Notes under the pieces: model-generated
What the model saw: the letters and a program-made list of their open reading frames with translations, nothing else
Database searches by the model: none
What the model was told of the DNA's origin: nothing
Source: a bacterium
GTDB lineage: Bacteria > Patescibacteriota > Microgenomatia > Woykebacterales > RBG-16-39-9b
DNA length: 64,000 bases
Assembly (NCBI GenBank): GCA_030704665.1
Contig: JAUYID010000009.1
Coordinates: 458,460-522,459, forward strand
Direction of reading: 5' to 3'
Program-made: the position numbers and the translations under genes
Shown here: positions 1 through 64,000 of the stretch, one piece after another
Position numbering within the stretch: position 1 is the first letter of the stretch
Layout: every line of letters starts with the position of its first letter

Positions 1-232
1 CTCCGGCCAGTTGCTCCTCCGGATGGCCATGAGTGTGGACTCTGCCCTTGCTATCGCGGTACCAGGAGAAGGCAGCAACGAGCAGAACGAGCAAATAGAA
101 GGACAAGTCCGAGATCACATCAGCCAGTTGGGTGAGAAGGACGAGATTGCTAGAGTTCGCAAACCCGTAAACCTCAATTCCTACGAGACAACTCAGGAGC
201 AAAACTGCGAAGATCATTCGCCAGGTTGTTGA
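1..232 (+). CDS. C-terminal fragment of a hypothetical protein whose ORF is open from the window edge (partial)
   Basis: The reading frame is open from nt 2 and stops at 232. The region is GC-rich. No recognisable motif. Confidence 0.25.
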   Translation, partial: SGQLLLRMAMSVDSALAIAVPGEGSNEQNEQIEGQVRDHISQLGEKDEIARVRKPVNLNSYETTQEQNCEDHSPGC

Positions 233-358
233 GCGGTGAGTATGCACCAAACCCCCTTAGGTAAAGTGCACAAGAAGTGCAACGCTAGCCACTCCGATAT
301 AGAGAACCAGGGTGGCGATGAAAGGTCGAAGGAACATTGCGAACTCCTTTCGTCGGCT

Positions 359-826
359 TTAGGGTGCGAGTTGCCCAACCAAAATCCGGCCGTTTTCACG
401 TTCGGGAACTGGAAGGTCAACATTGATTTTCAGCACTTCTCCACTGGGGCGCGTCACTTTCATGACCGCCTGACGGGAGAGACAGAGATTGGCGAAGCGA
501 ATGACGTCTCGTCTGAAAAAAGTCTCAATGAGAACGAGCCGAGGTATTACAGGGAACCCTTGGTTTTCGAGGTGCATCTCGATTTGTTCTGGATGAGCTT
601 CGTCTCGACGGACAGTGTCCCAGACGTAGTCGCCCTGACCTTGGTTGCGCAGTAAGCGCAGGTGGGGCATCAGGGTTGCGATGGTTGGTTCTCTACCCAC
701 TATGGTCAGGCCTTGTCCAAGTTTCTCTCTTGGGTAAAGGGGTGATCGAACCGTGACTTCGAGAAAGGGAAAGGCTGCCTCAAGAACGACATGGCAGTGT
801 TCTTGTTCGTCTTGACTGATCGGAAG
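359..826 (-). CDS. Hypothetical protein, about 155 aa
   Basis: A GGAGG Shine-Dalgarno sits 6 nt before an internal ATG at 826, inside the longer 359..904 ORF. The protein-like composition starts at MLPISQDEQEHCH.... The plus-strand ORF 236..655 overlaps it and is judged spurious. Confidence 0.4.
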   Translation of the reverse strand, partial: LPISQDEQEHCHVVLEAAFPFLEVTVRSPLYPREKLGQGLTIVGREPTIATLMPHLRLLRNQGQGDYVWDTVRRDEAHPEQIEMHLENQGFPVIPRLVLIETFFRRDVIRFANLCLSRQAVMKVTRPSGEVLKINVDLPVPERENGRILVGQLAP

Positions 827-1304
827 CATAGGTTTCCTCCAGGAAAAAGTTAAGGTGCTAGCTTGATTGATTGGCATTTTACGACTTTTTACAAAGAGAA
901 ACAATTGAGAAGAAAGGGGTGGTCGGGAGACGGCCTGGTTTACAGCAATCCGTCTCCCGTATGGAATCCTGTGAGACTAAGCAGCCGGTACCGCTTCAGG
1001 AGCTCTTGCTCATCTGCAAGGTAGTGGTATTTCACTTATCGACTCTGCGTTGCCCGAGCAGCCCGCTTCATCGTCTCCCACCTATTCTACGCCTCAAGCA
1101 GATGCCTCACCAAGACCAACGGTAAGGATTCGAACCTTACTTAAGCCACTCTCGTGACTTGTCCACAGTTTGAGCCAGTTTCGCTCGCCCCGTCGCTGTT
1201 TCCACGGTTTGGATTATAATTATTTAGTTTGCTTTGTCAAGAAGGCTGAAATTAAAAATTGTGGCATCTCTCTCCCCTCCTCCGTTTGGTGAGATGCCAG
1301 AAGT

Positions 1305-2126
1305 TCAAAAGCCGGCGGTGGCAGAATCGATTGGGTGTTGTTCAGCTCGGCGCCAGAAACCGTGTTCCCCGCTCCGGATCAGCAACAGGTGCGCGAGCAT
1401 TTCGTCTGAGGGCACCATGATGCCAGCGTAAGTGCGACGGTAGTACCCAAAGGGATGCAGACACAGACCAGCCAGGAACTCAGTCTTTTCGACACCGGGC
1501 TCGACCTTTTCTTCTCGGTAAGCAACGGTGGGGCGACCGTGGCGTACCAGGTAGCGAACCGCGCTTTTGCCGATTTCGACAAAAGAGTTGGTCAAGGTAA
1601 GCTGCCGTCGTTGCTCTCGATTCAGGCGGGTGAGAAGCTCTTTGCGCGCTTTTTTCTCGGCGGCAACACTGGCGGTCTTGAGGACAACCTTGTTGGTTCT
1701 CATCAACAGCTCATAGCTGCGATCCCAGCGATGGAGAACGAAATGCACGTACTTTTCCCCGGCACCTTTGTAGACCACAACCATGACCCCTGGTTTGGGG
1801 AACCAAGTGTTGATCCAGAGCCAGAGGTTGTTCTCCTCCTTGAGAGCCATCCAGCGTGCGAAAAACTCATTCCAGAATCGAACACTCATCGCCCCGTAGT
1901 TGAAGTTCCGGCTTTGAACGTCGTCTTCCTGACCCCCGATCACTCCAGGATGTGCGTTGATGTCGAAGACATTCTTTAGCCGTCCTTTGGCGTGTCCCAC
2001 AATCTGGTAGCCTCTGATTCGGCGCGGTGTTCCGTAGCCGTCTGGACCTTCCAGCGCTTGCCTTTGCACTTGCCGCTGGACAAACTCATCAAACGCTCTC
2101 AAGAACTCTTGGGTCGTGGGAGGCAT
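1305..2126 (-). CDS. Hypothetical protein, 273 aa, unknown function. It has a Y-x3-Y motif (GYYRRTY) and an H-rich segment (YVHFVLHRW).
   Basis: This is an 822 nt open frame in a GC-rich segment. Its start lies 4 nt from the stop of the preceding 98 aa gene, which suggests an operon. Promoter and SD sit upstream of the pair. Confidence 0.5.
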   Translation of the reverse strand: MPPTTQEFLRAFDEFVQRQVQRQALEGPDGYGTPRRIRGYQIVGHAKGRLKNVFDINAHPGVIGGQEDDVQSRNFNYGAMSVRFWNEFFARWMALKEENNLWLWINTWFPKPGVMVVVYKGAGEKYVHFVLHRWDRSYELLMRTNKVVLKTASVAAEKKARKELLTRLNREQRRQLTLTNSFVEIGKSAVRYLVRHGRPTVAYREEKVEPGVEKTEFLAGLCLHPFGYYRRTYAGIMVPSDEMLAHLLLIRSGEHGFWRRAEQHPIDSATAGF

Positions 2127-2129
2127 TTT

Positions 2130-2426
2130 TCACCCTCCGGCATTCGGCGGGACGATCTTGATCGAGGCGCCGTTGGCCGGGACGTTGAAAGTCTGGCGCC
2201 CACCACGCTTGAAGCTGTTCTTGCGCACGATGAGCTCGTCTTCAGCCTGATCGTAGCCTTCGACTTTGAAGTCGTCACCGTTGACAGAGATGAAGATTAC
2301 CGCTCCGTCACGACGCTTCTTTTCGATCAGCTCGGCGACTTCGGCTCGATCCTTGTCAGTGTCCGTTTTGATCTTGCGCCGTCGATCTCCTGCCTGAACG
2401 TTCAAACTCTCGACTTCAAGACACAT
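2130..2426 (-). CDS. Hypothetical small protein, 98 aa; first gene of a two-gene operon
   Basis: An AAAGGAG SD lies 7 nt upstream of the ATG. An extended -10 (TGcTAAAAT) sits upstream on the minus strand around 2455-2470. Confidence 0.45.
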   Translation of the reverse strand: MCLEVESLNVQAGDRRRKIKTDTDKDRAEVAELIEKKRRDGAVIFISVNGDDFKVEGYDQAEDELIVRKNSFKRGGRQTFNVPANGASIKIVPPNAGG

Positions 2427-2526
2427 GATCCCTGCTCCTTTTGCAAACCTCTTTTGGAGGTACTATGAACTTGTTAGAAGGGATTTTAGCACAGAAAAGC
2501 TAATTTAAAGAAAAAGGAAGTAAAAA

Positions 2527-2880
2527 AGGGTGAAGGCGACAGGTTCTGATGGGGCTGTCGCCCGGAGAGAACGAACCGTAGTGTCTAGAGCTTGCCCAGT
2601 GCTGCAATCGCGAAGAAAGCAACTTCTTTCTACGGTCTTTTGGCACAGTGGGGTTGGTTCCTACCTGGTTAGCAGGTTTCCGCACCACCGTTCTCAGGAA
2701 GCTTACCTTCAGAGTTGGGCTGCTTACTCTGGCTGGAATGACCAGGCGCTTAGAGCTGCCCCTTCCAGCGCGGACTTCCCTGATGCTCTCAACCAGTTCT
2801 CTCCTTCCTTCAAGCAAGTCAGTTTTCGTTGGCCAGGACTCAATCTAACCAATCTAGCTCTCTCGCCCGAACGATAAGAA
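2527..2880 (-). ncRNA. rnpB: Candidate structured ncRNA of about 350 nt that resembles RNase P RNA, with no long ORF
   Basis: On the minus strand I read GGAAGUCCG (resembling the P4/CR-I core GGAAAGUCCGG), GGGCAG, UAAGCGCCUGG (resembling UAACGCCUGG) and GGUGGUGCGGAAACC. There is a 9-bp long-range complementarity, GGAGAGAAC with GUUCUCUCC. A divergent extended -10 promoter (TGcTATAAT, about 2886-2894, minus strand) sits upstream. A 3' hairpin is followed by UUCACCCUUUUUU. The segment is GC-rich in an AT-richer genome. Confidence 0.3.
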
Positions 2881-2913
2881 AGATTATAGCAGAAGAAGGA
2901 AAATATAGTGTTC

Positions 2914-2942
2914 TTGACAATAAACTATAGGACTAGTATAAT
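2914..2942 (+). promoter_or_regulatory. Sigma70-type promoter TTGACA-17-TATAAT for the LPXTG gene, with a very short leader
   Basis: The -35 and -10 hexamers match consensus exactly with a 17 nt spacer. The ATG at 2954 lies about 5 nt after the predicted start site and has no SD. Confidence 0.6.
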
Positions 2943-2953
2943 AATCAACCAAC

Positions 2954-3571
2954 ATGAGAAAGATACTCATTATAGGTCTATTAGTTATTGCTTTTGCATT
3001 TCTGAACTCCACCTCTGCTCTGGCTAGCAGCAGACACAGTGGTAGACATTTCTCCTATTCAAAAATTGAAAAAAGTGAAACCCGCTCTTGGAACCAAGGG
3101 AAGGCCCAGTCTGATCCAGACGACAACGGCAAAGGTCCGGACCGTTCCAACCTCGGTTTTGATAAACCAGGCTACAGTGGTGGAATAAACGATGATCGTG
3201 ACGGCAACAACGGTTGTGGTAATGACAGCGATCGTGAAGACGACAATGAGGGTTGGTGCGGTCACAAAGCAAAGAAAGATAAAGAAAACAAAGAAGATAA
3301 AAAGGAAAACAAAGCTTGCACTGAAAAAGCAAAGGACAAGCCTGAACCAAAAACCACTTCTGATCCCAAGCCAGAACCAAAGACAGAGCCAAAAACTCCC
3401 AGAACTGAAAAAGGAACTGTACTCTCGGCAACAACTTTGCCAAAGACAGGAATTGTCGAAGATTTATCTTTGCCAGCTCTTTTAGTGGCTGGGTGGGGTT
3501 TGATCGCTGCTGGCCTTGTGCTAATGGCGGCTTCAGTAGTTTACAAAAAAACCTTTTCCAAGAAAGCTTAA
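2954..3571 (+). CDS. LPXTG-motif cell-wall-anchored surface protein (sortase substrate), with a low-complexity D/G/K/P-rich stalk
   Basis: N-terminal signal peptide MRKILIIGLLVIAFAFLNSTSALA. The C-terminus has LPKTG, then a hydrophobic segment, then a YKKTFSKKA basic tail. PEPKT repeats are present. Confidence 0.75.
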   Translation: MRKILIIGLLVIAFAFLNSTSALASSRHSGRHFSYSKIEKSETRSWNQGKAQSDPDDNGKGPDRSNLGFDKPGYSGGINDDRDGNNGCGNDSDREDDNEGWCGHKAKKDKENKEDKKENKACTEKAKDKPEPKTTSDPKPEPKTEPKTPRTEKGTVLSATTLPKTGIVEDLSLPALLVAGWGLIAAGLVLMAASVVYKKTFSKKA

Positions 3572-3587
3572 AGCTAAAAAATTCCAC

Positions 3588-3665
3588 GACAACGCCTGGG
3601 TTTTCGGGTCATTCAAGCTTCGTTGAATGGCCTTTATCCCCAGGCGTTCGTTGTCTCTCCCCTGA
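3588..3665 (+). terminator. Long imperfect hairpin followed by a T-rich tract; putative terminator of the LPXTG gene
   Basis: CGACAACGCCTGGG pairs with CCCAGGCGTTcgTTGTC, and CTGACTTTTTC follows. Confidence 0.4.
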
Positions 3666-3675
3666 CTTTTTCTAT

Positions 3676-4251
3676 TCAAAATCCGGCTGTGGCCAGACTG
3701 TCTAAACCAGCTCTGGTCGATGGGACGAGAGGCATAGTGCTCTGACCGATCAGAGAGGGTACCTCTTCAAGTTGCCGCACGAGACGCATTTTTGGCTTTC
3801 TTCGTGCAGGTTTTTCCGGCTTCTCAGCCTTGAAGGCTCCAAGGACCACAACTTTCTCAACCCAGCGCGGTTCTTGTCGCCTCAGCTCCTCTCCCAGCAG
3901 CGCGGCTTGGTTGTGGCAGAGAAGGTTGAGTTTCTCGCCAAGCTTGGTTGAGAGTTCTCTGACCCGTCTGCGTAGCAAGGACAACTCTGTCGGTCCGTTG
4001 TCCTGGTTGACTGGAAAATCCGAGAAATAAACCCGGAAACCACGTACACTCAGATCCCACCAGAGCAGTTGCAAGGATGAGTCCGAACAGTGCAGGTCAG
4101 GAATGAGCAGAACCGCAGACCCCTTCTCGGAAAGTTGCCGGCGATAAGACTGCTCAAACAAAGCTAGCAGTGCAATTTCAGTCAGAGCTCTGCCTTCCTG
4201 CCAGAGGAAGGGAAGCACAGCCGCCAAACCAAGTCTTTGTGAGCCAATCAT
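3676..4251 (-). CDS. Alpha/beta-hydrolase-fold-like hypothetical protein with a degenerate nucleophile elbow (LLCHNQAALLG in place of G-x-S-x-G)
   Basis: AGGAGG SD before the internal ATG (MIGSQ...). The pattern LLIPDLHCSDSS...RGFRVYFSDFP...LLCHNQAA is reminiscent of the fold. GC-rich. Confidence 0.4.
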   Translation of the reverse strand: MIGSQRLGLAAVLPFLWQEGRALTEIALLALFEQSYRRQLSEKGSAVLLIPDLHCSDSSLQLLWWDLSVRGFRVYFSDFPVNQDNGPTELSLLRRRVRELSTKLGEKLNLLCHNQAALLGEELRRQEPRWVEKVVVLGAFKAEKPEKPARRKPKMRLVRQLEEVPSLIGQSTMPLVPSTRAGLDSLATAGF

Positions 4252-4362
4252 GTCCCCCCTCCTTTCAAGGTGGTTTGCTGCCCGAGACAGGCTTTCAAAA
4301 TGATTATCCTCTCCTCCTTTCTTTCTTGTCAATGGCAAGCAAACAGGTTAAAATGAAAACAA

Positions 4363-4848
4363 ATGCTTCTGTCCATGCTCTGGCCTGCCACACGCTTCAA
4401 GATTTATCTCAAAGTTACTTTGGTTTTGGTGGTCAGTAATTTCCTTTTTTCTTACTTTTATTTTTTAGGTGTTGATACAAATAAAGTTTGGCAGGATCTT
4501 TTCTTGCTGCCCACTCTGGGTCTTCTCATTTTTATAGTTTCTTTGGCGCTGATTTCTCGACCGCACTTGAGTCGATTTCCCGAAAGTTTGATTTTGGCTG
4601 TTCTCCACCAAGATTATTTGGACACGCTTTACCAGATAATTAGAAAGCAAATTTTGCTAGTGAGCTTTCTTTTGCAAATTTTAGTGGCCTTTGTCAATTG
4701 GGGAGCCTTGAGTGGGGTTTTTGCTGACCCTTTGAGCTTTGCTTCTTATCTGCTTTGGGTTTTGGTCGCCGCTGTTTTGGTGAGCACTTTTTACTATGTC
4801 TACCTTTTGTGGAGAGAAGTTTTTCACCATCAGCTTAAAAACAGATAA
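4363..4848 (+). CDS. Multi-pass membrane protein, hypothetical
   Basis: Five hydrophobic helices. A terminator hairpin follows. Confidence 0.5.
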   Translation: MLLSMLWPATRFKIYLKVTLVLVVSNFLFSYFYFLGVDTNKVWQDLFLLPTLGLLIFIVSLALISRPHLSRFPESLILAVLHQDYLDTLYQIIRKQILLVSFLLQILVAFVNWGALSGVFADPLSFASYLLWVLVAAVLVSTFYYVYLLWREVFHHQLKNR

Positions 4849-4856
4849 GAAAAGAA

Positions 4857-4882
4857 AGGGGCCGGCCCGGCCCCATCCTTTT
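4857..4882. terminator. Bidirectional GC-rich hairpin terminator between convergent genes
   Basis: GGGGCCGGCCCGGCCCC then TCCTTTTTT. Confidence 0.6.
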
Positions 4883-5473
4883 TTAGTTCTTCAGAATAGT
4901 TGGAGCTTCAAGTCTCTCTTCGAAAACGCCACAGATTGGGTACCAAATTCGCCAAAGAGTAATTTTCCAATAACCTGAATAAGTAGTTGTTCCAGACCCG
5001 CTCAGATTTACTTTGCCCGTGCCAATAAATTTGATTTGAAGGGAATTACTAGAAACTGAAAGCTCCCCGGCCCCTTTGAAGATTCTCCAGCCTCGGTTGG
5101 TGTGGGCTTCCCGGAAGCCCTTCTTCGAGATGATCTGTTTGCTTCCTTTCTTGATTAGAACAATCCCCTTTCCTTTGAGGCTGACGGTAGCGTTGTTCAA
5201 GCTAGAAAAGATTGTCCCTTTGCCAAAGGCTTGTTGTCGACTCTGTCCGGTGATTGTCACTGGACTAGACGGTTTTGCTAGGTAGTCTTCTACTTGAGGT
5301 AGAGGGGCAAAAAGACATGGACGAGGCAGCAGAATTGGCTGTGGCAGAGGTAAAGGCAGGGGTTCTGGAATTGGTAAGGGGCCAGGAGCAAAGCTCAGCG
5401 CAGGAGTTGCTGCGTAAGCCCCAGTTGGAAGAAAAACCAACAAGGCAGTACTGACTAAAATTTTCTTGAACAT
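4883..5473 (-). CDS. Secreted hypothetical protein with a signal peptide and a Pro-rich linker
   Basis: MFKKILVSTALLVFLPTGAYA signal, then a PLPIPEPLPLPLPQP linker. Confidence 0.5.
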   Translation of the reverse strand: MFKKILVSTALLVFLPTGAYAATPALSFAPGPLPIPEPLPLPLPQPILLPRPCLFAPLPQVEDYLAKPSSPVTITGQSRQQAFGKGTIFSSLNNATVSLKGKGIVLIKKGSKQIISKKGFREAHTNRGWRIFKGAGELSVSSNSLQIKFIGTGKVNLSGSGTTTYSGYWKITLWRIWYPICGVFEERLEAPTILKN

Positions 5474-5560
5474 CTTTGTAAAAAGTCACCCCCTTGCTTG
5501 TTATTTGATTAGACGGCTCGGGCTTAATTCTGTTACAAAGATTTTTTTCTGGTTTAATTC

Positions 5561-6244
5561 TTAGTTTGGATTTAAAGTATCTGGAGAGTTGTTTCCCTGA
5601 GGAGTTTCCGGCTCTTGGCTGATCGTTTGGCGGATTTCAACCTTGAGTTGCTCCAAGGAATTGATGATACTGACCACTTCTTTTTGGTCTTCGGGTCGTA
5701 GGGACGCCTGAATAGTGGTGAGGTCTTTTTGGTTTTGCGTCAGAGAAGACGGTAGTTTTTTTAGAGCTGAAGCAATTTCAGGATCGTCCTTGGACTTACT
5801 TTTCGCGCTAGCCAACTCAGTACTGACTTTGGAAACTGATTTTTTTACTTCGGTCAGAGCCGCGCCAACAGCCGTATTTTTGACTACAACTGTTTTTTTC
5901 AGCTCTTCGATACGTTTGGAAGTAAGGTTCTGTTCGAGCTGGACTTTGCCTTGACTATCAGAAGAACGCAAAGCGAGGTCTTCATAGCTACGTTTCATGT
6001 GATAGAGACTGTCTCCCGGCAAAGATTGAGCGGAAAAATAAGCAGTTGTCAGAAGCAAAGTAAGGACGAAACTTCCCACCAAGCTCAAGCGGAAACTCCA
6101 GTGAAAGCGTGGGTAAATATAGTCTTCTTTTTCGAAACGAGAAGAGATGATCGTACGCAAACCAGACTTCCACGCTGGGTTTGGTTGTAAACCTTTGAAT
6201 TTCAAAAGTCGCTCTTCGATTTTTTCTAAACTTTCTACTTTCAT
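5561..6244 (-). CDS. Membrane-anchored anti-sigma factor (DUF5667-like), coupled to the ECF sigma factor
   Basis: ATGA overlap with the upstream sigma gene. Single transmembrane helix. C-terminal coiled-coil. Confidence 0.55.
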   Translation of the reverse strand: MKVESLEKIEERLLKFKGLQPNPAWKSGLRTIISSRFEKEDYIYPRFHWSFRLSLVGSFVLTLLLTTAYFSAQSLPGDSLYHMKRSYEDLALRSSDSQGKVQLEQNLTSKRIEELKKTVVVKNTAVGAALTEVKKSVSKVSTELASAKSKSKDDPEIASALKKLPSSLTQNQKDLTTIQASLRPEDQKEVVSIINSLEQLKVEIRQTISQEPETPQGNNSPDTLNPN

Positions 6245-6786
6245 AAATTAAGGGCTTTTTTCAGTTTTTTTAGGGCCCGAAACTTAAGGATTCTTAGAGA
6301 GCCCTCGGACCGGCCCAAAATCTTGCCAATTTCTTTGAAACTGTAATCTTCGATATTGCTGAGAACAAGAACTTGTCGTTCTTCTTCTGGAAGTTTGTTG
6401 ATTTCGACCAAAGTTGCTTTCAGTAAGTCCTTGTTTTCAAAGTCCTCGGTGTGGTCGAGACCTTCGAAGTCCTCAAACAAGGTCGATTCAGTGAGGCGAT
6501 CCTTGTTGCGGTAGTGGTCGATGATCAAGTTGCGCGCAATGGCAAAAAGCCAAGAGACAAAGCTAGACTTTTTTTTGAACGTGCCAAGTTTCTCAAAAGC
6601 CTTGAGAAAAATAGTTTGGGTCAGATCTTCGGCGGTTTTCCGATCTCCCACTTTGAAATAAGTAAAGCGGTAGATCTGGTCCACAAAATTGTCATAAAGT
6701 TTTCCGAAGGCTTCTGTTCTCCCATTTTGGGCAGCTGCAACCAAGTTCTCGACAGAATGCTCGGTCTTATTTCGGTTGAAGAGCAT
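6241..6786 (-). CDS. ECF-type RNA polymerase sigma-70 family factor
   Basis: Region 2 motifs LVAAAQNGRTEAFGKLYDNFVDQIYRFTYFKV...DLTQTIFLKAFEKL. Region 4 motif LPEEERQVLVLSNIEDYSFKEIGKILGRSEGSLRI. Confidence 0.8.
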   Translation of the reverse strand: MLFNRNKTEHSVENLVAAAQNGRTEAFGKLYDNFVDQIYRFTYFKVGDRKTAEDLTQTIFLKAFEKLGTFKKKSSFVSWLFAIARNLIIDHYRNKDRLTESTLFEDFEGLDHTEDFENKDLLKATLVEINKLPEEERQVLVLSNIEDYSFKEIGKILGRSEGSLRILKFRALKKLKKALNL

Positions 6787-6955
6787 AGAGCTATTGTAGC
6801 GCGTCCTGCAACCCTTGTTTCTGCAGCTATAAAGTATTGACGAGATTGTGGGTGAGTTGTTACAGGAAAGCGGACGAGAGTTTAAAAGGTTGTTTCTCCC
6901 GCCGCCTCGTTTACCGGTGAGGTGAACGATTTTTGGCGGCGGGAGTCTTCTCTCT

Positions 6956-7297
6956 TCAGACGAAACATCTGATCGCGGCAGCACTGCTTGTCACAAAGAA
7001 GAGCAGCACGACTGCGAAGGCGTCGAAGAGAGCACAGAGCAGCAAAAGGCCTACCGTGGTCTCATTGGTTCTGCGGTAGATCTTGGCGTTGTCTGTTTTG
7101 CGCAATACTGCCTCGAGTGCGTAGGTTGCGCCAATCCCAACCACGACCGCAGTGAGGATGAGGCTGACTTCGGCGACGAACCCAAGGTTGTCTACCCTTA
7201 GATCAGCCGATATGATGGCCAGCGCCCAAGCACCGAGAACGAGAGCGACGGTGCTGGCTAGAACGGCTCTCAAGGTTATATTTGAGAGAGTGGTCAT
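6956..7297 (-). CDS. Small integral membrane protein, 113 aa, three transmembrane helices
   Basis: Last gene of a four-gene minus-strand cluster of small membrane proteins. GC-rich. Confidence 0.45.
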   Translation of the reverse strand: MTTLSNITLRAVLASTVALVLGAWALAIISADLRVDNLGFVAEVSLILTAVVVGIGATYALEAVLRKTDNAKIYRRTNETTVGLLLLCALFDAFAVVLLFFVTSSAAAIRCFV

Positions 7298-7313
7298 TTG
7301 CCTTCTCCTTTAC

Positions 7314-7637
7314 TTACAGAGACCAAACTCCAACTAGGAGCAACAGCTCTAGGACGAAAAAGAGTGCTCCGAAACACAAAGTAAGGGCCGTGGTGTCGTC
7401 GTTTATGCCCTTTTCTCTGTCAGAGAGGTAGTCCCTTTCGGGAAGATTCCAAGCGACAACCAAGGCGACCACGCCAACAAGGACGGAAATCACCCAGGCG
7501 AGGACAAAGCTGGTGTCTGGATCGAATCTCACCTTTGCCAAGAATGCCCAGTCGAAGAGAGCGAAGACTGGAGCCGAGAAAGCAATCCAGCGAATCCAGC
7601 GGGTCCGGGTGTAATGACTGTTGTCTATCTTCGACAC
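7314..7637 (-). CDS. Small integral membrane protein, about 107 aa, GTG start
   Basis: An AGGAGAG SD precedes a GTG at 7637. Confidence 0.4.
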   Translation of the reverse strand: MSKIDNSHYTRTRWIRWIAFSAPVFALFDWAFLAKVRFDPDTSFVLAWVISVLVGVVALVVAWNLPERDYLSDREKGINDDTTALTLCFGALFFVLELLLLVGVWSL

Positions 7638-7651
7638 CGGTTCTCTCCTTC

Positions 7652-7756
7652 TTATCGTCTGTCGAACAGAATCGTCGCCAGTGCCATCACAACGAGGACG
7701 GTCAGTACGACGACCCAAACTGTTAGGTCATTTGGAAGGACTGAAAGTAGTTCCAT
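7652..7756 (-). CDS. 34-aa hydrophobic micro-protein (MELLSVLPNDLTVWVVVLTVLVVMALATILFDRR)
   Basis: Single transmembrane helix in tight series with the neighbouring small membrane ORFs. Below the size cutoff of the ORF track. Confidence 0.3.
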   Translation of the reverse strand: MELLSVLPNDLTVWVVVLTVLVVMALATILFDRR

Positions 7757-7767
7757 TGTCAGTTCTC

Positions 7768-7887
7768 TCACCTTCTGCGCAGTCCGGAAATGATTGCGCC
7801 CAGGCCGAGAGCGACAAGGATGCCTCCCAGCACCCAGATTGTGCCTGAGTTGGCGACCTCGTTGGCGGCAAGAAACGTTTCAAGCAT
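7768..7887 (-). CDS. 39-aa hydrophobic micro-protein (MLETFLAANEVANSGTIWVLGGILVALGLGAIISGLRRR)
   Basis: A strong AAGGAGG SD lies 6 nt upstream. First gene of the small-membrane-protein cluster. Confidence 0.35.
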   Translation of the reverse strand: MLETFLAANEVANSGTIWVLGGILVALGLGAIISGLRRR

Positions 7888-7967
7888 GATCTGCCTCCTT
7901 GATCGCTACCATTATATTACTCAGAGTAAAGATTTACATTGTCGAAGAGAAGTTTTAAACTTGGTTT

Positions 7968-8321
7968 ATGCCTTATTCAGTTGAAGAAACACGGGATTTT
8001 ACGGTTTATAAAGTGGACAATTTTTTTACCTTTCAGGATATGGACGCTCTTACCGAGCAGTTCGATCAATTGCTTGAGAAAGACCCGGCCGCGCGCGTCC
8101 TGCTTGATTTCTCGGCGCAAACTGGCTATGAAGAGGCAACAATCAAGGCGGCCTTCCGCCGTATCGACAAAGGTTTTCCCCGGAGCCTAAAAATGGCGAT
8201 TCTCTACGCCGGCGAAGGCGGTATTTACAAACACGTTCTAGCAATGCTGGCCGCTGCCATGCCGGAAGTAGCTAAGTTTTTCTCCAGTCGCGCCGAAGCT
8301 GAAGCTTGGCTCAAAAGTTAA
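7968..8321 (+). CDS. STAS/SpoIIAA-like small protein (putative anti-sigma-factor antagonist or DUF1987-like)
   Basis: About 117 aa with an alpha/beta pattern, VLLDFSAQTGYEEATIKAAF. Confidence 0.4.
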   Translation: MPYSVEETRDFTVYKVDNFFTFQDMDALTEQFDQLLEKDPAARVLLDFSAQTGYEEATIKAAFRRIDKGFPRSLKMAILYAGEGGIYKHVLAMLAAAMPEVAKFFSSRAEAEAWLKS

Positions 8322-8345
8322 ATCCCAAAGTAACAATACTATAGG

Positions 8346-8374
8346 TTGATAGAATTGCACTTTTGTGCTAGAAT
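8346..8374 (+). promoter_or_regulatory. Sigma70-type promoter TTGATA-17-TAGAAT
   Basis: Near-consensus hexamers with a 17 nt spacer, about 70 nt upstream of the ATG at 8447. Confidence 0.5.
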
Positions 8375-8446
8375 TCTTCTCGCTGACGGATCACAGCTCT
8401 CGCCTCTTGGTGAGTGCCTTGAATGGTCGTTGGTGAGTGAAAGGAG

Positions 8447-8863
8447 TTGGCAGAGATGCCAGCAAGAAGTGCGCACGTAGTGCGGGACCTCATGGGGGAG
8501 AAGGTCGCTGGTCTCACGGCCAGTGAAACAGACCCTCTCAATGAGGCGTTTCAGCTGGTGGATGTGATTACCCATCTCAAAGAGTGGGGTTTGTCGCAAC
8601 TGACAGCGTCTGGTAAGGGCTTGCAGGTAGGTCAGTCTGAGGGGAAGACTCTCTACTTGACCGCCAATGGCCGCTTCCTCTTGCGGGTTGTGGACTTGGA
8701 AATTCCGATCGGTGTGCAACAAGCCATCGATATCTTCGGGTTCCATAGCCTCAACCACGCGATCGGTGAAGCCATCATTGCTAGCTTGCAGAATTGCCGG
8801 GCCAACAATGAGTACTGGGCAGAGCTTTCAAAGCGTGCCGAGGAACTCTTGAAGGCCATCTAG
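8447..8863 (+). CDS. Hypothetical protein, 138 aa
   Basis: AAAGGAG SD 8 nt upstream. The antisense ORF 8339..8758 is judged spurious. Confidence 0.5.
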   Translation: MAEMPARSAHVVRDLMGEKVAGLTASETDPLNEAFQLVDVITHLKEWGLSQLTASGKGLQVGQSEGKTLYLTANGRFLLRVVDLEIPIGVQQAIDIFGFHSLNHAIGEAIIASLQNCRANNEYWAELSKRAEELLKAI

Positions 8864-9082
8864 CCTGTTGTCCTCTCAACTAGATATGTAAGAGATCAGA
8901 GAAACACAAAGGCATCCTAAACTTTCCCGGGTTTTTGGTGCTCACTCTTCAGCAATGGAGAAAAACGGGAGCAAGAAAAGGAGAGGTTAAGACCAACCAC
9001 AAGAAGTGGAACTACTGGCTTAACGATCAACAGGCAGCATTAATGGAGAACATGTTAAATCTCCAGAATCATGTTGCCGAAT

Positions 9083-9117
9083 CCTAAGACAATCAAGAAA
9101 TTGGTTGGTTTAGGAAG
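9083..9117. repeat. Repeat copy A: CCTAAGACAATCA-N6-TGGTTGGTTTAGGAAG, an imperfect palindrome
   Basis: Copy B at 9687-9724 has identical arms with a 9-nt spacer. Together they flank gene 9162..9563 as direct repeats. Confidence 0.6.
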
Positions 9118-9161
9118 TTTCATGATCCAAATGTGTTCGTGGGCTTTAGCTTCTGAAAGGA

Positions 9162-9563
9162 GTGGGAATGGATCTCTATTTAATGCCGGGTGAACCTGGG
9201 TATTTGTGGACCTTTCTTTGGGAAGCACTTCCCTATTCGGTCCAAGTACGAAATGGTAAGGTCCTTCGACTGGTGGGAATAACTGACCATGTTAAACCCA
9301 AAAGGGATGGGCGTGACCATTTTATTCTCGCAAAAACACTCGCCAATCTGGACATTACTCGAGTAACAGTCAGGCTCAACGAAGCAGCCCTGGAAAAGTT
9401 TGCGGCTTTGGAAGAGCAAGCCCCTGTTTTGATGGGGTCCTTCACACTAACCTCGGTTTCTGGTTCATCGTCGGCCAGTTTGACCAGAATAGTTCGTGCA
9501 GATGGAATTCTTCCAATCACCGATGTACTTTCGGAAGCCGAAGCGCGAGACCGTTTTAGGTAA
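9162..9563 (+). CDS. Hypothetical protein, 133 aa
   Basis: AAAGGAGTGGG SD. Flanked by the two repeat copies. Confidence 0.5.
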   Translation: MGMDLYLMPGEPGYLWTFLWEALPYSVQVRNGKVLRLVGITDHVKPKRDGRDHFILAKTLANLDITRVTVRLNEAALEKFAALEEQAPVLMGSFTLTSVSGSSSASLTRIVRADGILPITDVLSEAEARDRFR

Positions 9564-9686
9564 CGACAAGGCCCGACCCCTTTTTTGCCCTCAAAATCCT
9601 GTCTCGCGAGAGAGAGGTAGTCACGGTTACCACTGGAGGTTTCCCGTCGACTCAATTAAAAAAGGTTATCTAAAAACCTCCAACTC

Positions 9687-9724
9687 CCTAAGACAATCAT
9701 TTAATTGATGGTTGGTTTAGGAAG
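9687..9724. repeat. Repeat copy B: CCTAAGACAATCA-N9-TGGTTGGTTTAGGAAG
   Basis: See copy A. Confidence 0.6.
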
Positions 9725-9728
9725 AGAC

Positions 9729-9752
9729 GCGAGCTGAAAGGCTCGTTTTTCT
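9729..9752 (+). terminator. Hairpin plus T-run terminator
   Basis: GCGAGCtgaaagGCTCG then TTTTTC. Confidence 0.4.
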
Positions 9753-9827
9753 TTGGCCAAAATGTCATTCTTGACCTGCTTGAGAATCTAGATCCTCATC
9801 TACACGAGGATGACAATCATGAAACTT

Positions 9828-10043
9828 TTAACTAACTGCTCTTGGGGCTTTTTTGGTTTGGAGGAGAAGTTTTTTTGCAGCTTTTGCAGCCAGTTCTTCT
9901 TCGACAATTTTTTGACAATCTTTGTCAGGACACACGTAGACATAGCGTACGGTGTTGACAGTATTCATGATGAGAGTTTTTTCTTTCCCGCGCACCCGTT
10001 CTTTTCCACAACGAATACATGGATTGCTGATTGTATCAGTCAT
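9828..10043 (-). CDS. Small four-cysteine zinc-ribbon protein
   Basis: CIRCGK...CPDKDC. It lies 36 nt downstream of the RRM gene, so co-transcription is likely. Confidence 0.4.
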   Translation of the reverse strand: MTDTISNPCIRCGKERVRGKEKTLIMNTVNTVRYVYVCPDKDCQKIVEEELAAKAAKKLLLQTKKAPRAVS

Positions 10044-10079
10044 TTAAATCAATTCTGGGCAGTTGGGCAGGTCCAAGCC

Positions 10080-10341
10080 TTATCGGCTTGGTCGTTCTTC
10101 ACGAGGTCTAGCCTCGTTAACGACGATGGCTCGGCCATCAACTTCTTTACCATTAAGCTCAGAGACAGCTTTGGTAGCTTCCTCATCGCTAGACATTTCT
10201 ACAAAACCGAAACCTTTGCTTCGGCCAGAGAACTTGTCCATGATAACGTTTGCTGACTCGACTGTGCCAGCAGCTGAGAAAATCTCAGCGAGTTGTTGAT
10301 CGGTAACGGTATAAGGTAAGCTACCGACGAATAATCTTTTA
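10080..10341 (-). CDS. RRM-domain RNA-binding protein
   Basis: RNP-2 motif LFVGSL and RNP-1 motif KGFGFVEM. AAAGGAG SD. GTG start at 10341 within the longer listed ORF. Confidence 0.75.
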
Positions 10342-10517
10342 GCCACTATTATGGCTCCTTTCACACTTTACTACCAACTATCTAACTTTCACTACACAAG
10401 GGAAAACTTGGAGATTTGCTAGAGCGGAGTAAAACTTATTTATAATAAGGGAATTATATACATAGTTGAGGGTACTTGTCAAAGTTAGCAACCTTTTCAG
10501 AACGAGATAACCAAAGT

Positions 10518-10796
10518 TTAAACTAAATCATCGGGACTTGGCGTGTAGGGTTTTGGTGTTTGGGCAGTTGGTTCTACTTCGGTTTCTGAGCTGATTTGGT
10601 CTGAGAACTGCTGGACACGGCCAATAATTCCTGAAGTGAGTCTGACTTTATGGCCTCGAGGATGGACTTCTTTGCTGGTCAGGACATCTTTGACGGTTCC
10701 ACTGGTAAGTTCTCCACTGCCGTAGTCTTTCTTCTGAACTACAAGAACTTTCTCCCCCACTTTGGGTTTGCGTGAGCCAACGATATAATCACTCAT
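10518..10796 (-). CDS. YwbE/DUF2196-family small protein
   Basis: GTVKDVLTSKEVHPRGHKVRLTSGIIGRVQ matches the YwbE signature. Confidence 0.6.
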   Translation of the reverse strand: MSDYIVGSRKPKVGEKVLVVQKKDYGSGELTSGTVKDVLTSKEVHPRGHKVRLTSGIIGRVQQFSDQISSETEVEPTAQTPKPYTPSPDDLV

Positions 10797-11043
10797 GATG
10801 TTTGGTTTTCTTGCGGTGGTGGGCTTCTAGCTCCTCATCATGAGAAATGATAAAGGCGAGAAAAAGGGCTGCTGAAGCAAAAGTAAAGAGGAAAAAAGTC
10901 GTTTTCAGAAGTGGTGAACAGGATACTAGGGCCGGGTTTCCAGCTGGAACAAAAGGAGCTGAACAGGCGGTTACCAGCGCGTAGTTGATAAAAGCTGCAA
11001 GAGCCAAAACCGCGGCTCCGGTAAAAAAGAACCACTTCTTCAT
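10789..11043 (-). CDS. Small membrane or lipoprotein-like hypothetical protein
   Basis: Two hydrophobic helices. 8-nt overlap with the downstream gene. Confidence 0.35.
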   Translation of the reverse strand: MKKWFFFTGAAVLALAAFINYALVTACSAPFVPAGNPALVSCSPLLKTTFFLFTFASAALFLAFIISHDEELEAHHRKKTKHHE

Positions 11044-11113
11044 CTTTCAATTTTACCAGATTTGGGAACCCGTTGGGTTGAGGGAGACTGGGCGGGGCGT
11101 TCCCAGTCTCCTA

Positions 11114-11746
11114 TTAGGGCAGATATTCCAAAGGATCGACTCTCACACCATTGACGATGACTTCGAAGTGCAAGTGTGGGCCAGTTGAGTAGCCGGTCGC
11201 ACCAAGTAAGCCGATGACTTGACCTTGAGTTATTTTTTCTCCTTGCTTGACCTTAAGACGGTTGAGATGAGCGTAAAGAGTTTCTACCCCTGGTGTCATC
11301 TCGAAGAAACCGTCACTGAGAAGCGGGCCAGTTTGCTCGAAGATGACGATGTAGTAGCCGTAGCTGCAGCAAGGGTTACCTCCAGAGAAAACCACTTCCC
11401 CGTTTGTGGAAGCGATGACTGGTTCCCAGGCTCGCTCGTTGCCGTCGATGTCAATTCCCAGAGGATGACTTGGTCCGTAAGGCGAAGCAAGCGGACCTTC
11501 AAAGGGCCAGACAAGACCTTCCTCGGAAACTCCTTTTGGTGAGGAGTAAACGGTGACCTCTTTAGTTTCTCCGAGGTTGGAGACTAGGTAAACAGTCTGG
11601 GGATTGCCCAGTTTTGTCCCTTCCGGTTTTGGCGCTGCAATCAGCCCGATCAGCGAGAAGCCAAAGAGGAAAGTCCCGACCGCCATACCGAGCACTTGCC
11701 TTCCAGTTGGAACGTGAGCGTTCCTCACGAGAATCTCTCCCTCCAC
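11114..11746 (-). CDS. M23-family metallopeptidase (LytM domain)
   Basis: GATGYSTGPHLHFEV motif. N-terminal transmembrane helix. Confidence 0.8.
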   Translation of the reverse strand: MEGEILVRNAHVPTGRQVLGMAVGTFLFGFSLIGLIAAPKPEGTKLGNPQTVYLVSNLGETKEVTVYSSPKGVSEEGLVWPFEGPLASPYGPSHPLGIDIDGNERAWEPVIASTNGEVVFSGGNPCCSYGYYIVIFEQTGPLLSDGFFEMTPGVETLYAHLNRLKVKQGEKITQGQVIGLLGATGYSTGPHLHFEVIVNGVRVDPLEYLP

Positions 11747-11763
11747 TCTCTTCCTTGAATTGT

Positions 11764-12234
11764 CTAGTTGATTAGTTTAACAGGATCTTGCAACTGCAAG
11801 TTCTTTTGATCAAAAAACCCTGCCGGGATTTCAAGAACCTCAGTTACTTTGTCTGGAGAAGAAAAGATCGGAATTGAAGTTCCGGTTGGGACAGGTGCAG
11901 ACTTTTCTACCCCGATGACCTTCCCTTGATCAATCCAGATGATATCAATCGAAAAAAGCATGTCTTTCATCCAGAAAGTCTGCCGGCTTCTTTCTTTGAA
12001 AACAAAATACATGCCAGTATCTGCTTTTAGCTCGGCTTGCCCGCTCAAGCCGCGCACGATTTTTTCGTGGCTATCAGCAATTTCGACGGAAATTTGTTGG
12101 CTGCCAATTTTCAGTAGGTGAGTTTCGCCCTTCGTAGTGGTGGGTTTGCTCGTCTGGAAAGTCAAATAGAGACTAACCAAAACAGTCAGAATCAGAAAAA
12201 GGCCAAGAAGTATAGTCAGGAGGCTAGGCTTCAT
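11764..12234 (-). CDS. DUF192 (COG1430) family protein
   Basis: N-terminal transmembrane helix. GMYFVFK...DIIWID...VLEIPAGF pattern. Confidence 0.6.
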   Translation of the reverse strand: MKPSLLTILLGLFLILTVLVSLYLTFQTSKPTTTKGETHLLKIGSQQISVEIADSHEKIVRGLSGQAELKADTGMYFVFKERSRQTFWMKDMLFSIDIIWIDQGKVIGVEKSAPVPTGTSIPIFSSPDKVTEVLEIPAGFFDQKNLQLQDPVKLIN

Positions 12235-12559
12235 AAAAATATTTTACCTCAGAAAACGGAGAGGCGCACGAAACTGAGATACTGTGGTTGATTTCCTGTA
12301 CCAAAGCTCGTGCGCCGTTTTCCCTTCTTCCACATTTTTACCCTATCGAGTGGTCCAGGGAAGCTAGCCTTTCTGCAAGGGGCTTTCAGTCTCGACAAAG
12401 CAGTTGATCTCTTTGATGCTGAGGGGGTTTCGCACCAGTCGTTTAGGCGGCGGGTACTAGTTCGGGTGCTCGGTGCGAAACCCAGAAGGAACCTCAGCGC
12501 CTTAATTTTAGAACTGCTTGTTCGGCAAATGCAAGATAGTATTTGGGGTGGGGGGGGGA

Positions 12560-12720
12560 AACAGAGAAAGCGCACAGTGAGAAGTCCATCCAGCGTTTAG
12601 CTTGACAGCACTGTGCGCTTTACTCTCTCCTAGTGGGTGCCGGGTGGTTAGTTAGCCAATCTGTAAATCAACTAACCCTGGTACTTTTCAGGGGGTGGAG
12701 TACAAGACAAAATCACCCGG
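12560..12720. other. Structured-RNA-like element: a perfect 13-bp inverted repeat and a three-way-junction-like hairpin cluster
   Basis: AAAGCGCACAGTG...CACTGTGCGCTTT. CCGGGTG encloses GGTTAGTT...AACTAACC and CCCTG...CAGGG and closes with CACCCGG. The surrounding 12250-12940 is GC-rich with no convincing ORF. Confidence 0.3.
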
Positions 12721-12929
12721 CTCTAACTTTCTTCTTGGCTCTGCGGACCATCAGACAGTGTTGATGGAAGAAGATTCAAGGAGGAGAGACGTGCGCCTCA
12801 CGCGGAGTTGCTCGCCTTTCCAGAGAACGATGGCCGTTTGAACGCGAACCATGGGGATAAGCGAACACAGAGATCAGTCCCTCTCCAAGTTTGATCTCTC
12901 ACAGAGCTTGGTTATTTTACAAATTTAAA

Positions 12930-12939
12930 CTAAATTTAG
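12930..12939. promoter_or_regulatory. Perfect 10-bp palindrome CTAAATTTAG overlapping the dinB promoter; candidate SOS/LexA-like operator
   Basis: It sits about 55 nt upstream of the dinB ATG, next to a TAATAT -10-like hexamer. Confidence 0.3.
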
Positions 12940-12996
12940 CAAGTGATACACTTTGTCCGAATTGACTCTTTCGCTCTTCTTTCGGATAATATAAAC

Positions 12997-14214
12997 ATGT
13001 CTGCTCGTAGCTACTGGATGCATCTCGATCTCGATTGTTTCTTTGCTTCGGTTGAGATCAAACTTAACCCATCGTTGAAAGGTAAACCAGTCTTGGTTGG
13101 TGGTGTCAATCCCCAAGGAAAAAGTGTTCCTCGGGGTGTCGTCGCCACTGCCTCCTATGAAGCGAGAAAATTCGGTTGCAAGAGCGGGATGCCTCTTTTC
13201 CAAGCCTTAAAACTTTGTCCGGGGGCTAGCGTTGTCGGTGGTCATTACCAAGACTATATTTCTGCTTCGCGTCAAGTCATGGCGATTGCGGCTCGTTGGG
13301 CCCCAAAAGTTGAGCAGATCGGTATTGATGAAGCTTTTCTCGACTTTTCAGGAACCGAGGTTATTTATCCAGATTTAAAGACAGTTGCCGAAAAAATCCG
13401 TGCCGAGATCAAAAAAGAAGTTGGAATCATAGCTTCAATTGGTTTGGCCGCGACCAAAGTAGTCGCCAAAGTCGCTTCAGATTACGACAAACCTGACGGC
13501 TTTACTTACGTTCCCTCTGGAACCGAAAAAACCTTTCTTTCTCCTCTAGCCGTCCGCGATTTGCCCGGAATTGGGCCCAAAACGGAGATTTATTTTCTGG
13601 GTTTGGGAGTGAAAACTCTAGGCGAAGTGGCGTCTTTACCAGCAGAAAAAATTAAAAGTTTCGATAAGGCTCTGACTGGTCTGTGGAGAGCGGCGAACGG
13701 TTTCGATAACGTTTGGTACACTCCCCGCCTGACGGCTAAGTCAGTTTCTCGTAGCGAGACTTTTTATACCGATCGAGATGACGAAAAGTTTATTTTGGCA
13801 ATGCTAAGGAAGTTAACTGAGTCAGTTGGTGAAGAGTTGCGAGCCGAAGGGTTTTCGGGGCGTTGTGTTTCAGTAACAATTCGTTATTCTGACTTCCGGT
13901 TTATTTCTCGACAGCGTGTTCTCCCCTATCCAACCAACATAACTAAAGAAATTTATGATCTGGGAGAAATACTGCTGGAAGAACTTTGGGATTCAAAAAC
14001 GCCGTTGCGTTTGGTTGGGATTGGGATTTCTCAGTTTGAAGACAAAAAGCAGCCGACACTTTTTGAGGGTCTGCGAACAAAAAGACTTGAGCTTGAAGAA
14101 AGAATTGATAGCTTAAGAAATAAATATGGTAAAGATGCGGTCGTTCCAGCTAGCCAAATGCTCCTCAAGGGAAATTCCAAAGATTTTGAAGAAATAAGTT
14201 TCAGAAGAAAATAG
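12997..14214 (+). CDS. dinB: DNA polymerase IV (Y-family translesion polymerase)
   Basis: HLDLDCFFASVE catalytic motif, SIGLAATKVVAKVASDYDKPDG, little-finger domain. Start chosen at MSARSYWMHLDLD. Confidence 0.85.
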   Translation: MSARSYWMHLDLDCFFASVEIKLNPSLKGKPVLVGGVNPQGKSVPRGVVATASYEARKFGCKSGMPLFQALKLCPGASVVGGHYQDYISASRQVMAIAARWAPKVEQIGIDEAFLDFSGTEVIYPDLKTVAEKIRAEIKKEVGIIASIGLAATKVVAKVASDYDKPDGFTYVPSGTEKTFLSPLAVRDLPGIGPKTEIYFLGLGVKTLGEVASLPAEKIKSFDKALTGLWRAANGFDNVWYTPRLTAKSVSRSETFYTDRDDEKFILAMLRKLTESVGEELRAEGFSGRCVSVTIRYSDFRFISRQRVLPYPTNITKEIYDLGEILLEELWDSKTPLRLVGIGISQFEDKKQPTLFEGLRTKRLELEERIDSLRNKYGKDAVVPASQMLLKGNSKDFEEISFRRK

Positions 14215-14217
14215 GTT

Positions 14218-15369
14218 CTAAAAACGAGAGCGGCGCGCAGGGTGATCGTCATCGAGGGCGATGTGACGGTACTCACTTACTACGCGCCGTTCCAACACAG
14301 AACTGGGGGAGCTCTGGTGTTGGTAAATTTGCCTGGCGACTGGGCGTATCCGGACGGGTGTCCAGACTGAAGAACTCTCTGGCGGAGAACGCATCAGCGC
14401 TGTACAGCTTCCCGAATCACCAGGCCCTCCCAGAGTCGCGCACGTGAGTGGCGAGCTGTAGAGGCAATTTAAACCCGCTTCAGACCGCAGCAATTGCTTG
14501 CGCTGTCCAAAGAAGGAGTGATCTCAGTCTCCCCTTTTGTACCGTGCTACTAGAGGGGATTCCGGGGGCGGTTTTGCCGACCCAATTAATTAAGGATTAC
14601 TCATTCCCAAAGTCTTGGTACACGGCCAAGACAAGCTAATAGCCAAGGTTGGGCGGGACTTAAGGGGTACCCTCCGTGCTCCAATTTTCTGAAGATCACG
14701 GACTATAACCATCCCCTCTTTCGGCCTTGGCGATTCCCCAGTACGGCGGTCAGGAGAAGTCGACGCCCGCAGTTACCGACTGCACGTTCACTAGGTAGCT
14801 CGCTTGCGCGGCACCAGCGACGAGTCGGCAGACACACAAAGGTATCAACGCGGGGCGTGGTTCGAAGCTGTCGGGACTATTACCTTTACGCGTGCAACAC
14901 GCACCGAAATGCATGGCCGCGAGGAGTTAACCCTTGAGAGGGTACCCGACTCTACGTCGTTTGAACGACGCTGCTGGACGCTACCTGCCGCCGTACTGGA
15001 TGAATCCGAGAGTTTCCCACCGAGGTGAGCTTTCCTTGCGGATGTTCGCCGCTAGGATGCCATTTAGAGGCCGGACCGACACTGCCGGATCCGTTCTGCC
15101 CCTGTTACCTCGGTGGGGTCCCGAAGGACAAACTACTCTCTAGTTTCCTAAAGAGCGGATTGTCCGTCAGGACATCTCGTTTCTCTACTTTCTAAATAGT
15201 CAAAGTACGTATGCAAATTTAAGACAAAGATTTCTTTTTGTCAATAAAGCTGCGCTATATTAGCAAAAAATGAAAATAATGTCAAGACTATAGGACGCTC
15301 GTATTTGATATCTCCTGCCGGAGATCAAATACTGCGCATCCTGCGCTCATCGATCTTGGGATTTCAAGA
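14218..15369. other. GC-rich segment of about 1.15 kb with no long ORF; candidate large structured RNA or rRNA-derived remnant
   Basis: The longest ORF is under 92 aa. Many local hairpins. Short stretches resemble conserved 23S rRNA segments (CCCCAGTACGGCGG, GTTACCGACTGCACG, ACTATAACC, CCTTTAC), but their order is scrambled and no sarcin-ricin loop is visible. Confidence 0.3.
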
Positions 15370-16533
15370 CTAAATATTCTTCTCAGTATCGGGGATGGTT
15401 AGTTTGTAGCGAATTTGTTGGTAAGCAAAGCGAATTGCGGCGTTGATCAGGTAAGTTAAAGCTAGCAAAATTAGGAAGTAAATGACCCCAAAACCAGTGA
15501 TAGCCGGAAAAGTTTTGTTGGTCATGTAGCTAAGGATGCTAGCCACGACTCCGATGGTGGTAATCGCGGTCAAAGAGGAAATTTGTTTGCCGGTACTTTT
15601 CCCTTCGAGCTCAACTAGAATTTGGATGGCGCTGGCCAAGTAATCTTTGGTCATCGCCCAGAGTTCTTTGATGTAAGCGTGAGTATCATCCAAAGTTTCA
15701 AATTTGTACTGAAAGAGAGTGGAAAGTTTTTCCTCCACCTCAAGTTTTTTGGAAATTGAGCTGCGAGTTGCAACATAAATACCCATTTGGTTGATACGGT
15801 TGTTGATCAAATTAATCGTTTTTTGGTAGCGGTCGAGTTGACCACGAATTTTCTCGACCTCAGCTCCTTTGACCACCTTGCGTTCTTTGATATCGGCAAT
15901 TTCCTCCCAGACTTTGCGGTGGATATGGAGATACTTTTCCAGCTGGTCTTTGAACTCGCGAAAGAAAATCTGCATCTCAACCAGGTCAGAGGCGGTTTCA
16001 GCTCTCTTCGCAACGATAAAGATAAATTTGTGAGTTTTGTAGACAGTCACGTCTGGTGAATCAATTTTGCTGTAAACCTCTCCAAACTGCTCTTTGTCAA
16101 TGGTAAAGCTTGCCGGTTTTGGGTCTTCAAAAGAAACTACCGTTGGATGGCTGATTTTGATGTTAGCTAGGACTTTGGGGGTAGGGGCGCCTAGGGAAAA
16201 AAGATAGCTGAGGGCGGGGTTAAAAACATTTTCAAAGTAATCCTCGAGGAGTTTTTTGCTCGCCAAAATGTCAGTTGAGGTTAGTTCCAGAATGTAAAGA
16301 CCGTCTTCATAATAGCGAACTTCAATCCCCTCCCCGCTAGTTGCTTTGACGTATTCTAAATAGCCTACTTCACGGCTGACGTGGGTCAGTTTCAAACTTT
16401 CTCGCAGTTTCTCTAGTTTTTCTTTTGGAAGCTCGGTATAGGTATGAGCATGAGCAAAAAAATTGTAAATTTCCGAGAGATGTAGTGTGGTGCGTTGGTA
16501 CCAGCCACCGTAAGTAATTTTGTAGTTGGGCAT
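15370..16533 (-). CDS. Hypothetical protein with a C-terminal two-transmembrane-helix anchor and a coiled-coil; function unknown
   Basis: Start inferred at MPNYKITYGGWY. C-terminal hydrophobic helices. Confidence 0.5.
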   Translation of the reverse strand: MPNYKITYGGWYQRTTLHLSEIYNFFAHAHTYTELPKEKLEKLRESLKLTHVSREVGYLEYVKATSGEGIEVRYYEDGLYILELTSTDILASKKLLEDYFENVFNPALSYLFSLGAPTPKVLANIKISHPTVVSFEDPKPASFTIDKEQFGEVYSKIDSPDVTVYKTHKFIFIVAKRAETASDLVEMQIFFREFKDQLEKYLHIHRKVWEEIADIKERKVVKGAEVEKIRGQLDRYQKTINLINNRINQMGIYVATRSSISKKLEVEEKLSTLFQYKFETLDDTHAYIKELWAMTKDYLASAIQILVELEGKSTGKQISSLTAITTIGVVASILSYMTNKTFPAITGFGVIYFLILLALTYLINAAIRFAYQQIRYKLTIPDTEKNI

Positions 16534-16577
16534 GCATACAAATATTGCCTGAAAGAAAAATTGAAAGCAAGGGGCTT

Positions 16578-17147
16578 TTAGACTTCTTTTTCGGTTCCGG
16601 AGAGAACCCGGGGTCGGATTTTTTGCCACCAAGAATAGTCGAGGTTTTTGAGATCCTTGAGAATACGTTTGTAAATTTCCTCAAAATAAGAATTTCCGGC
16701 TTCGATTTCTTCGAAACATTTGCTGATCAAAGATAAACCGTCGGCAACTTTGACCACCTGCGATTCGAGGCTTTTTCGAGATTGTTCTTCATGCCACAAG
16801 GCGACAAAGTCTTTTTTGAGTTTTTCGTCTAGATCCTCAAACATCATCTCAATAGTTTGGTTGTTGACTTCTCGGATGGCGGCGGCGACTTCTTCATTAA
16901 AATATTTAAACGGAGTCAAGATATCCCCGGAAAAGCCCTCCTCTTGATCATGAATGAGGGCCATTTTGACCGCCCTTTCAGTGTTAACTTCAATTTTTTC
17001 TTCTCCCAAAGCCCAACAAAGAATTTGGGTAAAGTAAGAAACATAAAAGCTGTGCTCGGCGACGGATTCGGGAAAATGGACCGGGCGGTTGTTGAAGCGT
17101 TTGACGTGAGCCAAATCACGCTTGAGTAGATGATCAAAAATAGACAT
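16578..17147 (-). CDS. HD-domain phosphohydrolase (YfbR-like 5'-deoxynucleotidase family)
   Basis: H...HD...D pattern: AEHSFYVSYF...LIHDQEEGFSGDILTP. Confidence 0.75.
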   Translation of the reverse strand: MSIFDHLLKRDLAHVKRFNNRPVHFPESVAEHSFYVSYFTQILCWALGEEKIEVNTERAVKMALIHDQEEGFSGDILTPFKYFNEEVAAAIREVNNQTIEMMFEDLDEKLKKDFVALWHEEQSRKSLESQVVKVADGLSLISKCFEEIEAGNSYFEEIYKRILKDLKNLDYSWWQKIRPRVLSGTEKEV

Positions 17148-17228
17148 AAATTTTCCAAAGTATAGTTGAGAAGAAAAATCTTTGCAAAGTCAGGATTTTT
17201 CTTGAGGAAACAGCCTATAGACTATAGG

Positions 17229-17257
17229 TTGTAAATTAGATTCATTTCTGCTATAAT
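17229..17257 (+). promoter_or_regulatory. Sigma70-type promoter TTGTAA-17-(TGc)TATAAT with an extended -10
   Basis: About 70 nt upstream of the SD and ATG at 17325. Confidence 0.55.
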
Positions 17258-17324
17258 ATAGACCCAATAAACCAGTTTAATACAGCACGCTTGCTGTTCC
17301 AGTCAAGGTTCAAGGAGGAATCTG

Positions 17325-17708
17325 ATGGAGTGTCAATTTGGACCAGTTGGTGTTGATTGCAAACACCGAGCTGACGCCCACATCTGCAAGTACTGTGAAC
17401 GACGCGGTTGTGGCAAGGGAGGTCATCCCCACATCATCAAAAGTAGAGGTGTGTGGGTTTGCAGCAAGGTCGACCAGATTTGTCGAGATGCTCGCAAGAC
17501 CTTCCTTCGTGAACTCACCAGGGTCAAGCCTGGAGACACGATCGTTGTCGATGGGCACAACGCTGTGGTCATGGACAAGCAGCCGGTTGAACGCGAACAC
17601 TGCTATGCCCACCACGGGACTCCTGTTCCGATGGTTCGAGTTCGTGTTCGCAGGATTCCGCGCTGGGGTTGTCCTAGATTTTCTGAACACACTTCACGGG
17701 CACGTTAG
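17325..17708 (+). CDS. Cys/His-rich small protein (10 Cys, 11 His); possible metal-binding protein
   Basis: AAGGAGGA SD 5 nt upstream. GC-rich. Two other long ORFs overlap in other frames, so the coding frame is uncertain. Confidence 0.4.
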   Translation: MECQFGPVGVDCKHRADAHICKYCERRGCGKGGHPHIIKSRGVWVCSKVDQICRDARKTFLRELTRVKPGDTIVVDGHNAVVMDKQPVEREHCYAHHGTPVPMVRVRVRRIPRWGCPRFSEHTSRAR

Positions 17709-17710
17709 GA

Positions 17711-17760
17711 AGAGACACTGGTTTTAATTGAGCGGGTGGTAGGGTTTTCAAGGACGCAGC
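17711..17760. terminator. GC-rich hairpin between convergent genes, with no clear U-tract
   Basis: GCGGGTGGTAGGG...CCCTCCACCCGC. Confidence 0.3.
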
Positions 17761-17879
17761 CTGTCTACCCTCCACCCGCTTCGTCCTTTACACCCCAAGT
17801 TAACCTATACTTATTCACTTTAAAAACAGAGAAGCCGCGCGCTTTGAAAAAAAGCAGGCGGCTTGTCTGATCGTTTCTC

Positions 17880-18974
17880 CTAACGCCATTCTTCCTTGGG
17901 CAACCACTCTCCTGACTCCAGCTCGATTTTCTCCCTATGGTAGAGGAAAGTGAAGGCAGTTGCCGGATCGTAGGGAGTGCAGAACCAGCTACCGTTGGGT
18001 TCGCCCTCTTCTCCTCTGACCTTGGCAATACCTTTGGAACTGCGGCAGTGGTGCTGAATCTCAAAGTGAAGATGAGTTCCAGTACTGCCAAAGCTAGAGC
18101 AGACGTAGCCAGAGTTGCCGATCTCAGCGATTTTCTCCCCCTGCTTGACCTTTTGTCCTGGCTTGACTCGAGCCGAATCGGCCTTGAGGTGGAGATAAAC
18201 CGTGTTGACGTCTCGTTCCGTTTGGATGACGATGACGTTGGCAGCGTTGTAAAGCTTGCGACTGCAGCTGCCGGGCCCAAACCTGTCTTCAACCCAAAGA
18301 ACCGTGCCTGCAGCACTGGCAAGTACATCTGGATTTTTGGGGACAAAGTCCCAAGCAAGGCGATTTTCGTGATCGCTACCCTTCTGGCCAGGAGCCTGTT
18401 TGACAAAAGTCTTTGCTCCTTCTTGCCAGGGCACTCGATAGGTAGGATCTGATTCAAGGGCTACAGTCTGCTTTGCGACCGGTGGCGAAGTACAAACCTG
18501 AAGGAAGACATCGTTGTAGTCACTGTCAGTGTAGTCTTCCCAGGAGATTTGGTAGCAACCCAAACTTCCCGCCTCAATACGGGCATGGCGCCAGTCGTCG
18601 GAAAAGAAAGCCGTTCCTGAGCAAAGACTCGAGCTAGGAATGATCTCGAAAACCAGCTTTGAACCTCTCTCGTAGGTGCCGATGTTGATGGTTTTGGGAC
18701 TTGAATCGTAGCGCCCGATGAGCCTTTCGGCCATCTCAGCAGGAAGAATTGAGGCTTCAGGTTCCACCCGCAATGCCGGGGTTTCCAGCAGAAGCAACCC
18801 TTCCGAACACGAGGCTTCCCCGAGCTGCACTTTGACGGAAACTTCTGATTTTTCGGTCAGGACTAAGCCTCCAGACTGCAGAAGCAGGCTTGCAGGCTTG
18901 CCAGTACTTGCCGCCTGAGTTTTACTCTCTCCAAAGGCAGCAAGCAAGAACAATAGAACCAGTAACCAACGCAT
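17880..18974 (-). CDS. Secreted M23 peptidase with an N-terminal DUF4114-like domain
   Basis: Signal peptide. DYNDVFLQV motif. GNSGYVCSSFGSTGTHLHFEI LytM motif. Confidence 0.75.
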   Translation of the reverse strand: MRWLLVLLFLLAAFGESKTQAASTGKPASLLLQSGGLVLTEKSEVSVKVQLGEASCSEGLLLLETPALRVEPEASILPAEMAERLIGRYDSSPKTINIGTYERGSKLVFEIIPSSSLCSGTAFFSDDWRHARIEAGSLGCYQISWEDYTDSDYNDVFLQVCTSPPVAKQTVALESDPTYRVPWQEGAKTFVKQAPGQKGSDHENRLAWDFVPKNPDVLASAAGTVLWVEDRFGPGSCSRKLYNAANVIVIQTERDVNTVYLHLKADSARVKPGQKVKQGEKIAEIGNSGYVCSSFGSTGTHLHFEIQHHCRSSKGIAKVRGEEGEPNGSWFCTPYDPATAFTFLYHREKIELESGEWLPKEEWR

Positions 18975-19136
18975 TGATCACTCTCCTTGCGCTGTGGTTT
19001 TGGCGGTTTGTTAAAGAACTAGCTAGTTGTAGAAAAAGATTTTTGCTTGGTCAATATAGAATAATGAACTCTAGGATAAAGTGGCCGCGTCGTACAATAT
19101 TTGCTTTTTGTGCCTAAGTGAGCTAAAATTAAAGCA

Positions 19137-20060
19137 ATGACTCTGTCCAAGCACATTACTGACTTTCTCGAGTATCTAGAAGTTGAGAAAAATGCTTCCC
19201 AACTGACAATCCGCAACTACGACCATTACCTCAAAAGATTTTTAGGTTTTGCTGGCGATGTTGATCCCAAAGACATTACCTATGAGCTGGTTCGCAAATA
19301 CCGGGTTTTTCTTGCCCGTTGGGTCGATGAGAACTCTGGTTTGCCACTAAAAAAAATCACCCAAAACTATTTCATTATCGCTTTGCGCGCTTTCCTGCGC
19401 TATTTAGCTAAACATGATATCGAAACTTTAGCTGCTGAAAAAGTTGAGCTTGGAGACAACGAGCCCAGACCAATCAAAGTTTTAGACCCAGAGCACCTAG
19501 AAAGATTGCTCTCCGCACCAAACATCGAAAAGATTGAAGGCTTGCGCGACAAAGCTATTCTCGAGGTTTTGTTTTCAACTGGATTGCGGGTCAGTGAGCT
19601 AGCCGGTCTTGATCGAGATCACGTTAACATAGATAAAGGTGAGTTTGGTGTGATTGGGAAAGGAAGAAAAGAACGAATTGTCTTTTTGTCGGATTCTTCA
19701 AAAGAATGGCTTGGTCGCTATATCGCTCAAAGAAAAGATCTCTTCAAGCCAATTTTTATTCGCTATTCAGGTAAAGAGGATCCGAGTAAAGGTGGAGAAA
19801 AAATGCGTCTGACAACCCGTAGTATTGAAAGAATCCTCGAAAAATATGTTCGGCAAGCACATATTCCGATCAAAGCGACACCCCACACCCTGCGTCACTC
19901 TTTTGCTACTGATTTGCTAATTAACGGAGCGGATATCCGCTCGGTGCAGGAAATGCTAGGGCACGCCAACATTTCCACGACTCAAATTTATACTCACATC
20001 ACCAATAAGCAATTGAAAGACGTCCACAAAGCCTTTCATTCAGGAAATAAGTTGGATTGA
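19137..20060 (+). CDS. xerC: Tyrosine site-specific recombinase XerC/XerD
   Basis: R..HTLRHSFATDLL...LGHANISTTQIYTH catalytic C-terminus. N-terminal SAM-like domain. Confidence 0.85.
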   Translation: MTLSKHITDFLEYLEVEKNASQLTIRNYDHYLKRFLGFAGDVDPKDITYELVRKYRVFLARWVDENSGLPLKKITQNYFIIALRAFLRYLAKHDIETLAAEKVELGDNEPRPIKVLDPEHLERLLSAPNIEKIEGLRDKAILEVLFSTGLRVSELAGLDRDHVNIDKGEFGVIGKGRKERIVFLSDSSKEWLGRYIAQRKDLFKPIFIRYSGKEDPSKGGEKMRLTTRSIERILEKYVRQAHIPIKATPHTLRHSFATDLLINGADIRSVQEMLGHANISTTQIYTHITNKQLKDVHKAFHSGNKLD

Positions 20061-20338
20061 AGATGAACGTCTCAAACGGGTTTAAAAGAACTATTAGTCT
20101 TATTCTAGCTTTAATTGGAGCCTATTTTTTAGGCTTGGGAGTACCAATGTCGATTGGTTATGGACTTGGACTTCTGGTTCCTCACTCAGGATATGGAGGA
20201 AACCCCGGTGGTTTTGTTGTTTTTGTTGGAGTGGCCGGTTTCTTAACTATCTTCGCAGTGCCCTTTTTCGGAATAGTAACTTATTTAATTAGTTCCACAC
20301 TAATAAGTAAGTTTCTTCAAAACAAACATATAAATTGA
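20057..20338 (+). CDS. Small membrane protein (Gly-rich, two or three helices)
   Basis: ATGA overlap with xerC. Confidence 0.45.
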   Translation: MKMNVSNGFKRTISLILALIGAYFLGLGVPMSIGYGLGLLVPHSGYGGNPGGFVVFVGVAGFLTIFAVPFFGIVTYLISSTLISKFLQNKHIN

Positions 20339-20407
20339 TTTAAGCGTGGAAAGAGCCACAGCCCTGGTTTCTGTGGCTCAGTTGTGCTCGATTCGCTGTG
20401 GTAGCTC

Positions 20408-20779
20408 TTACGGCGTTTTCGGGTCGCGATAGGGACTGCCGTCTGGGGCATCGGGATGCGAGGGTTGAAAACTCCTTTCTTTTTCGTCTCGAGCTTGCTC
20501 CGAAGATCTCAGGATTTCCAGAAGTCCATCGAGATAGTCGTTGATGAGCTTGAACCAAGGACCGGTGTTTTTGTCTCGTAGCACCGCCGGTAGGGCTTGG
20601 GTTGACCCCGAGAGTTGCGCTCTCTGACCAAGAGAAAGGATACCGACCAGGAATGCCTCCTCAATTAAATCGAGAAGCCTGTCCACTACCATCCCCGGTG
20701 TCTCTCTCCCGTTACGAAGGCTTTCCAGTACTCTTCCTGCAGAGAGGAAGAGCTCGGCCTTGGCTTGGTGACCGTCCAT
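20408..20779 (-). CDS. Hypothetical protein, 123 aa
   Basis: Strong AAGGAGGAG SD. GC-rich. A hairpin (GAGCCACAG/CTGTGGCTC) lies at 20352-20381 between the convergent gene ends. Confidence 0.45.
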   Translation of the reverse strand: MDGHQAKAELFLSAGRVLESLRNGRETPGMVVDRLLDLIEEAFLVGILSLGQRAQLSGSTQALPAVLRDKNTGPWFKLINDYLDGLLEILRSSEQARDEKERSFQPSHPDAPDGSPYRDPKTP

Positions 20780-20873
20780 AACTCTCCTCCTTTTTTTCTT
20801 GGTTCGGATTATAACCGAAAAGTTGTTTGCAAGCTAGAAATAGAAAAAATACTAAGCTATAATCACAAACAAG

Positions 20874-22106
20874 ATGGAACTAGAAAAAACTGATAAGGAA
20901 ATTGCCGACTTAATCAAAAAAGAAGAAAAGCGGCAAAACAGTGTCCTAAACCTGATTCCTTCCGAAAACTACGCTTCGAAGGCGGTTCGGGAAGCTTTGG
21001 GAAGCGTTTTGACGAACAAATATTCTGAAGGTTATCCCGGCAAGCGCTACTACGCCGGCAACCAAGTGGTTGACGAGATCGAAAGTCTAGCCATTGAGCG
21101 AGCCAAAAAACTTTTTGGAGTGAGCTTTGCCAATGTCCAAGCTTACTCCGGTTCCCCGGCCAACCAGGCGATTTATTTTGCCCTCGCTGAGCCTGGGGAA
21201 ACGGTCATGGGTTTGGCTTTGCCGGACGGTGGGCACTTGACTCATGGTTGGCCGGTGAACTTTTCGGGAAAATACTACAAAGCGGTTCAATACGGAGTTG
21301 ATCTGCAAACCGGGCTAATTGATTTTGAAGACTTGGAAAGGCTGGCAAAAGAACACAAACCAAAAATGATTTGGACTGGGGCGACCGCTTACAGCCGCAT
21401 TTTTGATTGGGAAAAATTTCGAAAAATTGCTGACAGCGTTGGAGCTTACTTAATTGCCGACATTTCCCATATTGCTGGGCTTGTTGTTGCCGGTGTCCAC
21501 CCTTCACCGATTGGAATTGCCGATGTCACCATGACCACCACTCACAAAAGTTTGCGAGGTCCACGGGGGGCAATTATTTTGACCAACGATGAAGAGCTGG
21601 CCACAAAAATTGATAAAGCAGTTTTTCCTGGTTTACAGGGTGGGCCCCACAACCAGACCACGGCGGCCATTGCAGTCGCCCTTGAGGAAGCCTCTCGGCC
21701 AGAGTTTCAAGAGTACGGAAAACAAATAGTTAAAAATGCTCGTAAACTGGCCGAAACATTAGTTGCCGAAAGATTAAAGCTGGTTAGTGGTGGGACGGAT
21801 AATCATCTGATGCTGATAAATCTTGGCTCTGAGGGTCCAAGCGGTAAAGAAGTTCAAGAAGCTCTTGAAAAAGCCAAGATTATCGTCAACAAAAATACAG
21901 TTCCAGGTGAGAGCCGAAAACCCTTTGTTACTAGTGGGATTCGTCTTGGGAGCCCGGCGCTGACGAGCCGAGGTTTTAAAGAAGGCGAAATGGAAAAAGT
22001 TGGCAGTTTGGTCGCCAAAATAATTAAGAACTTAGAAAGTGAAGAAAATATCAAGCAAGTTGCCTCAGAAGTAAAAACTTTGGTTGAGGAGTTTCCTTTA
22101 GACTAA
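20874..22106 (+). CDS. glyA: Serine hydroxymethyltransferase
   Basis: Pyridoxal-phosphate lysine motif VTMTTTHKSLRGPRGA. Confidence 0.95.
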   Translation: MELEKTDKEIADLIKKEEKRQNSVLNLIPSENYASKAVREALGSVLTNKYSEGYPGKRYYAGNQVVDEIESLAIERAKKLFGVSFANVQAYSGSPANQAIYFALAEPGETVMGLALPDGGHLTHGWPVNFSGKYYKAVQYGVDLQTGLIDFEDLERLAKEHKPKMIWTGATAYSRIFDWEKFRKIADSVGAYLIADISHIAGLVVAGVHPSPIGIADVTMTTTHKSLRGPRGAIILTNDEELATKIDKAVFPGLQGGPHNQTTAAIAVALEEASRPEFQEYGKQIVKNARKLAETLVAERLKLVSGGTDNHLMLINLGSEGPSGKEVQEALEKAKIIVNKNTVPGESRKPFVTSGIRLGSPALTSRGFKEGEMEKVGSLVAKIIKNLESEENIKQVASEVKTLVEEFPLD

Positions 22107-22477
22107 AAAGGTAAAAAAGCAGACAGAGCCCGGACACGCAAACAGGCAAACTCCCTTTTTCAAGGAAAGTTTAAAAGTTGCGCGTCCGGAGGTGCGTTGT
22201 AGTTAAGTCCAAGTCAAACCAGGTTTCAGCAAAATTTGAAATCCCCCGAAAGCATTCCTACTTTCTCGCTGCTGAGGTTCGGGTTGAGGTGGCTTCCTCA
22301 CACGCGCCATCGTGGGCGTTTTCGCCCAGTCTCTCTGTTTGGACAAAAACTTATGCTGCAAACCCGAAGGGTTTGAGCCTTCCACGAAGCTAGACAGTAA
22401 TAACATAAAGTTACCCTATAGTCAACCGACAAGCAATAAAATGTTCGAGAAACTATTCTTGTCCGCAGTTAAACCTA

Positions 22478-24964
22478 TTGACGGGAAAGCCCGAAACCAA
22501 TTATTCTCAAAGAGTGGTAATCCTTTCTGCCAGTCCTGCGACTATTTTTGATTTTGTTCTGCGTCCCTTTGCTTTGCTTTCACTTTTTGCCATCATCATC
22601 AACGTGGGGCTGATTTTCTTTATCGCTTCCAAGGGCTTAAAAGTTTCGGTCAACCGTTGGTTTATCCTCTTTGTTTCTTCGGTTGTTCTTTGGGGAGCCT
22701 CAGAATTCTTTTCTAGAATCAGCAACAACCCAACGGCAGCGAATTTTTGGTCCTCAACTGGAGCTCCGGGTTGGATCTTTGTGGCTTCTCTTTTTCTTGG
22801 GTTTACCCTTACTTATGTAGGGAAAGAGGAGATTTTGCAGGGCTTTCTAAACAGAATTCTGATTTTTGGTTTTGGCTTTCTCTTTCTTTTCTTTGTTTGG
22901 ACTACAAATGCAGTTGTTGTGCATGACACGGCAAGGTTTAAACTTGTTTACTGGGGTTGGAACGGACCTACTGGAACTTATTTCCCCATTTTCCTTGCTT
23001 GGTTGGAGACTCAATTTTTTACTTCTCTAGTACTGCTCTACCAGTTTTATCGTCGGGCCAAACAACCAGTAAAAACCCAGACTCTTCTCTGTGTCATTGC
23101 TTTGTTGGTTCCCCTGGTGATCGGAACGATCACCGATGGGCTTTTGCCTATTTTCGGGCTCGACTTCCCCGGGACCGCGATTCTAGCTACAAGTGTGATG
23201 GGGATAATCATCACTTACGCGATTCTCAAATACAATCTCTTCACCTTCAACCCGGCAACTTTTATTTCCAATATTGTTGCGACGATGAGCGAAGCGATTT
23301 TGGTCTTCGATAAATTCAAAATTATTCAGTTCGCCAACGATGCAATTGAAAATTTTCTTGGTTACAAAAAAGAGTCCCTGGTAGGTGAAAACGTCAGAAA
23401 GATTTTCTCAGATGAAAAACAATGGCGGGATTTTGAGTATCACGTCATTGGTCCTCTGACTCAAGGGGATAGCGTCAAAGGAGTCGAAACTACCTTTGTG
23501 GCCAAAAATGGAACTAAAGTGCCAGTCAGTTTCTCCGGGTCGTCTTTGAAGGATGAGCAGAACAATATCTTGGCCTATGTTGGAGTTGTGGCAGACGTGC
23601 GGGAAATAAGAAAGCTGGTGACTGATTTGGAGGCAGAACGCAACAAACTCAGTGTTGCCTTGGCAGGTATTGCCGATGGGGTTTTCGTGGTTGGTAAAGA
23701 CGGAAAAGTTTTGATTTTTAACAAGGCTTGTGAAGAAATGCTAGGGGTCAAATTTAGTGATATTGCCGAAAAGGATATTGATAAAGTCATTCAATTTTAT
23801 GAAGGTGATCAACTCCTGAGTGTGCGTGATCTCTTCCCAAAAAAACACGCCAACAAAGATCAGGTAGTAGCGACCAAGTCCAACGTCAAGGCAACTGGGC
23901 CGGCCGGGAAGGAGGTTTACGTTGACATGGTTAGCTCGGCGATTGCGGAGGGAGACATGGTCAATTTGGGGGCAATCATCACTCTACACGATGTTTCCAA
24001 GGAAAAAGAGCTCGAGGAAATGAAACTTGATTTCGTTTCGATGGCGGCTCATGAATTGCGTACGCCACTGACTTCAATTCGGGGTTACCTTTCAGTTCTC
24101 CAAGAAGATGTGGGAACAAAATTGGACCAAGAGGAAAAAGCTTTTCTTGATAAAGCCTTTATTTCCTCTAACCAACTGGCCGCTTTAGTAGAAAATCTGC
24201 TTTCTGTGTCGCGTATTGAACGCGGAGCGCTCAAAGTTCAAGCTGAAAAAGCCGACTGGGCGTCAATCGTCAATGAAGTCTATACCAATTTTCAAAATTT
24301 GGCGGAGCAGAAAAATATCAAGCTTAGCTATTCTCCGGGGAAAGATTTGCTGCCGGTCATGGTCGATAAATTCCGCATCGGTGAAGTCATTTCCAATCTT
24401 GTCGCCAACGCTCTGCAATATACTAAAGCCTATGGTAGTGTCGAGATCATTACCCAAAAGGAAAAAGATGGGGTGCTGACCCAAATCAAGGATAATGGTC
24501 AGGGAATCCCAGAGACCGCCATACCCAAGCTTTTTACCAAATTTTTCCGCGTTTCTGGAGCTCTCGAGCAGGGTTCGAAGGGAACTGGGTTGGGACTTTA
24601 TATTTCCAAAGCCATCATTGATATGCACGGGGGGAAAATTTGGGTCGAGTCTGAGCTTGGAAAAGGCAGTACTTTCAACTTTATCGTACCTTTTGCACCC
24701 AAAGATGCGCCCGACAAAGAGCCAATTGCGGTTTCCACTTCAGCTTTGATTCTTAATGCCAAGAAAATTCAGGAAAAACAGACCGCTGCTTCCGCACCAG
24801 GCAAGGCTGTGGTGGCCAAAGTCGCTGACCCAGAGCCATCTCTTGTCATTGCTACTGCAACTGAAGCTAAGGAAGTTGCCTCTGCAAAAACTGTTTCTAC
24901 AAAAATTTCTGCCCCAGGCCCCGCCCAAAAACCAAAGAGAAAATTTGTGATAAAGTCAAAATAG
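22478..24964 (+). CDS. Sensor histidine kinase: N-terminal multi-helix membrane domain, PAS domains, HisKA, HATPase_c, and a low-complexity Ala/Lys-rich tail
   Basis: H-box MAAHELRTPLTSIRGY. N, G1 and G2 boxes: DNGQGIP...GTGLGLYISK. No adjacent response regulator. Confidence 0.85.
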   Translation: MTGKPETNYSQRVVILSASPATIFDFVLRPFALLSLFAIIINVGLIFFIASKGLKVSVNRWFILFVSSVVLWGASEFFSRISNNPTAANFWSSTGAPGWIFVASLFLGFTLTYVGKEEILQGFLNRILIFGFGFLFLFFVWTTNAVVVHDTARFKLVYWGWNGPTGTYFPIFLAWLETQFFTSLVLLYQFYRRAKQPVKTQTLLCVIALLVPLVIGTITDGLLPIFGLDFPGTAILATSVMGIIITYAILKYNLFTFNPATFISNIVATMSEAILVFDKFKIIQFANDAIENFLGYKKESLVGENVRKIFSDEKQWRDFEYHVIGPLTQGDSVKGVETTFVAKNGTKVPVSFSGSSLKDEQNNILAYVGVVADVREIRKLVTDLEAERNKLSVALAGIADGVFVVGKDGKVLIFNKACEEMLGVKFSDIAEKDIDKVIQFYEGDQLLSVRDLFPKKHANKDQVVATKSNVKATGPAGKEVYVDMVSSAIAEGDMVNLGAIITLHDVSKEKELEEMKLDFVSMAAHELRTPLTSIRGYLSVLQEDVGTKLDQEEKAFLDKAFISSNQLAALVENLLSVSRIERGALKVQAEKADWASIVNEVYTNFQNLAEQKNIKLSYSPGKDLLPVMVDKFRIGEVISNLVANALQYTKAYGSVEIITQKEKDGVLTQIKDNGQGIPETAIPKLFTKFFRVSGALEQGSKGTGLGLYISKAIIDMHGGKIWVESELGKGSTFNFIVPFAPKDAPDKEPIAVSTSALILNAKKIQEKQTAASAPGKAVVAKVADPEPSLVIATATEAKEVASAKTVSTKISAPGPAQKPKRKFVIKSK

Positions 24965-25009
24965 GTTCCGTTATTCTCTTTTATTTCAAGGCTTTCGCAA
25001 TTAAAACAG

Positions 25010-27505
25010 TTATTTTTCTGCTTTTGTCTCGGGAGTCTCTTGTTTTTCGACTGCTTTCTTCACCAAAGTAACTGCGGCAATATAATCTTCTTTTTTGGAA
25101 AGGCGCATGAGGATTACTCCCTGAGTCTGACGAGTTAGGGTGGGAAGATCTTTGACCGGCAGTTTGATCACTTGCCCAGCCTTGGAAGTGATGATCAGGT
25201 CTTGGCTACCCCCACCCATGATTTTCGCGGCCATGACCGAGCCATTGCGGGTGGCAATTTCCGCTGCTTTGACGCCAGACCCAGCTCTCCCCTGCAAGGG
25301 CCAATCAGAAACTTTACTTTTTTTGCCGAAACCTTTTTCGGTAACGACGAGTAGAAATTCGTTATCCCCGGCTTTGTCAGTAGAAATGACATGGTCTTCC
25401 TTGGAGAGTTTGATACCACGTACTCCGGCAGTGGGTCGGCCCATGGGCCGGACGTCCTTTTCATTGAAACGGATTGACATACCTTTTTTGGTAACCATGA
25501 GGATGTTGTTCTTCCCACTAGTTACATTGACAAAGGAGAGCTCGTCTCCGCCTCCAAGGTTGATCGCAATCATCCCGTTGCGGCGGATATTGGCAAATTC
25601 AGTCAGGGCAGTCTTTTTGACCACCCCCATTTTTGTGGCCATGAAAAGAAAGCTGCCAGCAACATTTTTTGGTGCTGCCAGTATTGAGGTAATTTGCTCG
25701 CCTTGTTCAATATTGATCAAATTGACCACGGCCTGACCTTTGGCCGCGCGCGAGCCTTCGGGAAGCTCATAAACTTTGATCTGAAAAACTCGACCTTTGT
25801 TCGTAAAAAACATGATGTTGTCATGGGTATTGGCAGTAAAAATGTCGGCAACTGCATCCTCGTCCTTCATAGCGACTCCGGCGACACCTTTGCCTCCTCG
25901 GCCCTGGGTGCGGAAGGTATCTAGTGGGCTGCGCTTGATATAACCCGTTTCGGTGACAGTGACAATGACATCTTCAGCAGGGATGAGATCCTCTTCGGAA
26001 AAATCCCCGACCGCTTGTTTGTAAACTCGAGTTCTCCGCTCATCCCCGTACTTATCTTTAATTTCCTTCAGCTCAGTTTCAATGACCCCCAAAATTTTCT
26101 TTGGTGAAGCAAGCAGCTCCTCCAGCTCTTTGATCAATTTTTGAATAGCTGTGTACTCGTCTTCGATTTTCTTTCTCTCGAGAGCTGCCAGACGGCGCAG
26201 CTGCATGTCGAGAATTGCCTGAGCTTGCAGTTCTGAGAGTTTGAAAAGCTCCATCAAATTGGTCTTGGCCTTATCAGCATCTGGGGACTCTCTGATGGTC
26301 TTGATGACAGCATCGAGATGATCAAGGGCAATTTTCAATCCTTCGAGGATATGAGCGCGAGCCTTGGCAGCATCAAGATCAAACTGAGTGCGGCGAGTAA
26401 CGATATTTTGGCGATGCCGAATGTATTCTGTCAAAATTTGCTTCAAAGTCAAAACCTGAGGAGTACCGTCAACTAAAGCCACAGTGTTGACGTTAAAAGC
26501 AAGCTGCATACTAGTATATTTATAAAGTTGGTTGAGGATATATTGTGGCCGGCCGTCTCTCTTCAGTTCAACCACCATGCGCATTCCGTCTCGATCCGAC
26601 TCGTCGCGGAGATCAGAGATTCCTTCAAGTTTTTTGTCCTTAACTAGGTCCGCGATTCTAGCAATAAGCAAAGCTTTGTTGACCTGGTAAGGTAGTTCAG
26701 AAACGATAATATTGAAGCGTCCGCCTTTTTCTTCCTCGATTTCCGCTTTAGCCCGCATGACAATTTTGCCTTTACCGGTGGCGTAGGCTGCCATGATCTC
26801 ATTAATATCAAAAATTGCCCCACCAGTAGGAAAGTCGGGTCCTTTGATAAATTTCATCAGATCTTCAACGTTTGCCTGCGGGTTGTTGATTAAATGAGTG
26901 ATCGCGTCACAAACCTCGTTGAGGTTGTGCGGCGGAATGTTGGTTGCCATTCCCACGGCAATTCCTGAGCTACCCATCAGCAAAAGGTTTGGTAGTTTAG
27001 CTGGCAGGCGGACTGGTTCTTTTCTAGTACCATCAAAGTTTTCCACCCAGTCAACCGTGTTTTTTTCAATGTCTTCAAGCAACTCATCGGCAATAGCAGC
27101 CAGGCGGGCTTCGGTGTAGCGCATGGCGGCCGGTGGGTCGCCGTCGACACTACCGAAATTTCCTTGACCATCGACTAGCGGGTAGCGCATCGCGAAATCT
27201 TGAGCGAGACGAACCATGGCATCATAAACCGCTGTATCCCCGTGAGGATGATACTTACCCAAAACTTCTCCTACTACAGTGGCACTCTTGCGATACTTGG
27301 CTGGGTAATTCAGGCCCAGTTCCTTCATAGCATAAAGAATGCGTCGATGGACTGGTTTGAGACCGTCTCGAACATCCGGAAGAGCTCGGGCGACAATGAC
27401 ACTCATCGCGTAGTCAAGGTAAGAACGCTGCATTTCGTCAACGATCTCAACAGTTTGCAACTCGCCGATATCAAATTTTTCTATTTCGAGTTCTTCGTCA
27501 GCCAT
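25010..27505 (-). CDS. gyrA: DNA gyrase subunit A
   Basis: [10 protein letters not shown] active-site tyrosine region. C-terminal beta-pinwheel repeats. Confidence 0.95.
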
Positions 27506-27507
27506 AA

Positions 27508-29445
27508 TTAAATATCAAGGGTGGCAAATTTTGCCCGACTTTGAATAAACTTCTTCCTTGGGGGTACTTCATCACCCATGAGCATGTTAAAAACCTCATC
27601 AGCGGTTGCAGCATCTTCAATATTCACTTTTTTTAGCAAGCGGTGGTTGGGATTCATCGTAGTTTCCCAAAGCTGTTCTGCGTTCATCTCACCGAGACCC
27701 TTGTAGCGTTGAATACTGACCGCTCGAGACTCTTTTTTATGCTCGGAAACGAGTTTGTCTTTTTCCCCATCGTTGTAAGCGTAAAAGTCCTCTTTCCCAA
27801 AAGTGAGTTTGTACAAAGGCGGACAGGCAATATAAAGGTAACCTTTTTCAATCACTTGGGGCATGTAGCGGAAAAAGAAAGTAAAGAGCAGTGTTCGTAT
27901 GTGTTCCCCATCGACATCGGCATCGGTCATCAGAATGACCCGGTGGTAACGTACTTTCTCGATATTGAAGGTATCCCCAATTCCAGCGCCAAGAGCAATG
28001 ATAAGATCCTTGATTTCTTCAAACTGGATGACTCGGTCCAGGCGCGCCCGTTCCGTGTTAAGAATTTTTCCGCCCAAGGGTAAAATCGCCTGAAATTTAC
28101 GATCACGACCCTGTTTGGCAGTTCCGGCGGCTGAATCTCCTTCAACGATATAGAGTTCTGATTCGGAAGGTTCGCGGCTCTGACAGTCAGCCAGTTTTCC
28201 TGGCAAGGTCATCCCTTCAAGAGCCCCTTTTCTGATGACTGCATCCTTAGCTGCCTTGGCGGCTAGTCTTGCTTTGGCAGCCAGAACAATTTTTTCCATG
28301 ATCCGGCGCGCTTCACTTGGGTTTTCCTCAAAAAAGATTTCGAGTTTTTCTCTGACCGCAGAGTTCACAATTGGCTGGATCTCGGCATTGCCCAATTTGG
28401 ATTTGGTTTGCCCTTCAAACTCAATCTTATCCGAGTTCATTTTGATAGTAACTACCGCAGTCAGTCCTTCACGAACGTCCTCACCAGTCAAACCTTCCTC
28501 GTTTTCCTTTACTGCTCCAATTTTGCGCGCATAATCATTGATTGCCCTGGTCAAAGCCATGCGAAACCCAGTCAGGTGGGTTCCCCCCTCAATGGTGTTG
28601 ATGACATTGGCGAAAGACTCAACTGTTTCGGTGAAAGAGTCGCTGTACTGAATGGCGACATCGACAAAAACTTCGCTGACCTCCTTTTTGATAGTGATCG
28701 GCTGGTGCAGAGGGACTTTGTTTTTGTTCAAATGGGCAACTAGAGAAGTGATTCCCCCTTCAAAATAAAAGTTCTTGGCTGTCTCAGTACGAGCATCAAA
28801 AAGAGAAAAGGCTAGTCCGGCAACCAAATAGGCCCTTTCGCGAATTTGCTTTTCTAAAATGTGAAAATCAAGTTCGAGGGTCGAAAAAATTTCCTTGTCC
28901 GCTAGAAAAGTTGAGGCGGTTCCGGTGTTGAGATTGTCCCAAACCTCCTTGGTTTTCCCTATAAATTTTGTCGTAGAGATGACTTCGACTGGTTTGAGCG
29001 CCCCACCTCTGCGGTAGTCCTGGTGAAAGATTTTTCCATCTCGACGCACTTCGACCTCCATTTCGGCTGACAGAGCGTTGACGACGCTAGCTCCAACTCC
29101 GTGCAGTCCTCCGGAAACTTTATAACCCTCTCCACCAAATTTACCCCCGGCATGCAAATAAGTCATAGCTACTTCCAGAGCGCTTTTTTTGGCAGTCGGG
29201 TGCATCTCAGTTGGGATACCACGGCCGTTGTCGATCACAGTTACTCGGCTGTCGTCATGAAGAAAAACCCAGATTTTGCTGGCGTGACCGGCCAAAGCTT
29301 CATCGACAGAGTTGTCAACGATCTCAGTAACGAGATGATGCAAACCTCTTTGGTCGGTTGAACCAATATACATACCCGGTCGTTTTCTGACCGGTTCGAG
29401 ACCCTCGAGAACCTGAATATCTTTTGCGGAATATTTGCTCGCCAT
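27508..29445 (-). CDS. gyrB: DNA gyrase subunit B
   Basis: GHKL ATPase, Toprim motif EGDSAGG, PLKGKILN. Confidence 0.95.
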
Positions 29446-29614
29446 AAATAAAAAAGAATTACGAATTTAGAATGCAGAATTCAGAAAGGGAAAAGGGAAA
29501 GAACAATCCTGAACTCTGAACTCTTAATTATTAATCCAGCCTTACCATTCTAGCAAACAAGGTAGGGATAATGCAAGGAAATTTGAATTCAGGCGGAAGT
29601 TTATGCTTGTCCTC

Positions 29615-30250
29615 TCAGTCTAAATTTGGTACGTCCAAGATGAGGTTGATTTTAGCCAGTTTTGGACTTGCTCTTTTGAGCAAAAACTCCTTGGTTTTCT
29701 GAATTTTCCTTAAATACTGAATGATTTGGGGCAGGCTTTTTCTTCCAAGATTGGAAAGAAGAACTTCTCTCCAGAGACTTTCCCACTCTTCTAGATCTAG
29801 GTTTTCAGCAAAGTCGATTTTTGAAGCCAAAGTCCTCCTTCCGAACTGCAAAAGCCCTTGCAACCTTTCCTCTGCGATTTCTATTTTTGGTAATCCCAGA
29901 TCAAGTTTTTGGCAGCGTGAACTTAAGGTAGCCAGGACGGAAAATTCACTTGGGGCAGTGAGAATGACTTGGCTAGTTGAAGACGGTTCCTCTAGGGTTT
30001 TGAGAAAAAGATTTTGAGCTTCATGGCTCAAATTTTGAGCCTCAAGAACAACTGCGCTGGTTAGCTTACTGTTGAAAGGTTTTTTGGCAAGTTTGCCGAG
30101 AAGGTCACGTACTTTTTCGATGCCTGGGTCTTCCTCTGTGTCGAGAATTAAAGTGTCAAACTGGCTTGAGTTCTCGCCGGCCTTTTTGGCAGCTGACTCA
30201 ACCCTTTTGTCTTGAGTTGCGCCCGAGATAAGCAAAGAGTGTTGTTGCAT
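29615..30250 (-). CDS. DNA polymerase III delta'-like subunit (short, degenerate clamp-loader AAA+ fold)
   Basis: Weak similarity pattern: LLISGATQDK...LFLKTLEEP (resembling the KTLEEP box). Confidence 0.45.
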   Translation of the reverse strand: MQQHSLLISGATQDKRVESAAKKAGENSSQFDTLILDTEEDPGIEKVRDLLGKLAKKPFNSKLTSAVVLEAQNLSHEAQNLFLKTLEEPSSTSQVILTAPSEFSVLATLSSRCQKLDLGLPKIEIAEERLQGLLQFGRRTLASKIDFAENLDLEEWESLWREVLLSNLGRKSLPQIIQYLRKIQKTKEFLLKRASPKLAKINLILDVPNLD

Positions 30251-30287
30251 CAGCTCTACATTATAACTATCAAAGGGCAGATATCAA

Positions 30288-30315
30288 TTGACATTGCTGC
30301 GGATAAGACTATAAA
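30288..30315 (+). promoter_or_regulatory. Sigma70-type promoter TTGACA-16-TATAAA upstream of pilB
   Basis: Consensus -35. Confidence 0.5.
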
Positions 30316-30338
30316 ATGAATTAACGCCTGCTACTACT

Positions 30339-32168
30339 TTGTTAGAGAAGTTTTCTGCCCCTTTCTCAAGGGCAATTCCAAGCAGGTTCGCCTTTGAAAT
30401 GGAACAAACTGACGAAAAAGGTATAGAAGACATTTTGGCCTCAAAAGGAAAGCTAACTGCCGATAAACTTTCGCTAGTGAAACTTGAGGCGATTAACACC
30501 GGCAAGCCGGTTGAAGATGTCATTTTGGAACACAAATTTGCTACTAGCGATGACATTATTGCGGCTCGTGGTGAGCTGCTTGATATCCCCTTTGTTGACC
30601 CAAACAAAAAACCAATTTCTGCTGAAGTCCTCAGTCTCCTTCCAGAACCAGTTGCTCGGCGCTACACTTTGATTCCGATAGATTTTGATAAAACCACCAA
30701 CCAACTTTCTGTTGCAATGGCTGACCCGCTTGATTTGCAGGTAACTGAGTTTGTCGAGAGGAAAAGCGGCACAATTGTTAAGCCGTTTATTTCGACCAAA
30801 GAATTGATCAATCAGGCAATAGCTGATCAATACTCCCAGAATTTGACCACAGAAGTGACGGCTGCTCTCGAAGAGCAAGGTACGGTTCAAGCCAAAGAAG
30901 AGCTTAAGGATTTGAGTAAGGTTGAAGAGGTGATCAAGGAAGCTCCGGTGGCAAAAATCGTCTCCACCCTTCTTGAGTACGCTATGAAAGGTGGGGCTAG
31001 TGATATCCACATTGAGCCACTGGAAGACAAGACGCGTGTCCGCTACCGAATTGACGGGGTTTTGCTGGAAAGACTGGTCTTGCCCCGGAAAGTTCATGAA
31101 GCTTTGGTGAGCCGAGTCAAGATCCTTTCGGCTTTGAAAATTGATGAAAAAAGAATCCCCCAGGATGGTCGTTTCACTTTTAGGCTTGGTGAGCAGTCAG
31201 TTGACTTACGTATTTCCACTTTGCCGACAGTTCACGGAGAAAAAATTGTCATGCGACTTTTGCCCAAAGCCGCTTCTGCCCCAACTCTACAGGACTTAGG
31301 TTTGCGGGGTACAGCTCTTAAAGTTTTTGAGGATAATATTCAAAGGCCACACGGAATTATTCTGATCACCGGACCAACTGGTTCGGGAAAGACAACCACT
31401 TTGTTCTCGGCCTTATCAAAAATAAATTCCCCCAAAGTTAATATTGTGACGCTGGAAGATCCAGTTGAATACCAGATTCCTGGGGTAAACCAAGTTCAAA
31501 TTAACCCCGTGGCCGGATTAACCTTTGCCTCTGGTTTGCGCAGTTTTCTGCGCCAGGATCCAAATATAATCATGGTTGGTGAGATCAGAGATGCTGAAAC
31601 TGCTGAGCTGGCGATTCAAGCGGCTCTGACGGGACACTTGGTTTTCTCGACTTTGCATACAAACTCTTCGGCTGGAGCTCTACCGCGACTTTTGGAAATG
31701 GGTAGTGAAACCTTTTTGCTGGCTTCCTCGATGAGTGCAGTTGTGGCTCAGCGGGTTTGTAGGAAAATTTGTGTTGCTTGTAAGGAAAGCTATGACCCCC
31801 CGACTCCAATCAAGGACGATCTCAAAAAAGTTTTGGGAAATTTGGTGGATGGTGTGGCTGCGGGTAAGCTTTCTCAGGAAGAAGAGGCGGACGTGGAAGA
31901 AGTTCAAGGTAAAAAGAAGCTTGTGCTCTACCGTGGCAAAGGGTGTGACAAATGTGGGGATTCAGGCTACAAAGGTCGGGTCGGAATTTTTGAGGTTTTG
32001 CCTGTGACTGATCAAATTGGGAAATTGATTTTGGAGCGCTCCCCTTCGACAAAAATTGAGGAAATGGCTGTTGATCAAGGAATGGTGACGATGAAACAGG
32101 ACGGTTATCTCAAATCAATTGAGGGTTTGACTACGATTGAGGAAGTCTTGAGGGTCGCTCAAGAATGA
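30339..32168 (+). CDS. pilB: Type IV pilus assembly ATPase PilB (GspE family) with duplicated N-terminal GSPII_E_N domains and a tetra-Cys zinc site
   Basis: Walker A GPTGSGKTTT. His box. CxxC...CDKCGDSGYKGR. Confidence 0.9.
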   Translation: MLEKFSAPFSRAIPSRFAFEMEQTDEKGIEDILASKGKLTADKLSLVKLEAINTGKPVEDVILEHKFATSDDIIAARGELLDIPFVDPNKKPISAEVLSLLPEPVARRYTLIPIDFDKTTNQLSVAMADPLDLQVTEFVERKSGTIVKPFISTKELINQAIADQYSQNLTTEVTAALEEQGTVQAKEELKDLSKVEEVIKEAPVAKIVSTLLEYAMKGGASDIHIEPLEDKTRVRYRIDGVLLERLVLPRKVHEALVSRVKILSALKIDEKRIPQDGRFTFRLGEQSVDLRISTLPTVHGEKIVMRLLPKAASAPTLQDLGLRGTALKVFEDNIQRPHGIILITGPTGSGKTTTLFSALSKINSPKVNIVTLEDPVEYQIPGVNQVQINPVAGLTFASGLRSFLRQDPNIIMVGEIRDAETAELAIQAALTGHLVFSTLHTNSSAGALPRLLEMGSETFLLASSMSAVVAQRVCRKICVACKESYDPPTPIKDDLKKVLGNLVDGVAAGKLSQEEEADVEEVQGKKKLVLYRGKGCDKCGDSGYKGRVGIFEVLPVTDQIGKLILERSPSTKIEEMAVDQGMVTMKQDGYLKSIEGLTTIEEVLRVAQE

Positions 32169-32265
32169 TTTTAGTTTGCGACAAGGAGTTAATTATATGC
32201 TGCTAGAGCACCATATAATTTCAAAACAAGTAAATTTATAATTAGAAAGAAGGAATTTTGAAATT

Positions 32266-33333
32266 ATGGAAATTCAAGAATTATTAGAAGAAGCACTACG
32301 TCGCGGGGCCTCAGATGTCCACCTGATGGTGGGTGCCTACCCAACTTTGCGAATTGATGGGGCTTTGGTACCAGTCACCAAGGGACCGAACCCAACACCA
32401 GAGGTGGTTGAAAAACTGGTCCTTTCTTTGACTTCGCCAGAGCAGAAGGAGCTGCTTTTAACCAATAAAGAAATTGATTTTTCTTTTGCTCTAGGAGAAA
32501 TCGCCCGTTTTCGTGTCAACGCTTTTTATCAAAAAGGCTACTTGTCAGCCGCTCTGCGTTTGATTCCCTCCAAAATTCCGAGCCTTTCGGAACTGCACCT
32601 GCCGAAAGTTTTGGGGAATTTTTCAAAATTGCGCCAGGGTTTTATTTTGATGACTGGTCCGACAGGACACGGAAAATCGACTTCGATCGCCTCGATTATC
32701 AATGAAATCAATGAAAACCGCTCTGCCCATATCGTGACGATTGAGGATCCGATTGAGTACGTTTACCCGTCTAGGAAATCCCTGATCGCCCAGAGGGAAA
32801 TGCATTTGGATACACACAGTTGGGAAATTGCACTCCGCTCTGTTTTACGTGAGGATCCTGATGTAGTTTTGATCGGAGAAATGCGAGACTACGAAACAAT
32901 TGAGGCGGCGCTAACTATTGCTGAAACTGGACACCTAGTTTTTGCCACCTTGCACACCAACTCAGCCGCTCAAAGTATTGATCGTATCGTTGGGGTCTTT
33001 CCGGAAAATCAACAAGAACAGGTCCGCCAACAACTTTCTCAAGTCTTGGAGGCGATTGTTTCAATGAGGCTGATACCAGGTGCAAGCAGTGGCCGTTGGC
33101 CGGCGGTAGAGATTTTGCTTGCCAACTCCGCGGTCCGCAACGTCATCCGAGAAGGAAAGTCGCATTTGATCGACAATATCATCCAGACCTCAACTGGAAT
33201 TGGGATGGTGATGATGGATAGTTCTTTGGCTGATCTAGTCCGCTCCAACAAGATTACTTTGGAAGTAGCCCAAAGCTTTAGTTTGCGACCCGAAGAGTTG
33301 ATGAGGGAGCTAAAAAAAGTGACGAAAGAATGA
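32266..33333 (+). CDS. pilT: Twitching-motility retraction ATPase PilT
   Basis: Walker A GPTGHGKST. AIRNLIRE-like motif. Confidence 0.9.
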   Translation: MEIQELLEEALRRGASDVHLMVGAYPTLRIDGALVPVTKGPNPTPEVVEKLVLSLTSPEQKELLLTNKEIDFSFALGEIARFRVNAFYQKGYLSAALRLIPSKIPSLSELHLPKVLGNFSKLRQGFILMTGPTGHGKSTSIASIINEINENRSAHIVTIEDPIEYVYPSRKSLIAQREMHLDTHSWEIALRSVLREDPDVVLIGEMRDYETIEAALTIAETGHLVFATLHTNSAAQSIDRIVGVFPENQQEQVRQQLSQVLEAIVSMRLIPGASSGRWPAVEILLANSAVRNVIREGKSHLIDNIIQTSTGIGMVMMDSSLADLVRSNKITLEVAQSFSLRPEELMRELKKVTKE

Positions 33334-33341
33334 AAATCTAA

Positions 33342-34538
33342 ATGGAACAATATACGTACTTAGTTAAAGACGACAAAGGCCTAACCAAACAAGGCATTAT
33401 TGAGGCAGCTGATCCTCGGGCTGCTAGTGCGATTCTCCATGAACGTGGTTTTGTCGTCATCAGCATCGAGGAAAAAAGCAAAGCCCTCGCTTTTAGCTTC
33501 TTCAAAGGGGTTAGTCTTTCCGTGCAGGCCAACTTTACTCGTCAACTGGCGACAATGATCACTTCGGGACTGCCTTTGAGTGATTCTTTAGTGGTACTGA
33601 AAAAACAAACTGAAAATCAAAAAATGCTAGAAATTATCACCAATATTGCCGATGATATCCAGGCTGGTAGTACTTTTTCTGCTGCTCTGGCCAAACATGC
33701 CGACGTTTTCTCAGCCGCCTACATAAATATTGTCAAAGCTGGTGAAGCCTCAGGTACTCTGGACAAAGTTTTGCAGGACCTTGCCGACAATCTTGAGAAA
33801 GAAAGAGAGTTTCAGGGTAAAGTAAAAGGAGCCTTTGTTTATCCAGTGATTATTTTGATCGCTATGGCTCTGGTGACGGGCATAATTATGATTTTTGTGG
33901 TGCCAAAGCTGACCGATCTTTATGTTGGTTTGAATATTTCTCTTCCTCTACCGACTTTAATTTTGATTGGACTGAGCAAATTTTTGGCTACCTTTTGGTG
34001 GCTTTTGATTCTGGTTATTGTTGGTTTGGTGATTGCCTACCGGCGTTATCGCAGAACTCCTCAGGGAGCTCTAGTCATCGACCGGATTTTGATGCGTCTG
34101 CCGGTAATGGGTAAGCTGAACCGAGAAACCTCGTTGACCGAGCTGACACGGACTTTGGGTGCACTAGTAGCCGCCGGAGTGCCGATTTTGGAGGCCCTAA
34201 AAATTTCTGGTGAAGTGGCTACCAACGCGATTCACCGCCAAGCCGTTAAGCGCTCGGCGACTTTGGTTGAAAAAGGAGCTGCTCTTTCCAAAGCGATGGC
34301 CCAAGAACCCGAATTTCCGGCGATTTTGCCCCAAATGGTGGCTGTGGGTGAAGAAACAGGGAAAATGGATGATGTTCTCGGAAAACTGTCTCACTATTTC
34401 GAAGTTGAAGTTGAACAGCAAGTCAAAAATCTGACCACTGCTCTAGAGCCAATCATTATGGTGGTACTGGGTATCATGGTGGGGTTGCTTGTGATTTCGA
34501 TTATTCTGCCAATTTACTCGATTACCAGTGCCTTTTAA
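33342..34538 (+). CDS. pilC: Type IV pilus platform protein PilC (GspF family)
   Basis: Duplicated T2SSF domains. Three transmembrane segments. Confidence 0.9.
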   Translation: MEQYTYLVKDDKGLTKQGIIEAADPRAASAILHERGFVVISIEEKSKALAFSFFKGVSLSVQANFTRQLATMITSGLPLSDSLVVLKKQTENQKMLEIITNIADDIQAGSTFSAALAKHADVFSAAYINIVKAGEASGTLDKVLQDLADNLEKEREFQGKVKGAFVYPVIILIAMALVTGIIMIFVVPKLTDLYVGLNISLPLPTLILIGLSKFLATFWWLLILVIVGLVIAYRRYRRTPQGALVIDRILMRLPVMGKLNRETSLTELTRTLGALVAAGVPILEALKISGEVATNAIHRQAVKRSATLVEKGAALSKAMAQEPEFPAILPQMVAVGEETGKMDDVLGKLSHYFEVEVEQQVKNLTTALEPIIMVVLGIMVGLLVISIILPIYSITSAF

Positions 34539-35091
34539 AATGGTCCTCCAAAGAGAAAGAGGCTTTTCACTACTGATAATTTTTGTCTTGCTTTTTGTTG
34601 TTGTTCTGCTTGGTTCAGTCGGTATTTATTTGATTAATCCTTTGGAAAAGCTGCGTGAAGACCGTGATCGGAAAAGAATTTCTCAACTCGATGAGTTGCA
34701 AAAGGCAGTCAAACTTTATTTGCGCAATAACCCCTCGGAAGCGAGACTCTGTGACAACTGTAGTCTCGGTCAAACAGTTTTTGCGCACCAGGGGGTCAGA
34801 ATCGGTGCCAGCGAGGCTTTGGTGATAAACTCCCAATCTGTGGGTGGCCCGGGCTGGGTACCAATTGATCTATCTCTGAACGCTGGTATTGGCAGGACTC
34901 CCCTACTTACTCTGCCGATAGATCCGCTCAACAAAGACCCGTTTGTTTATACCTTTACTCCCGGGCAGGATGGTAAGTTTAAAATTACCGCCAGTTTTGA
35001 AAGTAAGGCTTTGCTAGCAAAAATGGCGACTGACGGCGGAACCAGAGTCGATCGTTATGAGATCGGAACCGATTTATCTTTGGTTCCCTAA
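34528..35091 (+). CDS. Pilin-like protein with a non-canonical N-terminus (GFSLLII, no Glu at +5)
   Basis: Class-III-like signal. Pilin helix DELQKAVKLYLRNN. Confidence 0.5.
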   Translation: MPFKMVLQRERGFSLLIIFVLLFVVVLLGSVGIYLINPLEKLREDRDRKRISQLDELQKAVKLYLRNNPSEARLCDNCSLGQTVFAHQGVRIGASEALVINSQSVGGPGWVPIDLSLNAGIGRTPLLTLPIDPLNKDPFVYTFTPGQDGKFKITASFESKALLAKMATDGGTRVDRYEIGTDLSLVP

Positions 35092-35093
35092 AA

Positions 35094-35993
35094 ATGATGA
35101 CTACAGAAATGCTTTTACTACCCTTTCTTTTTGTTTTTGGTGCTTGTATTGGCTCTTTTGTCAACGCTTTCAACTGGCGCTATACCGAAAACAAAAGCTT
35201 GCTTGGCCGTTCGCAGTGCCCCAAATGTGGTCACAAACTTTCTGCCTGGGAGCTAGTTCCTCTTGTTAGTTACTTGCTGCAGAAAGGTCGATGTTTGGCC
35301 TGCAAAAAGAAGATCTCGCCGCGCTACCCTTTGGTCGAGCTAATTTTTGCGCTAAGCTTTGTTTTTGCTGGACTTTGGCTTCTCCCCCGTCTCAACCCAG
35401 ACTTTCTCCTGCCCGTTAATGTCGGCTTTGCCATCTATACTTTCTTCATTGTTTCGGTTTTTCTCGCCCTCGCCGCCTCTGACTTGTCGTGGGGAATTAT
35501 TCCTGACCGGATTGTTTTGCCAGCGATTGCTTTCACTTTTATCTACAAAAGCCTTGATATTGCTTACCGAGCAACGACAACTTACTTTACTCTCAAAAAT
35601 GACACTGGTCTGGGACATTATTTATTGGAGAGTGGTTATTTTGGCAATTTAGTCAAGGACGATCTTTTGGGCTTGGCCGCCGCCCTTCTGCTTGGAGCGG
35701 GCATTGCCGGCTTCTTTTTGTTGTTAATTTTCTTGACCCGCGGTCGAGCCATGGGCCTGGGAGACGTCAAACTTGGTTTTCTGCTCGGCCTTGCTCTTGG
35801 TTTTCCGGCAGCTCTGGTCGGGCTAGCACTAGCTTTCTTGACAGGTGCGCTAGCCTCTGTTATGCTTATTTTAGCTAGCAAAAAGGGCTTGAAAGAGACG
35901 ATTCCTTTTGGTCCATTTTTAGCGCTAGGAGGTCTAGTTGGGCTCTTTTATGGTGACCAGTTGCTAAACCTTTACTTGAGTTTAATGAAATGA
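35094..35993 (+). CDS. pilD: Prepilin peptidase (A24 family) PilD
   Basis: N-terminal CxxC...CxxC zinc motif. Eight transmembrane helices. Catalytic Asp pair region. Confidence 0.85.
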   Translation: MMTTEMLLLPFLFVFGACIGSFVNAFNWRYTENKSLLGRSQCPKCGHKLSAWELVPLVSYLLQKGRCLACKKKISPRYPLVELIFALSFVFAGLWLLPRLNPDFLLPVNVGFAIYTFFIVSVFLALAASDLSWGIIPDRIVLPAIAFTFIYKSLDIAYRATTTYFTLKNDTGLGHYLLESGYFGNLVKDDLLGLAAALLLGAGIAGFFLLLIFLTRGRAMGLGDVKLGFLLGLALGFPAALVGLALAFLTGALASVMLILASKKGLKETIPFGPFLALGGLVGLFYGDQLLNLYLSLMK

Positions 35994-36062
35994 AAATATC
36001 CTGCCCGAATTTTCCCAAGATTTCCCAAATTGAAAAAATTGGATACTTGCTGTTGAAAGGGG

Positions 36063-36608
36063 GTGAGAAACGTAATGATAGATAAACTACGTTCTCATCT
36101 TGAAGGTATGAGGGGTGCAAAGAAAGACAAAGGATTCACCTTGGTCGAGCTTTTGGTCGTCATCGCTATCATCGCAGTTTTGGTTTTGATCGTCATCGTG
36201 GCCATCAATCCAATCCAAAGACTAGCTGACGCGGCTGACAGACGGGCTTCGGCCAACGTTCGTTCGACCGGGACCCTGATTCAGACTTGTATCACTCAAC
36301 GAGCACCAACGACTAGCTCAGCAGTACTTTATTCCGCGACCGCAGGCACCGGATGTGCTGATATCGCTGCTGGAGGAACTCTTTCGACCTACGGTACTCC
36401 TGCTAATGGAGTGACCATTGAAGCTAACGCTGGTACTACAGATATTTGTGTTTCCCAGCAAGGGGCGACTAGTGGTGCGACTCCGCACTGGTACAACTAT
36501 CGAGCCTCAACCAACGGTACTCCGACTGGTGGGGTTTCGACAGCTGCTGGTTCTGTCCAGGAGCAATCCGGAACCATGCCAGGTAGTGTTGCGGGACGCT
36601 GTCCGTAA
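36063..36608 (+). CDS. pilA: Type IV pilin (candidate major pilin)
   Basis: Leader ...KKDKG, then FTLVELLVVIAIIAVL with Glu at +5. Confidence 0.8.
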   Translation: MRNVMIDKLRSHLEGMRGAKKDKGFTLVELLVVIAIIAVLVLIVIVAINPIQRLADAADRRASANVRSTGTLIQTCITQRAPTTSSAVLYSATAGTGCADIAAGGTLSTYGTPANGVTIEANAGTTDICVSQQGATSGATPHWYNYRASTNGTPTGGVSTAAGSVQEQSGTMPGSVAGRCP

Positions 36609-36689
36609 TCTTGACAACTAGTTTGGTTTTGGGTAACACCCAAACTAGTGGCTATAAGCAGGAGAGGTTTGTAGTCAGCAGTTTTCAAA

Positions 36690-37334
36690 ATGAAAACAAA
36701 ATTTTCTTTACTCAAAAGACTCTTTCAAGGTAGTGACAATGCAAAAGGCTTCAATTTGCGCAAGCAAAATAGTCCCGCGTTTCAACGTGGGTTTACCCTA
36801 GTTGAACTGCTTGTTGTCATTGCGGTGATTGGAATTCTGGTTACTCTCGTCATCGTCGCCGTGGATCCAGTTCAAGTCATTCGTAAATCGCAGGATACAC
36901 GCCGCCGCAGTGATTTACAGGCGATGCGAGTGGCCCTGCAGCAGTTTTACAATGACTACAAGTATTACCCGAGAAACAATAACGAAGGTAAGCTTTACTG
37001 CTGGAGTCTTTCCGGTTCCGACGGAACTCTCTTGAGTTTTACTGGCACGACCGCCTGGAGCTCGAATGGAAGCTCGAGCTGCACGACCTCGGACACCTCC
37101 TATATCAAAGCTTTGCCGAAGAACCCTACTTTTACCACGGGTGGCTACTATTACCAAGTTTTTGATGGTCCCTACCCGTATCAAAGCTACCGTCTGTTGA
37201 CCAACCTTTCCTACCCGAGCACTGATGATACTAATTCTTACACGAAATGTGGGGCGATCAACACTGGAACTAGTGTCATCACGGTCAACAATCCCTCGGT
37301 ACCAACCGTCAATTTTGCTCTTTGTAGTGACTAG
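36690..37334 (+). CDS. Type IV pilin paralog
   Basis: ...QRG, then FTLVELLVVIAVIGIL. Confidence 0.8.
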   Translation: MKTKFSLLKRLFQGSDNAKGFNLRKQNSPAFQRGFTLVELLVVIAVIGILVTLVIVAVDPVQVIRKSQDTRRRSDLQAMRVALQQFYNDYKYYPRNNNEGKLYCWSLSGSDGTLLSFTGTTAWSSNGSSSCTTSDTSYIKALPKNPTFTTGGYYYQVFDGPYPYQSYRLLTNLSYPSTDDTNSYTKCGAINTGTSVITVNNPSVPTVNFALCSD

Positions 37335-37343
37335 GATTTTCCC

Positions 37344-37865
37344 ATGCTGACTCATCAAAAAGAAAAAGGTCTTGGTTTGATTGGGATTATAATTTTGCTT
37401 GCCCTGATTTTTGCAGCCCTCAACGTTTACTCCTACTACAACCCAAGTTTTTCTCTGTCCAAGTACTCACTTTTTAACTTTATCCGAGCTAAAAAAGATG
37501 AGACTAGAAAAAACGATTTGAAGAGACTACAAGAAGCCCTGCAGCGCTACTATGACAAAAACGGCAACACTTACCCAGGAACGATTGGGGTTTGCGGTCG
37601 AATTGTTTCCGTCCTGCATAGTGAAGTCATCACTGTTTTGAAACCTTATTTTCCGGAGAACGAATTTCCCGCCGACCCTTCTTTTAGCGGCACTTACAAA
37701 GACTATTTTTATACCAAACTTCCCAACGAGGGTTATGCCTTGATGGCGGTGCTGGAAATTCCACCGACTATTGCTGCGGATGAAAAAGATAGATACAATT
37801 TTGTTCGTTGCTATGATTGGCCCGGGAACGGGGTCTACAACTACCGGCTCGACAACCCTCAGTAA
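37344..37865 (+). CDS. Pilin-like protein with a degenerate prepilin signal
   Basis: EKG, then LGLIGIIILLALIF. Pilin-helix NDLKRLQEALQRYYDKNGNTYP. Confidence 0.45.
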   Translation: MLTHQKEKGLGLIGIIILLALIFAALNVYSYYNPSFSLSKYSLFNFIRAKKDETRKNDLKRLQEALQRYYDKNGNTYPGTIGVCGRIVSVLHSEVITVLKPYFPENEFPADPSFSGTYKDYFYTKLPNEGYALMAVLEIPPTIAADEKDRYNFVRCYDWPGNGVYNYRLDNPQ

Positions 37866-37908
37866 GAGATTTGAAAGAGTCAGGGAATTTTGTTACTCTT
37901 AATATTAG

Positions 37909-38823
37909 ATGAATCTGCCCTCCCCGACGAGCTTGAAATTTAACTATAAAAAAAGTTTTCCTGAGTTTGGGTTTACTTTGCTCTCAGCAAAGCAGTCGCT
38001 TGCGCAGCAAGGGATTACTTTTCCTAATGTGAAGAGGAAAAGCAGTCGAGCCGAAGCGGGGTTTAATTTTCTGAGTGGAGCGAAGAAAAATAGCCCAGAG
38101 ACTCAGCGAGGGTTTACCCTGGTCGAACTCCTTGTAGTGGTGGCGATCATCGGTATTCTGACCTCGGTTGCGGTGGCCTCTTACAACAGTTTCAACCGTA
38201 GCCAGACGGTCAAAATTGCTGCTCTCAACATTAAATCAGATCTACGGGCTGCCAAAACCGATTCCATTGCCGGGCGCAAGGACGCTACCTGTCGGGCCGA
38301 CTCTTTTAACAACGACACCGGCTCTGTTGGAGCCGATGGTAAAGATGATTACACTTTGATTGGCTATTACGTTACTTTTAGTACCTCAAACCTTTCTGCA
38401 GACCGCCCCAACCAAAACTATTATGTTATTAACCAACGCTGCAAACTTGACGGTGTTATCACTCCGAACCCACCGGTTACTCCACAGTACCGCGCCGGGA
38501 CAGATGTAATCAAGGCTCTGCCAGTTGGTTCACGTTTGCAGTCTATTGATCTGCTAAATTCAGCCGGAGGGGCTTGTTCGATTGGTAATATAGCTTTAAG
38601 CCTTGAATTTTTGACGGTCAACAAAACCGATACCACTATTGCCGGCAACGTTGGTTTTTACAACTTCGTTTTGACAACAAGCGCACTAAGCACCTTTCCC
38701 CCTCCGTCGGGGAATATTTTTACTTGTGCTAAGGTTCGCTTAGTACTATCTGGAAACGCAACCAACGTTGTTTATTACGTTTACATTGAAAATAACGGTA
38801 ATATTTCCGAGGCAAGAAAATAA
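37909..38823 (+). CDS. Pilin-like protein with an unusually long leader of about 67 aa
   Basis: ...ETQRG, then FTLVELLVVVAIIGIL. The start could be a downstream non-ATG codon. Confidence 0.65.
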   Translation: MNLPSPTSLKFNYKKSFPEFGFTLLSAKQSLAQQGITFPNVKRKSSRAEAGFNFLSGAKKNSPETQRGFTLVELLVVVAIIGILTSVAVASYNSFNRSQTVKIAALNIKSDLRAAKTDSIAGRKDATCRADSFNNDTGSVGADGKDDYTLIGYYVTFSTSNLSADRPNQNYYVINQRCKLDGVITPNPPVTPQYRAGTDVIKALPVGSRLQSIDLLNSAGGACSIGNIALSLEFLTVNKTDTTIAGNVGFYNFVLTTSALSTFPPPSGNIFTCAKVRLVLSGNATNVVYYVYIENNGNISEARK

Positions 38824-39482
38824 TGGATTTAAAAATCTTTAGAAAACAAAAAGGGCAAACCTTGATCGAAGTGGTGGTGGCGATTGCCTTGGCTTTAATT
38901 ATTATCACTGCGTTGGTTAGTTTGACTTCTCGTACCAACCAAAATGCGAACTCCTCAAAAATTGCTGAGGTGGCTGCCAAATTTGCTCAAGAAGGACAGG
39001 AGGCGGTCAGACAAATTAAACTTAACGATGGGGATATCCGCAACTCTGGTGTTGCCGGGGTCTCAAAGTGGAGCGACCTTTACAAGGCCGGTGTCGCTGG
39101 GACACTCAACCCTCTGCGTCTTGATCTAGTTCAACCCCTCGGTACTCACGGTGGGACTCTGACTCCTGCTTGTGGCGCCGTTGTTTGGTGTTTGGACGGA
39201 GCAAGTTTGGGAACTGCTGAAGCTGGGAGCACAACCGCCCCGGGAACTGGAGGGATTGTAGTCAGCCGTCAAGTAGAAATTTATGATATTGCCGGTGCCT
39301 CTGGAGTCAACGGTTGTTTCCAAAATAGCGGCTCAGGAGGCGCAGTCCCGTTACCTGGTTTCACGGCTCCCCTAGTGTTAAATGCCAATGAGGTTAAAAG
39401 TGTTTTGGTCCTGGTCACTTGGACTGATCAGTCAGGTACCCACAAAATTACCTTGTATGATTGTGTCACCTCAAGAATATGA
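38823..39482 (+). CDS. Minor pilin or pseudopilin (PilV-like)
   Basis: QKG, then QTLIEVVVAIALALII. Confidence 0.65.
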   Translation: MDLKIFRKQKGQTLIEVVVAIALALIIITALVSLTSRTNQNANSSKIAEVAAKFAQEGQEAVRQIKLNDGDIRNSGVAGVSKWSDLYKAGVAGTLNPLRLDLVQPLGTHGGTLTPACGAVVWCLDGASLGTAEAGSTTAPGTGGIVVSRQVEIYDIAGASGVNGCFQNSGSGGAVPLPGFTAPLVLNANEVKSVLVLVTWTDQSGTHKITLYDCVTSRI

Positions 39483-40252
39483 AAAAAACTGCACTGGCAT
39501 TAAATAAAGAAAACGGGTTCAATTTTTCGAGTTTTGAGAGAAAAAATAAACCTTCACTACGTTCAGGACTGCATTTTGCAGAGGCAAAAAGTAGTCCCAC
39601 CGAAGGTGGGTTTACACTGATTGAGATGCTGGTCGTGACGGCAATCCTCGGCTTGTTGCTGGGTATTGCTGCCCAAGTTTTTATCACCATTTTGCGCAAC
39701 CAAAACAAAACTAACTTAACTACCGAAATCCGCCAAAACGCCGCTCTGGTGATTGACACCTTCGAAAGAGATGCTCGTAGCGCGATACAGGCAGAAACAA
39801 TGTGTCCGGGCGGAATCAGTGCTTCTCCACCTTGCTCACTAGATACTAGCAATGCGAGCTTAAGTTTCCTTCTTTCCTCGGCTGGTTACACCGGAGCGGG
39901 TCTTACTTCTTACGGAGTGCGCTTTACTTATCGAAGTGGAGATCAAGTTTACTGGCTTTGTTTGACGGAGGATGCTTCTGTCAGCCCACGCCAGAACGGG
40001 CGCTTCATGCGTGGAAGCAACCCTTCGGCTACTTCCCTAGCAGTAGCACTGACCAATACGAGTAGTACTGACGGAGTCAGCATTACCACTCCTTGCATTA
40101 TCAGTGTTGAAGATACCAGTCAAGTTCATCTTTTGAAACTTGATTTTCAAGCACGAGAAGGTGCCGATGCTCACGTCAATCAAGGCAACAAAACCGACCT
40201 GTCCCAAACCGACGTGCGTTTCACCACCACAGTTGGTTTGAGGTCGTACTAA
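39461..40252 (+). CDS. Pilin-like protein with a long leader
   Basis: ...PTEGG, then FTLIEMLVVTAILGLL. Confidence 0.65.
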   Translation: MCHLKNMKKTALALNKENGFNFSSFERKNKPSLRSGLHFAEAKSSPTEGGFTLIEMLVVTAILGLLLGIAAQVFITILRNQNKTNLTTEIRQNAALVIDTFERDARSAIQAETMCPGGISASPPCSLDTSNASLSFLLSSAGYTGAGLTSYGVRFTYRSGDQVYWLCLTEDASVSPRQNGRFMRGSNPSATSLAVALTNTSSTDGVSITTPCIISVEDTSQVHLLKLDFQAREGADAHVNQGNKTDLSQTDVRFTTTVGLRSY

Positions 40253-40313
40253 ATTGCCAGAGAGCTTGACAGAGACAAGCCAACTTCATTACAATTTTTA
40301 GAGAAAGATCATT

Positions 40314-41348
40314 TTGATGAACCTGCCAGAAAAAGAAACACAGAAGCAAAAAGGCCAAATCCTCATCGTCTTCCTTTTAGTCTTGGTAGTTGGGATCGCT
40401 ATTGTTCTTTCGGTAGCGAGTCGAACTCTGACTGATATCAGAACTACTACTACCTCAGAAGAATCCAACCGTGCTTATTTCGCGGCTGAGGCTGGAGTTG
40501 AATCAGCTCTAAAAAAGATTTCCCAATCGGCTGGTAGTGTCGCCTTTAGTCTGGATTTTAGTGCGGTCAACCAGACCAATGCTGTTGTCAGCGGCAAACC
40601 TTTTCAGAGCGGGACCGATGGATTTTATGCTTTTGCCGACAACATCGCCAAAGATGATGTGGCCCAATTCGTTCTCCTGAACAATTTTAACAATCTGGGA
40701 GGTGGGGCTTACGGAACTTGCGTTTCGGGACCATGCAGTCCGGCAACAGTTGATATTTACTGGCAGGACCCAGCCTCAGCTGAGCCTCCGGCGACCGCCA
40801 TTGAGGTTTCACTGATTTACTATTCTTCGGGAAATTATTCGATCACCAAGTGGGCTTTTGATCCAGACAGTTCTCGAGCTGCTGGAGCATCCGGCAACAA
40901 CTTTTGCTCTGCCAACGTGATTGTTCTGGACCCAGCTCAACCGACTGGCAATCCAAACTCACAAAACCAACTGGCAGCCAACCTCGACAACCAACTCAAA
41001 AAATTTAAATACAAAGCTACTATCAACGTCAGCAACGGACTTTATTCTCCCAACAGTGGCACAAATTGTGTGAACACCGCTGGTAGTGTTGCTGTTGATA
41101 CGGTTAAAGTCATGCTTCGCATCAGGCCGCTTTACAACCATACCGCAGGAGTATCGCGTTCAGAACCGATTGGCGTGCGTCCTCAGGCTGGGGCGGCTTT
41201 GCCACCACAAGGTTTTGTAGTTGAATCAACCGGGCGCACTGCTTCTGGTGTCACACGAAAATTGCGTGTTATCCAGCCTTACCCCTCGCTACCGGCAATT
41301 TTTGACTACGTACTTTTTAACGGTAGCAACCAACCCCTGACCAAGTAA
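40314..41348 (+). CDS. Large minor pilin (PilX-like)
   Basis: QKG, then QILIVFLLVLVVGIAIVL. Confidence 0.5.
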   Translation: MMNLPEKETQKQKGQILIVFLLVLVVGIAIVLSVASRTLTDIRTTTTSEESNRAYFAAEAGVESALKKISQSAGSVAFSLDFSAVNQTNAVVSGKPFQSGTDGFYAFADNIAKDDVAQFVLLNNFNNLGGGAYGTCVSGPCSPATVDIYWQDPASAEPPATAIEVSLIYYSSGNYSITKWAFDPDSSRAAGASGNNFCSANVIVLDPAQPTGNPNSQNQLAANLDNQLKKFKYKATINVSNGLYSPNSGTNCVNTAGSVAVDTVKVMLRIRPLYNHTAGVSRSEPIGVRPQAGAALPPQGFVVESTGRTASGVTRKLRVIQPYPSLPAIFDYVLFNGSNQPLTK

Positions 41349-41424
41349 GTGCACGAAACTCTTGCGCACTAGAAGCAAAATTTGTTAAACTTAATTTTAG
41401 TAATTAATGGCTAATTATTGAACT

Positions 41425-42459
41425 ATGTCTGCCCTAAATCACTTCGGACTCGATATCGGTACACACAGCATCAAAGCAGTTCAGCTTGGTGGTAGTAGTG
41501 AAAGACCAAGTTTTGTTGCTGCCGGACAAGTCAACACACCGGTCAGTATTGCTTCTGCTTCCGAAGAAGACCATCAAAAAATTGCCGAGGCTATCAAAGC
41601 CCTTCACCGCGAAACCCACATTTCGACTGATAAAGTAGTGACTGCTTTGCCGGAATCCCAAATTTTTACTCGGGTGGTTGAGCTGCCAGTTCTATCCGAA
41701 GCTGAAGTAAAAAATGCCATCAAGTGGGAGGCTGAGCAGTACGTTCCGATTCCAATTAGTGAAGTAAAACTTGATTGGCAAATCCTTTCCACTATCAACA
41801 CCCCGGACAAAAAACAGAAAATGGAAGTTTTGCTGGTGGCGGCTCCGACTAGCCTGATTAACAATTACTTACAGATTTTAAAAATGGCCGGTTTGTCAGC
41901 GATTGCCCTTGAGACAGAAATCACTGCCGTGGTTCGGGCTCTGGTGCAAAGAGTTGCTGGAACTCCAACTACAATGGTGGTTAGTATTGGTGCTTCAACT
42001 ACCGATCTTTCGATCGTGACCACTAATCAAATAAATTTCACTCGTTCAATCGCCACCGGTGGTAGTGCTCTAGCCCGTGGGGTTGCCCAGGACCTTGGTT
42101 TCGAGGTTGATCAGGCCACTGAGTACATGAAGACTTACGGACTGGATGCGACCCAACTGGAAGGCAAAGTCTTGCAAGCTATAAAGCCAATTTTTGACGT
42201 TATTGTCAATGAGATTCGGCGTGCCCTGGCTTATTACACTACCCGGCACCCGGAAAGTAGTGTCAAAAGAGTAGTTTTGGCTGGTGGTACAGCTAAACTG
42301 CCGGGCCTGGTTGTTTATTTGGCAGAAATTTTGGGTTTGGAAGTGCAGCTGGGAAACCCTTGGGATGGGATCTCCCTACCTTCATCTTTGTCACAAAAGT
42401 TGACTGAGGACGCGGTTTCCTATCCGGTGGCGGTAGGTTTAGCTCTGAAAACGATTTAA
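41425..42459 (+). CDS. pilM: Type IV pilus assembly protein PilM (actin-like ATPase fold)
   Basis: FGLDIGTHSIKAV ... LAGGTAKLPGL. Confidence 0.85.
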   Translation: MSALNHFGLDIGTHSIKAVQLGGSSERPSFVAAGQVNTPVSIASASEEDHQKIAEAIKALHRETHISTDKVVTALPESQIFTRVVELPVLSEAEVKNAIKWEAEQYVPIPISEVKLDWQILSTINTPDKKQKMEVLLVAAPTSLINNYLQILKMAGLSAIALETEITAVVRALVQRVAGTPTTMVVSIGASTTDLSIVTTNQINFTRSIATGGSALARGVAQDLGFEVDQATEYMKTYGLDATQLEGKVLQAIKPIFDVIVNEIRRALAYYTTRHPESSVKRVVLAGGTAKLPGLVVYLAEILGLEVQLGNPWDGISLPSSLSQKLTEDAVSYPVAVGLALKTI

Positions 42460-42460
42460 A

Positions 42461-43039
42461 ATGGACTCTATCAATCTTCTTCCGCAAGTTGCGGAAACTG
42501 AAATTAAAAAGGATGTTTACAAGAGAAAGATCAGCGTGGCTGCTGTTGCCTCACTTTTGGCAGTGGCGGGGATCATCATTGCCCTTTTTGGCTATCAGCT
42601 TTTCTTGAGCGCTCGGGATCGAACTCTGACTGCGGAAACCACCGAAAAGACAGCCCAAATTACTTCTCCAGAAAACGCCGCACTTGAAGTAAAACAAAGA
42701 GCTTTGATTGGTAAGCTGGAAGCAATCACAGGTTATTTGAACAGCAACAAGTCAACTGCTCGCGCTTTTAAGCAAATTATTACTCTAGCTTCTTCAGGAC
42801 AAGTCAGCCTCTCTAGAGTTGAACTCAGTAGTGCCGGAGCCATTACTGTGGCCGGTTTTGCTTCGACTTCTTCAAACTTAGGACGTTTTTTTGACAACCT
42901 AACTGACGAGAAGGCTACAGTAAGTTTGGAAAAGGTTGTGGCTAGCTCAGTTTCTTTGACAAGCAATAGCTACCAATTTACGGTTCGGCTCAATTACACC
43001 AAACCAGGATTGCTTGACAGAGAGGAGAAAACCCCATGA
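42461..43039 (+). CDS. pilN: Type IV pilus assembly protein PilN
   Basis: INLLPQ start. Single transmembrane helix. 2-nt gap after pilM. Confidence 0.7.
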   Translation: MDSINLLPQVAETEIKKDVYKRKISVAAVASLLAVAGIIIALFGYQLFLSARDRTLTAETTEKTAQITSPENAALEVKQRALIGKLEAITGYLNSNKSTARAFKQIITLASSGQVSLSRVELSSAGAITVAGFASTSSNLGRFFDNLTDEKATVSLEKVVASSVSLTSNSYQFTVRLNYTKPGLLDREEKTP

Positions 43040-43767
43040 AACTCCAAAACCTGAACCTAGACGAATTTTACGGTTACCTCATACCGATAGTTACTTTTCT
43101 GGTTATCTTTGGTTTGGTTCCCTTTGTTATTTTTCCACAGTTGACCAAAATCAAGGATCAAAGCGACGCTATCCGCCAAAAAGACCAGCGTTTGACTAGA
43201 ATAAATGAAAAACTCTCTTTTCTTGCTCAACTTAAAAACAACGAAGCGGCTCTAGTCGAAAGTTTGAACAATGTTGAATTGGCCCTTCCCTCGGGTAAAG
43301 GTTTGGCCCCTCTGATTGAAGGACTAAAAAAACTGGCAGGAAATTCCAATATGGTCTTGAGTTCGGTGACCTTAAGGCCAGGTAAGGTGGCAACTGCTTC
43401 GGCCAAACTTGCCTCTGCGCAAGAAAGTTCCAAGTTGACTTTGAATGTCCAACTGAGTGGCGAAATTGCCGGGTTTGAAAAGTTTTTGACCCTGCTAGAA
43501 CGAGCAAAAAGAATTGTTCTCGTAGAAAGTTTTGCAGCGAACTCAAATCCTGACGGAGAAAGTACTTTTTCCCTGAGCTTGAACGCCCCCTTTAGAGAAG
43601 TTCAGAATCAGGCTACTTCCGAGGATCAAGTCGCCGAGGATATTCCTTCTTTGAGTAGTGAAGAACAAGATTTATACAACAAACTTCAAAGTGACTTTGT
43701 ACTTTACAGTGGTGAAGTCAGTGCTTGTGAGAACTGTACTGGCAAGGTAAAGAACCCTTTTCCCTAG
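43036..43767 (+). CDS. pilO: Type IV pilus assembly protein PilO-like
   Basis: Overlaps pilN. Transmembrane helix plus coiled-coil. Confidence 0.55.
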   Translation: MKLQNLNLDEFYGYLIPIVTFLVIFGLVPFVIFPQLTKIKDQSDAIRQKDQRLTRINEKLSFLAQLKNNEAALVESLNNVELALPSGKGLAPLIEGLKKLAGNSNMVLSSVTLRPGKVATASAKLASAQESSKLTLNVQLSGEIAGFEKFLTLLERAKRIVLVESFAANSNPDGESTFSLSLNAPFREVQNQATSEDQVAEDIPSLSSEEQDLYNKLQSDFVLYSGEVSACENCTGKVKNPFP

Positions 43768-44468
43768 TCGAGTAGATCAGGTCTGACTTTCTTAGTTTTT
43801 TCAAAAGCCGTCTCATGTCTCCATTTTTTGATTTTCTCATGATTTCCGGAAAGTAAAATTTCCGGAACCTTTTGGCCTTGAAACTCGGCTGGTCTAGTAT
43901 AGTGGGGGTATTCAAGAAGCATTTGTTTTTTACCCTCAAGCTCAAAAACCGAAAAAGACTCCTGCTGCGTTGACTTCTCCTTTCCCACAAAACCAGGGAC
44001 AAGTCGAGCTACAGTTTCAAGAACGACCAGAGCGGCAGTTTCCCCACCGTTTAAAATATAGTCCCCAATGGAAATTTCCTGATCAACAAAAAGATCAGTA
44101 AAGCGCTGGTCTACTCCCTCATAGCGACCTGCGACCAAAATTAACTGCTCCTTTTGTACAAGTTCGGCGGCAAGTTTCTGAGTCAGTCTTGTCCCGCCTG
44201 GGCTGAGGAGAATGACTTGTGAGTTTTTGGTCCTTTTCACAGAAGAGAGAGCTTTACTCAAAACATCAACACGCAGAACCATACCTTCTCCACCACCAAA
44301 CGGAGAATCATCAACCTTTTTGTGAGGCCCCTCACCAAAGTCCCTGATATCTAGCAAATTTATTTCTAAAAGATCTTTGGCGAGAGCTTTCTGAAGCAAA
44401 CTTTCCTTCAGGGGGCTAGCGAAAAACTGGGGAAAAAGAGTAAGGATGTCAAAACGCAGTTTCGGCAT
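43764..44468 (-). CDS. trmD: tRNA (guanine37-N1)-methyltransferase
   Basis: MPKLRFDILTLFPQFF. SPOUT knot motifs. Confidence 0.9.
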   Translation of the reverse strand: MPKLRFDILTLFPQFFASPLKESLLQKALAKDLLEINLLDIRDFGEGPHKKVDDSPFGGGEGMVLRVDVLSKALSSVKRTKNSQVILLSPGGTRLTQKLAAELVQKEQLILVAGRYEGVDQRFTDLFVDQEISIGDYILNGGETAALVVLETVARLVPGFVGKEKSTQQESFSVFELEGKKQMLLEYPHYTRPAEFQGQKVPEILLSGNHEKIKKWRHETAFEKTKKVRPDLLD

Positions 44469-44473
44469 TGGAT

Positions 44474-44704
44474 CTAGTCTTCAAGGACCAAGTGAAGTCG
44501 TTTTCGTGCTGGTATTGCTTTGACTTTCAAAGCAGCTCGGAGAGCCTTGATCACTTTACCGCCTTTGCCGATGATCTTCCCAGTTTCTGCCGAGGCAACC
44601 TTTAAATGTAGTATTTGAGTTCCGTTTTCATCACTTTGGGAGATTTGAATCGCTTCGGTTTCGTCAACAATGTTTTCAACTAAATAGCGGAGAAGGTCCT
44701 TCAT
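44474..44704 (-). CDS. KH-domain RNA-binding protein (YlqC-like)
   Basis: GKIIGKGGKVIKALR. Confidence 0.7.
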   Translation of the reverse strand: MKDLLRYLVENIVDETEAIQISQSDENGTQILHLKVASAETGKIIGKGGKVIKALRAALKVKAIPARKRLHLVLED

Positions 44705-44931
44705 AGCTTTTTGATTAAACTGGCCACTGCCTCCGTGGGCTGGGCACCCACAGAAATCCAGTAATCAAAACGATCTTTGTTCACCTGGATTTTGGGTGGG
44801 TTGACAGTTGGATCATAGTTGCCGAGTATTTCTAGGAATTTTCCATCTCGAGGAGAAGACTCATCAGCAGAGATGATTCTATACTTGGCTTGGTTTTTAC
44901 TTCCAACACGGCTAAGTCTGATTTTTACCAT
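44701..44931 (-). CDS. rpsP: 30S ribosomal protein S16
   Basis: MVKIRLSRVGSKNQAKYRI. Confidence 0.9.
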   Translation of the reverse strand: MVKIRLSRVGSKNQAKYRIISADESSPRDGKFLEILGNYDPTVNPPKIQVNKDRFDYWISVGAQPTEAVASLIKKL

Positions 44932-44943
44932 TATCGCGGGATT

Positions 44944-45633
44944 TTAGATCATTTTGGGAAAGTTTGCAAGTGCTTTCTCGGCTGCGTCCTGCTCGGCGCG
45001 CTGTTTGCTTGAGCCTTGACCTTCGGCGACGAGTTTTTCATCGAAATAAACTCCCATCCGAAAAGTTTTAGAGTGATCCGGACCTTCTTCGCTGATGATT
45101 TTGTAAATTGGGGTGACCGAGAGTTTTTCCTGAGATTCTTCCTGAAGAAGACTCTTAAAATCCTTGTAAAGTTTTTGATTGACAATTTCATCGATCGTGG
45201 GAAGTAAAAACTTTTCCACAAAGGTTCGCGCTTTTTCTAAACCAGAGTCTAGATAAATTGCCCCTAAAAAAGATTCAAAAGTGTTAGCCAGAAGGTACTG
45301 CCGGTTTCTGCCACCTGTTGCCTCTTCTCCCTTGGAAAGCAAAAGATGCTCGCCGAGCCCAAGTTGGGCCGATATTTGGGCCAGACTGCGTGCGTTTACC
45401 AAAGCGGAGCGGAAATTGGTCAAATCCCCTTCCGCACTTTCCGGAAATTTGTGATAGAGGTGCTCAGAAACGACAAAACCCAGAATCGAGTCTCCTAAAA
45501 ACTCAAGCCTTTCGTTGTGGGCTAGATTTTCACCTGGGTGCTCGTTTAAATAAGATCGGTGAGTAAAAGCAGTTTTGATCAGCTCTTTGTTTTTAAATTT
45601 TAGTTTTACCTTTTTTTCTAGTTCCTCAAACAC
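44944..45633 (-). CDS. rnc: Ribonuclease III
   Basis: ERLEFLGDSILG signature. C-terminal dsRBD. Confidence 0.9.
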   Translation of the reverse strand: MFEELEKKVKLKFKNKELIKTAFTHRSYLNEHPGENLAHNERLEFLGDSILGFVVSEHLYHKFPESAEGDLTNFRSALVNARSLAQISAQLGLGEHLLLSKGEEATGGRNRQYLLANTFESFLGAIYLDSGLEKARTFVEKFLLPTIDEIVNQKLYKDFKSLLQEESQEKLSVTPIYKIISEEGPDHSKTFRMGVYFDEKLVAEGQGSSKQRAEQDAAEKALANFPKMI

Positions 45634-45700
45634 TTTTTTGTTGTAGTTGGTGATTAGTGAGTAGTGATTGAAATTTCAATCATTATTTACCAACAGCCAG

Positions 45701-45940
45701 CTAAACTTCTCCAATTTGATCAGCGATAAAGATTTCAATGTCCCCGACAGTGTTAAATTTGCCATTTTCTTCAGGGGAGATTTTCACATTAAACTCATCT
45801 TCAAGACTAACAACCAAATCTGCCATACTAAGTGGGTCGGAGTTTAGGTCATCCTGCAAATGAGATTCAGAACTGATCTCGGCTTCATCAACCCCGAGGT
45901 GGTTAGCAACTATTTTCCTAATTTTTTCAAAAGTACTCAT
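45701..45940 (-). CDS. acpP: Acyl carrier protein
   Basis: DLNSDPLSMADLV phosphopantetheine-attachment region. Confidence 0.8.
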   Translation of the reverse strand: MSTFEKIRKIVANHLGVDEAEISSESHLQDDLNSDPLSMADLVVSLEDEFNVKISPEENGKFNTVGDIEIFIADQIGEV

Positions 45941-46407
45941 TTTTTGGTTTTCTTGGTCCCCTCAATTTCCGGCAAAAGTTGTTTCACAACTGTTCCCAGG
46001 ACTCCGTTGACAAACTTTGAAGAGTTTTCTCCACCGAAAGCTTTGGCAAGCTCAACAGCTTCATCAATAGCGACTTTGGGAGGAACACTTCTAGCAATAT
46101 AAATTTCGAAAATCGCAATCCGCAGTATTTCCAGATCAATTTTGGCAATTTGCTCAATTGGCCATTCGGGGGCAGCCTCTTCAATGATTTTATCAAGACT
46201 ATCGAGATTTTCCGTGATTCCCGAAACTAAAAATAAAGCCAGGTCTTTATCAACGTTGATTGAGGCTTCCTCACGGTCGACTCTTGAGTATTCCTCGATA
46301 TCTCTTTCACTGATCGTTTTTATGTTGGTTGAGTTAAAACTCCATTCAAAAAGAGCCTGCAAGGCAACTTTTCTAGCTTCATGTCTTGGGTCAGTTTCTT
46401 GTTTCAT
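45937..46407 (-). CDS. nusB: Transcription antitermination factor NusB
   Basis: PRHEARKVALQALF...FVNGVLG. GGGGAG SD. Start at MKQETD. Confidence 0.8.
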   Translation of the reverse strand: MKQETDPRHEARKVALQALFEWSFNSTNIKTISERDIEEYSRVDREEASINVDKDLALFLVSGITENLDSLDKIIEEAAPEWPIEQIAKIDLEILRIAIFEIYIARSVPPKVAIDEAVELAKAFGGENSSKFVNGVLGTVVKQLLPEIEGTKKTKK

Positions 46408-46412
46408 GAAAA

Positions 46413-46625
46413 TTACTCCCCAGAAACTCTTCTTACTTTTGTTTTTGTTTCCGGGATAGTAACCAAACGTCCACGATACATCCCACAATTTGGACAAGCA
46501 GAGTGAGGGAGACGGTCTGCGCCGCAGTTAGGACACTTAGTTAAGCTGATTTCCTGCAATTTTATACCAGCTCTCCTTCTTCCTTGACGAAGTCGAGATA
46601 GTTTTTTCTTTGGTAATGGTGTCAT
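46413..46625 (-). CDS. rpmF: 50S ribosomal protein L32
   Basis: CPNCGADRLPHSACPNCGMYRG zinc ribbon. Confidence 0.75.
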   Translation of the reverse strand: MTPLPKKKLSRLRQGRRRAGIKLQEISLTKCPNCGADRLPHSACPNCGMYRGRLVTIPETKTKVRRVSGE

Positions 46626-46680
46626 ATCGAAGAAGATTATATTTAAACTGCTCTATGCTGTCAATCAATTTGATCTTTTT

Positions 46681-48684
46681 TTAATCAAAACCGAGATCTT
46701 TTATTTTCTTATCCAGACTGTTTTGCAGAGAGGCGCTCAACTCTCTTCCCCCTCCTTGGAGCAATTTTTCGGCCCAAGCTCGTGCTTTCTTGATCAAAAT
46801 AGTATCAGTGAGAGAAGCTACCTTTAAATCCGGTAGCCCGGCTTGAAGCTGACCAAAGACCTGTCCTGGTCCGCGAAAGCTCAAGTCGGTCTCTGCTAGA
46901 GCAAAGCCGGAGGTCAGAGTTTCCATCTTTTTTAACCGTGCCAGGTTCTCTCCATCTGAGAAAAGTAAACAGAAAGACTGTCTCTCCCTCCGACCGACTC
47001 GCCCCCGAAGCTGATGCAGGCTTGCCAAACCAAAACGGTCCGCTCCTTCAATCAAAATTATCGTTGCGTTGGGAATATCAATACCAACTTCAACGACAGG
47101 AGTTGCTACCAGGATCTGGTCTTGGTTACTTCGGAAGCGATCCAAGACTTGACCCTTTTCTTTTGAGGACAGTTTGCCATGAAGAAGCCCGATCTCAAAC
47201 TCAGGAAAAATTTCCTCACTTAAAAAAGCAAACTCCTTTTTGACCGAACGGAGACTTTGAAGGGTTTCTGATTCCTCAATCAAAGGGCAGACGATAAAGG
47301 CCTGTTCGCCAGCTTTGATATGTTTGCGAATAAAATCATAGGCAGCGTCTCTCTTCTCTGGGCCGACCAAGCGTGTCTTGGCCACTTTTCTACCTGCCGG
47401 CAGGTCCTCCAAAACACTAACCTCCAGCTCTCCAAAAAAAATTAGCGCTAGAGTACGAGGAATTGGGGTCGCGCTTAGGGTTAAAACATTGGGTATTAGA
47501 GCCTTTTGCCGCAGTTTGCTGCGTTGTTCTACTCCGAAGCGGTGTTGTTCGTCAATGACGACCAAGCCGATTTCACTTTTTTTGAAGTCTAGATTCAGTA
47601 AGGCCTGAGTTCCTACCAAAACAGTGGCGGCAACTTTAGTTTTTTCGGCTCCAGTAGCTAGTCCAATCGAAAAAGGAGTCTTTGAAAAGACTGTTTCTAG
47701 GCTCCTGAAGTGCTGTTTAGCAAGGATTTCAGTTGGAGCCATAAAGATAGTTCTCTGCCCGTTGCTACCGGCCACAAAGGCAGCTAGGGCGGCCACGATT
47801 GTCTTTCCACTCCCAACCTCACCCTGCAAGAGCCTATTCATCGCTTGGGTTTTTCGAAGATCTGCCAAGATTTCCTTGGTGGCTTTCAGTTGCGAATTGG
47901 TTAGTTTAAAAGGCAGAGACTTTATCAACTTTTCAATTTCCTTTTCCGGAATTTCAAAAGCCGGTCTTTTTTGCTTTTCTTGATTTACTCTTTTTCTCTT
48001 TAAACTGGCGAGTTGTAGTAGGAACAATTCTTCGAAAGCAAAGCGCCTTTTGGCTCTTTTGGCAGCTTCTAAGGCCTTGGGAAAATGAATGTCTTTTAAG
48101 GCTTCAAGCAGAGTTGGAAGACCCTCTTTTTTCAAAATTGCTTCCGGCAAGGAGTCTAAAAGCTGCTCAGAAAAAGAGTCAAGAAGGAACTTTATCTTTT
48201 CCCGTAGCCACCTTGAATTTAAGCCCGCAGTTTGGGGATAAACCGGTACAAGAGGTGCAGTGTGCAGGACCACTTCTCTTTCAAGTTCCCAGGTTGGGCT
48301 GACAAAAGTGAGTTTACCTCGGTAGAGACTCACTTTTCCAGCAAGGTGGACTCTTGAAAGGTTTTTGAGCATTTTTTCCAAATAAGGTTGGTTGAACCAA
48401 ACTGCCTCAACACTACCACTTCCGTCATTTAAAAGCGCTGTAGTCAAAAACTTCCCAGCGTAAGTCCGAATTGTTTTGACTTGCCAAACTTGGGCCTCAA
48501 TACTCGCCTTTTGTTCCGGCTGCAAATTGGAAATGAGCTTTTTGTCCTGCAGATTTTCATAACGGCTGGGAAAATAAAAGAGCAGATCTGCTAGTGTTTT
48601 TATACCAAGCTTTTCAAGCAAAGAGGCGGTTTTGAAACCGATTTTTGGCAATTCTGTGACCGGACTTTGAAGAGAAAACTGCAT
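46681..48684 (-). CDS. recG: ATP-dependent DNA helicase RecG
   Basis: Wedge domain. Walker A GEVGSGKT. DEQHRFGV. Helicase C-terminal motifs. Confidence 0.9.
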   Translation of the reverse strand: MQFSLQSPVTELPKIGFKTASLLEKLGIKTLADLLFYFPSRYENLQDKKLISNLQPEQKASIEAQVWQVKTIRTYAGKFLTTALLNDGSGSVEAVWFNQPYLEKMLKNLSRVHLAGKVSLYRGKLTFVSPTWELEREVVLHTAPLVPVYPQTAGLNSRWLREKIKFLLDSFSEQLLDSLPEAILKKEGLPTLLEALKDIHFPKALEAAKRAKRRFAFEELFLLQLASLKRKRVNQEKQKRPAFEIPEKEIEKLIKSLPFKLTNSQLKATKEILADLRKTQAMNRLLQGEVGSGKTIVAALAAFVAGSNGQRTIFMAPTEILAKQHFRSLETVFSKTPFSIGLATGAEKTKVAATVLVGTQALLNLDFKKSEIGLVVIDEQHRFGVEQRSKLRQKALIPNVLTLSATPIPRTLALIFFGELEVSVLEDLPAGRKVAKTRLVGPEKRDAAYDFIRKHIKAGEQAFIVCPLIEESETLQSLRSVKKEFAFLSEEIFPEFEIGLLHGKLSSKEKGQVLDRFRSNQDQILVATPVVEVGIDIPNATIILIEGADRFGLASLHQLRGRVGRRERQSFCLLFSDGENLARLKKMETLTSGFALAETDLSFRGPGQVFGQLQAGLPDLKVASLTDTILIKKARAWAEKLLQGGGRELSASLQNSLDKKIKDLGFD

Positions 48685-48790
48685 CAGGAGCCGTAGTAAA
48701 GAGATTCTAGAAGGGGCAGAACCATCAAACTAAAAATAACTAAGATAGCAATTGCCGCCCAAATGGTTTTTTGGTGTTTTCGAATTAACT

Positions 48791-50005
48791 TCACTTTATT
48801 TTCCTCCAGCGAACGAGCAAAAAACCTCTTTTTCCCACCTTTAGAAAAGTTTGGTGCCCCTTGATTTGCAAATTCTCCAAAGGCAGACGATGAGGCTTGT
48901 TGTCGATCTCCACTCCACCTTGTTCGATCAAGCGCAGTGCAGCTGAGTTTGAGGGAGCCAATTTGGTTAGTTTGATGAGCTCTAGAACGCTCAGCGGTCC
49001 TCCTGGGAGATCCAAGGTGGTTTCCGGAGTGGTACTAGGAGCCTGTTTTTGGCGGAAGACTCGGTCAAACTCGTTTTGTGCCTCCAGTGCTTGTCTTTTT
49101 CCATAATATTTTTCCGTCAGAGTAGCCGCTAGTTTAAGTTTTAGATCCATAGGGTTGACAGCTTTCAAATTCAGTTGGGCAGCCACTTTTTGAATTTGCT
49201 TTTCGCTTTCGTTGGTGAGCCTGTTTAAATACTCGACAATGAGGTCATCACGCAAGGACATGATTTTGCCAAAGATATCGTTTGCCCCAGAATCGACGGG
49301 GACGATATTTCCGGCTGACTTGCTCATCTTTTTTCCGTCTAGCCCCGGAAGAAGGTGGGTCGTCAAAACAAATTTCTCCTTTTTTAAATAGGTTTTGACA
49401 AGTTGGCGGCCAACTAGCATATTAAAAGTTTGATCAGTACCCCCAATCTCAAGGTCTACTTTCATCGCCACTGAATCGTAACCCTGCATCAGGGGATAAA
49501 AAAACTCATGGAGGCTGATTGGGCGGTTTTGTTCTAAACGAGCCTGAAACATGTCCCTCTCAAGCATCTGTTGGACAGTGAGTTGCGAAGCAAGCTCAAT
49601 TAAATCTTTAAAGTTGACTTTATCAAGCCAGGCACTGTTGTATTTAATTTTAGCTGCCTTTCTTCCAGAAAAGGAGAGGATTTTACTTGCCTGTTTCTGG
49701 TAAGTTTTGGAGTTTTCCAAGACTTGATTGCGGGTGAGGGGAATTCTAGTCTTGTCTTTTCCGGTTGGGTCGCCGATCATGCCAGTGAAATCCCCGACTA
49801 GCAGGATCACCTCGTGACCTAGGTCTTGGAAAAGGCGAAGTTTTTCCAAAAGAATAGTGTGTCCCAAATGAATTTCTGGGCTTGAGGGATCAACTCCTAG
49901 GTAAACTCGAAGTTTCTTAGCTGACTTAAGTTGATTTTCCAAAGCTTGTGGGGAGGGGTAGATCGAGTCAACGTTGTCTTTTAGAAGTGAAGTTAGGTCT
50001 TTCAT
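48791..50005 (-). CDS. tyrS: Tyrosyl-tRNA synthetase
   Basis: HLGH-type HIGH motif. KMSKS. C-terminal S4 domain. Confidence 0.95.
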   Translation of the reverse strand: MKDLTSLLKDNVDSIYPSPQALENQLKSAKKLRVYLGVDPSSPEIHLGHTILLEKLRLFQDLGHEVILLVGDFTGMIGDPTGKDKTRIPLTRNQVLENSKTYQKQASKILSFSGRKAAKIKYNSAWLDKVNFKDLIELASQLTVQQMLERDMFQARLEQNRPISLHEFFYPLMQGYDSVAMKVDLEIGGTDQTFNMLVGRQLVKTYLKKEKFVLTTHLLPGLDGKKMSKSAGNIVPVDSGANDIFGKIMSLRDDLIVEYLNRLTNESEKQIQKVAAQLNLKAVNPMDLKLKLAATLTEKYYGKRQALEAQNEFDRVFRQKQAPSTTPETTLDLPGGPLSVLELIKLTKLAPSNSAALRLIEQGGVEIDNKPHRLPLENLQIKGHQTFLKVGKRGFLLVRWRKIK

Positions 50006-50066
50006 CGGTTCTTGAACTTGCTTGGAATACCATCTTACTTTAAAATTATGTTAAAATACAAGTCTT

Positions 50067-52589
50067 ATGAGTTATTCCTTGTTGCCTCCGCCGCCTCGTG
50101 GCTCATCTCGCCTTCTTTCGCGTCGACGGGCCTCACGTCGTAAAGTAAAAATATTGGGTGCTTTGGTCACGGCCTTGTTTCTTTTTTTTATTGTCTCAAT
50201 TCTGGGCGCGGTCATTGCCTTCGGGTTTTTTGCTCGTGATCTCCCCTCCCCGGGCAAACTTACTGACCGCACTGTTGACCAGTCAACCAAGATTTTTGAT
50301 CGCCACCACGTACTACTCTACGATGTTTACGGAGAACAAAATCGAACTTTGGTTACCCTCGATAAAATTCCCAAAACGTTGAAAGACGCCACAATTGCTA
50401 TAGAAGATAAAAATTTCTACAAGCACCGCGGCTTTGACGTTGCGGGGTACCTGCGTTCTTTCAAAGAAATAATTGTCGATCACAAGTTGACAGGAGGCTC
50501 GACGATCACCCAACAGCTTGTTAAAAAAGCCCTTCTTTCCGACGAGAGAACGGTGACAAGAAAAATTAAAGAGTTTATTCTTGCTACTCAGATCGAGAGA
50601 CGCTACAGTAAAGATGAGATTTTGCAACTCTATTTGAATGAAATTCCCTATGGAGGGACCGCTTGGGGTGTGGAGGCCGCCTCAGACCAATATTTTGGCA
50701 AGCATGCCTCTGAGCTCAATCTAACTGAATCAGCTATTTTGGCCGGCTTACCACAACTACCCAGTGCCTACTCCCCTTTTGGACCAGATCCAAAGGCTTA
50801 CATCAACCGTTCCAAAGAGGTCCTGCGTCGAATGCGTGAAGACAATTATATCGATGCTGACCAAGAAAAGAAGGCAATTGAAGAGTTACCAAAAGTAAAG
50901 TTCGCCAAATTTGGTCAAGGTATCAAGGCACCCCACTTCTCTCTCTTCGTCAAAAAACTACTGGAGGAAAAATACGGTGAACAAAGAGTTCTTGAAGGGG
51001 GTTTGCAAGTCACCACGACTTTGGATCTTAAAACCCAAAATATGGCTCAAAAAGTAGTTAGGGATACCGTCAAGGCTCAAAAAAATCTATTCGTTGGCAA
51101 CGGAGCCGCCGTGGTTCAGGAAACCAAGACCGGACAGGTACTGGCTCTAGTTGGTTCCAAAGACTATTTCGCCAAAGATATTCAAGGAAATTATGATGTT
51201 GCAACCCAAGGCTTGCGCCAGCCAGGTTCTGCTTTGAAACCTTTCAACTATCTAACTGGCTTTGAAAAAGGTTTTACTCCTGCGACCATGTTTATTGATG
51301 AAAGAACAAACTTTGGTGGAGGGTACACTCCTGTCAACTACGACGGACGTTTCCGAGGGCCAATTTCGGTGCGTAATGCTTTAGGAAGCTCTTACAACAT
51401 TCCAGCTGTCAAGATGTTGGGGGTAAACGGTGTCGAAGACTTTGTCAAAACCCTGCAGGATTTTGGTATTACCACTTTGAACAACCCCTCCCAGTATGGA
51501 CTTTCGTTGACTTTGGGAGGAGGGGCAGTCCGCCTTTATGAGCTGACCAACGCCTACTCAATTTTGGGTAACCTTGGTAAAAGTGTCTCTCCAACGGTGA
51601 TTTTGAAAGTTGCCGATTCCGAAGGTAACGTCTTGGAAGAGTACAAAAACCATGAGGGTCGGCAGGTTGTAGCCCCGGAACATGCCTACTTGGTAGACCA
51701 CATTCTTTCTGACAAAACAGCCAAATTTAGTGCTTTTGGAAGTTACGCCAACTTTTTGAACTTCAAACCAAACATTGCTGTTAAAACCGGAACTTCAGAC
51801 AACAAAGTCGACAACTGGGCCTTTGGTACCACTACTTCCTATACCGTGGGGACCTGGGTCGGCAACAACGACAACTCACCACTTAATCCCCGTCTTGCCT
51901 CAGGTATCACCGGGGCTTCTCCAATGTGGCACGATATTATGGCCAAAGTTCTTGACAGCAACCCCTTGAAAAGAAACACGACGGAAACCTTCACTCGTCC
52001 TGCTGGGGTAGTGACCGCCAAAGTCGATGCCCTCTCAGGGATGAAACCAGGACCTTACACAACTCAAACCCGCAGCGAGGTCTTTACCAAGTGGCAAGTG
52101 CCAACTCAGGAAGACGATATGCACCTCAAGATCCGGATTTGTAAACCTTCTGGACTCCTTGCTTCCCCTGCCTGTGAGGCGGCCGGTCAGGCTCAGAATA
52201 AACTTTACACTGTCCTCTATGACCCCTACACCAAGCTTTTCAAGCCAGGCTATAAAAAATGCTCTCCTTGCCCCCCAACAAAGGTTGATACTTCAGTTGA
52301 CGGTTCCGAGAGACCGACAGTGGAAATTACTTCGCCTGCCGACGGGAGTAACTTTTTGCTGGGAAGTTTTGACGTGACTGCGACTGTTACAACTCCCGCG
52401 GGGACAACAATTATCGATGTTAGGGCCTATTTGGACGATGATCCGAGTCCTATTGCCTCATACTCATCGGACCCGTACAGCTTTCATTACAGTGGGGTTA
52501 GCAATGGTAATCACACGGTAAAAATTGTTGCCTTTGCTAGCGATGGCACAACTGGGGAAGATTTGATCGATGTTGACATTGGACCCTAA
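50067..52589 (+). CDS. Class A penicillin-binding protein (glycosyltransferase plus transpeptidase) with a C-terminal Ig-like extension
   Basis: EDKNFYKHRGFD glycosyltransferase motif. SxxK, SxN and KTG transpeptidase motifs. Confidence 0.9.
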   Translation: MSYSLLPPPPRGSSRLLSRRRASRRKVKILGALVTALFLFFIVSILGAVIAFGFFARDLPSPGKLTDRTVDQSTKIFDRHHVLLYDVYGEQNRTLVTLDKIPKTLKDATIAIEDKNFYKHRGFDVAGYLRSFKEIIVDHKLTGGSTITQQLVKKALLSDERTVTRKIKEFILATQIERRYSKDEILQLYLNEIPYGGTAWGVEAASDQYFGKHASELNLTESAILAGLPQLPSAYSPFGPDPKAYINRSKEVLRRMREDNYIDADQEKKAIEELPKVKFAKFGQGIKAPHFSLFVKKLLEEKYGEQRVLEGGLQVTTTLDLKTQNMAQKVVRDTVKAQKNLFVGNGAAVVQETKTGQVLALVGSKDYFAKDIQGNYDVATQGLRQPGSALKPFNYLTGFEKGFTPATMFIDERTNFGGGYTPVNYDGRFRGPISVRNALGSSYNIPAVKMLGVNGVEDFVKTLQDFGITTLNNPSQYGLSLTLGGGAVRLYELTNAYSILGNLGKSVSPTVILKVADSEGNVLEEYKNHEGRQVVAPEHAYLVDHILSDKTAKFSAFGSYANFLNFKPNIAVKTGTSDNKVDNWAFGTTTSYTVGTWVGNNDNSPLNPRLASGITGASPMWHDIMAKVLDSNPLKRNTTETFTRPAGVVTAKVDALSGMKPGPYTTQTRSEVFTKWQVPTQEDDMHLKIRICKPSGLLASPACEAAGQAQNKLYTVLYDPYTKLFKPGYKKCSPCPPTKVDTSVDGSERPTVEITSPADGSNFLLGSFDVTATVTTPAGTTIIDVRAYLDDDPSPIASYSSDPYSFHYSGVSNGNHTVKIVAFASDGTTGEDLIDVDIGP

Positions 52590-54556
52590 GAAGTCCGGAT
52601 TTTGGCCTGAAGAGATTTTTCCAGTTTTCTACTGAGTTGCTTTCTTACTTTACTTACCTCCTGATCAGTTAGGGTTCTATCTTTGGCTTGGTAAGTGATC
52701 CGAACTGCAACAGATTTTCTTTCTTTTTCTTCAAAAATATCAAAAACTTCTACTTCTTTGATTAGGTTGTTGCTACGGATTACTTTAAGAACTTCTCCTG
52801 CCGGTACCTCCTTGCTAATAAACATTGAAAGGTCCTCAATGATCGGCGGGAATTTTTCCAAAGCTTCATAATGATAGGAGAACGGCAGTCGTGCCAAATT
52901 TTCCAGGTAAACGGTGCCTCCAATCAGGGGTGAGCCGATTTCAAAGTTTTTCAAAATGTCTGCATTGACCGAGCCCACCTCAGACACAAGCATCTTGCCG
53001 ATTTCGAAGCTTACTTTGGAACTAAAAATGCCGTCCTTGGTCAACCTCTCGGTGGACTGACCCGCGTTGTTGAGGAGATCTTTTAGGGCGCCTTTTGCTT
53101 TTAGAAAAGAATTGGTGGTGACGAAACTTAAGATCTTAGGTTGGTTTGGCAAAGCCTCTCCAGAAGCAAAAACGCGCCCAATCTCAAAAAAAGAAATTTC
53201 CTTTTCACTGCGCTGGTTTTTCTCGACCGCAGCGAACAGCTCCGGCAATAGACTCGGACGCAGATATTCAAAGTCCTCACTCATGGGATTATCTACCTTT
53301 AAGACTTCCGAGAGGTCAAATTTTGCTTGCTTGAGCTTAGAAGGGCTTAAAAGTGTGTAGGTCATAGTTTGGTTGTATCCAGAGGCCTTAAACCTTTCTA
53401 CTAAACAGCCTTCCCAGTCGAATTCGAAAGCGTCGGGGTGTGTTGGAGGCTCTCCTCTAGGTAGAGCTTTGGGAAAGAAATTGTAACCCCAAATTCGGCC
53501 TATCTCTTCGACCAAATCAATACTTTGCTCAATATCAGTGCGCCAGCTCGGAACAATTACATTTAAAGTCTCCTCTTTGAAAGGGTCTTCACTGACTTGA
53601 AAACCCAGTGAAGAGAGAATATTGACTATAGCAGTCGTTTTAATCTCAATTCCCAAGTTCTTTTCTACCTCAAGTAAATTAAAGCTGATTTTTGTTTCCT
53701 TCTCAGGGACAAGGCTTTTCGGCTCGCTTGCCAAAGTTGCGCCTGTGGTTTCGTTTAAGAGCTTGACCGCTCTCTCAAAAGCTCTTAGGTGCCCTGCTGG
53801 ATCAAGTTTTTTTTCAAAACGATTGGAAGCTTCAGTGCGCAGACCTAGGTTTTGACTGGTACGGCGGATTGCAACAGGATCATAAATTGGAACGTGCAGA
53901 AAAACCCGCTTCGTCCCTTCATCAATTTCAGAGTTTTCACCACCCATGATGCCAGCCAAATCAATCAGCTTTTTCGAATCCTCAATGATTATTGAGCCTG
54001 CCTTTAGTTTCCTTTCGATTCCATCTAGAGTTTTGACGCTTTCCCCTTCTTTGGCAGCTCGCAGAAAAATCTCTCCTTCAACTTTATCGAAATCAAAAGC
54101 GTGCATGGGCTGGCCAGTTTCGTGCATGACGTAGTTGGTCACATCAACGACATTGTTGAGTGGGCGTATTCCGACTAGTTTCAGTCTTTCTGCAAGCCAG
54201 GTTGGAGAAGGCCCAATGGAGATGTTTTCGATCAGCCCATAAGTATAGTAAGGACAGAGTTTTTTGTCCAAAATTTTTAAGCTGGGCGCAGCACCAAGTT
54301 TTTTGGGAGGTAGCAAGAATTCTGTTTCTAGGGCTAGCAAGTCCTGCTTGGTTACGACTGCAATCTCTCGTGCAACACCGTAAATTGAGAGGGTGTCAGG
54401 GCGATTGGAAGTTATTTCCAGATTGAAAACAGTTTCCCCGTTTGCCTTTTGAATCTCCTCAACCTTAGTACCAGAAAGAAGAAGCTTCTCGGCAAGTTTT
54501 TCCGGAGAAGTTGTGATTTTTGTATATTCCTTAAGCCAAGAAAGTGGAGCCAACAT
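52586..54556 (-). CDS. pheT: Phenylalanyl-tRNA synthetase beta subunit (short form)
   Basis: B3/4 and B5 domains, FDFDKVEG. Translationally close to pheS. Confidence 0.95.
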   Translation of the reverse strand: MLAPLSWLKEYTKITTSPEKLAEKLLLSGTKVEEIQKANGETVFNLEITSNRPDTLSIYGVAREIAVVTKQDLLALETEFLLPPKKLGAAPSLKILDKKLCPYYTYGLIENISIGPSPTWLAERLKLVGIRPLNNVVDVTNYVMHETGQPMHAFDFDKVEGEIFLRAAKEGESVKTLDGIERKLKAGSIIIEDSKKLIDLAGIMGGENSEIDEGTKRVFLHVPIYDPVAIRRTSQNLGLRTEASNRFEKKLDPAGHLRAFERAVKLLNETTGATLASEPKSLVPEKETKISFNLLEVEKNLGIEIKTTAIVNILSSLGFQVSEDPFKEETLNVIVPSWRTDIEQSIDLVEEIGRIWGYNFFPKALPRGEPPTHPDAFEFDWEGCLVERFKASGYNQTMTYTLLSPSKLKQAKFDLSEVLKVDNPMSEDFEYLRPSLLPELFAAVEKNQRSEKEISFFEIGRVFASGEALPNQPKILSFVTTNSFLKAKGALKDLLNNAGQSTERLTKDGIFSSKVSFEIGKMLVSEVGSVNADILKNFEIGSPLIGGTVYLENLARLPFSYHYEALEKFPPIIEDLSMFISKEVPAGEVLKVIRSNNLIKEVEVFDIFEEKERKSVAVRITYQAKDRTLTDQEVSKVRKQLSRKLEKSLQAKIRTS

Positions 54557-54566
54557 AGAATAAAAA

Positions 54567-55553
54567 TCAAAATTGCTTTAAAAAGCGCAAATCACTACTA
54601 TAAAACAAACGAATGTCCTCGATTCCGTATTTGAGCATGGCAATGCGTTCCGGACCCATTCCAAAGGCCCAGCCACGGTATTTCTTGGGATCATGGCCGG
54701 TATTTTTGATGACTTCGGGATGAACCATGCCTGCTCCTAATATCTCCAGCCATTTGTTTCCTTTGTAAAGAACCTCAACCTCAATCGAAGGCTCGGTGTA
54801 GGGAAAGTGATGGCCGTAAACGCGAATTTTGGTTTCTTCACCAAAAAGTCGGCGAGCAAAAAAATCCAACACCCCAATTAAATCAGTCATTTTGGCATTT
54901 TGGTCAACTAGTAGACCTTCTAATTGCAAAAAACCTGGTAAGTGAGTTGCATCAATTGCTTCCCGACGGTAAACCCGCCCGGGAAAGAGGACCCGAACCG
55001 GTGGCTTGTGCCTTTCTAAATAGCGGGCTTGCATTGATGAAGTGTGAGTTCGCAAAAGGTTTTTTCCAACGTAGTAGGTTTGTTGTGTGTCCCGAGCCGG
55101 ATGGTCGGGGTGGAGACGCAGTTTTTGAAAATTGTACTCGTCAGTTTCTACCTCTGGTCCGTCAACCCAAGAGAAACCCAAGTATTTAAAAATTTCCTTA
55201 ATTTCCTCAATTACCAACAAAGCGGGATGAGAATGCCCTGTTTTTGGCTTTTCTCCCGGCAGACTAGGGTCAAAAGTTGAGATAGGGGAAGTTTTGTTTT
55301 TTTGAACCTTTGCTGCGGGTGAAGACTCCTTTTGTAAAAGAGCCTCTTCTACTTCTTTTTTTAACTTGTTAAGATCAGGAACTAATTTTCTTTTTTCCGC
55401 CAGAGAAAGTTTGGGAATTTCTTTGAAAAGGTCAGTAAGCAAGCCTTGCTTGCGACCAAGAAATTTAACTCGTAGCTTCTCGATTTCTTCAACCGAATTG
55501 GCAAGCTCAAGTTCTGCGAAAAATTCCTTTTTTATTTTGTCCAGAGACATCAT
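54567..55553 (-). CDS. pheS: Phenylalanyl-tRNA synthetase alpha subunit
   Basis: Class II motifs FPYTEPSIEVEV and GAGMVHP. Confidence 0.95.
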   Translation of the reverse strand: MMSLDKIKKEFFAELELANSVEEIEKLRVKFLGRKQGLLTDLFKEIPKLSLAEKRKLVPDLNKLKKEVEEALLQKESSPAAKVQKNKTSPISTFDPSLPGEKPKTGHSHPALLVIEEIKEIFKYLGFSWVDGPEVETDEYNFQKLRLHPDHPARDTQQTYYVGKNLLRTHTSSMQARYLERHKPPVRVLFPGRVYRREAIDATHLPGFLQLEGLLVDQNAKMTDLIGVLDFFARRLFGEETKIRVYGHHFPYTEPSIEVEVLYKGNKWLEILGAGMVHPEVIKNTGHDPKKYRGWAFGMGPERIAMLKYGIEDIRLFYSSDLRFLKQF

Positions 55554-56040
55554 ATTTTAGAATATCACAATCGTTTTCTAAACCACAAAAAAAGCCCTCA
55601 ATCCATCGGGACGAGGACTCCTCGCTTCTACCACCCGATTTCCCCTCACCTCAATTGGTGGGGACACTTAGTACTCTGCTCCGCCTAAAAAGGACGGACG
55701 ATTTACTTTGGGTCTTTGACGGGACCTTCCGTCGAAGCCTTGTCAACTTCGCGACTCGGGAGTGAACAGCGTCTTCTTGTTTATCCCCTTCCTCGTCTAA
55801 GCGGGACTCTCAGGAAACAAGAAATAGAACACCACTTCTCTTTCATTGTCTTTGGTTTTTTAAGTTGTTGAAAGCGATTCTACCTTGAGAAGAAAAAAGT
55901 GTCAAGAAAAGAAAATGGCCCCTTGATGGGAAGCTTACGCCTGCCCTACATAAGCTTCCCACCAAAAGGCCAAAATCAAATTGTGAACAGAGTATAGCAT
56001 AAATAGGTCTTTTTGTCAAGACTATGGGGCTAAAAAATAA
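55554..56040 (-). promoter_or_regulatory. Leader of about 490 nt upstream of pheST. It carries two tandem consensus promoters, P1 (-35 at 56014-56019, -10 at 55991-55996) and P2 (-35 at 55900-55905, -10 at 55877-55882). There is a T-box-like GGGUGGUAG motif and a terminal U-tract.
   Basis: On the minus strand: TTGACA-17-TATACT and TTGACA-17-TAGAAT. A strong GGGAAGCTTA/TAAGCTTCCC hairpin. GUUCAC, a possible Phe specifier. CUUUUUUU lies just before the pheS SD. Confidence 0.45.
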
Positions 56041-56060
56041 CTATGCTATAGGGTTTGAAG

Positions 56061-56411
56061 TTATTTGCCTAAAACTTTTTCGACCACTTTTTTGAAAGTA
56101 CTCGGATCGTTGGCAGCAATATTAGCCAAAGTTTTTCGGTCAAGCTCCACTTTGGCCTCTTTAAGAGCTTTTAAAAAGTTCGAGTAGTTGGTTTGTGTTT
56201 CAGTCAAGGCAGCGCTAATAGTGCTAATCCAACTAGTACGAAAATCGCGTCTTCTCAGTCTTCTTCCGGCGTAGGCGTACGCTCCAGCGTGCATCGAAGC
56301 TTCCTTGGCAACTCTAAAAAGTCTATTTTTTGCCCCACGATAACCTTTGGTCGATTTGAGGACCTTCTTGTGACTTAATTTTCGTGTTACTCCTCTTTTT
56401 ACTCTAGCCAT
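56061..56411 (-). CDS. rplT: 50S ribosomal protein L20
   Basis: MARVKRGVTRKLSHKKVLK. Confidence 0.95.
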   Translation of the reverse strand: MARVKRGVTRKLSHKKVLKSTKGYRGAKNRLFRVAKEASMHAGAYAYAGRRLRRRDFRTSWISTISAALTETQTNYSNFLKALKEAKVELDRKTLANIAANDPSTFKKVVEKVLGK

Positions 56412-56417
56412 GATGAT

Positions 56418-56618
56418 TTATTTTCCCAAAAGTCTGGTTATGCTGATTTTGTCTTTGCCAGTTACTTCAGCAGGCTCACCTTGACGGCGTAGTCTGGCAC
56501 TGTTTTTCGAATCTTTAAGATGGGAAGAATAACCGTGCCTGCGCATCACTTTTCCGGTTGCAGTGAGATTGAAGCGTTTCTTCGCACCTTTTTTTGTTTT
56601 AACTTTGTTTGCCATCAT
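56418..56618 (-). CDS. rpmI: 50S ribosomal protein L35
   Basis: Lys/Arg-rich 66 aa protein in the infC-rpmI-rplT order. Confidence 0.9.
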   Translation of the reverse strand: MMANKVKTKKGAKKRFNLTATGKVMRRHGYSSHLKDSKNSARLRRQGEPAEVTGKDKISITRLLGK

Positions 56619-56674
56619 TTATACCTATATTTTCAGCAAAGATTGCATTCTTTGCCTACTTTGTTTTTCATGAT

Positions 56675-57190
56675 TTAATGCTTCTTTATCGGGTTAAATG
56701 ACAAAACCAAATTTCTGCCAAAAAACTTCGGTGTGCCGTCTTTAATCCCAAAATCGACTAAACTTTCTTCTGATTTTTTCAAAACTTCGTGTCCAAACTC
56801 TGGGTGAGCCATTTCTCGACCAGAGAAACGAACATTCAACTTCACTCTGTCTCCGGCGGCCAAAAACTCTTTAGCGCGCTTTAGTCTTGTTTCCAGGTCG
56901 TGAGTGCTGATCAGAGGACCGAGCCAAACTTCCTTAGTGTCTGTCTCGTGGGTGTGTTTCCTTGCCTGGCGTTCTCTCTTGGCTTCCTCGTATTTAAATT
57001 TTTTAAAATCAATGATCTTGACGACAGGTGGTTTAGCGCTGGCGGCGACCTCGACCAAATCAAGACCCTGTTCCTGTGCCTGACGACGTGCCTCTTCGAT
57101 ACCGACCACTCCCAACTGCTTGCCAGCAGAGTCAAGAAGGCGCACCTCTTTGGCTTGAATATTGTTATTCAAGCGGTAATACCTACCCAA
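56675..57190 (-). CDS. infC: Translation initiation factor IF-3
   Basis: EVRLLDSAGKQLGVV... C-terminal domain. Operon context. Confidence 0.9.
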   Translation of the reverse strand: MGRYYRLNNNIQAKEVRLLDSAGKQLGVVGIEEARRQAQEQGLDLVEVAASAKPPVVKIIDFKKFKYEEAKRERQARKHTHETDTKEVWLGPLISTHDLETRLKRAKEFLAAGDRVKLNVRFSGREMAHPEFGHEVLKKSEESLVDFGIKDGTPKFFGRNLVLSFNPIKKH

Positions 57191-57785
57191 GGCCCTTCTC
57201 CTTTAGAACTAGATTAATTTGGTCTAAACTGATGCTACCCTGCCGAAGAAGACTCGGTTTTGGGTTTGACAAATCTAACACAGTTGAAGGTTTCTCACCC
57301 CAAGCATTTTCATTAACGACGTAGTCTACCATGCCTACAAGTTTACTGTCAACCTGAGCTACCCTCACCGGGGCGCTCTCCCCGGCTAAGTTGGCTGAAG
57401 GGGCTAGAATTGGTTCGTTTAGCCTTTGTAAAACGTTGAGCAAAAGTCCGTGAGAAGGGACTCTCAGACCGACTGTTTGGCTGAGACCCTGAATGGGTTT
57501 AGTGCTGTTTTTCTTGGCTCGGAGTACCAGAGTAAGCGGTCCAGGCCAAAATTTCTTGGCCAGAGCCTCTGAGCTTTGATCGAACTGCGCGTATTCTTGA
57601 GCTTGATGCAAATCTTTCACAACAATTGAAGTGGGTTTGTTTAGAGCTCGCCTTTTTATCGTATAAAGCCGTCTAATACCTTCGGGTGAACCGAGACGAC
57701 AGCCAAGACCCAAAACTGTTTCGGTCGGAAAAATGACAAGACCACCACTTTTAAGTACTTCCAAAAACCGCTCGGCTTCGTCCAT
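57183..57785 (-). CDS. tsaC: L-threonylcarbamoyladenylate synthase (YrdC/Sua5 family)
   Basis: VIFPTETVLGLGC. YrdC fold. Confidence 0.8.
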   Translation of the reverse strand: MDEAERFLEVLKSGGLVIFPTETVLGLGCRLGSPEGIRRLYTIKRRALNKPTSIVVKDLHQAQEYAQFDQSSEALAKKFWPGPLTLVLRAKKNSTKPIQGLSQTVGLRVPSHGLLLNVLQRLNEPILAPSANLAGESAPVRVAQVDSKLVGMVDYVVNENAWGEKPSTVLDLSNPKPSLLRQGSISLDQINLVLKEKGLG

Positions 57786-57786
57786 T

Positions 57787-59544
57787 TTATTTTCGTTCCG
57801 AAACTTCTTTTTGCAGTTGGGTGGCGGCTTCAGAAATTGTTAAAACTTTAAGTTCTTTGGAGCCTTTGCTGCGAACTGAAACAGTTTGTTGAGCCTGCTC
57901 CCGGTCTCCCAAGACAAAAAGATAAGGGATTTTTTGTAGCTCTGCTTCTCGGATTTTTGCTTGCATGGTTTCGTTCTTAGAGTTGACCTCGACTCGCAGG
58001 CTAGAGTCTTGGAGATGCCCTTTTACTTTTTCCGCGTACTCAAGATGCCTTTCGGCAATTGGAATTAGCTCAACTTGGATTGGAGCAAGCCAAAGAGGAA
58101 AGTCTCCACCGTAGTGCTCAATCAGAAAAGCCATGGTTCTTTCTAAAGCCCCAACTGAAGAGCGGTGAATGACAATCGGTTGCTGGGCTTTCCCTTTTTC
58201 GTCAATATACTCGAGATTGAAACGTCTAGGCATAACAAAATCGTACTGGACAGTGAAGGCAGTTTCTTCTTTACCTAAGACATTCTTTATCTGGACATCG
58301 ATCTTCGGCCCATAAAAAGCAGCCTCGTTTTCAGCTTCAAAAAAAGGTGCTTTCGTTTCTTGTAAAACTTCGCGCAGTGTTTTTTCCGCTTTTTCCCAGG
58401 CTACATCGTCCTTGAAATATTTGCTCTCCTCCCCTCTATCTCCCAAGGAAAGGCGGTAGCGGTAGTCTTTGCCTTTCTCCAAACCTAAAGTAGAGTTCAC
58501 AAAATCGATTAAGTCCAAAACCTTTTTAATCTCATTCTTAGCCCCCTCGGGAGCAACAAAAATATGGGCATCGGAAAGGGTAAAAGTTCTGACTCTCATC
58601 AAACCCGAAAGTTCCCCGCTCTTTTCGTAGCGAAATTGGGGAGAGATTTCGGCTAAGCGCAAAGGCAAGTCACGGTAGCTACGCAGCCCTGCTTTATAGA
58701 GCATGAAATGATGTGGACAGGTCATCGGTCGCAAAATCAACTCCTCTTCATCCACTTTCATGACTGGGTACATCGTTTCTTTGTAGTAGGGGTAGTGGCC
58801 GCTAGTTTTGTAGAGTTCAACTTTAGCCAAAGGTGGAGTCAGCACGTGTTCGTAGCCTCTTTTTATTTCTTCATCTACAATGAAGCGTTCGAGAACGCGA
58901 CGCAGAGTTGCCCCCTTGCCCGTCAGCATTGGCAAACCCTTGCCAACCAGATCGGAATTAACAAACAGGCCGAGCTCCTTGCCAAGGAGCCGATGGTCTC
59001 GTTTTTTGGCCTCCTGGAGCCGAGTCAAGTAAGCTTTCAGTTCTTTATCATCTGTCCAGACGGTGCCGTAGACCCGTGTTAATTGTTTATTTTTTTCATT
59101 ACCACGCCAATAGGCGCCGGCGAGTGAGGTGAGTTTAAAACTCCCTATTTGTTTGCTGTTTTCTAGGTGGGGACCCTCGCAGAGATCAATGAAGTTTCCC
59201 GTCTCATAAAAAGAAACTTTCTTCTCACCCTTGTCTTTGAGCTCCTTGGTCAGTTCGACTTTATAAGGTTGGGAAATTTTTTCGTTAAATTTAATAGCTT
59301 CAGTGACAGTTTTTTCAGCGCGAGTGAAATTTAAATTTCTTTTTTTAATGTCTAGCATTTTCTTTTCTATCTTTTCCAAATCAGACTCTGTAATAGCCTT
59401 TTCAAAGTCAAAATCATAGTAAAAACCGTCTTCAATTACCGGCCCAATACCAAGCTTGGTGTCTGGCCAAAGCTCGAGCACGGCTGCAGCCAAGAGGTGA
59501 GCAGTGGAATGACGCATCTTTTCTAGCTGGCTATAATTTTTCAT
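57787..59544 (-). CDS. thrS: Threonyl-tRNA synthetase (lacks the N-terminal TGS domain)
   Basis: Editing-domain HSTAHLL. Class II motifs. Anticodon-binding domain. Confidence 0.95.
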   Translation of the reverse strand: MKNYSQLEKMRHSTAHLLAAAVLELWPDTKLGIGPVIEDGFYYDFDFEKAITESDLEKIEKKMLDIKKRNLNFTRAEKTVTEAIKFNEKISQPYKVELTKELKDKGEKKVSFYETGNFIDLCEGPHLENSKQIGSFKLTSLAGAYWRGNEKNKQLTRVYGTVWTDDKELKAYLTRLQEAKKRDHRLLGKELGLFVNSDLVGKGLPMLTGKGATLRRVLERFIVDEEIKRGYEHVLTPPLAKVELYKTSGHYPYYKETMYPVMKVDEEELILRPMTCPHHFMLYKAGLRSYRDLPLRLAEISPQFRYEKSGELSGLMRVRTFTLSDAHIFVAPEGAKNEIKKVLDLIDFVNSTLGLEKGKDYRYRLSLGDRGEESKYFKDDVAWEKAEKTLREVLQETKAPFFEAENEAAFYGPKIDVQIKNVLGKEETAFTVQYDFVMPRRFNLEYIDEKGKAQQPIVIHRSSVGALERTMAFLIEHYGGDFPLWLAPIQVELIPIAERHLEYAEKVKGHLQDSSLRVEVNSKNETMQAKIREAELQKIPYLFVLGDREQAQQTVSVRSKGSKELKVLTISEAATQLQKEVSERK

Positions 59545-59787
59545 TTATTTAAAGGGGGTAGAGGAAATAGAGTCAATTATATTGGAAATGTAACCGCCGA
59601 TAATTGGAGCAGTATCGAGCTTACTAACAAAGAAAACGATGAGGGTGACGATTACGGTTGCCCCGAGGACACTACCAACTCCCCAGGCCAGTCCGGAAAG
59701 GAAACTATTGAACGCCATTTGAAATGGAGAGTACTGGATTTTGACGATGTCTTTTTCAGCTTCGATTTTGATCAAATTCTTTTCCAT
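59545..59787 (-). CDS. Small membrane protein, hypothetical
   Basis: Single transmembrane helix. 1-nt from the thrS start. Confidence 0.4.
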   Translation of the reverse strand: MEKNLIKIEAEKDIVKIQYSPFQMAFNSFLSGLAWGVGSVLGATVIVTLIVFFVSKLDTAPIIGGYISNIIDSISSTPFK

Positions 59788-59864
59788 TTGTTTCTGGTGG
59801 ACGATACTGGGCTCGAACCAGTGACCTCCGCAATGTCAATGCGACGCTCTAACCAACTGAGCTA
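59788..59864 (-). tRNA. tRNA-Val (anticodon GAC)
   Basis: Cloverleaf GGACGAT/ATCGTCC acceptor, UUCGAGC T-loop, anticodon loop UUGACAU, encoded CCA. Confidence 0.9.
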
Positions 59865-59871
59865 ATCGTCC

Positions 59872-60510
59872 CTAAGGTTTAATTCCGACTAGATCTTTCT
59901 CTGGATCAGCTTTTAAAGACTTAAAGGATTTCTTGGAATCAATTATTTGGTCGACAATTCCGTATTTTTTGGCTTCTGCGGCCCCCATGAAAAAGTCTCT
60001 TTCAGTATCAAACTCCACTTTTTCAAAGCTTTGTCCTGTTTCAGAAGCAAGTATATTGTTGAGTTTCTTCTTCATTTTCAAAATTTCTTCAGCGTGAATT
60101 TTAATATCGGTTGCTTGGCCTGAAATTTCCGTCAGAGGCTGGTGGATCATAATTCGTGAGTTTGGTAGCGCATAGCGCTTTCCTTTCGTTCCGCCTGCCA
60201 TGACCACGGCTGCCCCGGAGGCAGCCATACCAACACAAACAGTTTGAATATCCGGACGGACAAATTTCATGGTGTCATAAATTGCCAAAGTTGAGTGGAC
60301 ATAGCCTCCTGGGGAATTTATATAAATTGAAATGTCCTTCTCGGAATTATCGTTTTCGAGATACAAAAGCTGGGCAATGATAATGTCAGCTGACTCATCA
60401 GTGATCGGCCCAGACATAAAAATAATCCTCTCTTCCAAGAGTCGGCTGTAAATATCATAAGCCCGCTCACCGGCCGGGTCTCTTTTTATAACCATCGGTA
60501 CTAAATCCAT
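59872..60510 (-). CDS. clpP: ATP-dependent Clp protease proteolytic subunit
   Basis: Ser-His-Asp triad context [10 protein letters not shown]...IHQP. Confidence 0.95.
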
Positions 60511-60624
60511 AGAAACTCTTTCAGACGGTTACCGTTTGTGCTGCAGTTGATAACCGTAAGTGGGGGTATTCTAACAAATAAGTGAAGAGGTGTAAATTGA
60601 GAGGTCTAGGGGCTCGAGTTTAGC

Positions 60625-60661
60625 CGAAATATATCTCGAGCCCCAAAGTCTATCTCTAGCT
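60625..60661. other. Strong 10-bp-stem hairpin (GGGGCTCGAG...CTCGAGCCCC) at the clpP-proximal edge of the GC-rich islet
   Basis: Perfect inverted repeat with a 16-nt loop. No adjacent U-tract. Confidence 0.4.
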
Positions 60662-60684
60662 GTCTTCCGTGGTTCGGCCCTTAT

Positions 60685-60855
60685 CTACTGGGTGAGTTGA
60701 GTTCGCTGCAGCGCTCTTTCTTGCCCCCTACGTGCTTTTTCAAGTCCGGCACGGCGCTGCGTAGAGAGCTTCGGGTCCTTTAGCTTCTCCTTGATATCGG
60801 CGAGGTTAATCACCTGGGCAATGAGCTTGCTACCAGTACCTTCACCGAAGTCCAT
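60685..60855 (-). CDS. Mini-ORF C, 56 aa, hypothetical. Its ATG overlaps the stop of ORF B (TGATG).
   Basis: Translational coupling. GC-rich islet. Confidence 0.3.
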   Translation of the reverse strand: MDFGEGTGSKLIAQVINLADIKEKLKDPKLSTQRRAGLEKARRGQERALQRTQLTQ

Positions 60856-61067
60856 CAGAGCCCCCCTTCGATGGTGTGATCACCCATCAGCTCGTCGCGG
60901 AGTTCTCCGAAGACCTCCTCGATGAGCTTCTCACATTCGGGATGGGAGGCCTTCATGCTGACATAGCGCTCCCAGAGCAGCCTGATCGTTTGCTTGAAAC
61001 GACCGAGTTCCTCCTTAATCTCCTCACGAGTGAGGTTTGAAGAAGTCTGCGTTGCTACCTCACTCAT
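60855..61067 (-). CDS. Mini-ORF B, 70 aa, acidic hypothetical protein
   Basis: A GAAGGAG SD lies inside the 3' end of ORF A. Confidence 0.4.
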   Translation of the reverse strand: MSEVATQTSSNLTREEIKEELGRFKQTIRLLWERYVSMKASHPECEKLIEEVFGELRDELMGDHTIEGGL

Positions 61068-61072
61068 CAGCT

Positions 61073-61261
61073 CTACTCCTTCAATGCCTGACGGCTTGAG
61101 TTGAAAGCGTCATCCTCGTAGTCGCCACGAAGCTCGAGGGCAGCCTCAGCAGGATCACGCCGTGACAAGGGGTACTTCAGCTCTGGACCACAGATGTAGG
61201 TCGGCGTCCGCTCGCCCCTCGCCACTTCCCTCTTCTGCGTTGTTACGCTTGTTTGATCCAC
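61073..61261 (-). CDS. Mini-ORF A, about 62 aa, GTG start
   Basis: An AAGGAGG SD lies 5 nt before the GTG at 61261. It is the first ORF after the atypical tRNA. Confidence 0.35.
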   Translation of the reverse strand: MDQTSVTTQKREVARGERTPTYICGPELKYPLSRRDPAEAALELRGDYEDDAFNSSRQALKE

Positions 61262-61380
61262 GTCTGCCTCCTTGCTGATCGCTAGCCGGTGCTTCCCCGG
61301 ACAGAGTCTTGGCACAGTAGTGGTTGGACCATTCGGCCCCTTGAAACTTACTTACCTCAGACACTGTCGTGATTCAGTTT

Positions 61381-61457
61381 TGGCAGTCTAGAGAGGAGTC
61401 GAACCTCTGGCCTCCAGATCCTCAATCTGGCGCTCTGCCAATCTGAGCTACTAGACT
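61381..61457 (-). tRNA. Atypical tRNA with anticodon GAG (Leu-type). It has a class I architecture with a 5-nt variable loop, an A1:U72 pair and a G73 discriminator.
   Basis: Perfect cloverleaf: AGTCTAG/CTAGACT acceptor, GCTC/GAGC D-stem, CCAGA-UUGAGGA-UCUGG anticodon arm, AGAGG-UUCGACU-CCUCU T-arm, encoded CCA. Confidence 0.6.
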
Positions 61458-61459
61458 AC

Positions 61460-61534
61460 TGGCGACCGAGACAGGATTCGAACCTGCAACATAGCGATTT
61501 GGAGTCGCCTGTTCTACCGTTGAACTACTCGGCC
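61460..61534 (-). tRNA. tRNA-Trp (anticodon CCA)
   Basis: GGCCGAG/CTCGGTC acceptor, anticodon loop CUCCAAA, UUCGAAU T-loop. Confidence 0.85.
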
Positions 61535-61670
61535 TTTGGCTAAAATAGCCTAACTCTTTTCGCTAACCTCCTTTCCTGACTCTCCGCTTTCGTCTACTTG
61601 TTGATTAGTGCTGGTCCTCTCAAGCTTTAGACTTGAAATCCGGATACTTGGGAGAAACGGATTTGGACCA

Positions 61671-61695
61671 CAAAAAAACCCCCTGACCGGGGGTT
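61671..61695 (-). terminator. Rho-independent terminator (CCCCCGGTCAGGGGG then TTTTTTT) downstream of the membrane-protein gene
   Basis: Hairpin plus a 7-U tract on the minus strand. Confidence 0.6.
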
Positions 61696-61850
61696 TACTT
61701 TCAAAGGATTTAGTCCTTTATACCCCCGAAGTCGTAAAACCCTTTACAAAAAGGGCTCTACAGGCGGTGGTAATTGGGCACATATACCTGTTCATTTCAA
61801 ATAAACTATAGCAAGCAGGGGCCAGCCTGTCAAGTCGATTGGGATTTAAG

Positions 61851-62750
61851 TTAGTAAGTTCTTACAGAAATAGTTCCTGCTCCAACCTCAATGTCTATTT
61901 CAATTTTCTCCTTAGCGTTTTGAAAATTGCTACTTACATAGCTGCTACCCTGCTTTTGAAAGTAGTCTTTTGGCAAAGAAATATTTTTTGGTCCACCCTT
62001 GATAAGAATTTTGGTCGCACTATCTTTTGGAATTTCAAAATTCAGGCTTGAAGCACCGGTCCTAATCATTGTTTTACTCGACCTAGAAGAATATTTAATT
62101 CTTAAATTGACAGCAGCGGTTTGGATGTCAATTTTTTTGGCGAGCAAGTCTTCCAAATTTAGATCCAAATTGCTTGCTGCCGCCTTGACCAAAATTTCTA
62201 GGGGGACCAAAGGTGAAAGGTCTATTTTGGCTTCGTTGCGAATTGAGCCAAGAAAAGGAATCGAATTGCTGCTACCTTGGTTGATATTGAGATAAGTAGT
62301 GTTTTGGTCTTCGTTTCTCGCAACCGTGGGCGCAGATGCAGTTGAACTGTAGGTTAGCTGTCCGCCGGCCAGTTTGGCCGAATCAGTCGCCAAAGACGCG
62401 ATTTTTAGATTGACTGCCGGCAAATCGATTGTGATTTTGGCTCGCACTGTAGTCGCCAGGTTTTGATTAAGTGTGAGTTTGCTCTTTGCCAAAGGGTTAC
62501 CTCCAAAAGGGTTCAAAAAGAGAGCCAGGGGGAGGAGAAAAATCAAGGCAAAAAGAATAATTAAAGTCCGAAAGGAAACTTGCCTACCGATAAAAATCTC
62601 AACTCCAATGAGAATCAAAAGAACTGGCCAAAAACGCCAAAGTGAAAACCAAAGCGACCAGGGCAGGACGCCAAAATTGTTGAGCAAAAAGATTGCTCCC
62701 AGAAAAATCAGAATGAACGGTGCAAAGCTTGATTTGCTTCTGTTTTTCAT
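61851..62750 (-). CDS. Membrane protein with N-terminal transmembrane helices and a C-terminal repetitive beta-rich domain (DUF4097/LiaF-like)
   Basis: Three or four transmembrane helices, then N/S/T-rich repeats. Confidence 0.5.
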   Translation of the reverse strand: MKNRSKSSFAPFILIFLGAIFLLNNFGVLPWSLWFSLWRFWPVLLILIGVEIFIGRQVSFRTLIILFALIFLLPLALFLNPFGGNPLAKSKLTLNQNLATTVRAKITIDLPAVNLKIASLATDSAKLAGGQLTYSSTASAPTVARNEDQNTTYLNINQGSSNSIPFLGSIRNEAKIDLSPLVPLEILVKAAASNLDLNLEDLLAKKIDIQTAAVNLRIKYSSRSSKTMIRTGASSLNFEIPKDSATKILIKGGPKNISLPKDYFQKQGSSYVSSNFQNAKEKIEIDIEVGAGTISVRTY

Positions 62751-62757
62751 AAATTTC

Positions 62758-62844
62758 TGGTGCGGGTGAAGGGACTTGAACCCCCACGACCTTTTGGGTC
62801 ACAAGGTCCTAAACCTTGCGCGTCTGCCATTCCGCCACACCCGC
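62758..62844 (-). tRNA. tRNA-Leu (anticodon UAG), class II with a long variable arm
   Basis: GCGGGTG/CACCCGC acceptor, anticodon loop UUUAGGA, 15-nt variable arm, ACCA end. Confidence 0.85.
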
Positions 62845-62917
62845 CCGATTGTCATTTTTTTAGCCACTTTTCCAACCTTCTTATTGCGTGATGACGAAGC
62901 TGATTATACCAACAAAG

Positions 62918-63661
62918 TTAAAGTTTCGAAACTTGTTTTGTTCTTTGAAAGGCAGAGTCGTGGGTAGAAGTTTCAACAGAGTCGTCTAAAGGAGCAAGTT
63001 CAACCGAACCATAACGTCCTTGCAGGGCCCGTTCAAGCAAAAGATCGGCAAAACGAGGATTTTTGGGCAAAACTGGACCGTGCAAGTAGCAGCCAAAAGT
63101 ATTATTTTTCCAGGCTCCTTCGAGGCGATCTTCCCCGTTGTTTCCCGAGCCAATTAGAACCTTTCCTAGAGGCTCGGTGCCCTTTTCCAAATAAGTTTTC
63201 CCGGAGTGGTTTTCAAAGCCAACCAGAGTGCCGTGCAAAAGTTTTGGGTTCACTTCAACTGCGATGTTGCCAATCATTCGCTTCTCCCCGGCCAAGGTAA
63301 AGGCGTCCAAAAATCCTAGCCCTTCAAGCTCAACTCCATCAGCGGTTCGATAAAATTTACTCAGAAGTTGATAACCACCACAAATGGAAAAAAAGACTTT
63401 CCTCTTCTCCAGATCAGAGCGTAGAAACCCTTCCTTGCTCTTTTTTAGGTCTTTGGAAACCTCAATTTGAGCTTGGTCCTGGCCGCCCCCAAAGAAATAA
63501 AGATCAACTTGATTTGGCTCTAGGTCATCCCCAAGATTAATTTCCTTGACTTTAGTTTTGATCTTGCGCCACTGGGACCTTTTTACCAAAGTCAGGATAT
63601 TGCCTCTATCCCCGTAAGTACTCATTTGTTTTGGATAAAGCCAGCCGATCGTAAGTTCCAT
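62918..63661 (-). CDS. gatD: Lipid II isoglutaminyl synthase glutaminase subunit GatD (CobB/CobQ-like GATase)
   Basis: SICGGYQLL nucleophile elbow and HG motif. Overlaps murT. Confidence 0.75.
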   Translation of the reverse strand: MELTIGWLYPKQMSTYGDRGNILTLVKRSQWRKIKTKVKEINLGDDLEPNQVDLYFFGGGQDQAQIEVSKDLKKSKEGFLRSDLEKRKVFFSICGGYQLLSKFYRTADGVELEGLGFLDAFTLAGEKRMIGNIAVEVNPKLLHGTLVGFENHSGKTYLEKGTEPLGKVLIGSGNNGEDRLEGAWKNNTFGCYLHGPVLPKNPRFADLLLERALQGRYGSVELAPLDDSVETSTHDSAFQRTKQVSKL

Positions 63662-63665
63662 AAAT

Positions 63666-64000
63666 TTATTCCTCCCAAAAATTGGGAGAATAGCCTTTCT
63701 TTGCCAAATAAGCTTTGATCTTTAACATCGAGGTGTAGGTAGGAAAAAGAAAAATTGTTTGCCCGCTTTCTGCCAGACTCAGGGTTTTCGCTAGGGCAGT
63801 TTCAAGAGAATCAATTCGCAAGCAGTTTTCAAGCTCAGCGTACTTGGCACGCAGTTCCATATCAGAAGCTCGGAGACCACTGACAACTAACTTTTGCAAT
63901 TTGCCTTTGAGAGACTCAAAATCAACATCCCAAAGCCAGGAAACATCTCGCCCGTCAGCGATAAGATCGTTGATTGCCACCAAGGCAATTTTTTTCTCTG
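63666..64000 (-). CDS. murT: Mur-ligase-family protein MurT, C-terminal DUF1727 part. Partial: it runs off the window.
   Basis: C-terminal MurT domain immediately upstream of gatD. Confidence 0.7.
   Translation of the reverse strand, partial: EKKIALVAINDLIADGRDVSWLWDVDFESLKGKLQKLVVSGLRASDMELRAKYAELENCLRIDSLETALAKTLSLAESGQTIFLFPTYTSMLKIKAYLAKKGYSPNFWEE

Follow-up and report, generated by a model that had tools for sequence, protein, structure and literature searches.

A repeated stem-loop, a candidate cis-acting RNA element, and a conserved non-coding element around an orphan gene

The stretch of DNA analyzed here (“the window”) is 64 kb long and contains, on its + strand, a small orphan gene bracketed by two copies of an imperfect palindrome designated H (Table 1). 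The start codon of this gene is most likely ATG 9168, which has AAGGAG 5 nt upstream and agrees with the public annotation. An earlier interpretation of the same DNA made without database searches (the “sequence-only reading”) had described a bracketed gene at 9162..9563; the gene itself stands, and the ATG is a more likely start than the GTG at 9162. Copy A of H lies in the region upstream of the gene and copy B begins 123 nt after the stop codon. A structured non-coding element (CE) sits between the stop codon and copy B, and an intrinsic terminator directly follows copy B. No + strand gene is found downstream of this copy; beyond the terminator there are only convergent genes on the - strand, the first encoding a 71-aa zinc-ribbon-like protein and the second an RRM protein. 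The RRM was the sole Pfam match of RNA-binding type among the scanned neighbours of the orphan gene. The neighbour on the upstream side encodes a protein of 138 aa that is likewise a singleton in the homologue search and has no Pfam match.

Table 1. Features of the locus, with the corresponding hairpins of the homologous locus L035.
Feature	Position in window	Strand	Sequence or basis
H copy A, full hairpin	9082..9117	+	fold; pair counts over four copies
H copy A, arms and spacer	9083-9117	+	CCTAAGACAATCA-AGAAAT-TGGTTGGTTTAGGAAG
Leader A	9118..9167	+	motif CATGATCCAAATGTG (9121-9135) in hp2; ribosome-binding site AAGGAG (9157-9162)
Orphan gene, 131 aa, hypothetical protein Q8P13_02745	9168..9563	+	one homologue; codon-position identity
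CE, 93 nt	9590..9682	+	alignment with L035; consensus fold
H copy B, full hairpin	9684..9724	+	fold; pair counts; covarying foot
H copy B, arms and spacer	9687-9724	+	CCTAAGACAATCA-TTTAATTGA-TGGTTGGTTTAGGAAG, 9-nt spacer
Intrinsic terminator	9729..9755	+	GCGAGC-UGAA-AGGCUCGU then UUUUUCUUU; terminator scan, fold, alignment
Partial inverted H copy	9816..9836	-	GTTAGTTAA--AAGTTTCATGAT versus 9103-9126 GTTGGTTTAGGAAGTTTCATGAT
L035 copy A'			CCCAAGAC-UUUCAA-AAAG-UUGGAA-AU-CUUAGG
L035 copy B'			CCUAAG-CC-UUUCAGU-UAA-ACUGGAA-AU-CUUAGG

The left arm of H (13 nt) and its right arm (16 nt) are identical in copies A and B at 29 of 29 arm-and-tail positions, and identity between the two copies ends exactly at the edges of the element. 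Each arm occurs exactly twice in the 64-kb window, both times on the + strand and in the orientation of the flanked gene. When the pattern was relaxed to CCTAAG ... YTTAGGAA, the same two sites were the only matches in the window (0.02 expected per shuffled window), and none of 100 shuffles yielded two matches. Covariance models derived from two and from four copies of H were run unfiltered. With both models no further copy, even a diverged one, was found in the window, nor did a covariance model detect one in ∼6 kb of additional flanking sequence from the same genome. Note that this copy count covers ∼70 kb, or about 7% of the 938-kb contig. These data confirm that the two-copy repeat is real and not due to chance, and so bear out the description of H as near-identical imperfect palindromes arranged as direct repeats around one small gene. 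Separately, a partial inverted copy of the right arm and leader start overlaps the stop codon of the gene for the 71-aa protein. It includes a perfect inverted match of 12 nt (∼0.001 such matches are expected), and its local alignment score of 25, compared to 15 +/- 2.2 for shuffled sequences, was reached in 2 of 1000 shuffles.

The arms had also been described as partial reverse complements, and as DNA they are complementary at 10 of 13 positions. As + strand RNA, 12 of 13 positions pair, two G.U pairs included. Fold energies calculated for the + strand were -15.1 kcal/mol for copy A (z = -2.7) and -16.5 kcal/mol for copy B (z = -2.5). The - strand folds weakly and not better than shuffled sequences (z = -0.3 and -1.2), because two positions that form G.U pairs on the + strand become C.A on the - strand. 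In the core common to both copies, a small internal loop separates the lower stem CCUAA/UUAGG from the upper stem CAAUCA/UGGUUG. In copy A the lower stem is UCCUAA/UUAGGA; next comes a 2x2 internal loop, which can also be drawn as a G.U pair and an A.G mismatch, and then the upper stem CAAUCAA/UUGGUUG, which contains a U.G wobble; an A-U pair formed within the spacer closes a GAAA loop, and the hairpin carries a 3' tail, AAG. Copy B has a longer upper stem (CAAUCAUU/GAUGGUUG) in which U-A and U.G pairs from the spacer close a UAAUU loop, and its foot is extended by two pairs (CU...AG). Overall, H is 32-38 nt in length with a symmetric 2x2 internal loop.

A word-indexed search of 5.8 billion cluster representatives (∼15 billion proteins) matched the orphan protein to itself only. 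When 1.84 billion representatives were searched exhaustively with HMMER, one true homologue was obtained, P0003 (133 aa, E = 4.5e-14), which is 47% identical to the orphan protein; used as query in the homologue search, P0003 matched only itself and thus had no closer relatives. Identities at the three codon positions of the two genes are 66/69/41%, indicating a real coding gene whose synonymous sites are close to saturation. The orphan protein had no match in Pfam, PHROGs, PADLOC or PDB, and two runs of AlphaFold gave unusable models (pLDDT 36-37).

P0003 is encoded on a 753-bp groundwater contig, L035, of the Hainich H43 sample ERZ1292626, where two hairpins built like H likewise flank its gene. 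The repeat pair, whose absence from related genomes the sequence-only reading had named as evidence against its proposal, therefore recurs in the only related locus known. Within L035 the two hairpins (A' and B') differ at 2 positions of the 13-nt left arm, and between the two genomes the copies of H are only 64-69% identical. Despite this divergence, 91% of cells are paired over the four copies, versus 25-62% in controls in which the partner was slid by 1-3 columns (50-62% at 1 column). Three pairs show compensatory change over the four copies. Among the copies, two pairs of the upper stem switch from A-U to U-A, the pair that closes the loop changes from A-U to G-C, and one pair of the lower stem changes from G.U to G-C. 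The extended foot of copy B also covaries, being C-G in the window and U-A in L035. The U.G wobble, seen in DNA as a TCA...TGG asymmetry, is invariant in all four copies, and the spacers between the arms of A, B, A' and B' (6, 9, 6 and 7 nt, respectively) differ in length by bases that pair. Note that this covariation derives from two loci and four copies that are not independent. Judged on sequence comparison, the conservation of pairing by compensatory change together with the strand asymmetry is what would be expected of a cis-acting RNA stem-loop. The variable spacing with paired extra bases, along with a wobble that exists on one strand only, favours a single strand in folded form, RNA being the most likely, over both a duplex site for a rigid dimer and the core site of a tyrosine recombinase.

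The repeat in L035 continues for ∼45 nt 3' of H (GGAAAAAGCAUGACCAAYAUGAGGUGRUGCUUU), reaching a ribosome-binding site and a start codon. The leader following A' opens onto the ATG of the P0003 gene, and that following B' opens onto the GTG of a second gene, which runs off the end of the contig. A leader motif, CATGAYCMAHATGWG, is common to the leaders of window copy A and of L035 and is unique in the window. In the consensus fold of these three leaders a second hairpin (hp2) comes directly after H and closes with a run of U residues; in leader A it is formed by the motif given in Table 1. One A-to-G difference in hp2 retains its pair as a wobble on the + strand. The distance from the foot of H to the start codon is nearly constant in these three of the four copies (53 nt for window copy A, 52 and 56 nt for the L035 copies). 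Window copy B is the exception. There, after the common AAG, the strong terminator takes the place of hp2. H is predicted to coexist with hp2 or the terminator; the overlap is at most 3-4 weak A-U or G-U pairs. As a terminator, hp2 is weak in the other three copies and was not reported by the terminator scan. Both untranslated regions fold better than shuffled sequences on the + strand (z = -3.1 and -4.3).

The promoter scan revealed no convincing sigma-70 promoter upstream of any copy of H or in either leader. By eye, weak -35/-10-like hexamers can be seen within the leader (ATGAYC ... TTTAAA/TTGAAT, with a spacing of 16/17). A promoter downstream of H based on this arrangement (ATGAYC-16/17-TTTAAA-like) was considered and set aside, being weak and without support from the scan. 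Also by eye, a terminator-like hairpin lies just before copy A' in L035, which the terminator scan did not report.

CE, which occurs once in the window, is 81% identical to positions 548-641 of L035, and its first block matches at 31 of 33 positions. By comparison, the coding sequences of the two loci are 59% identical (41% at third positions), as are the bases just past the stop codon (also 59%). Only an AT-rich part of 17-18 nt is variable in CE (44% identity). The consensus fold contains a hairpin, CCUGUCUC-GCGA-GAGAGAGG, with a GNRA loop. A second, separate stem is AGUCACGG/CCGUCGACU in the window (8 pairs with a bulged C) and AGUCGAAGG/CCUUUGACU in L035 (9 pairs), where one C-G pair has become A-U. 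CE also contains an invariant 9-bp stem, UGGAGGUUU/AAACCUCCA, which in the predicted fold would form a pseudoknot with the stem that precedes it. Searches of Rfam, two metagenome scans, a viral collection, and phage and plasmid records gave no match to CE. Other interpretations of this region were examined and rejected. As a promoter (T[T/C]GACT-18-TAAAAA, with its end 10 nt before H) CE would be weak, because the -10 box does not have its final T and the scanning tool reports no site. A small open reading frame behind GGAGG in CE has no start codon that is conserved across both loci. The region upstream of copy A, considered as a second CE, has no similarity between the loci.

Database searches were also carried out for H and for the locus as a whole. 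When the window was compared to Rfam 15 at gathering thresholds, only four tRNAs were found, and at E ≤ 10 the locus and L035 gave chance-level matches only. A loose palindrome pattern used to scan a genome collection (in which the source genome is not included) gave 33 matches in unrelated taxa. These were discarded because all of them were unremarkable, almost perfect hairpins in which 3 or more of the 6 free positions were mismatched. One metagenome scan with a near-exact hairpin and a second with two conserved blocks of CE found nothing, and searches of a viral collection and BLAST comparisons with phages and plasmids found nothing beyond chance.

The explanation we prefer, which we regard as about an even call, is that H is a + strand stem-loop that heads a repeated 5' leader and works as a folded single strand, most likely as RNA. 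The leader module would begin with H, continue with the second hairpin and its U-run and then the ribosome-binding site, and reach the start codon 52-56 nt past the foot of H. Two such modules would enclose the orphan gene and CE. In L035 the second module would drive the next gene, while in the window it would have been cut off after H and joined to the strong intrinsic terminator. Copy A would thus reside in the 5' untranslated region of the orphan gene, whose transcript copy B would close at the 3' end, unless copy B belongs to a short RNA of its own. The copies are near-identical within a genome and divergent, with pairing kept, between genomes, which points to a common co-evolving partner or to gene conversion between the copies. 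In the former case, one sequence-specific partner, be it a regulator that binds RNA or a factor for processing or stability, would read both copies and co-evolve with them. In this way the flanked gene and its neighbour may be controlled together, at the level of stability, processing, termination or translation. From the sequence data we infer that H is transcribed, that a factor binds to it and that binding has such an effect; our best guess is that the two copies of H share a role in binding, stability or processing.

An alternative that we consider unlikely is that H is a double-stranded operator or activator site for a dimeric transcription factor, located upstream of weak promoters in the leaders. 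The fixed distance to the start codon would suit such a site, as would the hexamers seen by eye in the leader. Likewise, the terminator-like hairpin seen before A' leaves a promoter little space 5' of H; if this hairpin does terminate transcription, H could there precede the transcription start and act in DNA. A co-evolving dimeric DNA-binding protein would also produce symmetric changes of the two arms between genomes. However, spacings of 6, 9, 6 and 7 nt would turn the half-sites relative to each other by up to ∼100 degrees, the TCA...TGG asymmetry is kept in every copy, and the pairs at the loop and at the foot covary outside of any half-site. The promoter scan, moreover, reports no site in either leader, and window copy B does not have a downstream gene. 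The sequence-only reading had offered repeated operator sites for a dimeric regulator, sitting in two promoters, as its fallback. What survives of this is the notion of repeated regulatory sites before genes, as the L035 copies lie 52-56 nt upstream of starts. The dimer is disfavoured by the variable spacer, U.G wobble and strand asymmetry, which favour a folded RNA hairpin. Window copy B is located before a terminator and not before a gene.

The next alternative, which we likewise consider unlikely, resembles the PeSL cassettes of T4-type phages, in which repeated stem-loop units bracket orphan genes (PMC2839356, PMC4122927). Under this explanation H would be part of a passive cassette, a composite insulator and promoter unit at which homologous recombination inserts, deletes or circularizes the orphan gene. 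The locus has an orphan gene between direct repeats with expression signals, as in those phages (PMC2839356), and the H units also combine a stem-loop with expression signals and run as far as the ribosome-binding site and start codon. The neighbouring genes are orphans as well, the identity of copies within a genome would follow from gene conversion, and the partial inverted copy nearby hints at a past rearrangement. PeSLs, by contrast, have strong sigma-70 promoters and GC-rich terminator stems, are present in dozens per phage genome, and have been shown to recombine. H is found in a cellular genome as two copies in ∼70 kb and not as a dense array, has no clear promoter in the scans (no strong sigma-70 consensus), and its stem has neither a GC-rich nor a terminator character. 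The stretch that is common to the window copies is only 35-38 nt long, and searches of phage, viral and plasmid collections gave no match; nor is the setting that of a phage. Furthermore, the hairpins have kept the same gene between them while the loci diverged to saturation, which favours a stable unit.

Transcription antitermination of the bgl type, in which the flanked protein or another factor would bind the nascent H RNA and modulate the terminator that follows, is in our estimation improbable. In the bgl system two terminators flank bglG, and the layout of a small gene between two near-identical hairpin-plus-terminator units matches this arrangement. A hairpin with a U-run directly follows H in all four copies and is a strong terminator at window copy B, and H and the protein have diverged together. 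Like the RAT hairpins recognized in the antitermination mechanism of BglG, SacY and LicT (PMC12591593), H is a short imperfect leader hairpin with an internal loop that is located before a second hairpin with a U-run, a combination that may flank a small gene twice. In the RAT mechanism the two folds are mutually exclusive, whereas H adjoins the hairpin that follows and competes with it for at most 3-4 weak pairs. In addition, hp2 is weak in three copies and goes unreported by the terminator scan, and past the window terminator there are only convergent genes. H has no sequence similarity to RAT and no match in Rfam. Pfam searches found no CAT, PRD or ANTAR domain in the flanked protein, nor a CAT domain in the 138-aa protein. 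The flanked proteins are neutral to acidic rather than basic (pI of 6.7 and 4.7), which is not typical of RNA binders.

We find it highly improbable that the copies of H are recombination sites bounding a mobile one-gene cassette, whether these are like Xer/dif sites, attC sites or the ends of IS200/IS605 elements. The direct repeats around a single gene suggest such an arrangement, as does the extent of similarity between the two loci, which spans the 5' foot of copy A to the 3' foot of copy B; note that these edges say little, given that neutral DNA has diverged to saturation between the loci. Strand-specific imperfect hairpins also resemble attC sites and the ends of IS200/IS605 elements, and the tyrosine recombinase gene that the sequence-only reading had recorded at 19137 is indeed present, with SAM-like and Phage_integrase domains of the XerC/D type at 19137-20060. 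On the other hand, the protein family has two members in ∼15 billion proteins and the unit is single, and thus there is no sign of mobility. The repeat in L035 runs on past H into the leader, and the distance to the start codon is fixed.

Each of the specific recombination systems was examined in turn. An Xer/dif core consists of two ∼11-bp arms separated by a centre of 6-8 bp, and partner sites have matching overlaps. H resembles such sites in that it is an imperfect palindrome with two copies around one gene and a 6-nt centre in copy A, and the sequence-only reading had proposed XerC/D dif-like sites in a dif-module or IMEX-type cassette. H differs in having arms of 13 nt and a centre of 6, 7 or 9 nt depending on the copy (6/9 nt in the window, 6/7 nt in L035), and bases of the spacers pair with each other. 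Within each locus the spacers differ in both sequence and length; the Xer/dif interpretation is therefore unsupported, since tyrosine-recombinase partners need matching overlaps. Compared with five reference dif sites, no 28-mer at either hairpin reaches 19/28 identity. The best dif-like matches in the window are weak and lie elsewhere than H, and H shows no similarity to the dif consensus, in particular to the XerD arm TTATGTTAAAT. Near 36-40 kb, where the GC skew changes, a search for a real dif site found none. The recombinase gene has an ordinary XerC/D-type architecture, is located 10 kb from H, and adjoins genes such as SHMT; no second recombinase was found among the scanned proteins. 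A pair of leader hairpins accounts better for the apparent dif/IMEX sites, and overall the sequence-only reading is partly supported.

Sites of the attC type have the core sites R'' (RYYYAAC) and R' (GTTRRRY) and are about 55-141 bp long with extrahelical bases. H is similar in being a strand-specific imperfect hairpin of two stems with an unpaired middle that lies between single-gene units, and its CCTAA...TTAGG core resembles common attC ends. Its feet (CCTAAG ... (C/T)TTAGG), however, carry AAG/CTT where attC needs AAC/GTT. At 32-38 nt, compared to 55 nt or more, H is about half the minimum length of attC; it has no extrahelical bases, is present in two copies, and is part of a repeat that continues into the leader. 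IS200/IS605 elements encode a Y1 HUH transposase, TnpA (Y1_Tnp), and/or TnpB between subterminal hairpins and are usually multi-copy. Here neither TnpA nor TnpB is encoded between the copies of H, the unit is single and the family has two members. No HUH transposase or integron integrase was found, and the flanked protein has no HxH motif in its sequence and no Pfam match.

A related proposal, that H, leader, gene, CE and H together form a self-contained cassette moved or excised through its folded ends by an unrecognised recombinase, with CE as a cis-acting RNA or DNA core, we hold to be just as improbable. If true, such a hairpin-bounded cassette would represent a miniature system akin to attC or IS200. 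REP/BIME elements are also imperfect palindromes of 35-40 nt at intergenic and, for H presumably, transcribed sites and could, as H could, protect the 3' end of an mRNA; REPs number tens to hundreds per genome, whereas H has two copies in ∼70 kb, is tied to one gene and keeps a fixed distance from start codons. Template and variable repeats of a DGR, CRISPR-like repeats and the repeats of type III toxin-antitoxin systems were rejected since the copies of H differ by replacement of the loop and not at adenines, are only two in number and 600 nt apart, and are not arranged in tandem, respectively.

The motif formed by H and its leader is previously undescribed, while its general kind is familiar. 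In all public data searched, the gene family, H and CE are confined to two loci, and the reach of the finding is correspondingly small. If the interpretation of H as a leader hairpin is right, the locus contains an undescribed cis-acting RNA hairpin beside an undescribed, strongly conserved structured non-coding element. The host is an uncultivated bacterium with a small genome, in which gene regulation is almost uncharted. An orphan gene that is paired with conserved RNA signals would provide a concrete handle on the control of lineage-specific genes in such organisms.

Comparison of the two loci in which the orphan gene (131 aa) is known, that of the window and that of a 753-bp groundwater contig (L035), revealed a conserved non-coding element between the gene and the second copy of the hairpin. 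Pairwise identity between the two is 81% in this element and 59% in the coding sequence, and 31 of 33 positions are identical in the first block of the element. The predicted fold includes a hairpin capped by a GNRA loop and a possible pseudoknot, in which an invariant stem of GGAGGUUU and AAACCUCC would take part. No match to the element was found in Rfam. Two readings of the element are possible: a novel structured RNA, or a promoter or operator block.

Coordinates of features at the two loci and in the wider window.
Feature	Sequence	Position	Strand	Remark
Conserved element, 93 nt, non-coding	window	9590-9682		downstream of orphan gene; two-locus sequence comparison
	L035	548-641		
Second hairpin, leader and start of second gene	L035	645-753		
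Partial inverted copy of hairpin right arm and leader start (GTTAGTTAA--AAGTTTCATGAT)	window	9816-9836	-	sequence match
71-aa cysteine-rich (zinc-ribbon-like) protein	window	9828-10043	-	adjoins RRM gene
Region 5' of hairpin A, 220 nt	window	8864-9082		
Hairpin GUUAAG...CUUAAC	window	~8987-9025		within region 5' of hairpin A
ORF, 50 aa	window	8935-9087		TTG start
ECF sigma factor and DUF5667 protein	window	~5561-6984		
SpoIIAA/STAS-like protein	window	7968-8321		
Gene directly 5' of locus, 135-138 aa	window	8456-8863		
tRNA genes Val-GAC, Leu-GAG, Trp-CCA, Leu-TAG	window	59795-62844	-	clustered

In L035, the leader (the stretch 3' of a hairpin, up to the ribosome-binding site and start codon) behind the second hairpin is almost identical to that behind the first, and leads into a second gene, which starts with GTG at 734, reads VGFTTP... 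and is cut by the contig end. In the window, a partial inverted copy of the hairpin and the 71-aa gene overlap at the gene's stop codon. The inverted copy has a perfect core of 12 nt (∼0.001 such matches expected), and its local alignment was equalled in 2 of 1000 shuffles. This copy could be the leftover of a rearrangement that deleted a gene formerly served by hairpin B. The 71-aa protein itself weakly matches phrog_4550, a phage family of unknown function (E 1.9e-4).

The + strand fold of the region 5' of hairpin A beats shuffles (z -3.1), and a separate hairpin lies within it. The region shows no similarity to the conserved element that precedes hairpin B. A 50-aa ORF also ends here, and its stop codon falls within hairpin A's left arm; no family match was found for it, and it is probably not a gene.

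Between ∼30000 and 46000 of the window, GC skew is mostly positive up to around 36-40 kb and mostly negative beyond. Because nothing dif-like occurs in the window, where no stretch matches the reference dif sites at 21/28 positions or more, this change may reflect gene orientation only.

The gene directly 5' of the locus is also a singleton, for which an indexed protein search returned no homologue. It is preceded by the gene for the STAS-like protein, and an ECF sigma factor and a DUF5667 protein are encoded further upstream. Given these neighbours, the locus belongs to a stretch of small genes that are specific to the lineage.

Follow-up and report, generated by a model that had tools for sequence, protein, structure and literature searches.

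To our knowledge, only a handful of non-ribosomal bacterial RNAs exceed 500 nt, namely OLE, GOLLD, ROOL and HEARO, and each of them is structurally remarkable. The OLE RNA (RF01071) of the Bacillota has a length of about 610 nt and is defined by hundreds of covarying homologs. ROOL (RF03087) with about 580 nt and GOLLD (RF01998) with about 800 nt are usually found in prophages or in the neighbourhood of tRNAs. Furthermore, both form RNA-only homo-oligomeric assemblies, cages as well as multimers, as seen by cryo-EM (PMC12286853). For CPR bacteria, a literature search returned no description of a large structured RNA. The genomes of these organisms are minimal, with a size of about 1 Mb, and a non-coding kilobase is costly in them.

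The locus described here belongs to a metagenome-assembled genome of the CPR/Patescibacteria, from which a stretch of 64 kb (the window) was analysed as a whole. On the plus strand of the window, dinB (Pfam domains IMS and IMS_C) extends from 12997 to 14214; it is followed on the minus strand by a gene at about 15370 to 16532 or 16632, whose product comprises 387–420 aa and is referred to as the 387-aa protein. The protein has no Pfam domain and carries a hydrophobic segment at its C-terminus. It is identical to the hypothetical protein Q8P13_02785 of a metagenome-assembled genome at NCBI, and its next-best relatives share at most 64 % identity; these, as well as the relatives of DinB, are proteins of Parcubacteria, Microgenomates and Woykebacteria. 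Upstream of the 387-aa gene lies a gene for an HD hydrolase of the YfbR type (yfbR); yfbR, the 387-aa gene and the candidate RNA discussed below all point in one direction.

The gap between dinB and the 387-aa gene (14215–15369) contains no ORF longer than 91 aa, and the initial annotation, which had pointed to an ORF-poor stretch of about 1.15 kb between dinB and a membrane-protein gene, was right in both coordinates and description. The GC content is 0.54–0.59 over 14200–15100 compared with 0.39–0.46 in the flanks. A core of 903 nt (14218–15120) reaches 0.571 and thereby exceeds all 900-nt windows that were sampled from the 64 kb, for which the mean is 0.460 and the sd 0.030; the core value is comparable to that of the tRNAs of the window (0.545–0.61). 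The last approximately 250 nt (15121–15369) are AT-rich (GC 0.39). This AT-rich part lies outside the GC-rich body and is occupied by promoter-like and hairpin elements.

On balance, folding predictions and promoter motifs speak for a stand-alone structured RNA gene on the minus strand, which probably runs from about 15209 (or about 15250) to about 14220 and measures about 1.0 kb. Of the readings considered below this one is best supported, because the strand-specific signals are hard to obtain from inert DNA and because the coding and known-RNA alternatives have failed. The placement of the RNA on the minus strand was absent from the initial annotation.

The strand-specific signals come from the folding statistics. 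The minimum free energy (MFE) of the minus strand is −432 kcal/mol in comparison to −352.5 ± 9.45 kcal/mol for 60 dinucleotide shuffles (best shuffle −373.6), which corresponds to a z of about −8.4, whereas the plus strand reaches only −389.9 kcal/mol. When 14218–15200 was folded and compared with 20 shuffles, z was −16.3 for the minus and −4.3 for the plus strand. Among 426 windows of 300 nt from both strands, the minus-strand windows of the region hold ranks 1, 2 and 5 for excess folding energy, with −33, −25 and −20 kcal/mol relative to shuffles as against −2.3 ± 6.0 across the 64 kb. The impression that the stretch is full of local hairpins is therefore well founded, and the excess goes far beyond chance. 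It is not explained by the GC content alone, because a GC-rich control at 60511–61380 (GC about 0.55), which contains three small ORFs, folds no better than chance (z −2.1 and −1.3).

The individual domains of the fold, the pairings and the loops show the same asymmetry. Relative to shuffles, 10 of the 11 predicted domains fold more strongly on the minus than on the plus strand, and in nine of them z lies between −3 and −6.8. Mismatches of the 1x1 A·C type occur once in the minus fold and ten times in the plus fold; hence the G·U wobbles of the shared helices lie on the minus strand at a ratio of about 10 to 1, which points to selection at the RNA level on this strand and not to DNA palindromes. 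In addition, four GNRA or UUCG tetraloops (GAAA, GCAA twice, UUCG) are present in the minus fold, compared with 0.35 ± 0.57 in shuffles (maximum 2) and a single one in the plus fold.

Just upstream of the GC-rich body and directed into it, two promoter-like elements are arranged in tandem on the minus strand. The first, P1 (15257–15285), consists of TTGACA-N17-TAATAT with an extended −10 TG and has its predicted start near 15250; the second, P2 (15216–15244), reads TTGACA-N17-TAAATT with a predicted start near 15209. The same consensus precedes many genes as well as the tRNA-Trp/Leu operon in this window, and TTGACA-N17 can thus be regarded as a working promoter type here. The two elements would act as tandem sigma-70-type consensus promoters and drive an RNA from about 15209 or 15250. 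The predicted RNA body of about 990 nt (14220–15209, minus strand) takes its 5′ end from P2 and its 3′ end from a U-tract.

All structural features are MFE predictions from a single sequence. In the model the RNA would form a series of about eleven stable domains, each of them a stem-loop or branched. According to MFE and pair probabilities, the 5′ strand of a closing helix, AGAAACGAGA (15175–15184, minus), is predicted to pair with its 3′ strand, UCUCGUUUUU (14220–14229, minus), which includes the terminal U5 tract (14220–14224). This 10-bp helix, predicted only, would bring the 5′ end and the 3′ U-tract together and thus close the whole molecule.

Within the closing helix, and again on the minus strand throughout, the predicted domains follow each other from the 5′ to the 3′ end. 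Domain 1 (15118–15173) is a hairpin of 56 nt with a GAAA tetraloop at 15144–15147 (z −6.8 on the minus, −3.8 on the plus strand), and domain 2 (15016–15117) is a three-way junction of 102 nt with a closing helix of 11 bp (z −5.0). Domain 3 (14732–15006), which is multi-branched and comprises 275 nt, has z values of −5.7 on the minus and −2.8 on the plus strand; its closing helix of about 22 bp includes a perfect 12-nt inverted repeat (14738–14749/14988–14999), and its loops contain UUCG (14905–14908) and GCAA (14804–14807). Domain 4 (14642–14731, 90 nt) is the weakest part of the model, with a z of only −1.5. It is followed by hairpin 5 (14612–14632) with the loop CCGUGUA (14619–14625) and by the hairpin pair 6 (14525–14583) with the loop GCACGG (14542–14547), both predicted folds. 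Six nucleotides of these two loops are complementary, CCGUGU (14625–14620) to GCACGG (14547–14542), and may form a kissing pair; as an equal match is found in 4.8 % of loop shuffles, this candidate contact is a hint only and marginally unusual (p about 0.05).

The 3′ part of the predicted molecule consists of hairpin 7 (14474–14516; GCAA tetraloop at 14494–14497; z −3.1 on the minus, −1.1 on the plus strand), hairpin 8 (14426–14464; z −3.1), the branched domain 9 of 95 nt (14331–14425; z −3.6 on the minus, −0.3 on the plus strand), hairpin 10 with a CCCCC loop (14292–14323; z −4.8) and hairpin 11, a GC-rich terminal hairpin of 59 nt (14231–14289; z −5.6). The last of these is not a canonical intrinsic terminator, since the U5 comes 6 nt after it. 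Several helices are long and nearly perfect, a feature less expected of old, ornate RNAs and one that counts against an RNA gene.

The orientation of the predicted transcript and its two ends also bear on another explanation, according to which the stretch is no independent gene. It would instead belong to the 387-aa gene, as a long structured 3′ UTR or as a product of read-through, or it would be a convergent antisense transcript interfering with dinB; its structure would serve only stability or termination. Such a transcript would run in the direction of the 387-aa gene and yfbR. Directly past the stop codon of the 387-aa gene, outside the GC-rich body, an inverted repeat (I2; 15302–15333, minus) forms a hairpin which may mark the transcript end of this gene; no U-tract follows the hairpins 3′ of the stop codon, as would suit a read-through. 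At the other side, the predicted 3′ end of the RNA is found six bases past the stop codon of dinB and lacks a canonical terminator, so that transcripts running on would be antisense to dinB. Moreover, in the equivalent gap of one relative (L017) a TTGACA-17-TAATAT promoter is likewise aimed at dinB, although it is a positional analogue only. However, two strong promoters separate the 387-aa gene from the GC-rich body, and the 387-aa genes found in other genomes (L001, L002, L011 and L012) are placed elsewhere and have no such RNA downstream. The gaps of the relatives share no sequence with the candidate, and a dense, closed structure of 1 kb far exceeds what a UTR or an interfering transcript needs. 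Taken together, a UTR or antisense origin appears unlikely.

Another alternative considered was that the stretch derives from a known RNA, as a fragment or as a divergent member of its family, be it rRNA, a group I or group II intron, RNase P RNA, tmRNA, OLE, GOLLD, ROOL or HEARO/omega RNA. Only the size and an earlier impression of short 23S-like words speak for it. All 4227 models of Rfam 15 were applied to the entire 64-kb window at the gathering score and detected four tRNAs and nothing else. With permissive filters, a search of 14000–15600 gave only four chance matches (E 3.8–9.6), and a search of the whole window gave nothing at 14215–15369. The same permissive mode recovered a divergent T-box upstream of pheS (55604–55855, minus strand; 52 bits at a gathering score of 93; E 1e-10); the sensitivity is thus adequate and the negative result at the candidate meaningful. 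This applies to the large non-coding RNAs OLE, GOLLD, ROOL (permissive cmscan, E ≤ 10) and HEARO/IscB omega RNA (RF02033), to the group II intron (RF00029 and the D1–D4 families) and the group I intron (RF00028) at E ≤ 10, and to the models of RNase P RNA, tmRNA, SRP RNA and 6S RNA, none of which matched. In addition, ARAGORN found neither a tRNA nor a tmRNA in the candidate region.

A remnant of rRNA was rejected as well. The LSU and SSU models were silent at E ≤ 10, and so was a blastn search of all complete E. coli genomes, whose rRNA operons were part of the comparison. The degraded rRNA fragment suspected in the initial annotation thus found no backing. The words of 9–15 nt that had been taken as similar to 23S rRNA are not meaningful; one of them, CCCCAGTACGGCGG, is simply an arm of the inverted repeat in the closing helix of domain 3. 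No similarity to an RT or a homing endonuclease was detected in any frame of the stretch, and no such gene, nor one for IscB, TnpB or a protein of the IS605 family, is adjacent. Tandem repeats, CRISPR-like or TIGR arrays and attC-like sites (RYYYAAC...GTTRRRY) are absent from the stretch. As far as covariance models see, a derivation from a known RNA is refuted and essentially excluded; we regard it as exceedingly improbable. From the earlier proposal of a non-coding RNA in the size class of OLE, GOLLD, ROOL and HEARO, the size and the structure are retained, in agreement with the strand-specific fold, the tandem promoters and the non-coding character, while membership in one of these families is not (no Rfam match at E ≤ 10). 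Being longer than 500 nt, non-coding, over-stable and folded on one strand, and belonging to no Rfam family, the element is placed as a candidate under the general kind of large structured bacterial non-coding RNAs.

The non-coding character is based on several lines of evidence, which also concern the possibility of a decayed, frameshifted protein gene, perhaps an orphan without surviving relatives. Stop-free stretches of up to 115 codons would be compatible with such a gene, and lineage-specific orphan genes do occur in the neighbouring slots of the relatives. However, seven ORF fragments gave no Pfam match at E ≤ 10. A concatenation of 998 aa, assembled from the stop-free stretches of at least 50 codons in the frames of both strands, was compared with 5.8 billion proteins and found nothing at E ≤ 10; this search was also able to catch spurious ORFs annotated elsewhere on loci homologous to the RNA. 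When the 115-codon frame was searched exhaustively with HMMER against 1.84 billion representatives, one match only (P0121) was returned, a repetitive artefact. Long genes of this genome use all three stop codons, and no full-length frame opens upon reassignment of TGA, TAG or TAA. The period-3 spectral power amounts to 0.64 compared with a median of 4.6 and falls into the bottom 1.6 % of windows. Furthermore, the hypothetical translations are rich in Arg, as is typical of GC-rich non-coding sequence. A protein-coding pseudogene was rejected on the grounds that no frame retains protein similarity and that codon periodicity is missing, and the decayed acquired gene mentioned in the initial annotation shares this fate. 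The possibility is largely refuted and essentially excluded, and a decayed gene is very unlikely.

The genomic surroundings were compared with those of related organisms. The only other copy of the element, on a Logan contig (L013), represents the same genome, with 100 % identity over 12.6 kb, and contributes no variation. Four syntenic relatives, whose DinB proteins are about 73–76 % identical, lack the element, and it may therefore be young or consist of acquired DNA. The gene order common to the relatives is RRM, DUF2196, DUF192, dinB, yfbR, M23 peptidase, Xer recombinase, SHMT, histidine kinase and gyrA. Little or nothing separates yfbR from dinB in L014, L016 and L017, and in L014 the two overlap. 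As yfbR directly follows dinB in the relatives, the window carries a lineage-specific insert of 2.36 kb, which comprises the 387-aa gene and the RNA. The gaps downstream of dinB in the relatives have a length of 414–654 nt, are slightly GC-enriched and fold with z values of −1.8 to −4.4; blastn, nhmmer and Smith-Waterman alignment against shuffles detected no similarity of these gaps to the candidate or to each other. In each relative the slots between the conserved blocks hold unrelated, lineage-specific content, including orphan genes.

Searches for a homolog of the candidate were negative as well. Neither nhmmer nor blastn found one in 17 fetched loci or, as a paralog, in the rest of the window, and blastn against phages and plasmids gave no match. 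Degenerate 24-nt seeds were taken from stop-free pseudo-translations of the RNA, six per scan, and detect only fairly close relatives. With 12 different seeds each, the genome contig collection (searched without the source genome) and the metagenome contig collection gave chance seed matches only, none of which was confirmed. In viral contigs, 23 distinct 8-residue (24-nt) degenerate seeds used in four scans revealed no homolog, and one exact 17-mer had 8 chance matches without extended similarity.

The main rival to an RNA gene is selfish or recently acquired DNA, since the element is an orphan and restricted to its lineage. The stretch would then be what is left, for example, of a GC-rich element of mobile or foreign nature; it would have no function for the cell, and its fold would be inherited or incidental. 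The 2.36-kb insert at a site where yfbR and dinB otherwise adjoin, the lack of a homolog in any collection searched, the GC content far from that of the genome and the length and perfection of some helices are all in line with such an origin, as are the slots of the relatives with their unrelated lineage-specific content. Nevertheless, neither terminal inverted nor direct repeats were found at the borders of the insert, tandem repeats and attC-like sites are missing, and no frame contains a remnant of a transposase or integrase. G·U pairs and tetraloops favour the minus strand, which argues for selection at the RNA level, and two native-looking consensus promoters precede the stretch. For these reasons acquired DNA without function is given a minor, though not a negligible, probability. 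If it is inert acquired DNA after all, the locus is a warning that extreme folding scores in a GC-rich gap free of ORFs need not reflect a function.

If the stretch is, as we think probable, a stand-alone RNA gene, the product would work as a folded, architectural molecule, either as a scaffold for proteins or as a particle that assembles itself, comparable to OLE, ROOL and GOLLD. Given a structured RNA gene, such a function is conceivable by analogy, being weakly suggested by size and fold density. In our opinion the RNA is not a base-pairing regulator, a leader or an mRNA, because a dense and closed structure of 1 kb exceeds the needs of these roles. Conceivably, it is the first representative of a class of ornate RNAs of about 1 kb that is new and confined to a barely sampled CPR lineage, and it would be kept in a genome of about 0.94 Mb because the fold itself acts. 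If true, few structured RNAs of bacteria outside the ribosome would be larger, and it would be, as far as the literature searched shows, the first reported from the CPR. A real and expressed RNA of this kind would provide a new large fold and a starting point for detecting its relatives in metagenomes of the CPR.

Among the known systems, a fragment of 23S rRNA has in common with the candidate the GC content, which is high relative to the genome, and the density of helices, but the candidate has no match to the LSU or SSU models and the words cited as similar are arms of local helices. The HEARO/IscB omega RNA is likewise a large structured RNA of a GC-rich, ORF-free gap; in contrast to it, the candidate is two to three times longer, has no model match and no gene of the IscB, TnpB or IS605 type nearby. 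Unlike OLE, the candidate originates from the CPR, is about 60 % longer and has neither a model match nor known covarying homologs. Both are large, GC-enriched, highly structured, stand-alone and of the same size class, and the candidate, too, adjoins a membrane-protein gene of unknown function. OLE has a conserved neighbour of the oapA type; the 387-aa gene lacks the RNA in all other genomes looked at, so that no conserved partnership of the two is apparent. ROOL and GOLLD differ from the candidate, which matches neither model, in their context: about 45 kb lie between the candidate and the nearest tRNA (tRNAs at 59.8–62.8 kb), and there is no prophage, phage or viral match. An oligomerisation of the candidate RNA would, by analogy with these two, be pure conjecture. 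With ROOL and GOLLD the candidate shares a similar length and, as predicted, many stem-loop domains in one closed fold, and its GNRA tetraloops and candidate loop-loop contacts are elements of the types which such assemblies use.

The slots separating the conserved syntenic blocks around dinB and yfbR (14215-16577 in the window) differ in content from genome to genome among the window and its syntenic relatives L014, L016 and L017, and these contents, which are orphan genes, hydrolases, a PD-(D/E)XK protein or non-coding gaps, are mutually unrelated. This variation suggests that the surroundings of dinB and yfbR are a local gene-turnover hotspot. In L017 (NCBI GCA_025449635.1, contig JANWIZ010000036.1) dinB and yfbR are separated by a gap of 414 nt with a GC content of 0.49 versus 0.41 for the locus. 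The gap harbors a minus-strand element (L017 11180-11537) consisting of a TTGACA-17-TAATAT promoter directed toward dinB and long hairpins extending over ~330 nt (fold z-score against shuffled sequences −3.8). No sequence similarity was found between this gap and the GC-rich candidate RNA gene of the window, and the element could represent a small RNA of its own that is unrelated but occupies the equivalent place.

Directly upstream of dinB, 708 nt (12235-12942) form a second ORF-poor stretch. Its GC content is 0.49, its period-3 power ~1.0 and its fold z-score ~−3.6 on the plus and ~−4.0 on the minus strand; it also contains the G-run GGGGTGGGGGGGGG. Neither an Rfam match at E ≤ 10 nor a strong promoter was found in this stretch, and the equivalent slot of L014 is occupied by an unrelated 372-aa gene. 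The dinB gene itself is preceded by a promoter-like site on the plus strand (TTGACT-17-GATAAT, 12962-12999) ending 6 nt before the ATG (12997). A Shine-Dalgarno sequence is absent ahead of this ATG, and the gene may be transcribed as a leaderless mRNA.

A 127-aa Cys-rich ORF (17325-17708, plus strand, GC content 0.55) occupies a further lineage-specific slot, this one between yfbR and an M23 peptidase gene. The ORF has a strong ribosome-binding site (AAGGAGG) and matches no Pfam family. The surrounding 732 nt gave the second most striking fold encountered (z-score −7.8, plus strand), and both strands of the region carry overlapping ORFs of comparable length.

A 12-nt direct repeat, ATGTCAAGACTA (15279-15290) and ATTTCAAGACTA (15361-15372), with a spacing of 82 nt, flanks both hairpins which follow the gene for the 387-aa membrane protein. 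The −35 box of P1, the promoter-like site upstream of the candidate RNA gene, lies on the minus strand within the first copy; the second copy overlaps the 387-aa gene's stop codon.

A minus-strand stretch (60511-61380, GC content ~0.55) downstream of a tRNA-Trp/tRNA-Leu pair was used as the negative control matched for GC content; it contains three tandem, partly overlapping small ORFs (80, 70 and 56 aa), and no significant RNA fold was found in it.

A T-box leader was detected in the rplT-pheS intergenic region (55604-55855, minus strand) in the permissive Rfam mode (52.4 bits, E = 1e-10). The rplT gene is followed by a long terminator hairpin, and tandem TTGACA promoters are located at 56019-55991 and 55905-55877. 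The leader is absent from the default Rfam scan because its score is far below the gathering score of 93 for the T-box family; known RNA families appear to score under the Rfam threshold in this CPR genome.

Follow-up and report, generated by a model that had tools for sequence, protein, structure and literature searches.

The window, a stretch of 64,000 nucleotides from a member of the Microgenomates (CPR), carries on its minus strand murT, a gatD-like gene, tRNA-Leu(UAG), a liaF-like gene, clpP, tRNA-Val, a DUF5665 gene, thrS, sua5, infC, rpmI, rplT, pheS and pheT, in that order. After the liaF-like gene and ahead of the clpP promoter (60568-60596) the series is interrupted by a GC-rich islet (60600-61675, minus strand; boundaries approximate and drawn from composition) which contains two tRNA genes and three small ORFs. 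The first is a tRNA-Trp(CCA) (61460-61534, minus strand) with G1-C72, G2.U71 and G73, unlike the A1-U72/G2-C71 set of bacterial tRNA-Trp; the original prediction had passed over this gene. It ends 2 nt upstream of the gene that is the subject of this analysis, a class I tRNA with anticodon GAG, A1:U72, G73, G37 and an encoded CCA end (61381-61457, minus strand; tRNA(GAG) in what follows), and the two tRNAs are probably co-transcribed. The three small genes lie directly 3' of tRNA(GAG) on the same strand: ORF1 (61073-61261, 62 amino acids, GTG start after AAGGAGG), ORF2 (60855-61067, 70 amino acids) and ORF3 (60685-60855, 56 amino acids), each preceded by a Shine-Dalgarno site. The sequence also shows a GC-rich hairpin (GGGGCUCGAG...CUCGAGCCCC, 60609-60644, minus strand) where the islet ends on its downstream side, shortly ahead of the clpP promoter.

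ARAGORN calls tRNA(GAG) as a 77-nt tRNA with anticodon gag, and it reaches 67.1 bits with the Rfam model RF00005 (gathering score 29; E = 2e-12), on a par with the tRNA-Val and tRNA-Trp nearby. Its sequence is AGUCUAG UA GCUC AGAUUGGCA GAGC G CCAGA UUGAGGA UCUGG AGGCC AGAGG UUCGACU CCUCU CUAGACU G CCA. The variable loop has 5 nt (AGGCC), which places the tRNA in class I as had been claimed, and the near-perfect cloverleaf described in the original prediction is borne out: it is the minimum-energy fold, and all 21 stem pairs are standard. Stems of 7, 4, 5 and 5 bp, U8, A14, G18G19, U33 and a T-loop of the UUCRA type are those of a canonical elongator tRNA; the nucleotides of the tertiary interactions are all present (U8, A14, G15:C48, G18G19, T-loop UUCGA), and the anticodon loop reads U33, G34 A35 G36, G37, A38. 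On this evidence the window tRNA(GAG) is genuine, has the canonical structure of an elongator-type tRNA, and carries an anticodon that pairs with CUC and CUU.

A class II tRNA-Leu(UAG) with A73 was said to lie 1.3 kb away, and ARAGORN and Rfam both find it there (62758-62844, minus strand); it is syntenic in relatives and is therefore a core gene. Descent of tRNA(GAG) from this tRNA by deletion of the long arm was considered and rejected, as the acceptor stems, AGUCUAG and GCGGGUG, are unrelated when read side by side without alignment. A BLAST search for a parent isotype among phage, Escherichia coli and plasmid sequences returned generic partial matches of 75-85% to Arg, Asn and Phe tRNAs, or none. 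With relaxed Rfam thresholds a sub-threshold match to YrlA (31 bits against a threshold of 69) extends across both islet tRNAs; it reflects the tRNA-like module of the YrlA family. The gene for the tRNA m1G37 methyltransferase, trmD, is within the window as stated (43764-44468, minus strand; PF01746, 192.5 bits), and TrmD could modify G37 of tRNA(GAG), which follows G36. This G36-G37 context holds for the window tRNA but not for its counterpart in the relative L007, which has A37.

The islet, about 1.1 kb long, has a GC content of 52-60% compared to about 43% for the host, and the GC3 of its ORFs is 0.60-0.68 compared to 0.41-0.45 for thrS, clpP and the liaF-like gene. Another region of elevated GC (0.525 against about 0.45) covers positions 1-2000 of the window. 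CUC makes up 11 of the 20 Leu codons of the islet ORFs (55%; 6 of 8 in ORF2 and 4 of 7 in ORF3) but only 295 of the 1917 Leu codons of the host genes (15%), so that the perfect-match codon of tRNA(GAG) is the islet's preferred Leu codon.

The islet ORFs matched no Pfam or PHROG family, and no relatives were found among viral contigs. An exhaustive search of 1.84 billion representative proteins with ORF1 returned only ORF1 itself and an irrelevant repeat protein, while the three ORFs concatenated as one query gave no matches, not even to themselves, the index probably missing proteins as short as these. AlphaFold models ORF2 as a predicted helical hairpin, for which no matching fold was found; its prediction for ORF1 is of low confidence. 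The islet contains no mobility genes (integrase, relaxase or phage genes), no integrase or att-type repeats were found flanking it, and neither the islet nor the genes beside it include one for a partner synthetase, the ORFs being orphans of 56-70 amino acids and the neighbours the liaF-like gene and clpP. Of the roles first proposed for the tRNA, that of an integration target is not supported, given the lack of flanking repeats or an integrase and the fact that tRNA(GAG) is absent, not merely unoccupied, in relatives. The proposal of a mobile-element tRNA fares better, since the islet is GC-rich and lineage-specific, but mobility is indicated by composition and distribution only.

Immediately upstream of the islet lies a transcription unit (61676-61833, minus strand) with a strong sigma-70-type promoter (TTGACA-17-TATAGT), a conserved transcript of about 115 nt that includes a conserved hairpin (AGAGCCCUUUUUGUAAAGGGU), and an intrinsic terminator at 61676-61696. 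The unit matches no Rfam family. It is shared by the window and L007 (L007:3183-3341), where it is 75-78% identical, and L011 and L012 lack it. It may represent a small RNA, encode a 25-codon peptide (MNRYMCPITTACRALFVKGFTTSGV, without a Shine-Dalgarno site), or serve as an attenuator of the downstream tRNAs. In the interval from its terminator to the tRNAs no promoter was recognised; the unit may be part of the insertion, or may drive or attenuate transcription of the tRNAs.

By its ThrS homologues the window genome belongs to the Microgenomates of the Patescibacteria/CPR, close to Gottesmanbacteria and Daviesbacteria. Judged by ThrS, its closest relative is L007 (77% identical), followed by L034 (69%), L012 (66%) and L011 (65%). 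Among the relatives examined only L007 has an islet at the liaF-like/clpP site; it is absent in L011, L012 and L034. In L011 an interval of about 165 bp without any tRNA separates the liaF-like gene from clpP, and in L012 and L034 the region upstream of clpP is also free of tRNAs. The window and L007 are the only two islet-bearing genomes in the collections searched. The L007 insert carries a class I tRNA(GAG) with three small ORFs downstream of it, lacks a tRNA-Trp, and has a GC content of 0.587 against 0.39-0.42 in its flanks. ORF1 and an L007 ORF share a 24-residue motif (LKYPLSRRDPAEAALELRGDYEDD), and ORF3 is weakly similar to the L007 ORF l2. The islet is compositionally foreign and lineage-restricted, and the persistence of its high GC3 in both diverged lineages could result from repeated site-specific acquisition or from selection. 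Upstream of clpP in L007 (4522-4563) and L011 (8718-8767) there is a short ORF that repeats the ClpP N-terminus (MDLVPMVI...) and then stops. This ORF, for which no equivalent is evident in the window, may have a leader or regulatory role or be what is left of a duplication.

The two tRNAs(GAG) are about 69% identical, whereas the adjacent tRNA-Val genes are 90% identical. Fifty-two of the 77 positions are invariant and 25 are changed or lost, yet both tRNAs keep the GAG anticodon and have standard pairing throughout their 21 stem pairs. Seven of these pairs are changed on both sides between the window and L007, a number of compensatory changes matched by 2 of 500 shuffles, with slid controls giving 0-3. 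Taken together, the standard pairing, the compensatory changes and the retention of GAG despite this divergence show that the tRNA shape and the anticodon are kept by selection and that both genes specify functional RNAs. A sequencing error in the anticodon, which had been raised as a possibility, is unlikely because the syntenic tRNA of the independent relative L007 carries GAG too. The differences between the two include nucleotide 73 (G in the window, U in L007), pair 1:72 (A:U and G.U), nucleotide 37 (G and A), position 38 and the length of the D-loop.

CUC and CUU are among the commonest Leu codons of the window (17.3 and 25.2 per thousand in 55 ORFs) and together account for 4.3% of all codons. 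Their meaning was examined in a ThrS alignment of 120 sequences and in eight syntenic housekeeping genes of the window aligned with those of six relatives. Of the conserved ThrS columns, Leu occupies 9 of the 10 with CUC and all 6 with CUU. In the eight genes, window CUC codons (n = 37) align with Leu in 73% of cases and CUU codons (n = 58) in 59%, rates within the range of those for the other four Leu codons, and CUC is read as Leu in L008, L010, L011, L012 and L034. CUC and CUU therefore mean Leu genome-wide and in relatives without the islet. As those relatives decode CUC as Leu, the clade could decode this codon before the islet arrived and presumably still can; a canonical tRNA-Leu(GAG) is presumably encoded elsewhere in the genome. 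CUC is used more in the window than in relatives, with 14 CUC codons in thrS (57787-59544, minus strand) compared to 4-5 in the ThrS genes of relatives, and 37 across the eight genes compared to 9-30. This may be due to a slightly higher GC content or to the extra GAG tRNA.

The window and L007 tRNAs were scored against the 20 bacterial identity sets compiled by Giegé and Eriani (PMC9976931), and neither tRNA(GAG) satisfies a complete set. Both have none of the four Leu determinants (A73, A15:U48, A20a and the long arm). In the window tRNA G15:C48 takes the place of A15:U48 and position 20a is missing, and the discriminator is G73 in the window and U73 in L007 where A73 would be expected of a tRNA-Leu. 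What the window tRNA does have in common with tRNA-Leu is the GAG anticodon, with cognate codons that align with Leu. Its acceptor end and core resemble those of tRNA-Trp (G73, A1-U72, G2-C71 and A9), but the remaining Trp determinants are missing: U3-A70, C4-G69, U5-A68 and GAG stand in place of G3-C70, G4-C69, G5-C68 and C34 C35 A36. A tRNA-Trp identity was rejected on the anticodon, which is not CCA, and TrpRS is heavily dependent on CCA (PMC9976931). The acceptor end of the L007 tRNA is Cys/Arg-like.

The original prediction held that such a tRNA should not be charged by LeuRS. The lack of Leu determinants agrees with this, but the short variable arm is in itself no barrier: the E. coli LeuRS can do without the long arm, and the tRNA-Leu of animal mitochondria belongs to class I (PMC9976931). 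A73 is crucial for LeuRS, and G73 is an anti-determinant against LeuRS in tRNA-Ser (PMC9976931), so that the obstacle to charging of tRNA(GAG) by LeuRS is G73 and not the short arm. We nevertheless take Leu to be the most probable amino acid of tRNA(GAG), though charging may be inefficient. Our reasons are that, among the synthetases blind to the anticodon, LeuRS alone has no need of a structural element which tRNA(GAG) lacks outright, and that efficient charging with another amino acid would corrupt 4.3% of codons.

Class I tRNAs with a GAG anticodon are rare, sporadic and typically found in accessory DNA. A strict pattern retrieved five unrelated matches from about 185,000 GTDB species genomes, none of them from CPR. 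A looser pattern retrieved 20 from JGI metagenomes, with no syntenic or CPR orthologues among them, and two tRNA-pattern scans of viral contigs, one with the looser pattern, found none. Those of L006, L018, L023/L032 and L029 are inside tRNA arrays that look like the arrays of phages or mobile elements. Among these dense arrays L018 has a predicted suppressor tRNA (anticodon UUA, 969-1039) and L029 has several tRNAs with abnormal anticodon loops (6723-8287). Eight soil contigs (L003, L014, L015, L017, L020, L024, L030 and L031) carry an Acidobacteria-type family of class I tRNA(GAG), of 77 nt with U1.G72, A73, the anticodon loop UUGAGGA and an encoded CCA, for which no published description was found. 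The neighbouring genes include a TrwC relaxase gene in L030 and HTH_17 and AbiEii genes in L020. Having A73, the members of this family could be genuine class I tRNA-Leu carried on conjugative elements.

The explanation we favour, at about an even chance, is that tRNA(GAG) is a horizontally acquired accessory tRNA which decodes CUY. On this best reading of the locus the gene is accessory and not the genome's core tRNA-Leu, and the genetic code is unchanged. In one Microgenomates sub-lineage, an islet comprising the tRNA-Trp, tRNA(GAG) and three orphan genes would have entered the interval that separates the liaF-like gene from clpP. Within it, tRNA(GAG) would be co-expressed with the islet genes and would add CUY-decoding capacity that matches their codon bias. 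This is how the tRNAs of phages and mobile elements behave, matching the codon bias of their own carrier. Counting against this explanation are the absence of all four LeuRS determinants and the anti-determinant role of G73 in tRNA-Ser. So do the differences at N73, 1:72 and N37 from the syntenic L007 tRNA, which a single conserved charging enzyme could hardly accommodate, the failure to find an integrase, att repeats, viral relatives or a promoter between the upstream terminator and the tRNAs, and the high GC3 that persists in both diverged lineages.

A less likely but credible account is that tRNA(GAG) is no substrate for translation at all, and would be either an uncharged or barely charged module for RNase P/Z processing or stabilisation of the islet transcript, or a relic of integration. 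Its failure to satisfy any identity set would be explained in this way, as would the lack of conservation of the discriminator and of position 37 between the window and L007, and a position directly 5' of three genes with Shine-Dalgarno sites would suit a processing signal. A pure processing signal would not be expected to keep GAG while 25 other positions were changed or lost, however, nor does this account sit well with the intact CCA end and tertiary-interaction nucleotides or with an anticodon that fits the CUC bias of the islet, and a relic of integration finds no support in att-like repeats, none of which were found at the islet.

It is possible, though we think it unlikely, that the tRNAs(GAG) of the window and of L007 are both fast-evolving, cassette-borne class I CUY decoders that are charged outside the known identity sets, either by a CPR LeuRS tolerant of G73 and U73 or with another amino acid at CUC and CUU. 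If a CPR LeuRS does accept a class I tRNA with G73 or U73, these would be the first bacterial tRNA-Leu without both the long arm and A73, and with either charging option the cassette would be a portable decoding module accompanied by three orphan genes.

The narrower idea that tRNA(GAG) is a mis-decoder, deliberate or tolerated, which would insert an amino acid other than Leu at CUC and CUU at a low level, appears distinctly improbable. It has a precedent by analogy in tRNAProX of Streptomyces (PMC10404621), and it would accommodate the disagreement between body and anticodon, the four bacterial Trp determinants (G73, A1-U72, G2-C71 and A9) and a tRNA-Trp gene only 2 nt away. Charging with Trp would run against the absence of the CCA anticodon that TrpRS needs, and the Cys/Arg-like acceptor end in L007 leaves no consistent alternative identity. 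The islet has no partner synthetase gene, and CUY codons, at 4.3% of the total, show no sign of ambiguity at conserved Leu columns.

It is doubtful, to a still greater degree, that tRNA(GAG) is the sole core tRNA-Leu(GAG) of this genome and that the long arm and A73 were lost under different rules of a CPR LeuRS. CUC and CUU are frequent codons with the meaning Leu, neither the 64 kb window nor the 2.9 kb past its end that L001 covers showed a second GAG tRNA, and the raised CUC use of thrS could be read in the same sense. A core tRNA would not be expected to be missing from the syntenic site in L011, L012 and L034, which together with L008 and L010 decode CUC as Leu, or to evolve so much faster than other core tRNAs (69% identity compared to 90%) on DNA of foreign composition. 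The class II tRNA-Leu(UAG) of the same genome keeps A73, so the host LeuRS probably still reads A73.

We regard it as very unlikely that tRNA(GAG) is a pseudogene in decay, derived from a copy of a different class I tRNA by mutation of the anticodon to GAG. A single-base change from GAC, GAA, GAU, GGG or GUG would suffice, and some of the sporadic class I GAG tRNAs in metagenomes are visibly degenerate (for example, that of L021), but decay is at odds with 21 of 21 standard pairs, seven of them compensatory across two diverged genomes, with a score of 67 bits as high as that of neighbouring core tRNAs, and with the retention of GAG in both genomes. Reassignment of CUC and CUU to another amino acid, which was among the options first put forward and for which only the non-Leu-like tRNA body speaks, is refuted by codons that make up 4.3% of the total, fall on Leu in 15 of 16 conserved CUY columns of ThrS, and in the eight housekeeping genes align with Leu as often as the other four Leu codons do.

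tRNAs in which anticodon and body disagree are raw material for changes of the genetic code and for programmed mistranslation, and to our knowledge few have been characterised in bacteria. tRNA(GAG) is a clean example from CPR, with an anticodon kept across two diverged genomes while the supposed identity nucleotides change. Charging with Leu would widen the known substrate rules of bacterial LeuRS, while charging with another amino acid would make tRNA(GAG) a portable mis-decoding element. Even as an ordinary accessory tRNA it serves as a warning that a "tRNA-Leu" called from the anticodon alone can hide a foreign accessory tRNA in a MAG.

Compared to known systems, tRNA(GAG) has in common with the canonical class II tRNA-Leu(GAG) of bacteria its anticodon, the G36-G37 context for TrmD, and codons that mean Leu in this genome. 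It differs in having no long arm, in G73 for A73, in G15:C48 for A15:U48, in the lack of A20a, and in being fast-evolving and located on a foreign islet. Animal mitochondrial tRNA-Leu is likewise a Leu decoder without a long arm, with which LeuRS-type enzymes can work (PMC9976931). It keeps A73 (and A14) as the main determinant where the window tRNA has G73, and there is no evolutionary relationship between the two. The Acidobacteria-type family is more similar in form, being of 77 nt and class I with the UUGAGGA loop, a near-identical D-arm (GCUC AGNNUGGCA GAGC), the CCA end and an accessory context; it differs in U1.G72 and the LeuRS-compatible A73, in belonging to another phylum and in its relaxase and AbiE neighbours, and is about 70% identical to tRNA(GAG). 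The accessory tRNAs of phages, conjugative elements and tRNA arrays resemble it in their foreign, lineage-restricted site, in an anticodon that matches the codon bias of co-located genes and in their atypical sequence, whereas the islet is only about 1.1 kb long, has no integrase, relaxase, phage gene or att repeat, and showed no relatives in the viral contigs searched.

The best-characterised family with a mismatch of anticodon and isotype is tRNAProX (tRNAProA, ProT and ProN) of Streptomyces and Kitasatospora, which combines a proline body (C1:G72, A73) with the odd nucleotides A33, A34 and G21 and is encoded beside a dedicated ProRS paralogue (PMC10404621). tRNA(GAG) resembles it as an accessory gene whose body and anticodon disagree. 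It has A1:U72 and G73, no coherent alternative identity and no partner synthetase, and with neither a proline body nor an adjacent ProRS paralogue it was not assigned to this family. tRNAscan-SE 2.0 flags tRNAs in which the isotype model and the anticodon disagree, some of which are attributed to horizontal transfer, and a tRNA-Arg(ACG) of M. ruminantium scores best as Trp (PMC8450103). Such tRNAs are, like tRNA(GAG), high-scoring with a body at variance with the anticodon; they differ in organism, isotype and context. tRNA(GAG) belongs to this known class of isotype/anticodon-mismatch tRNAs.
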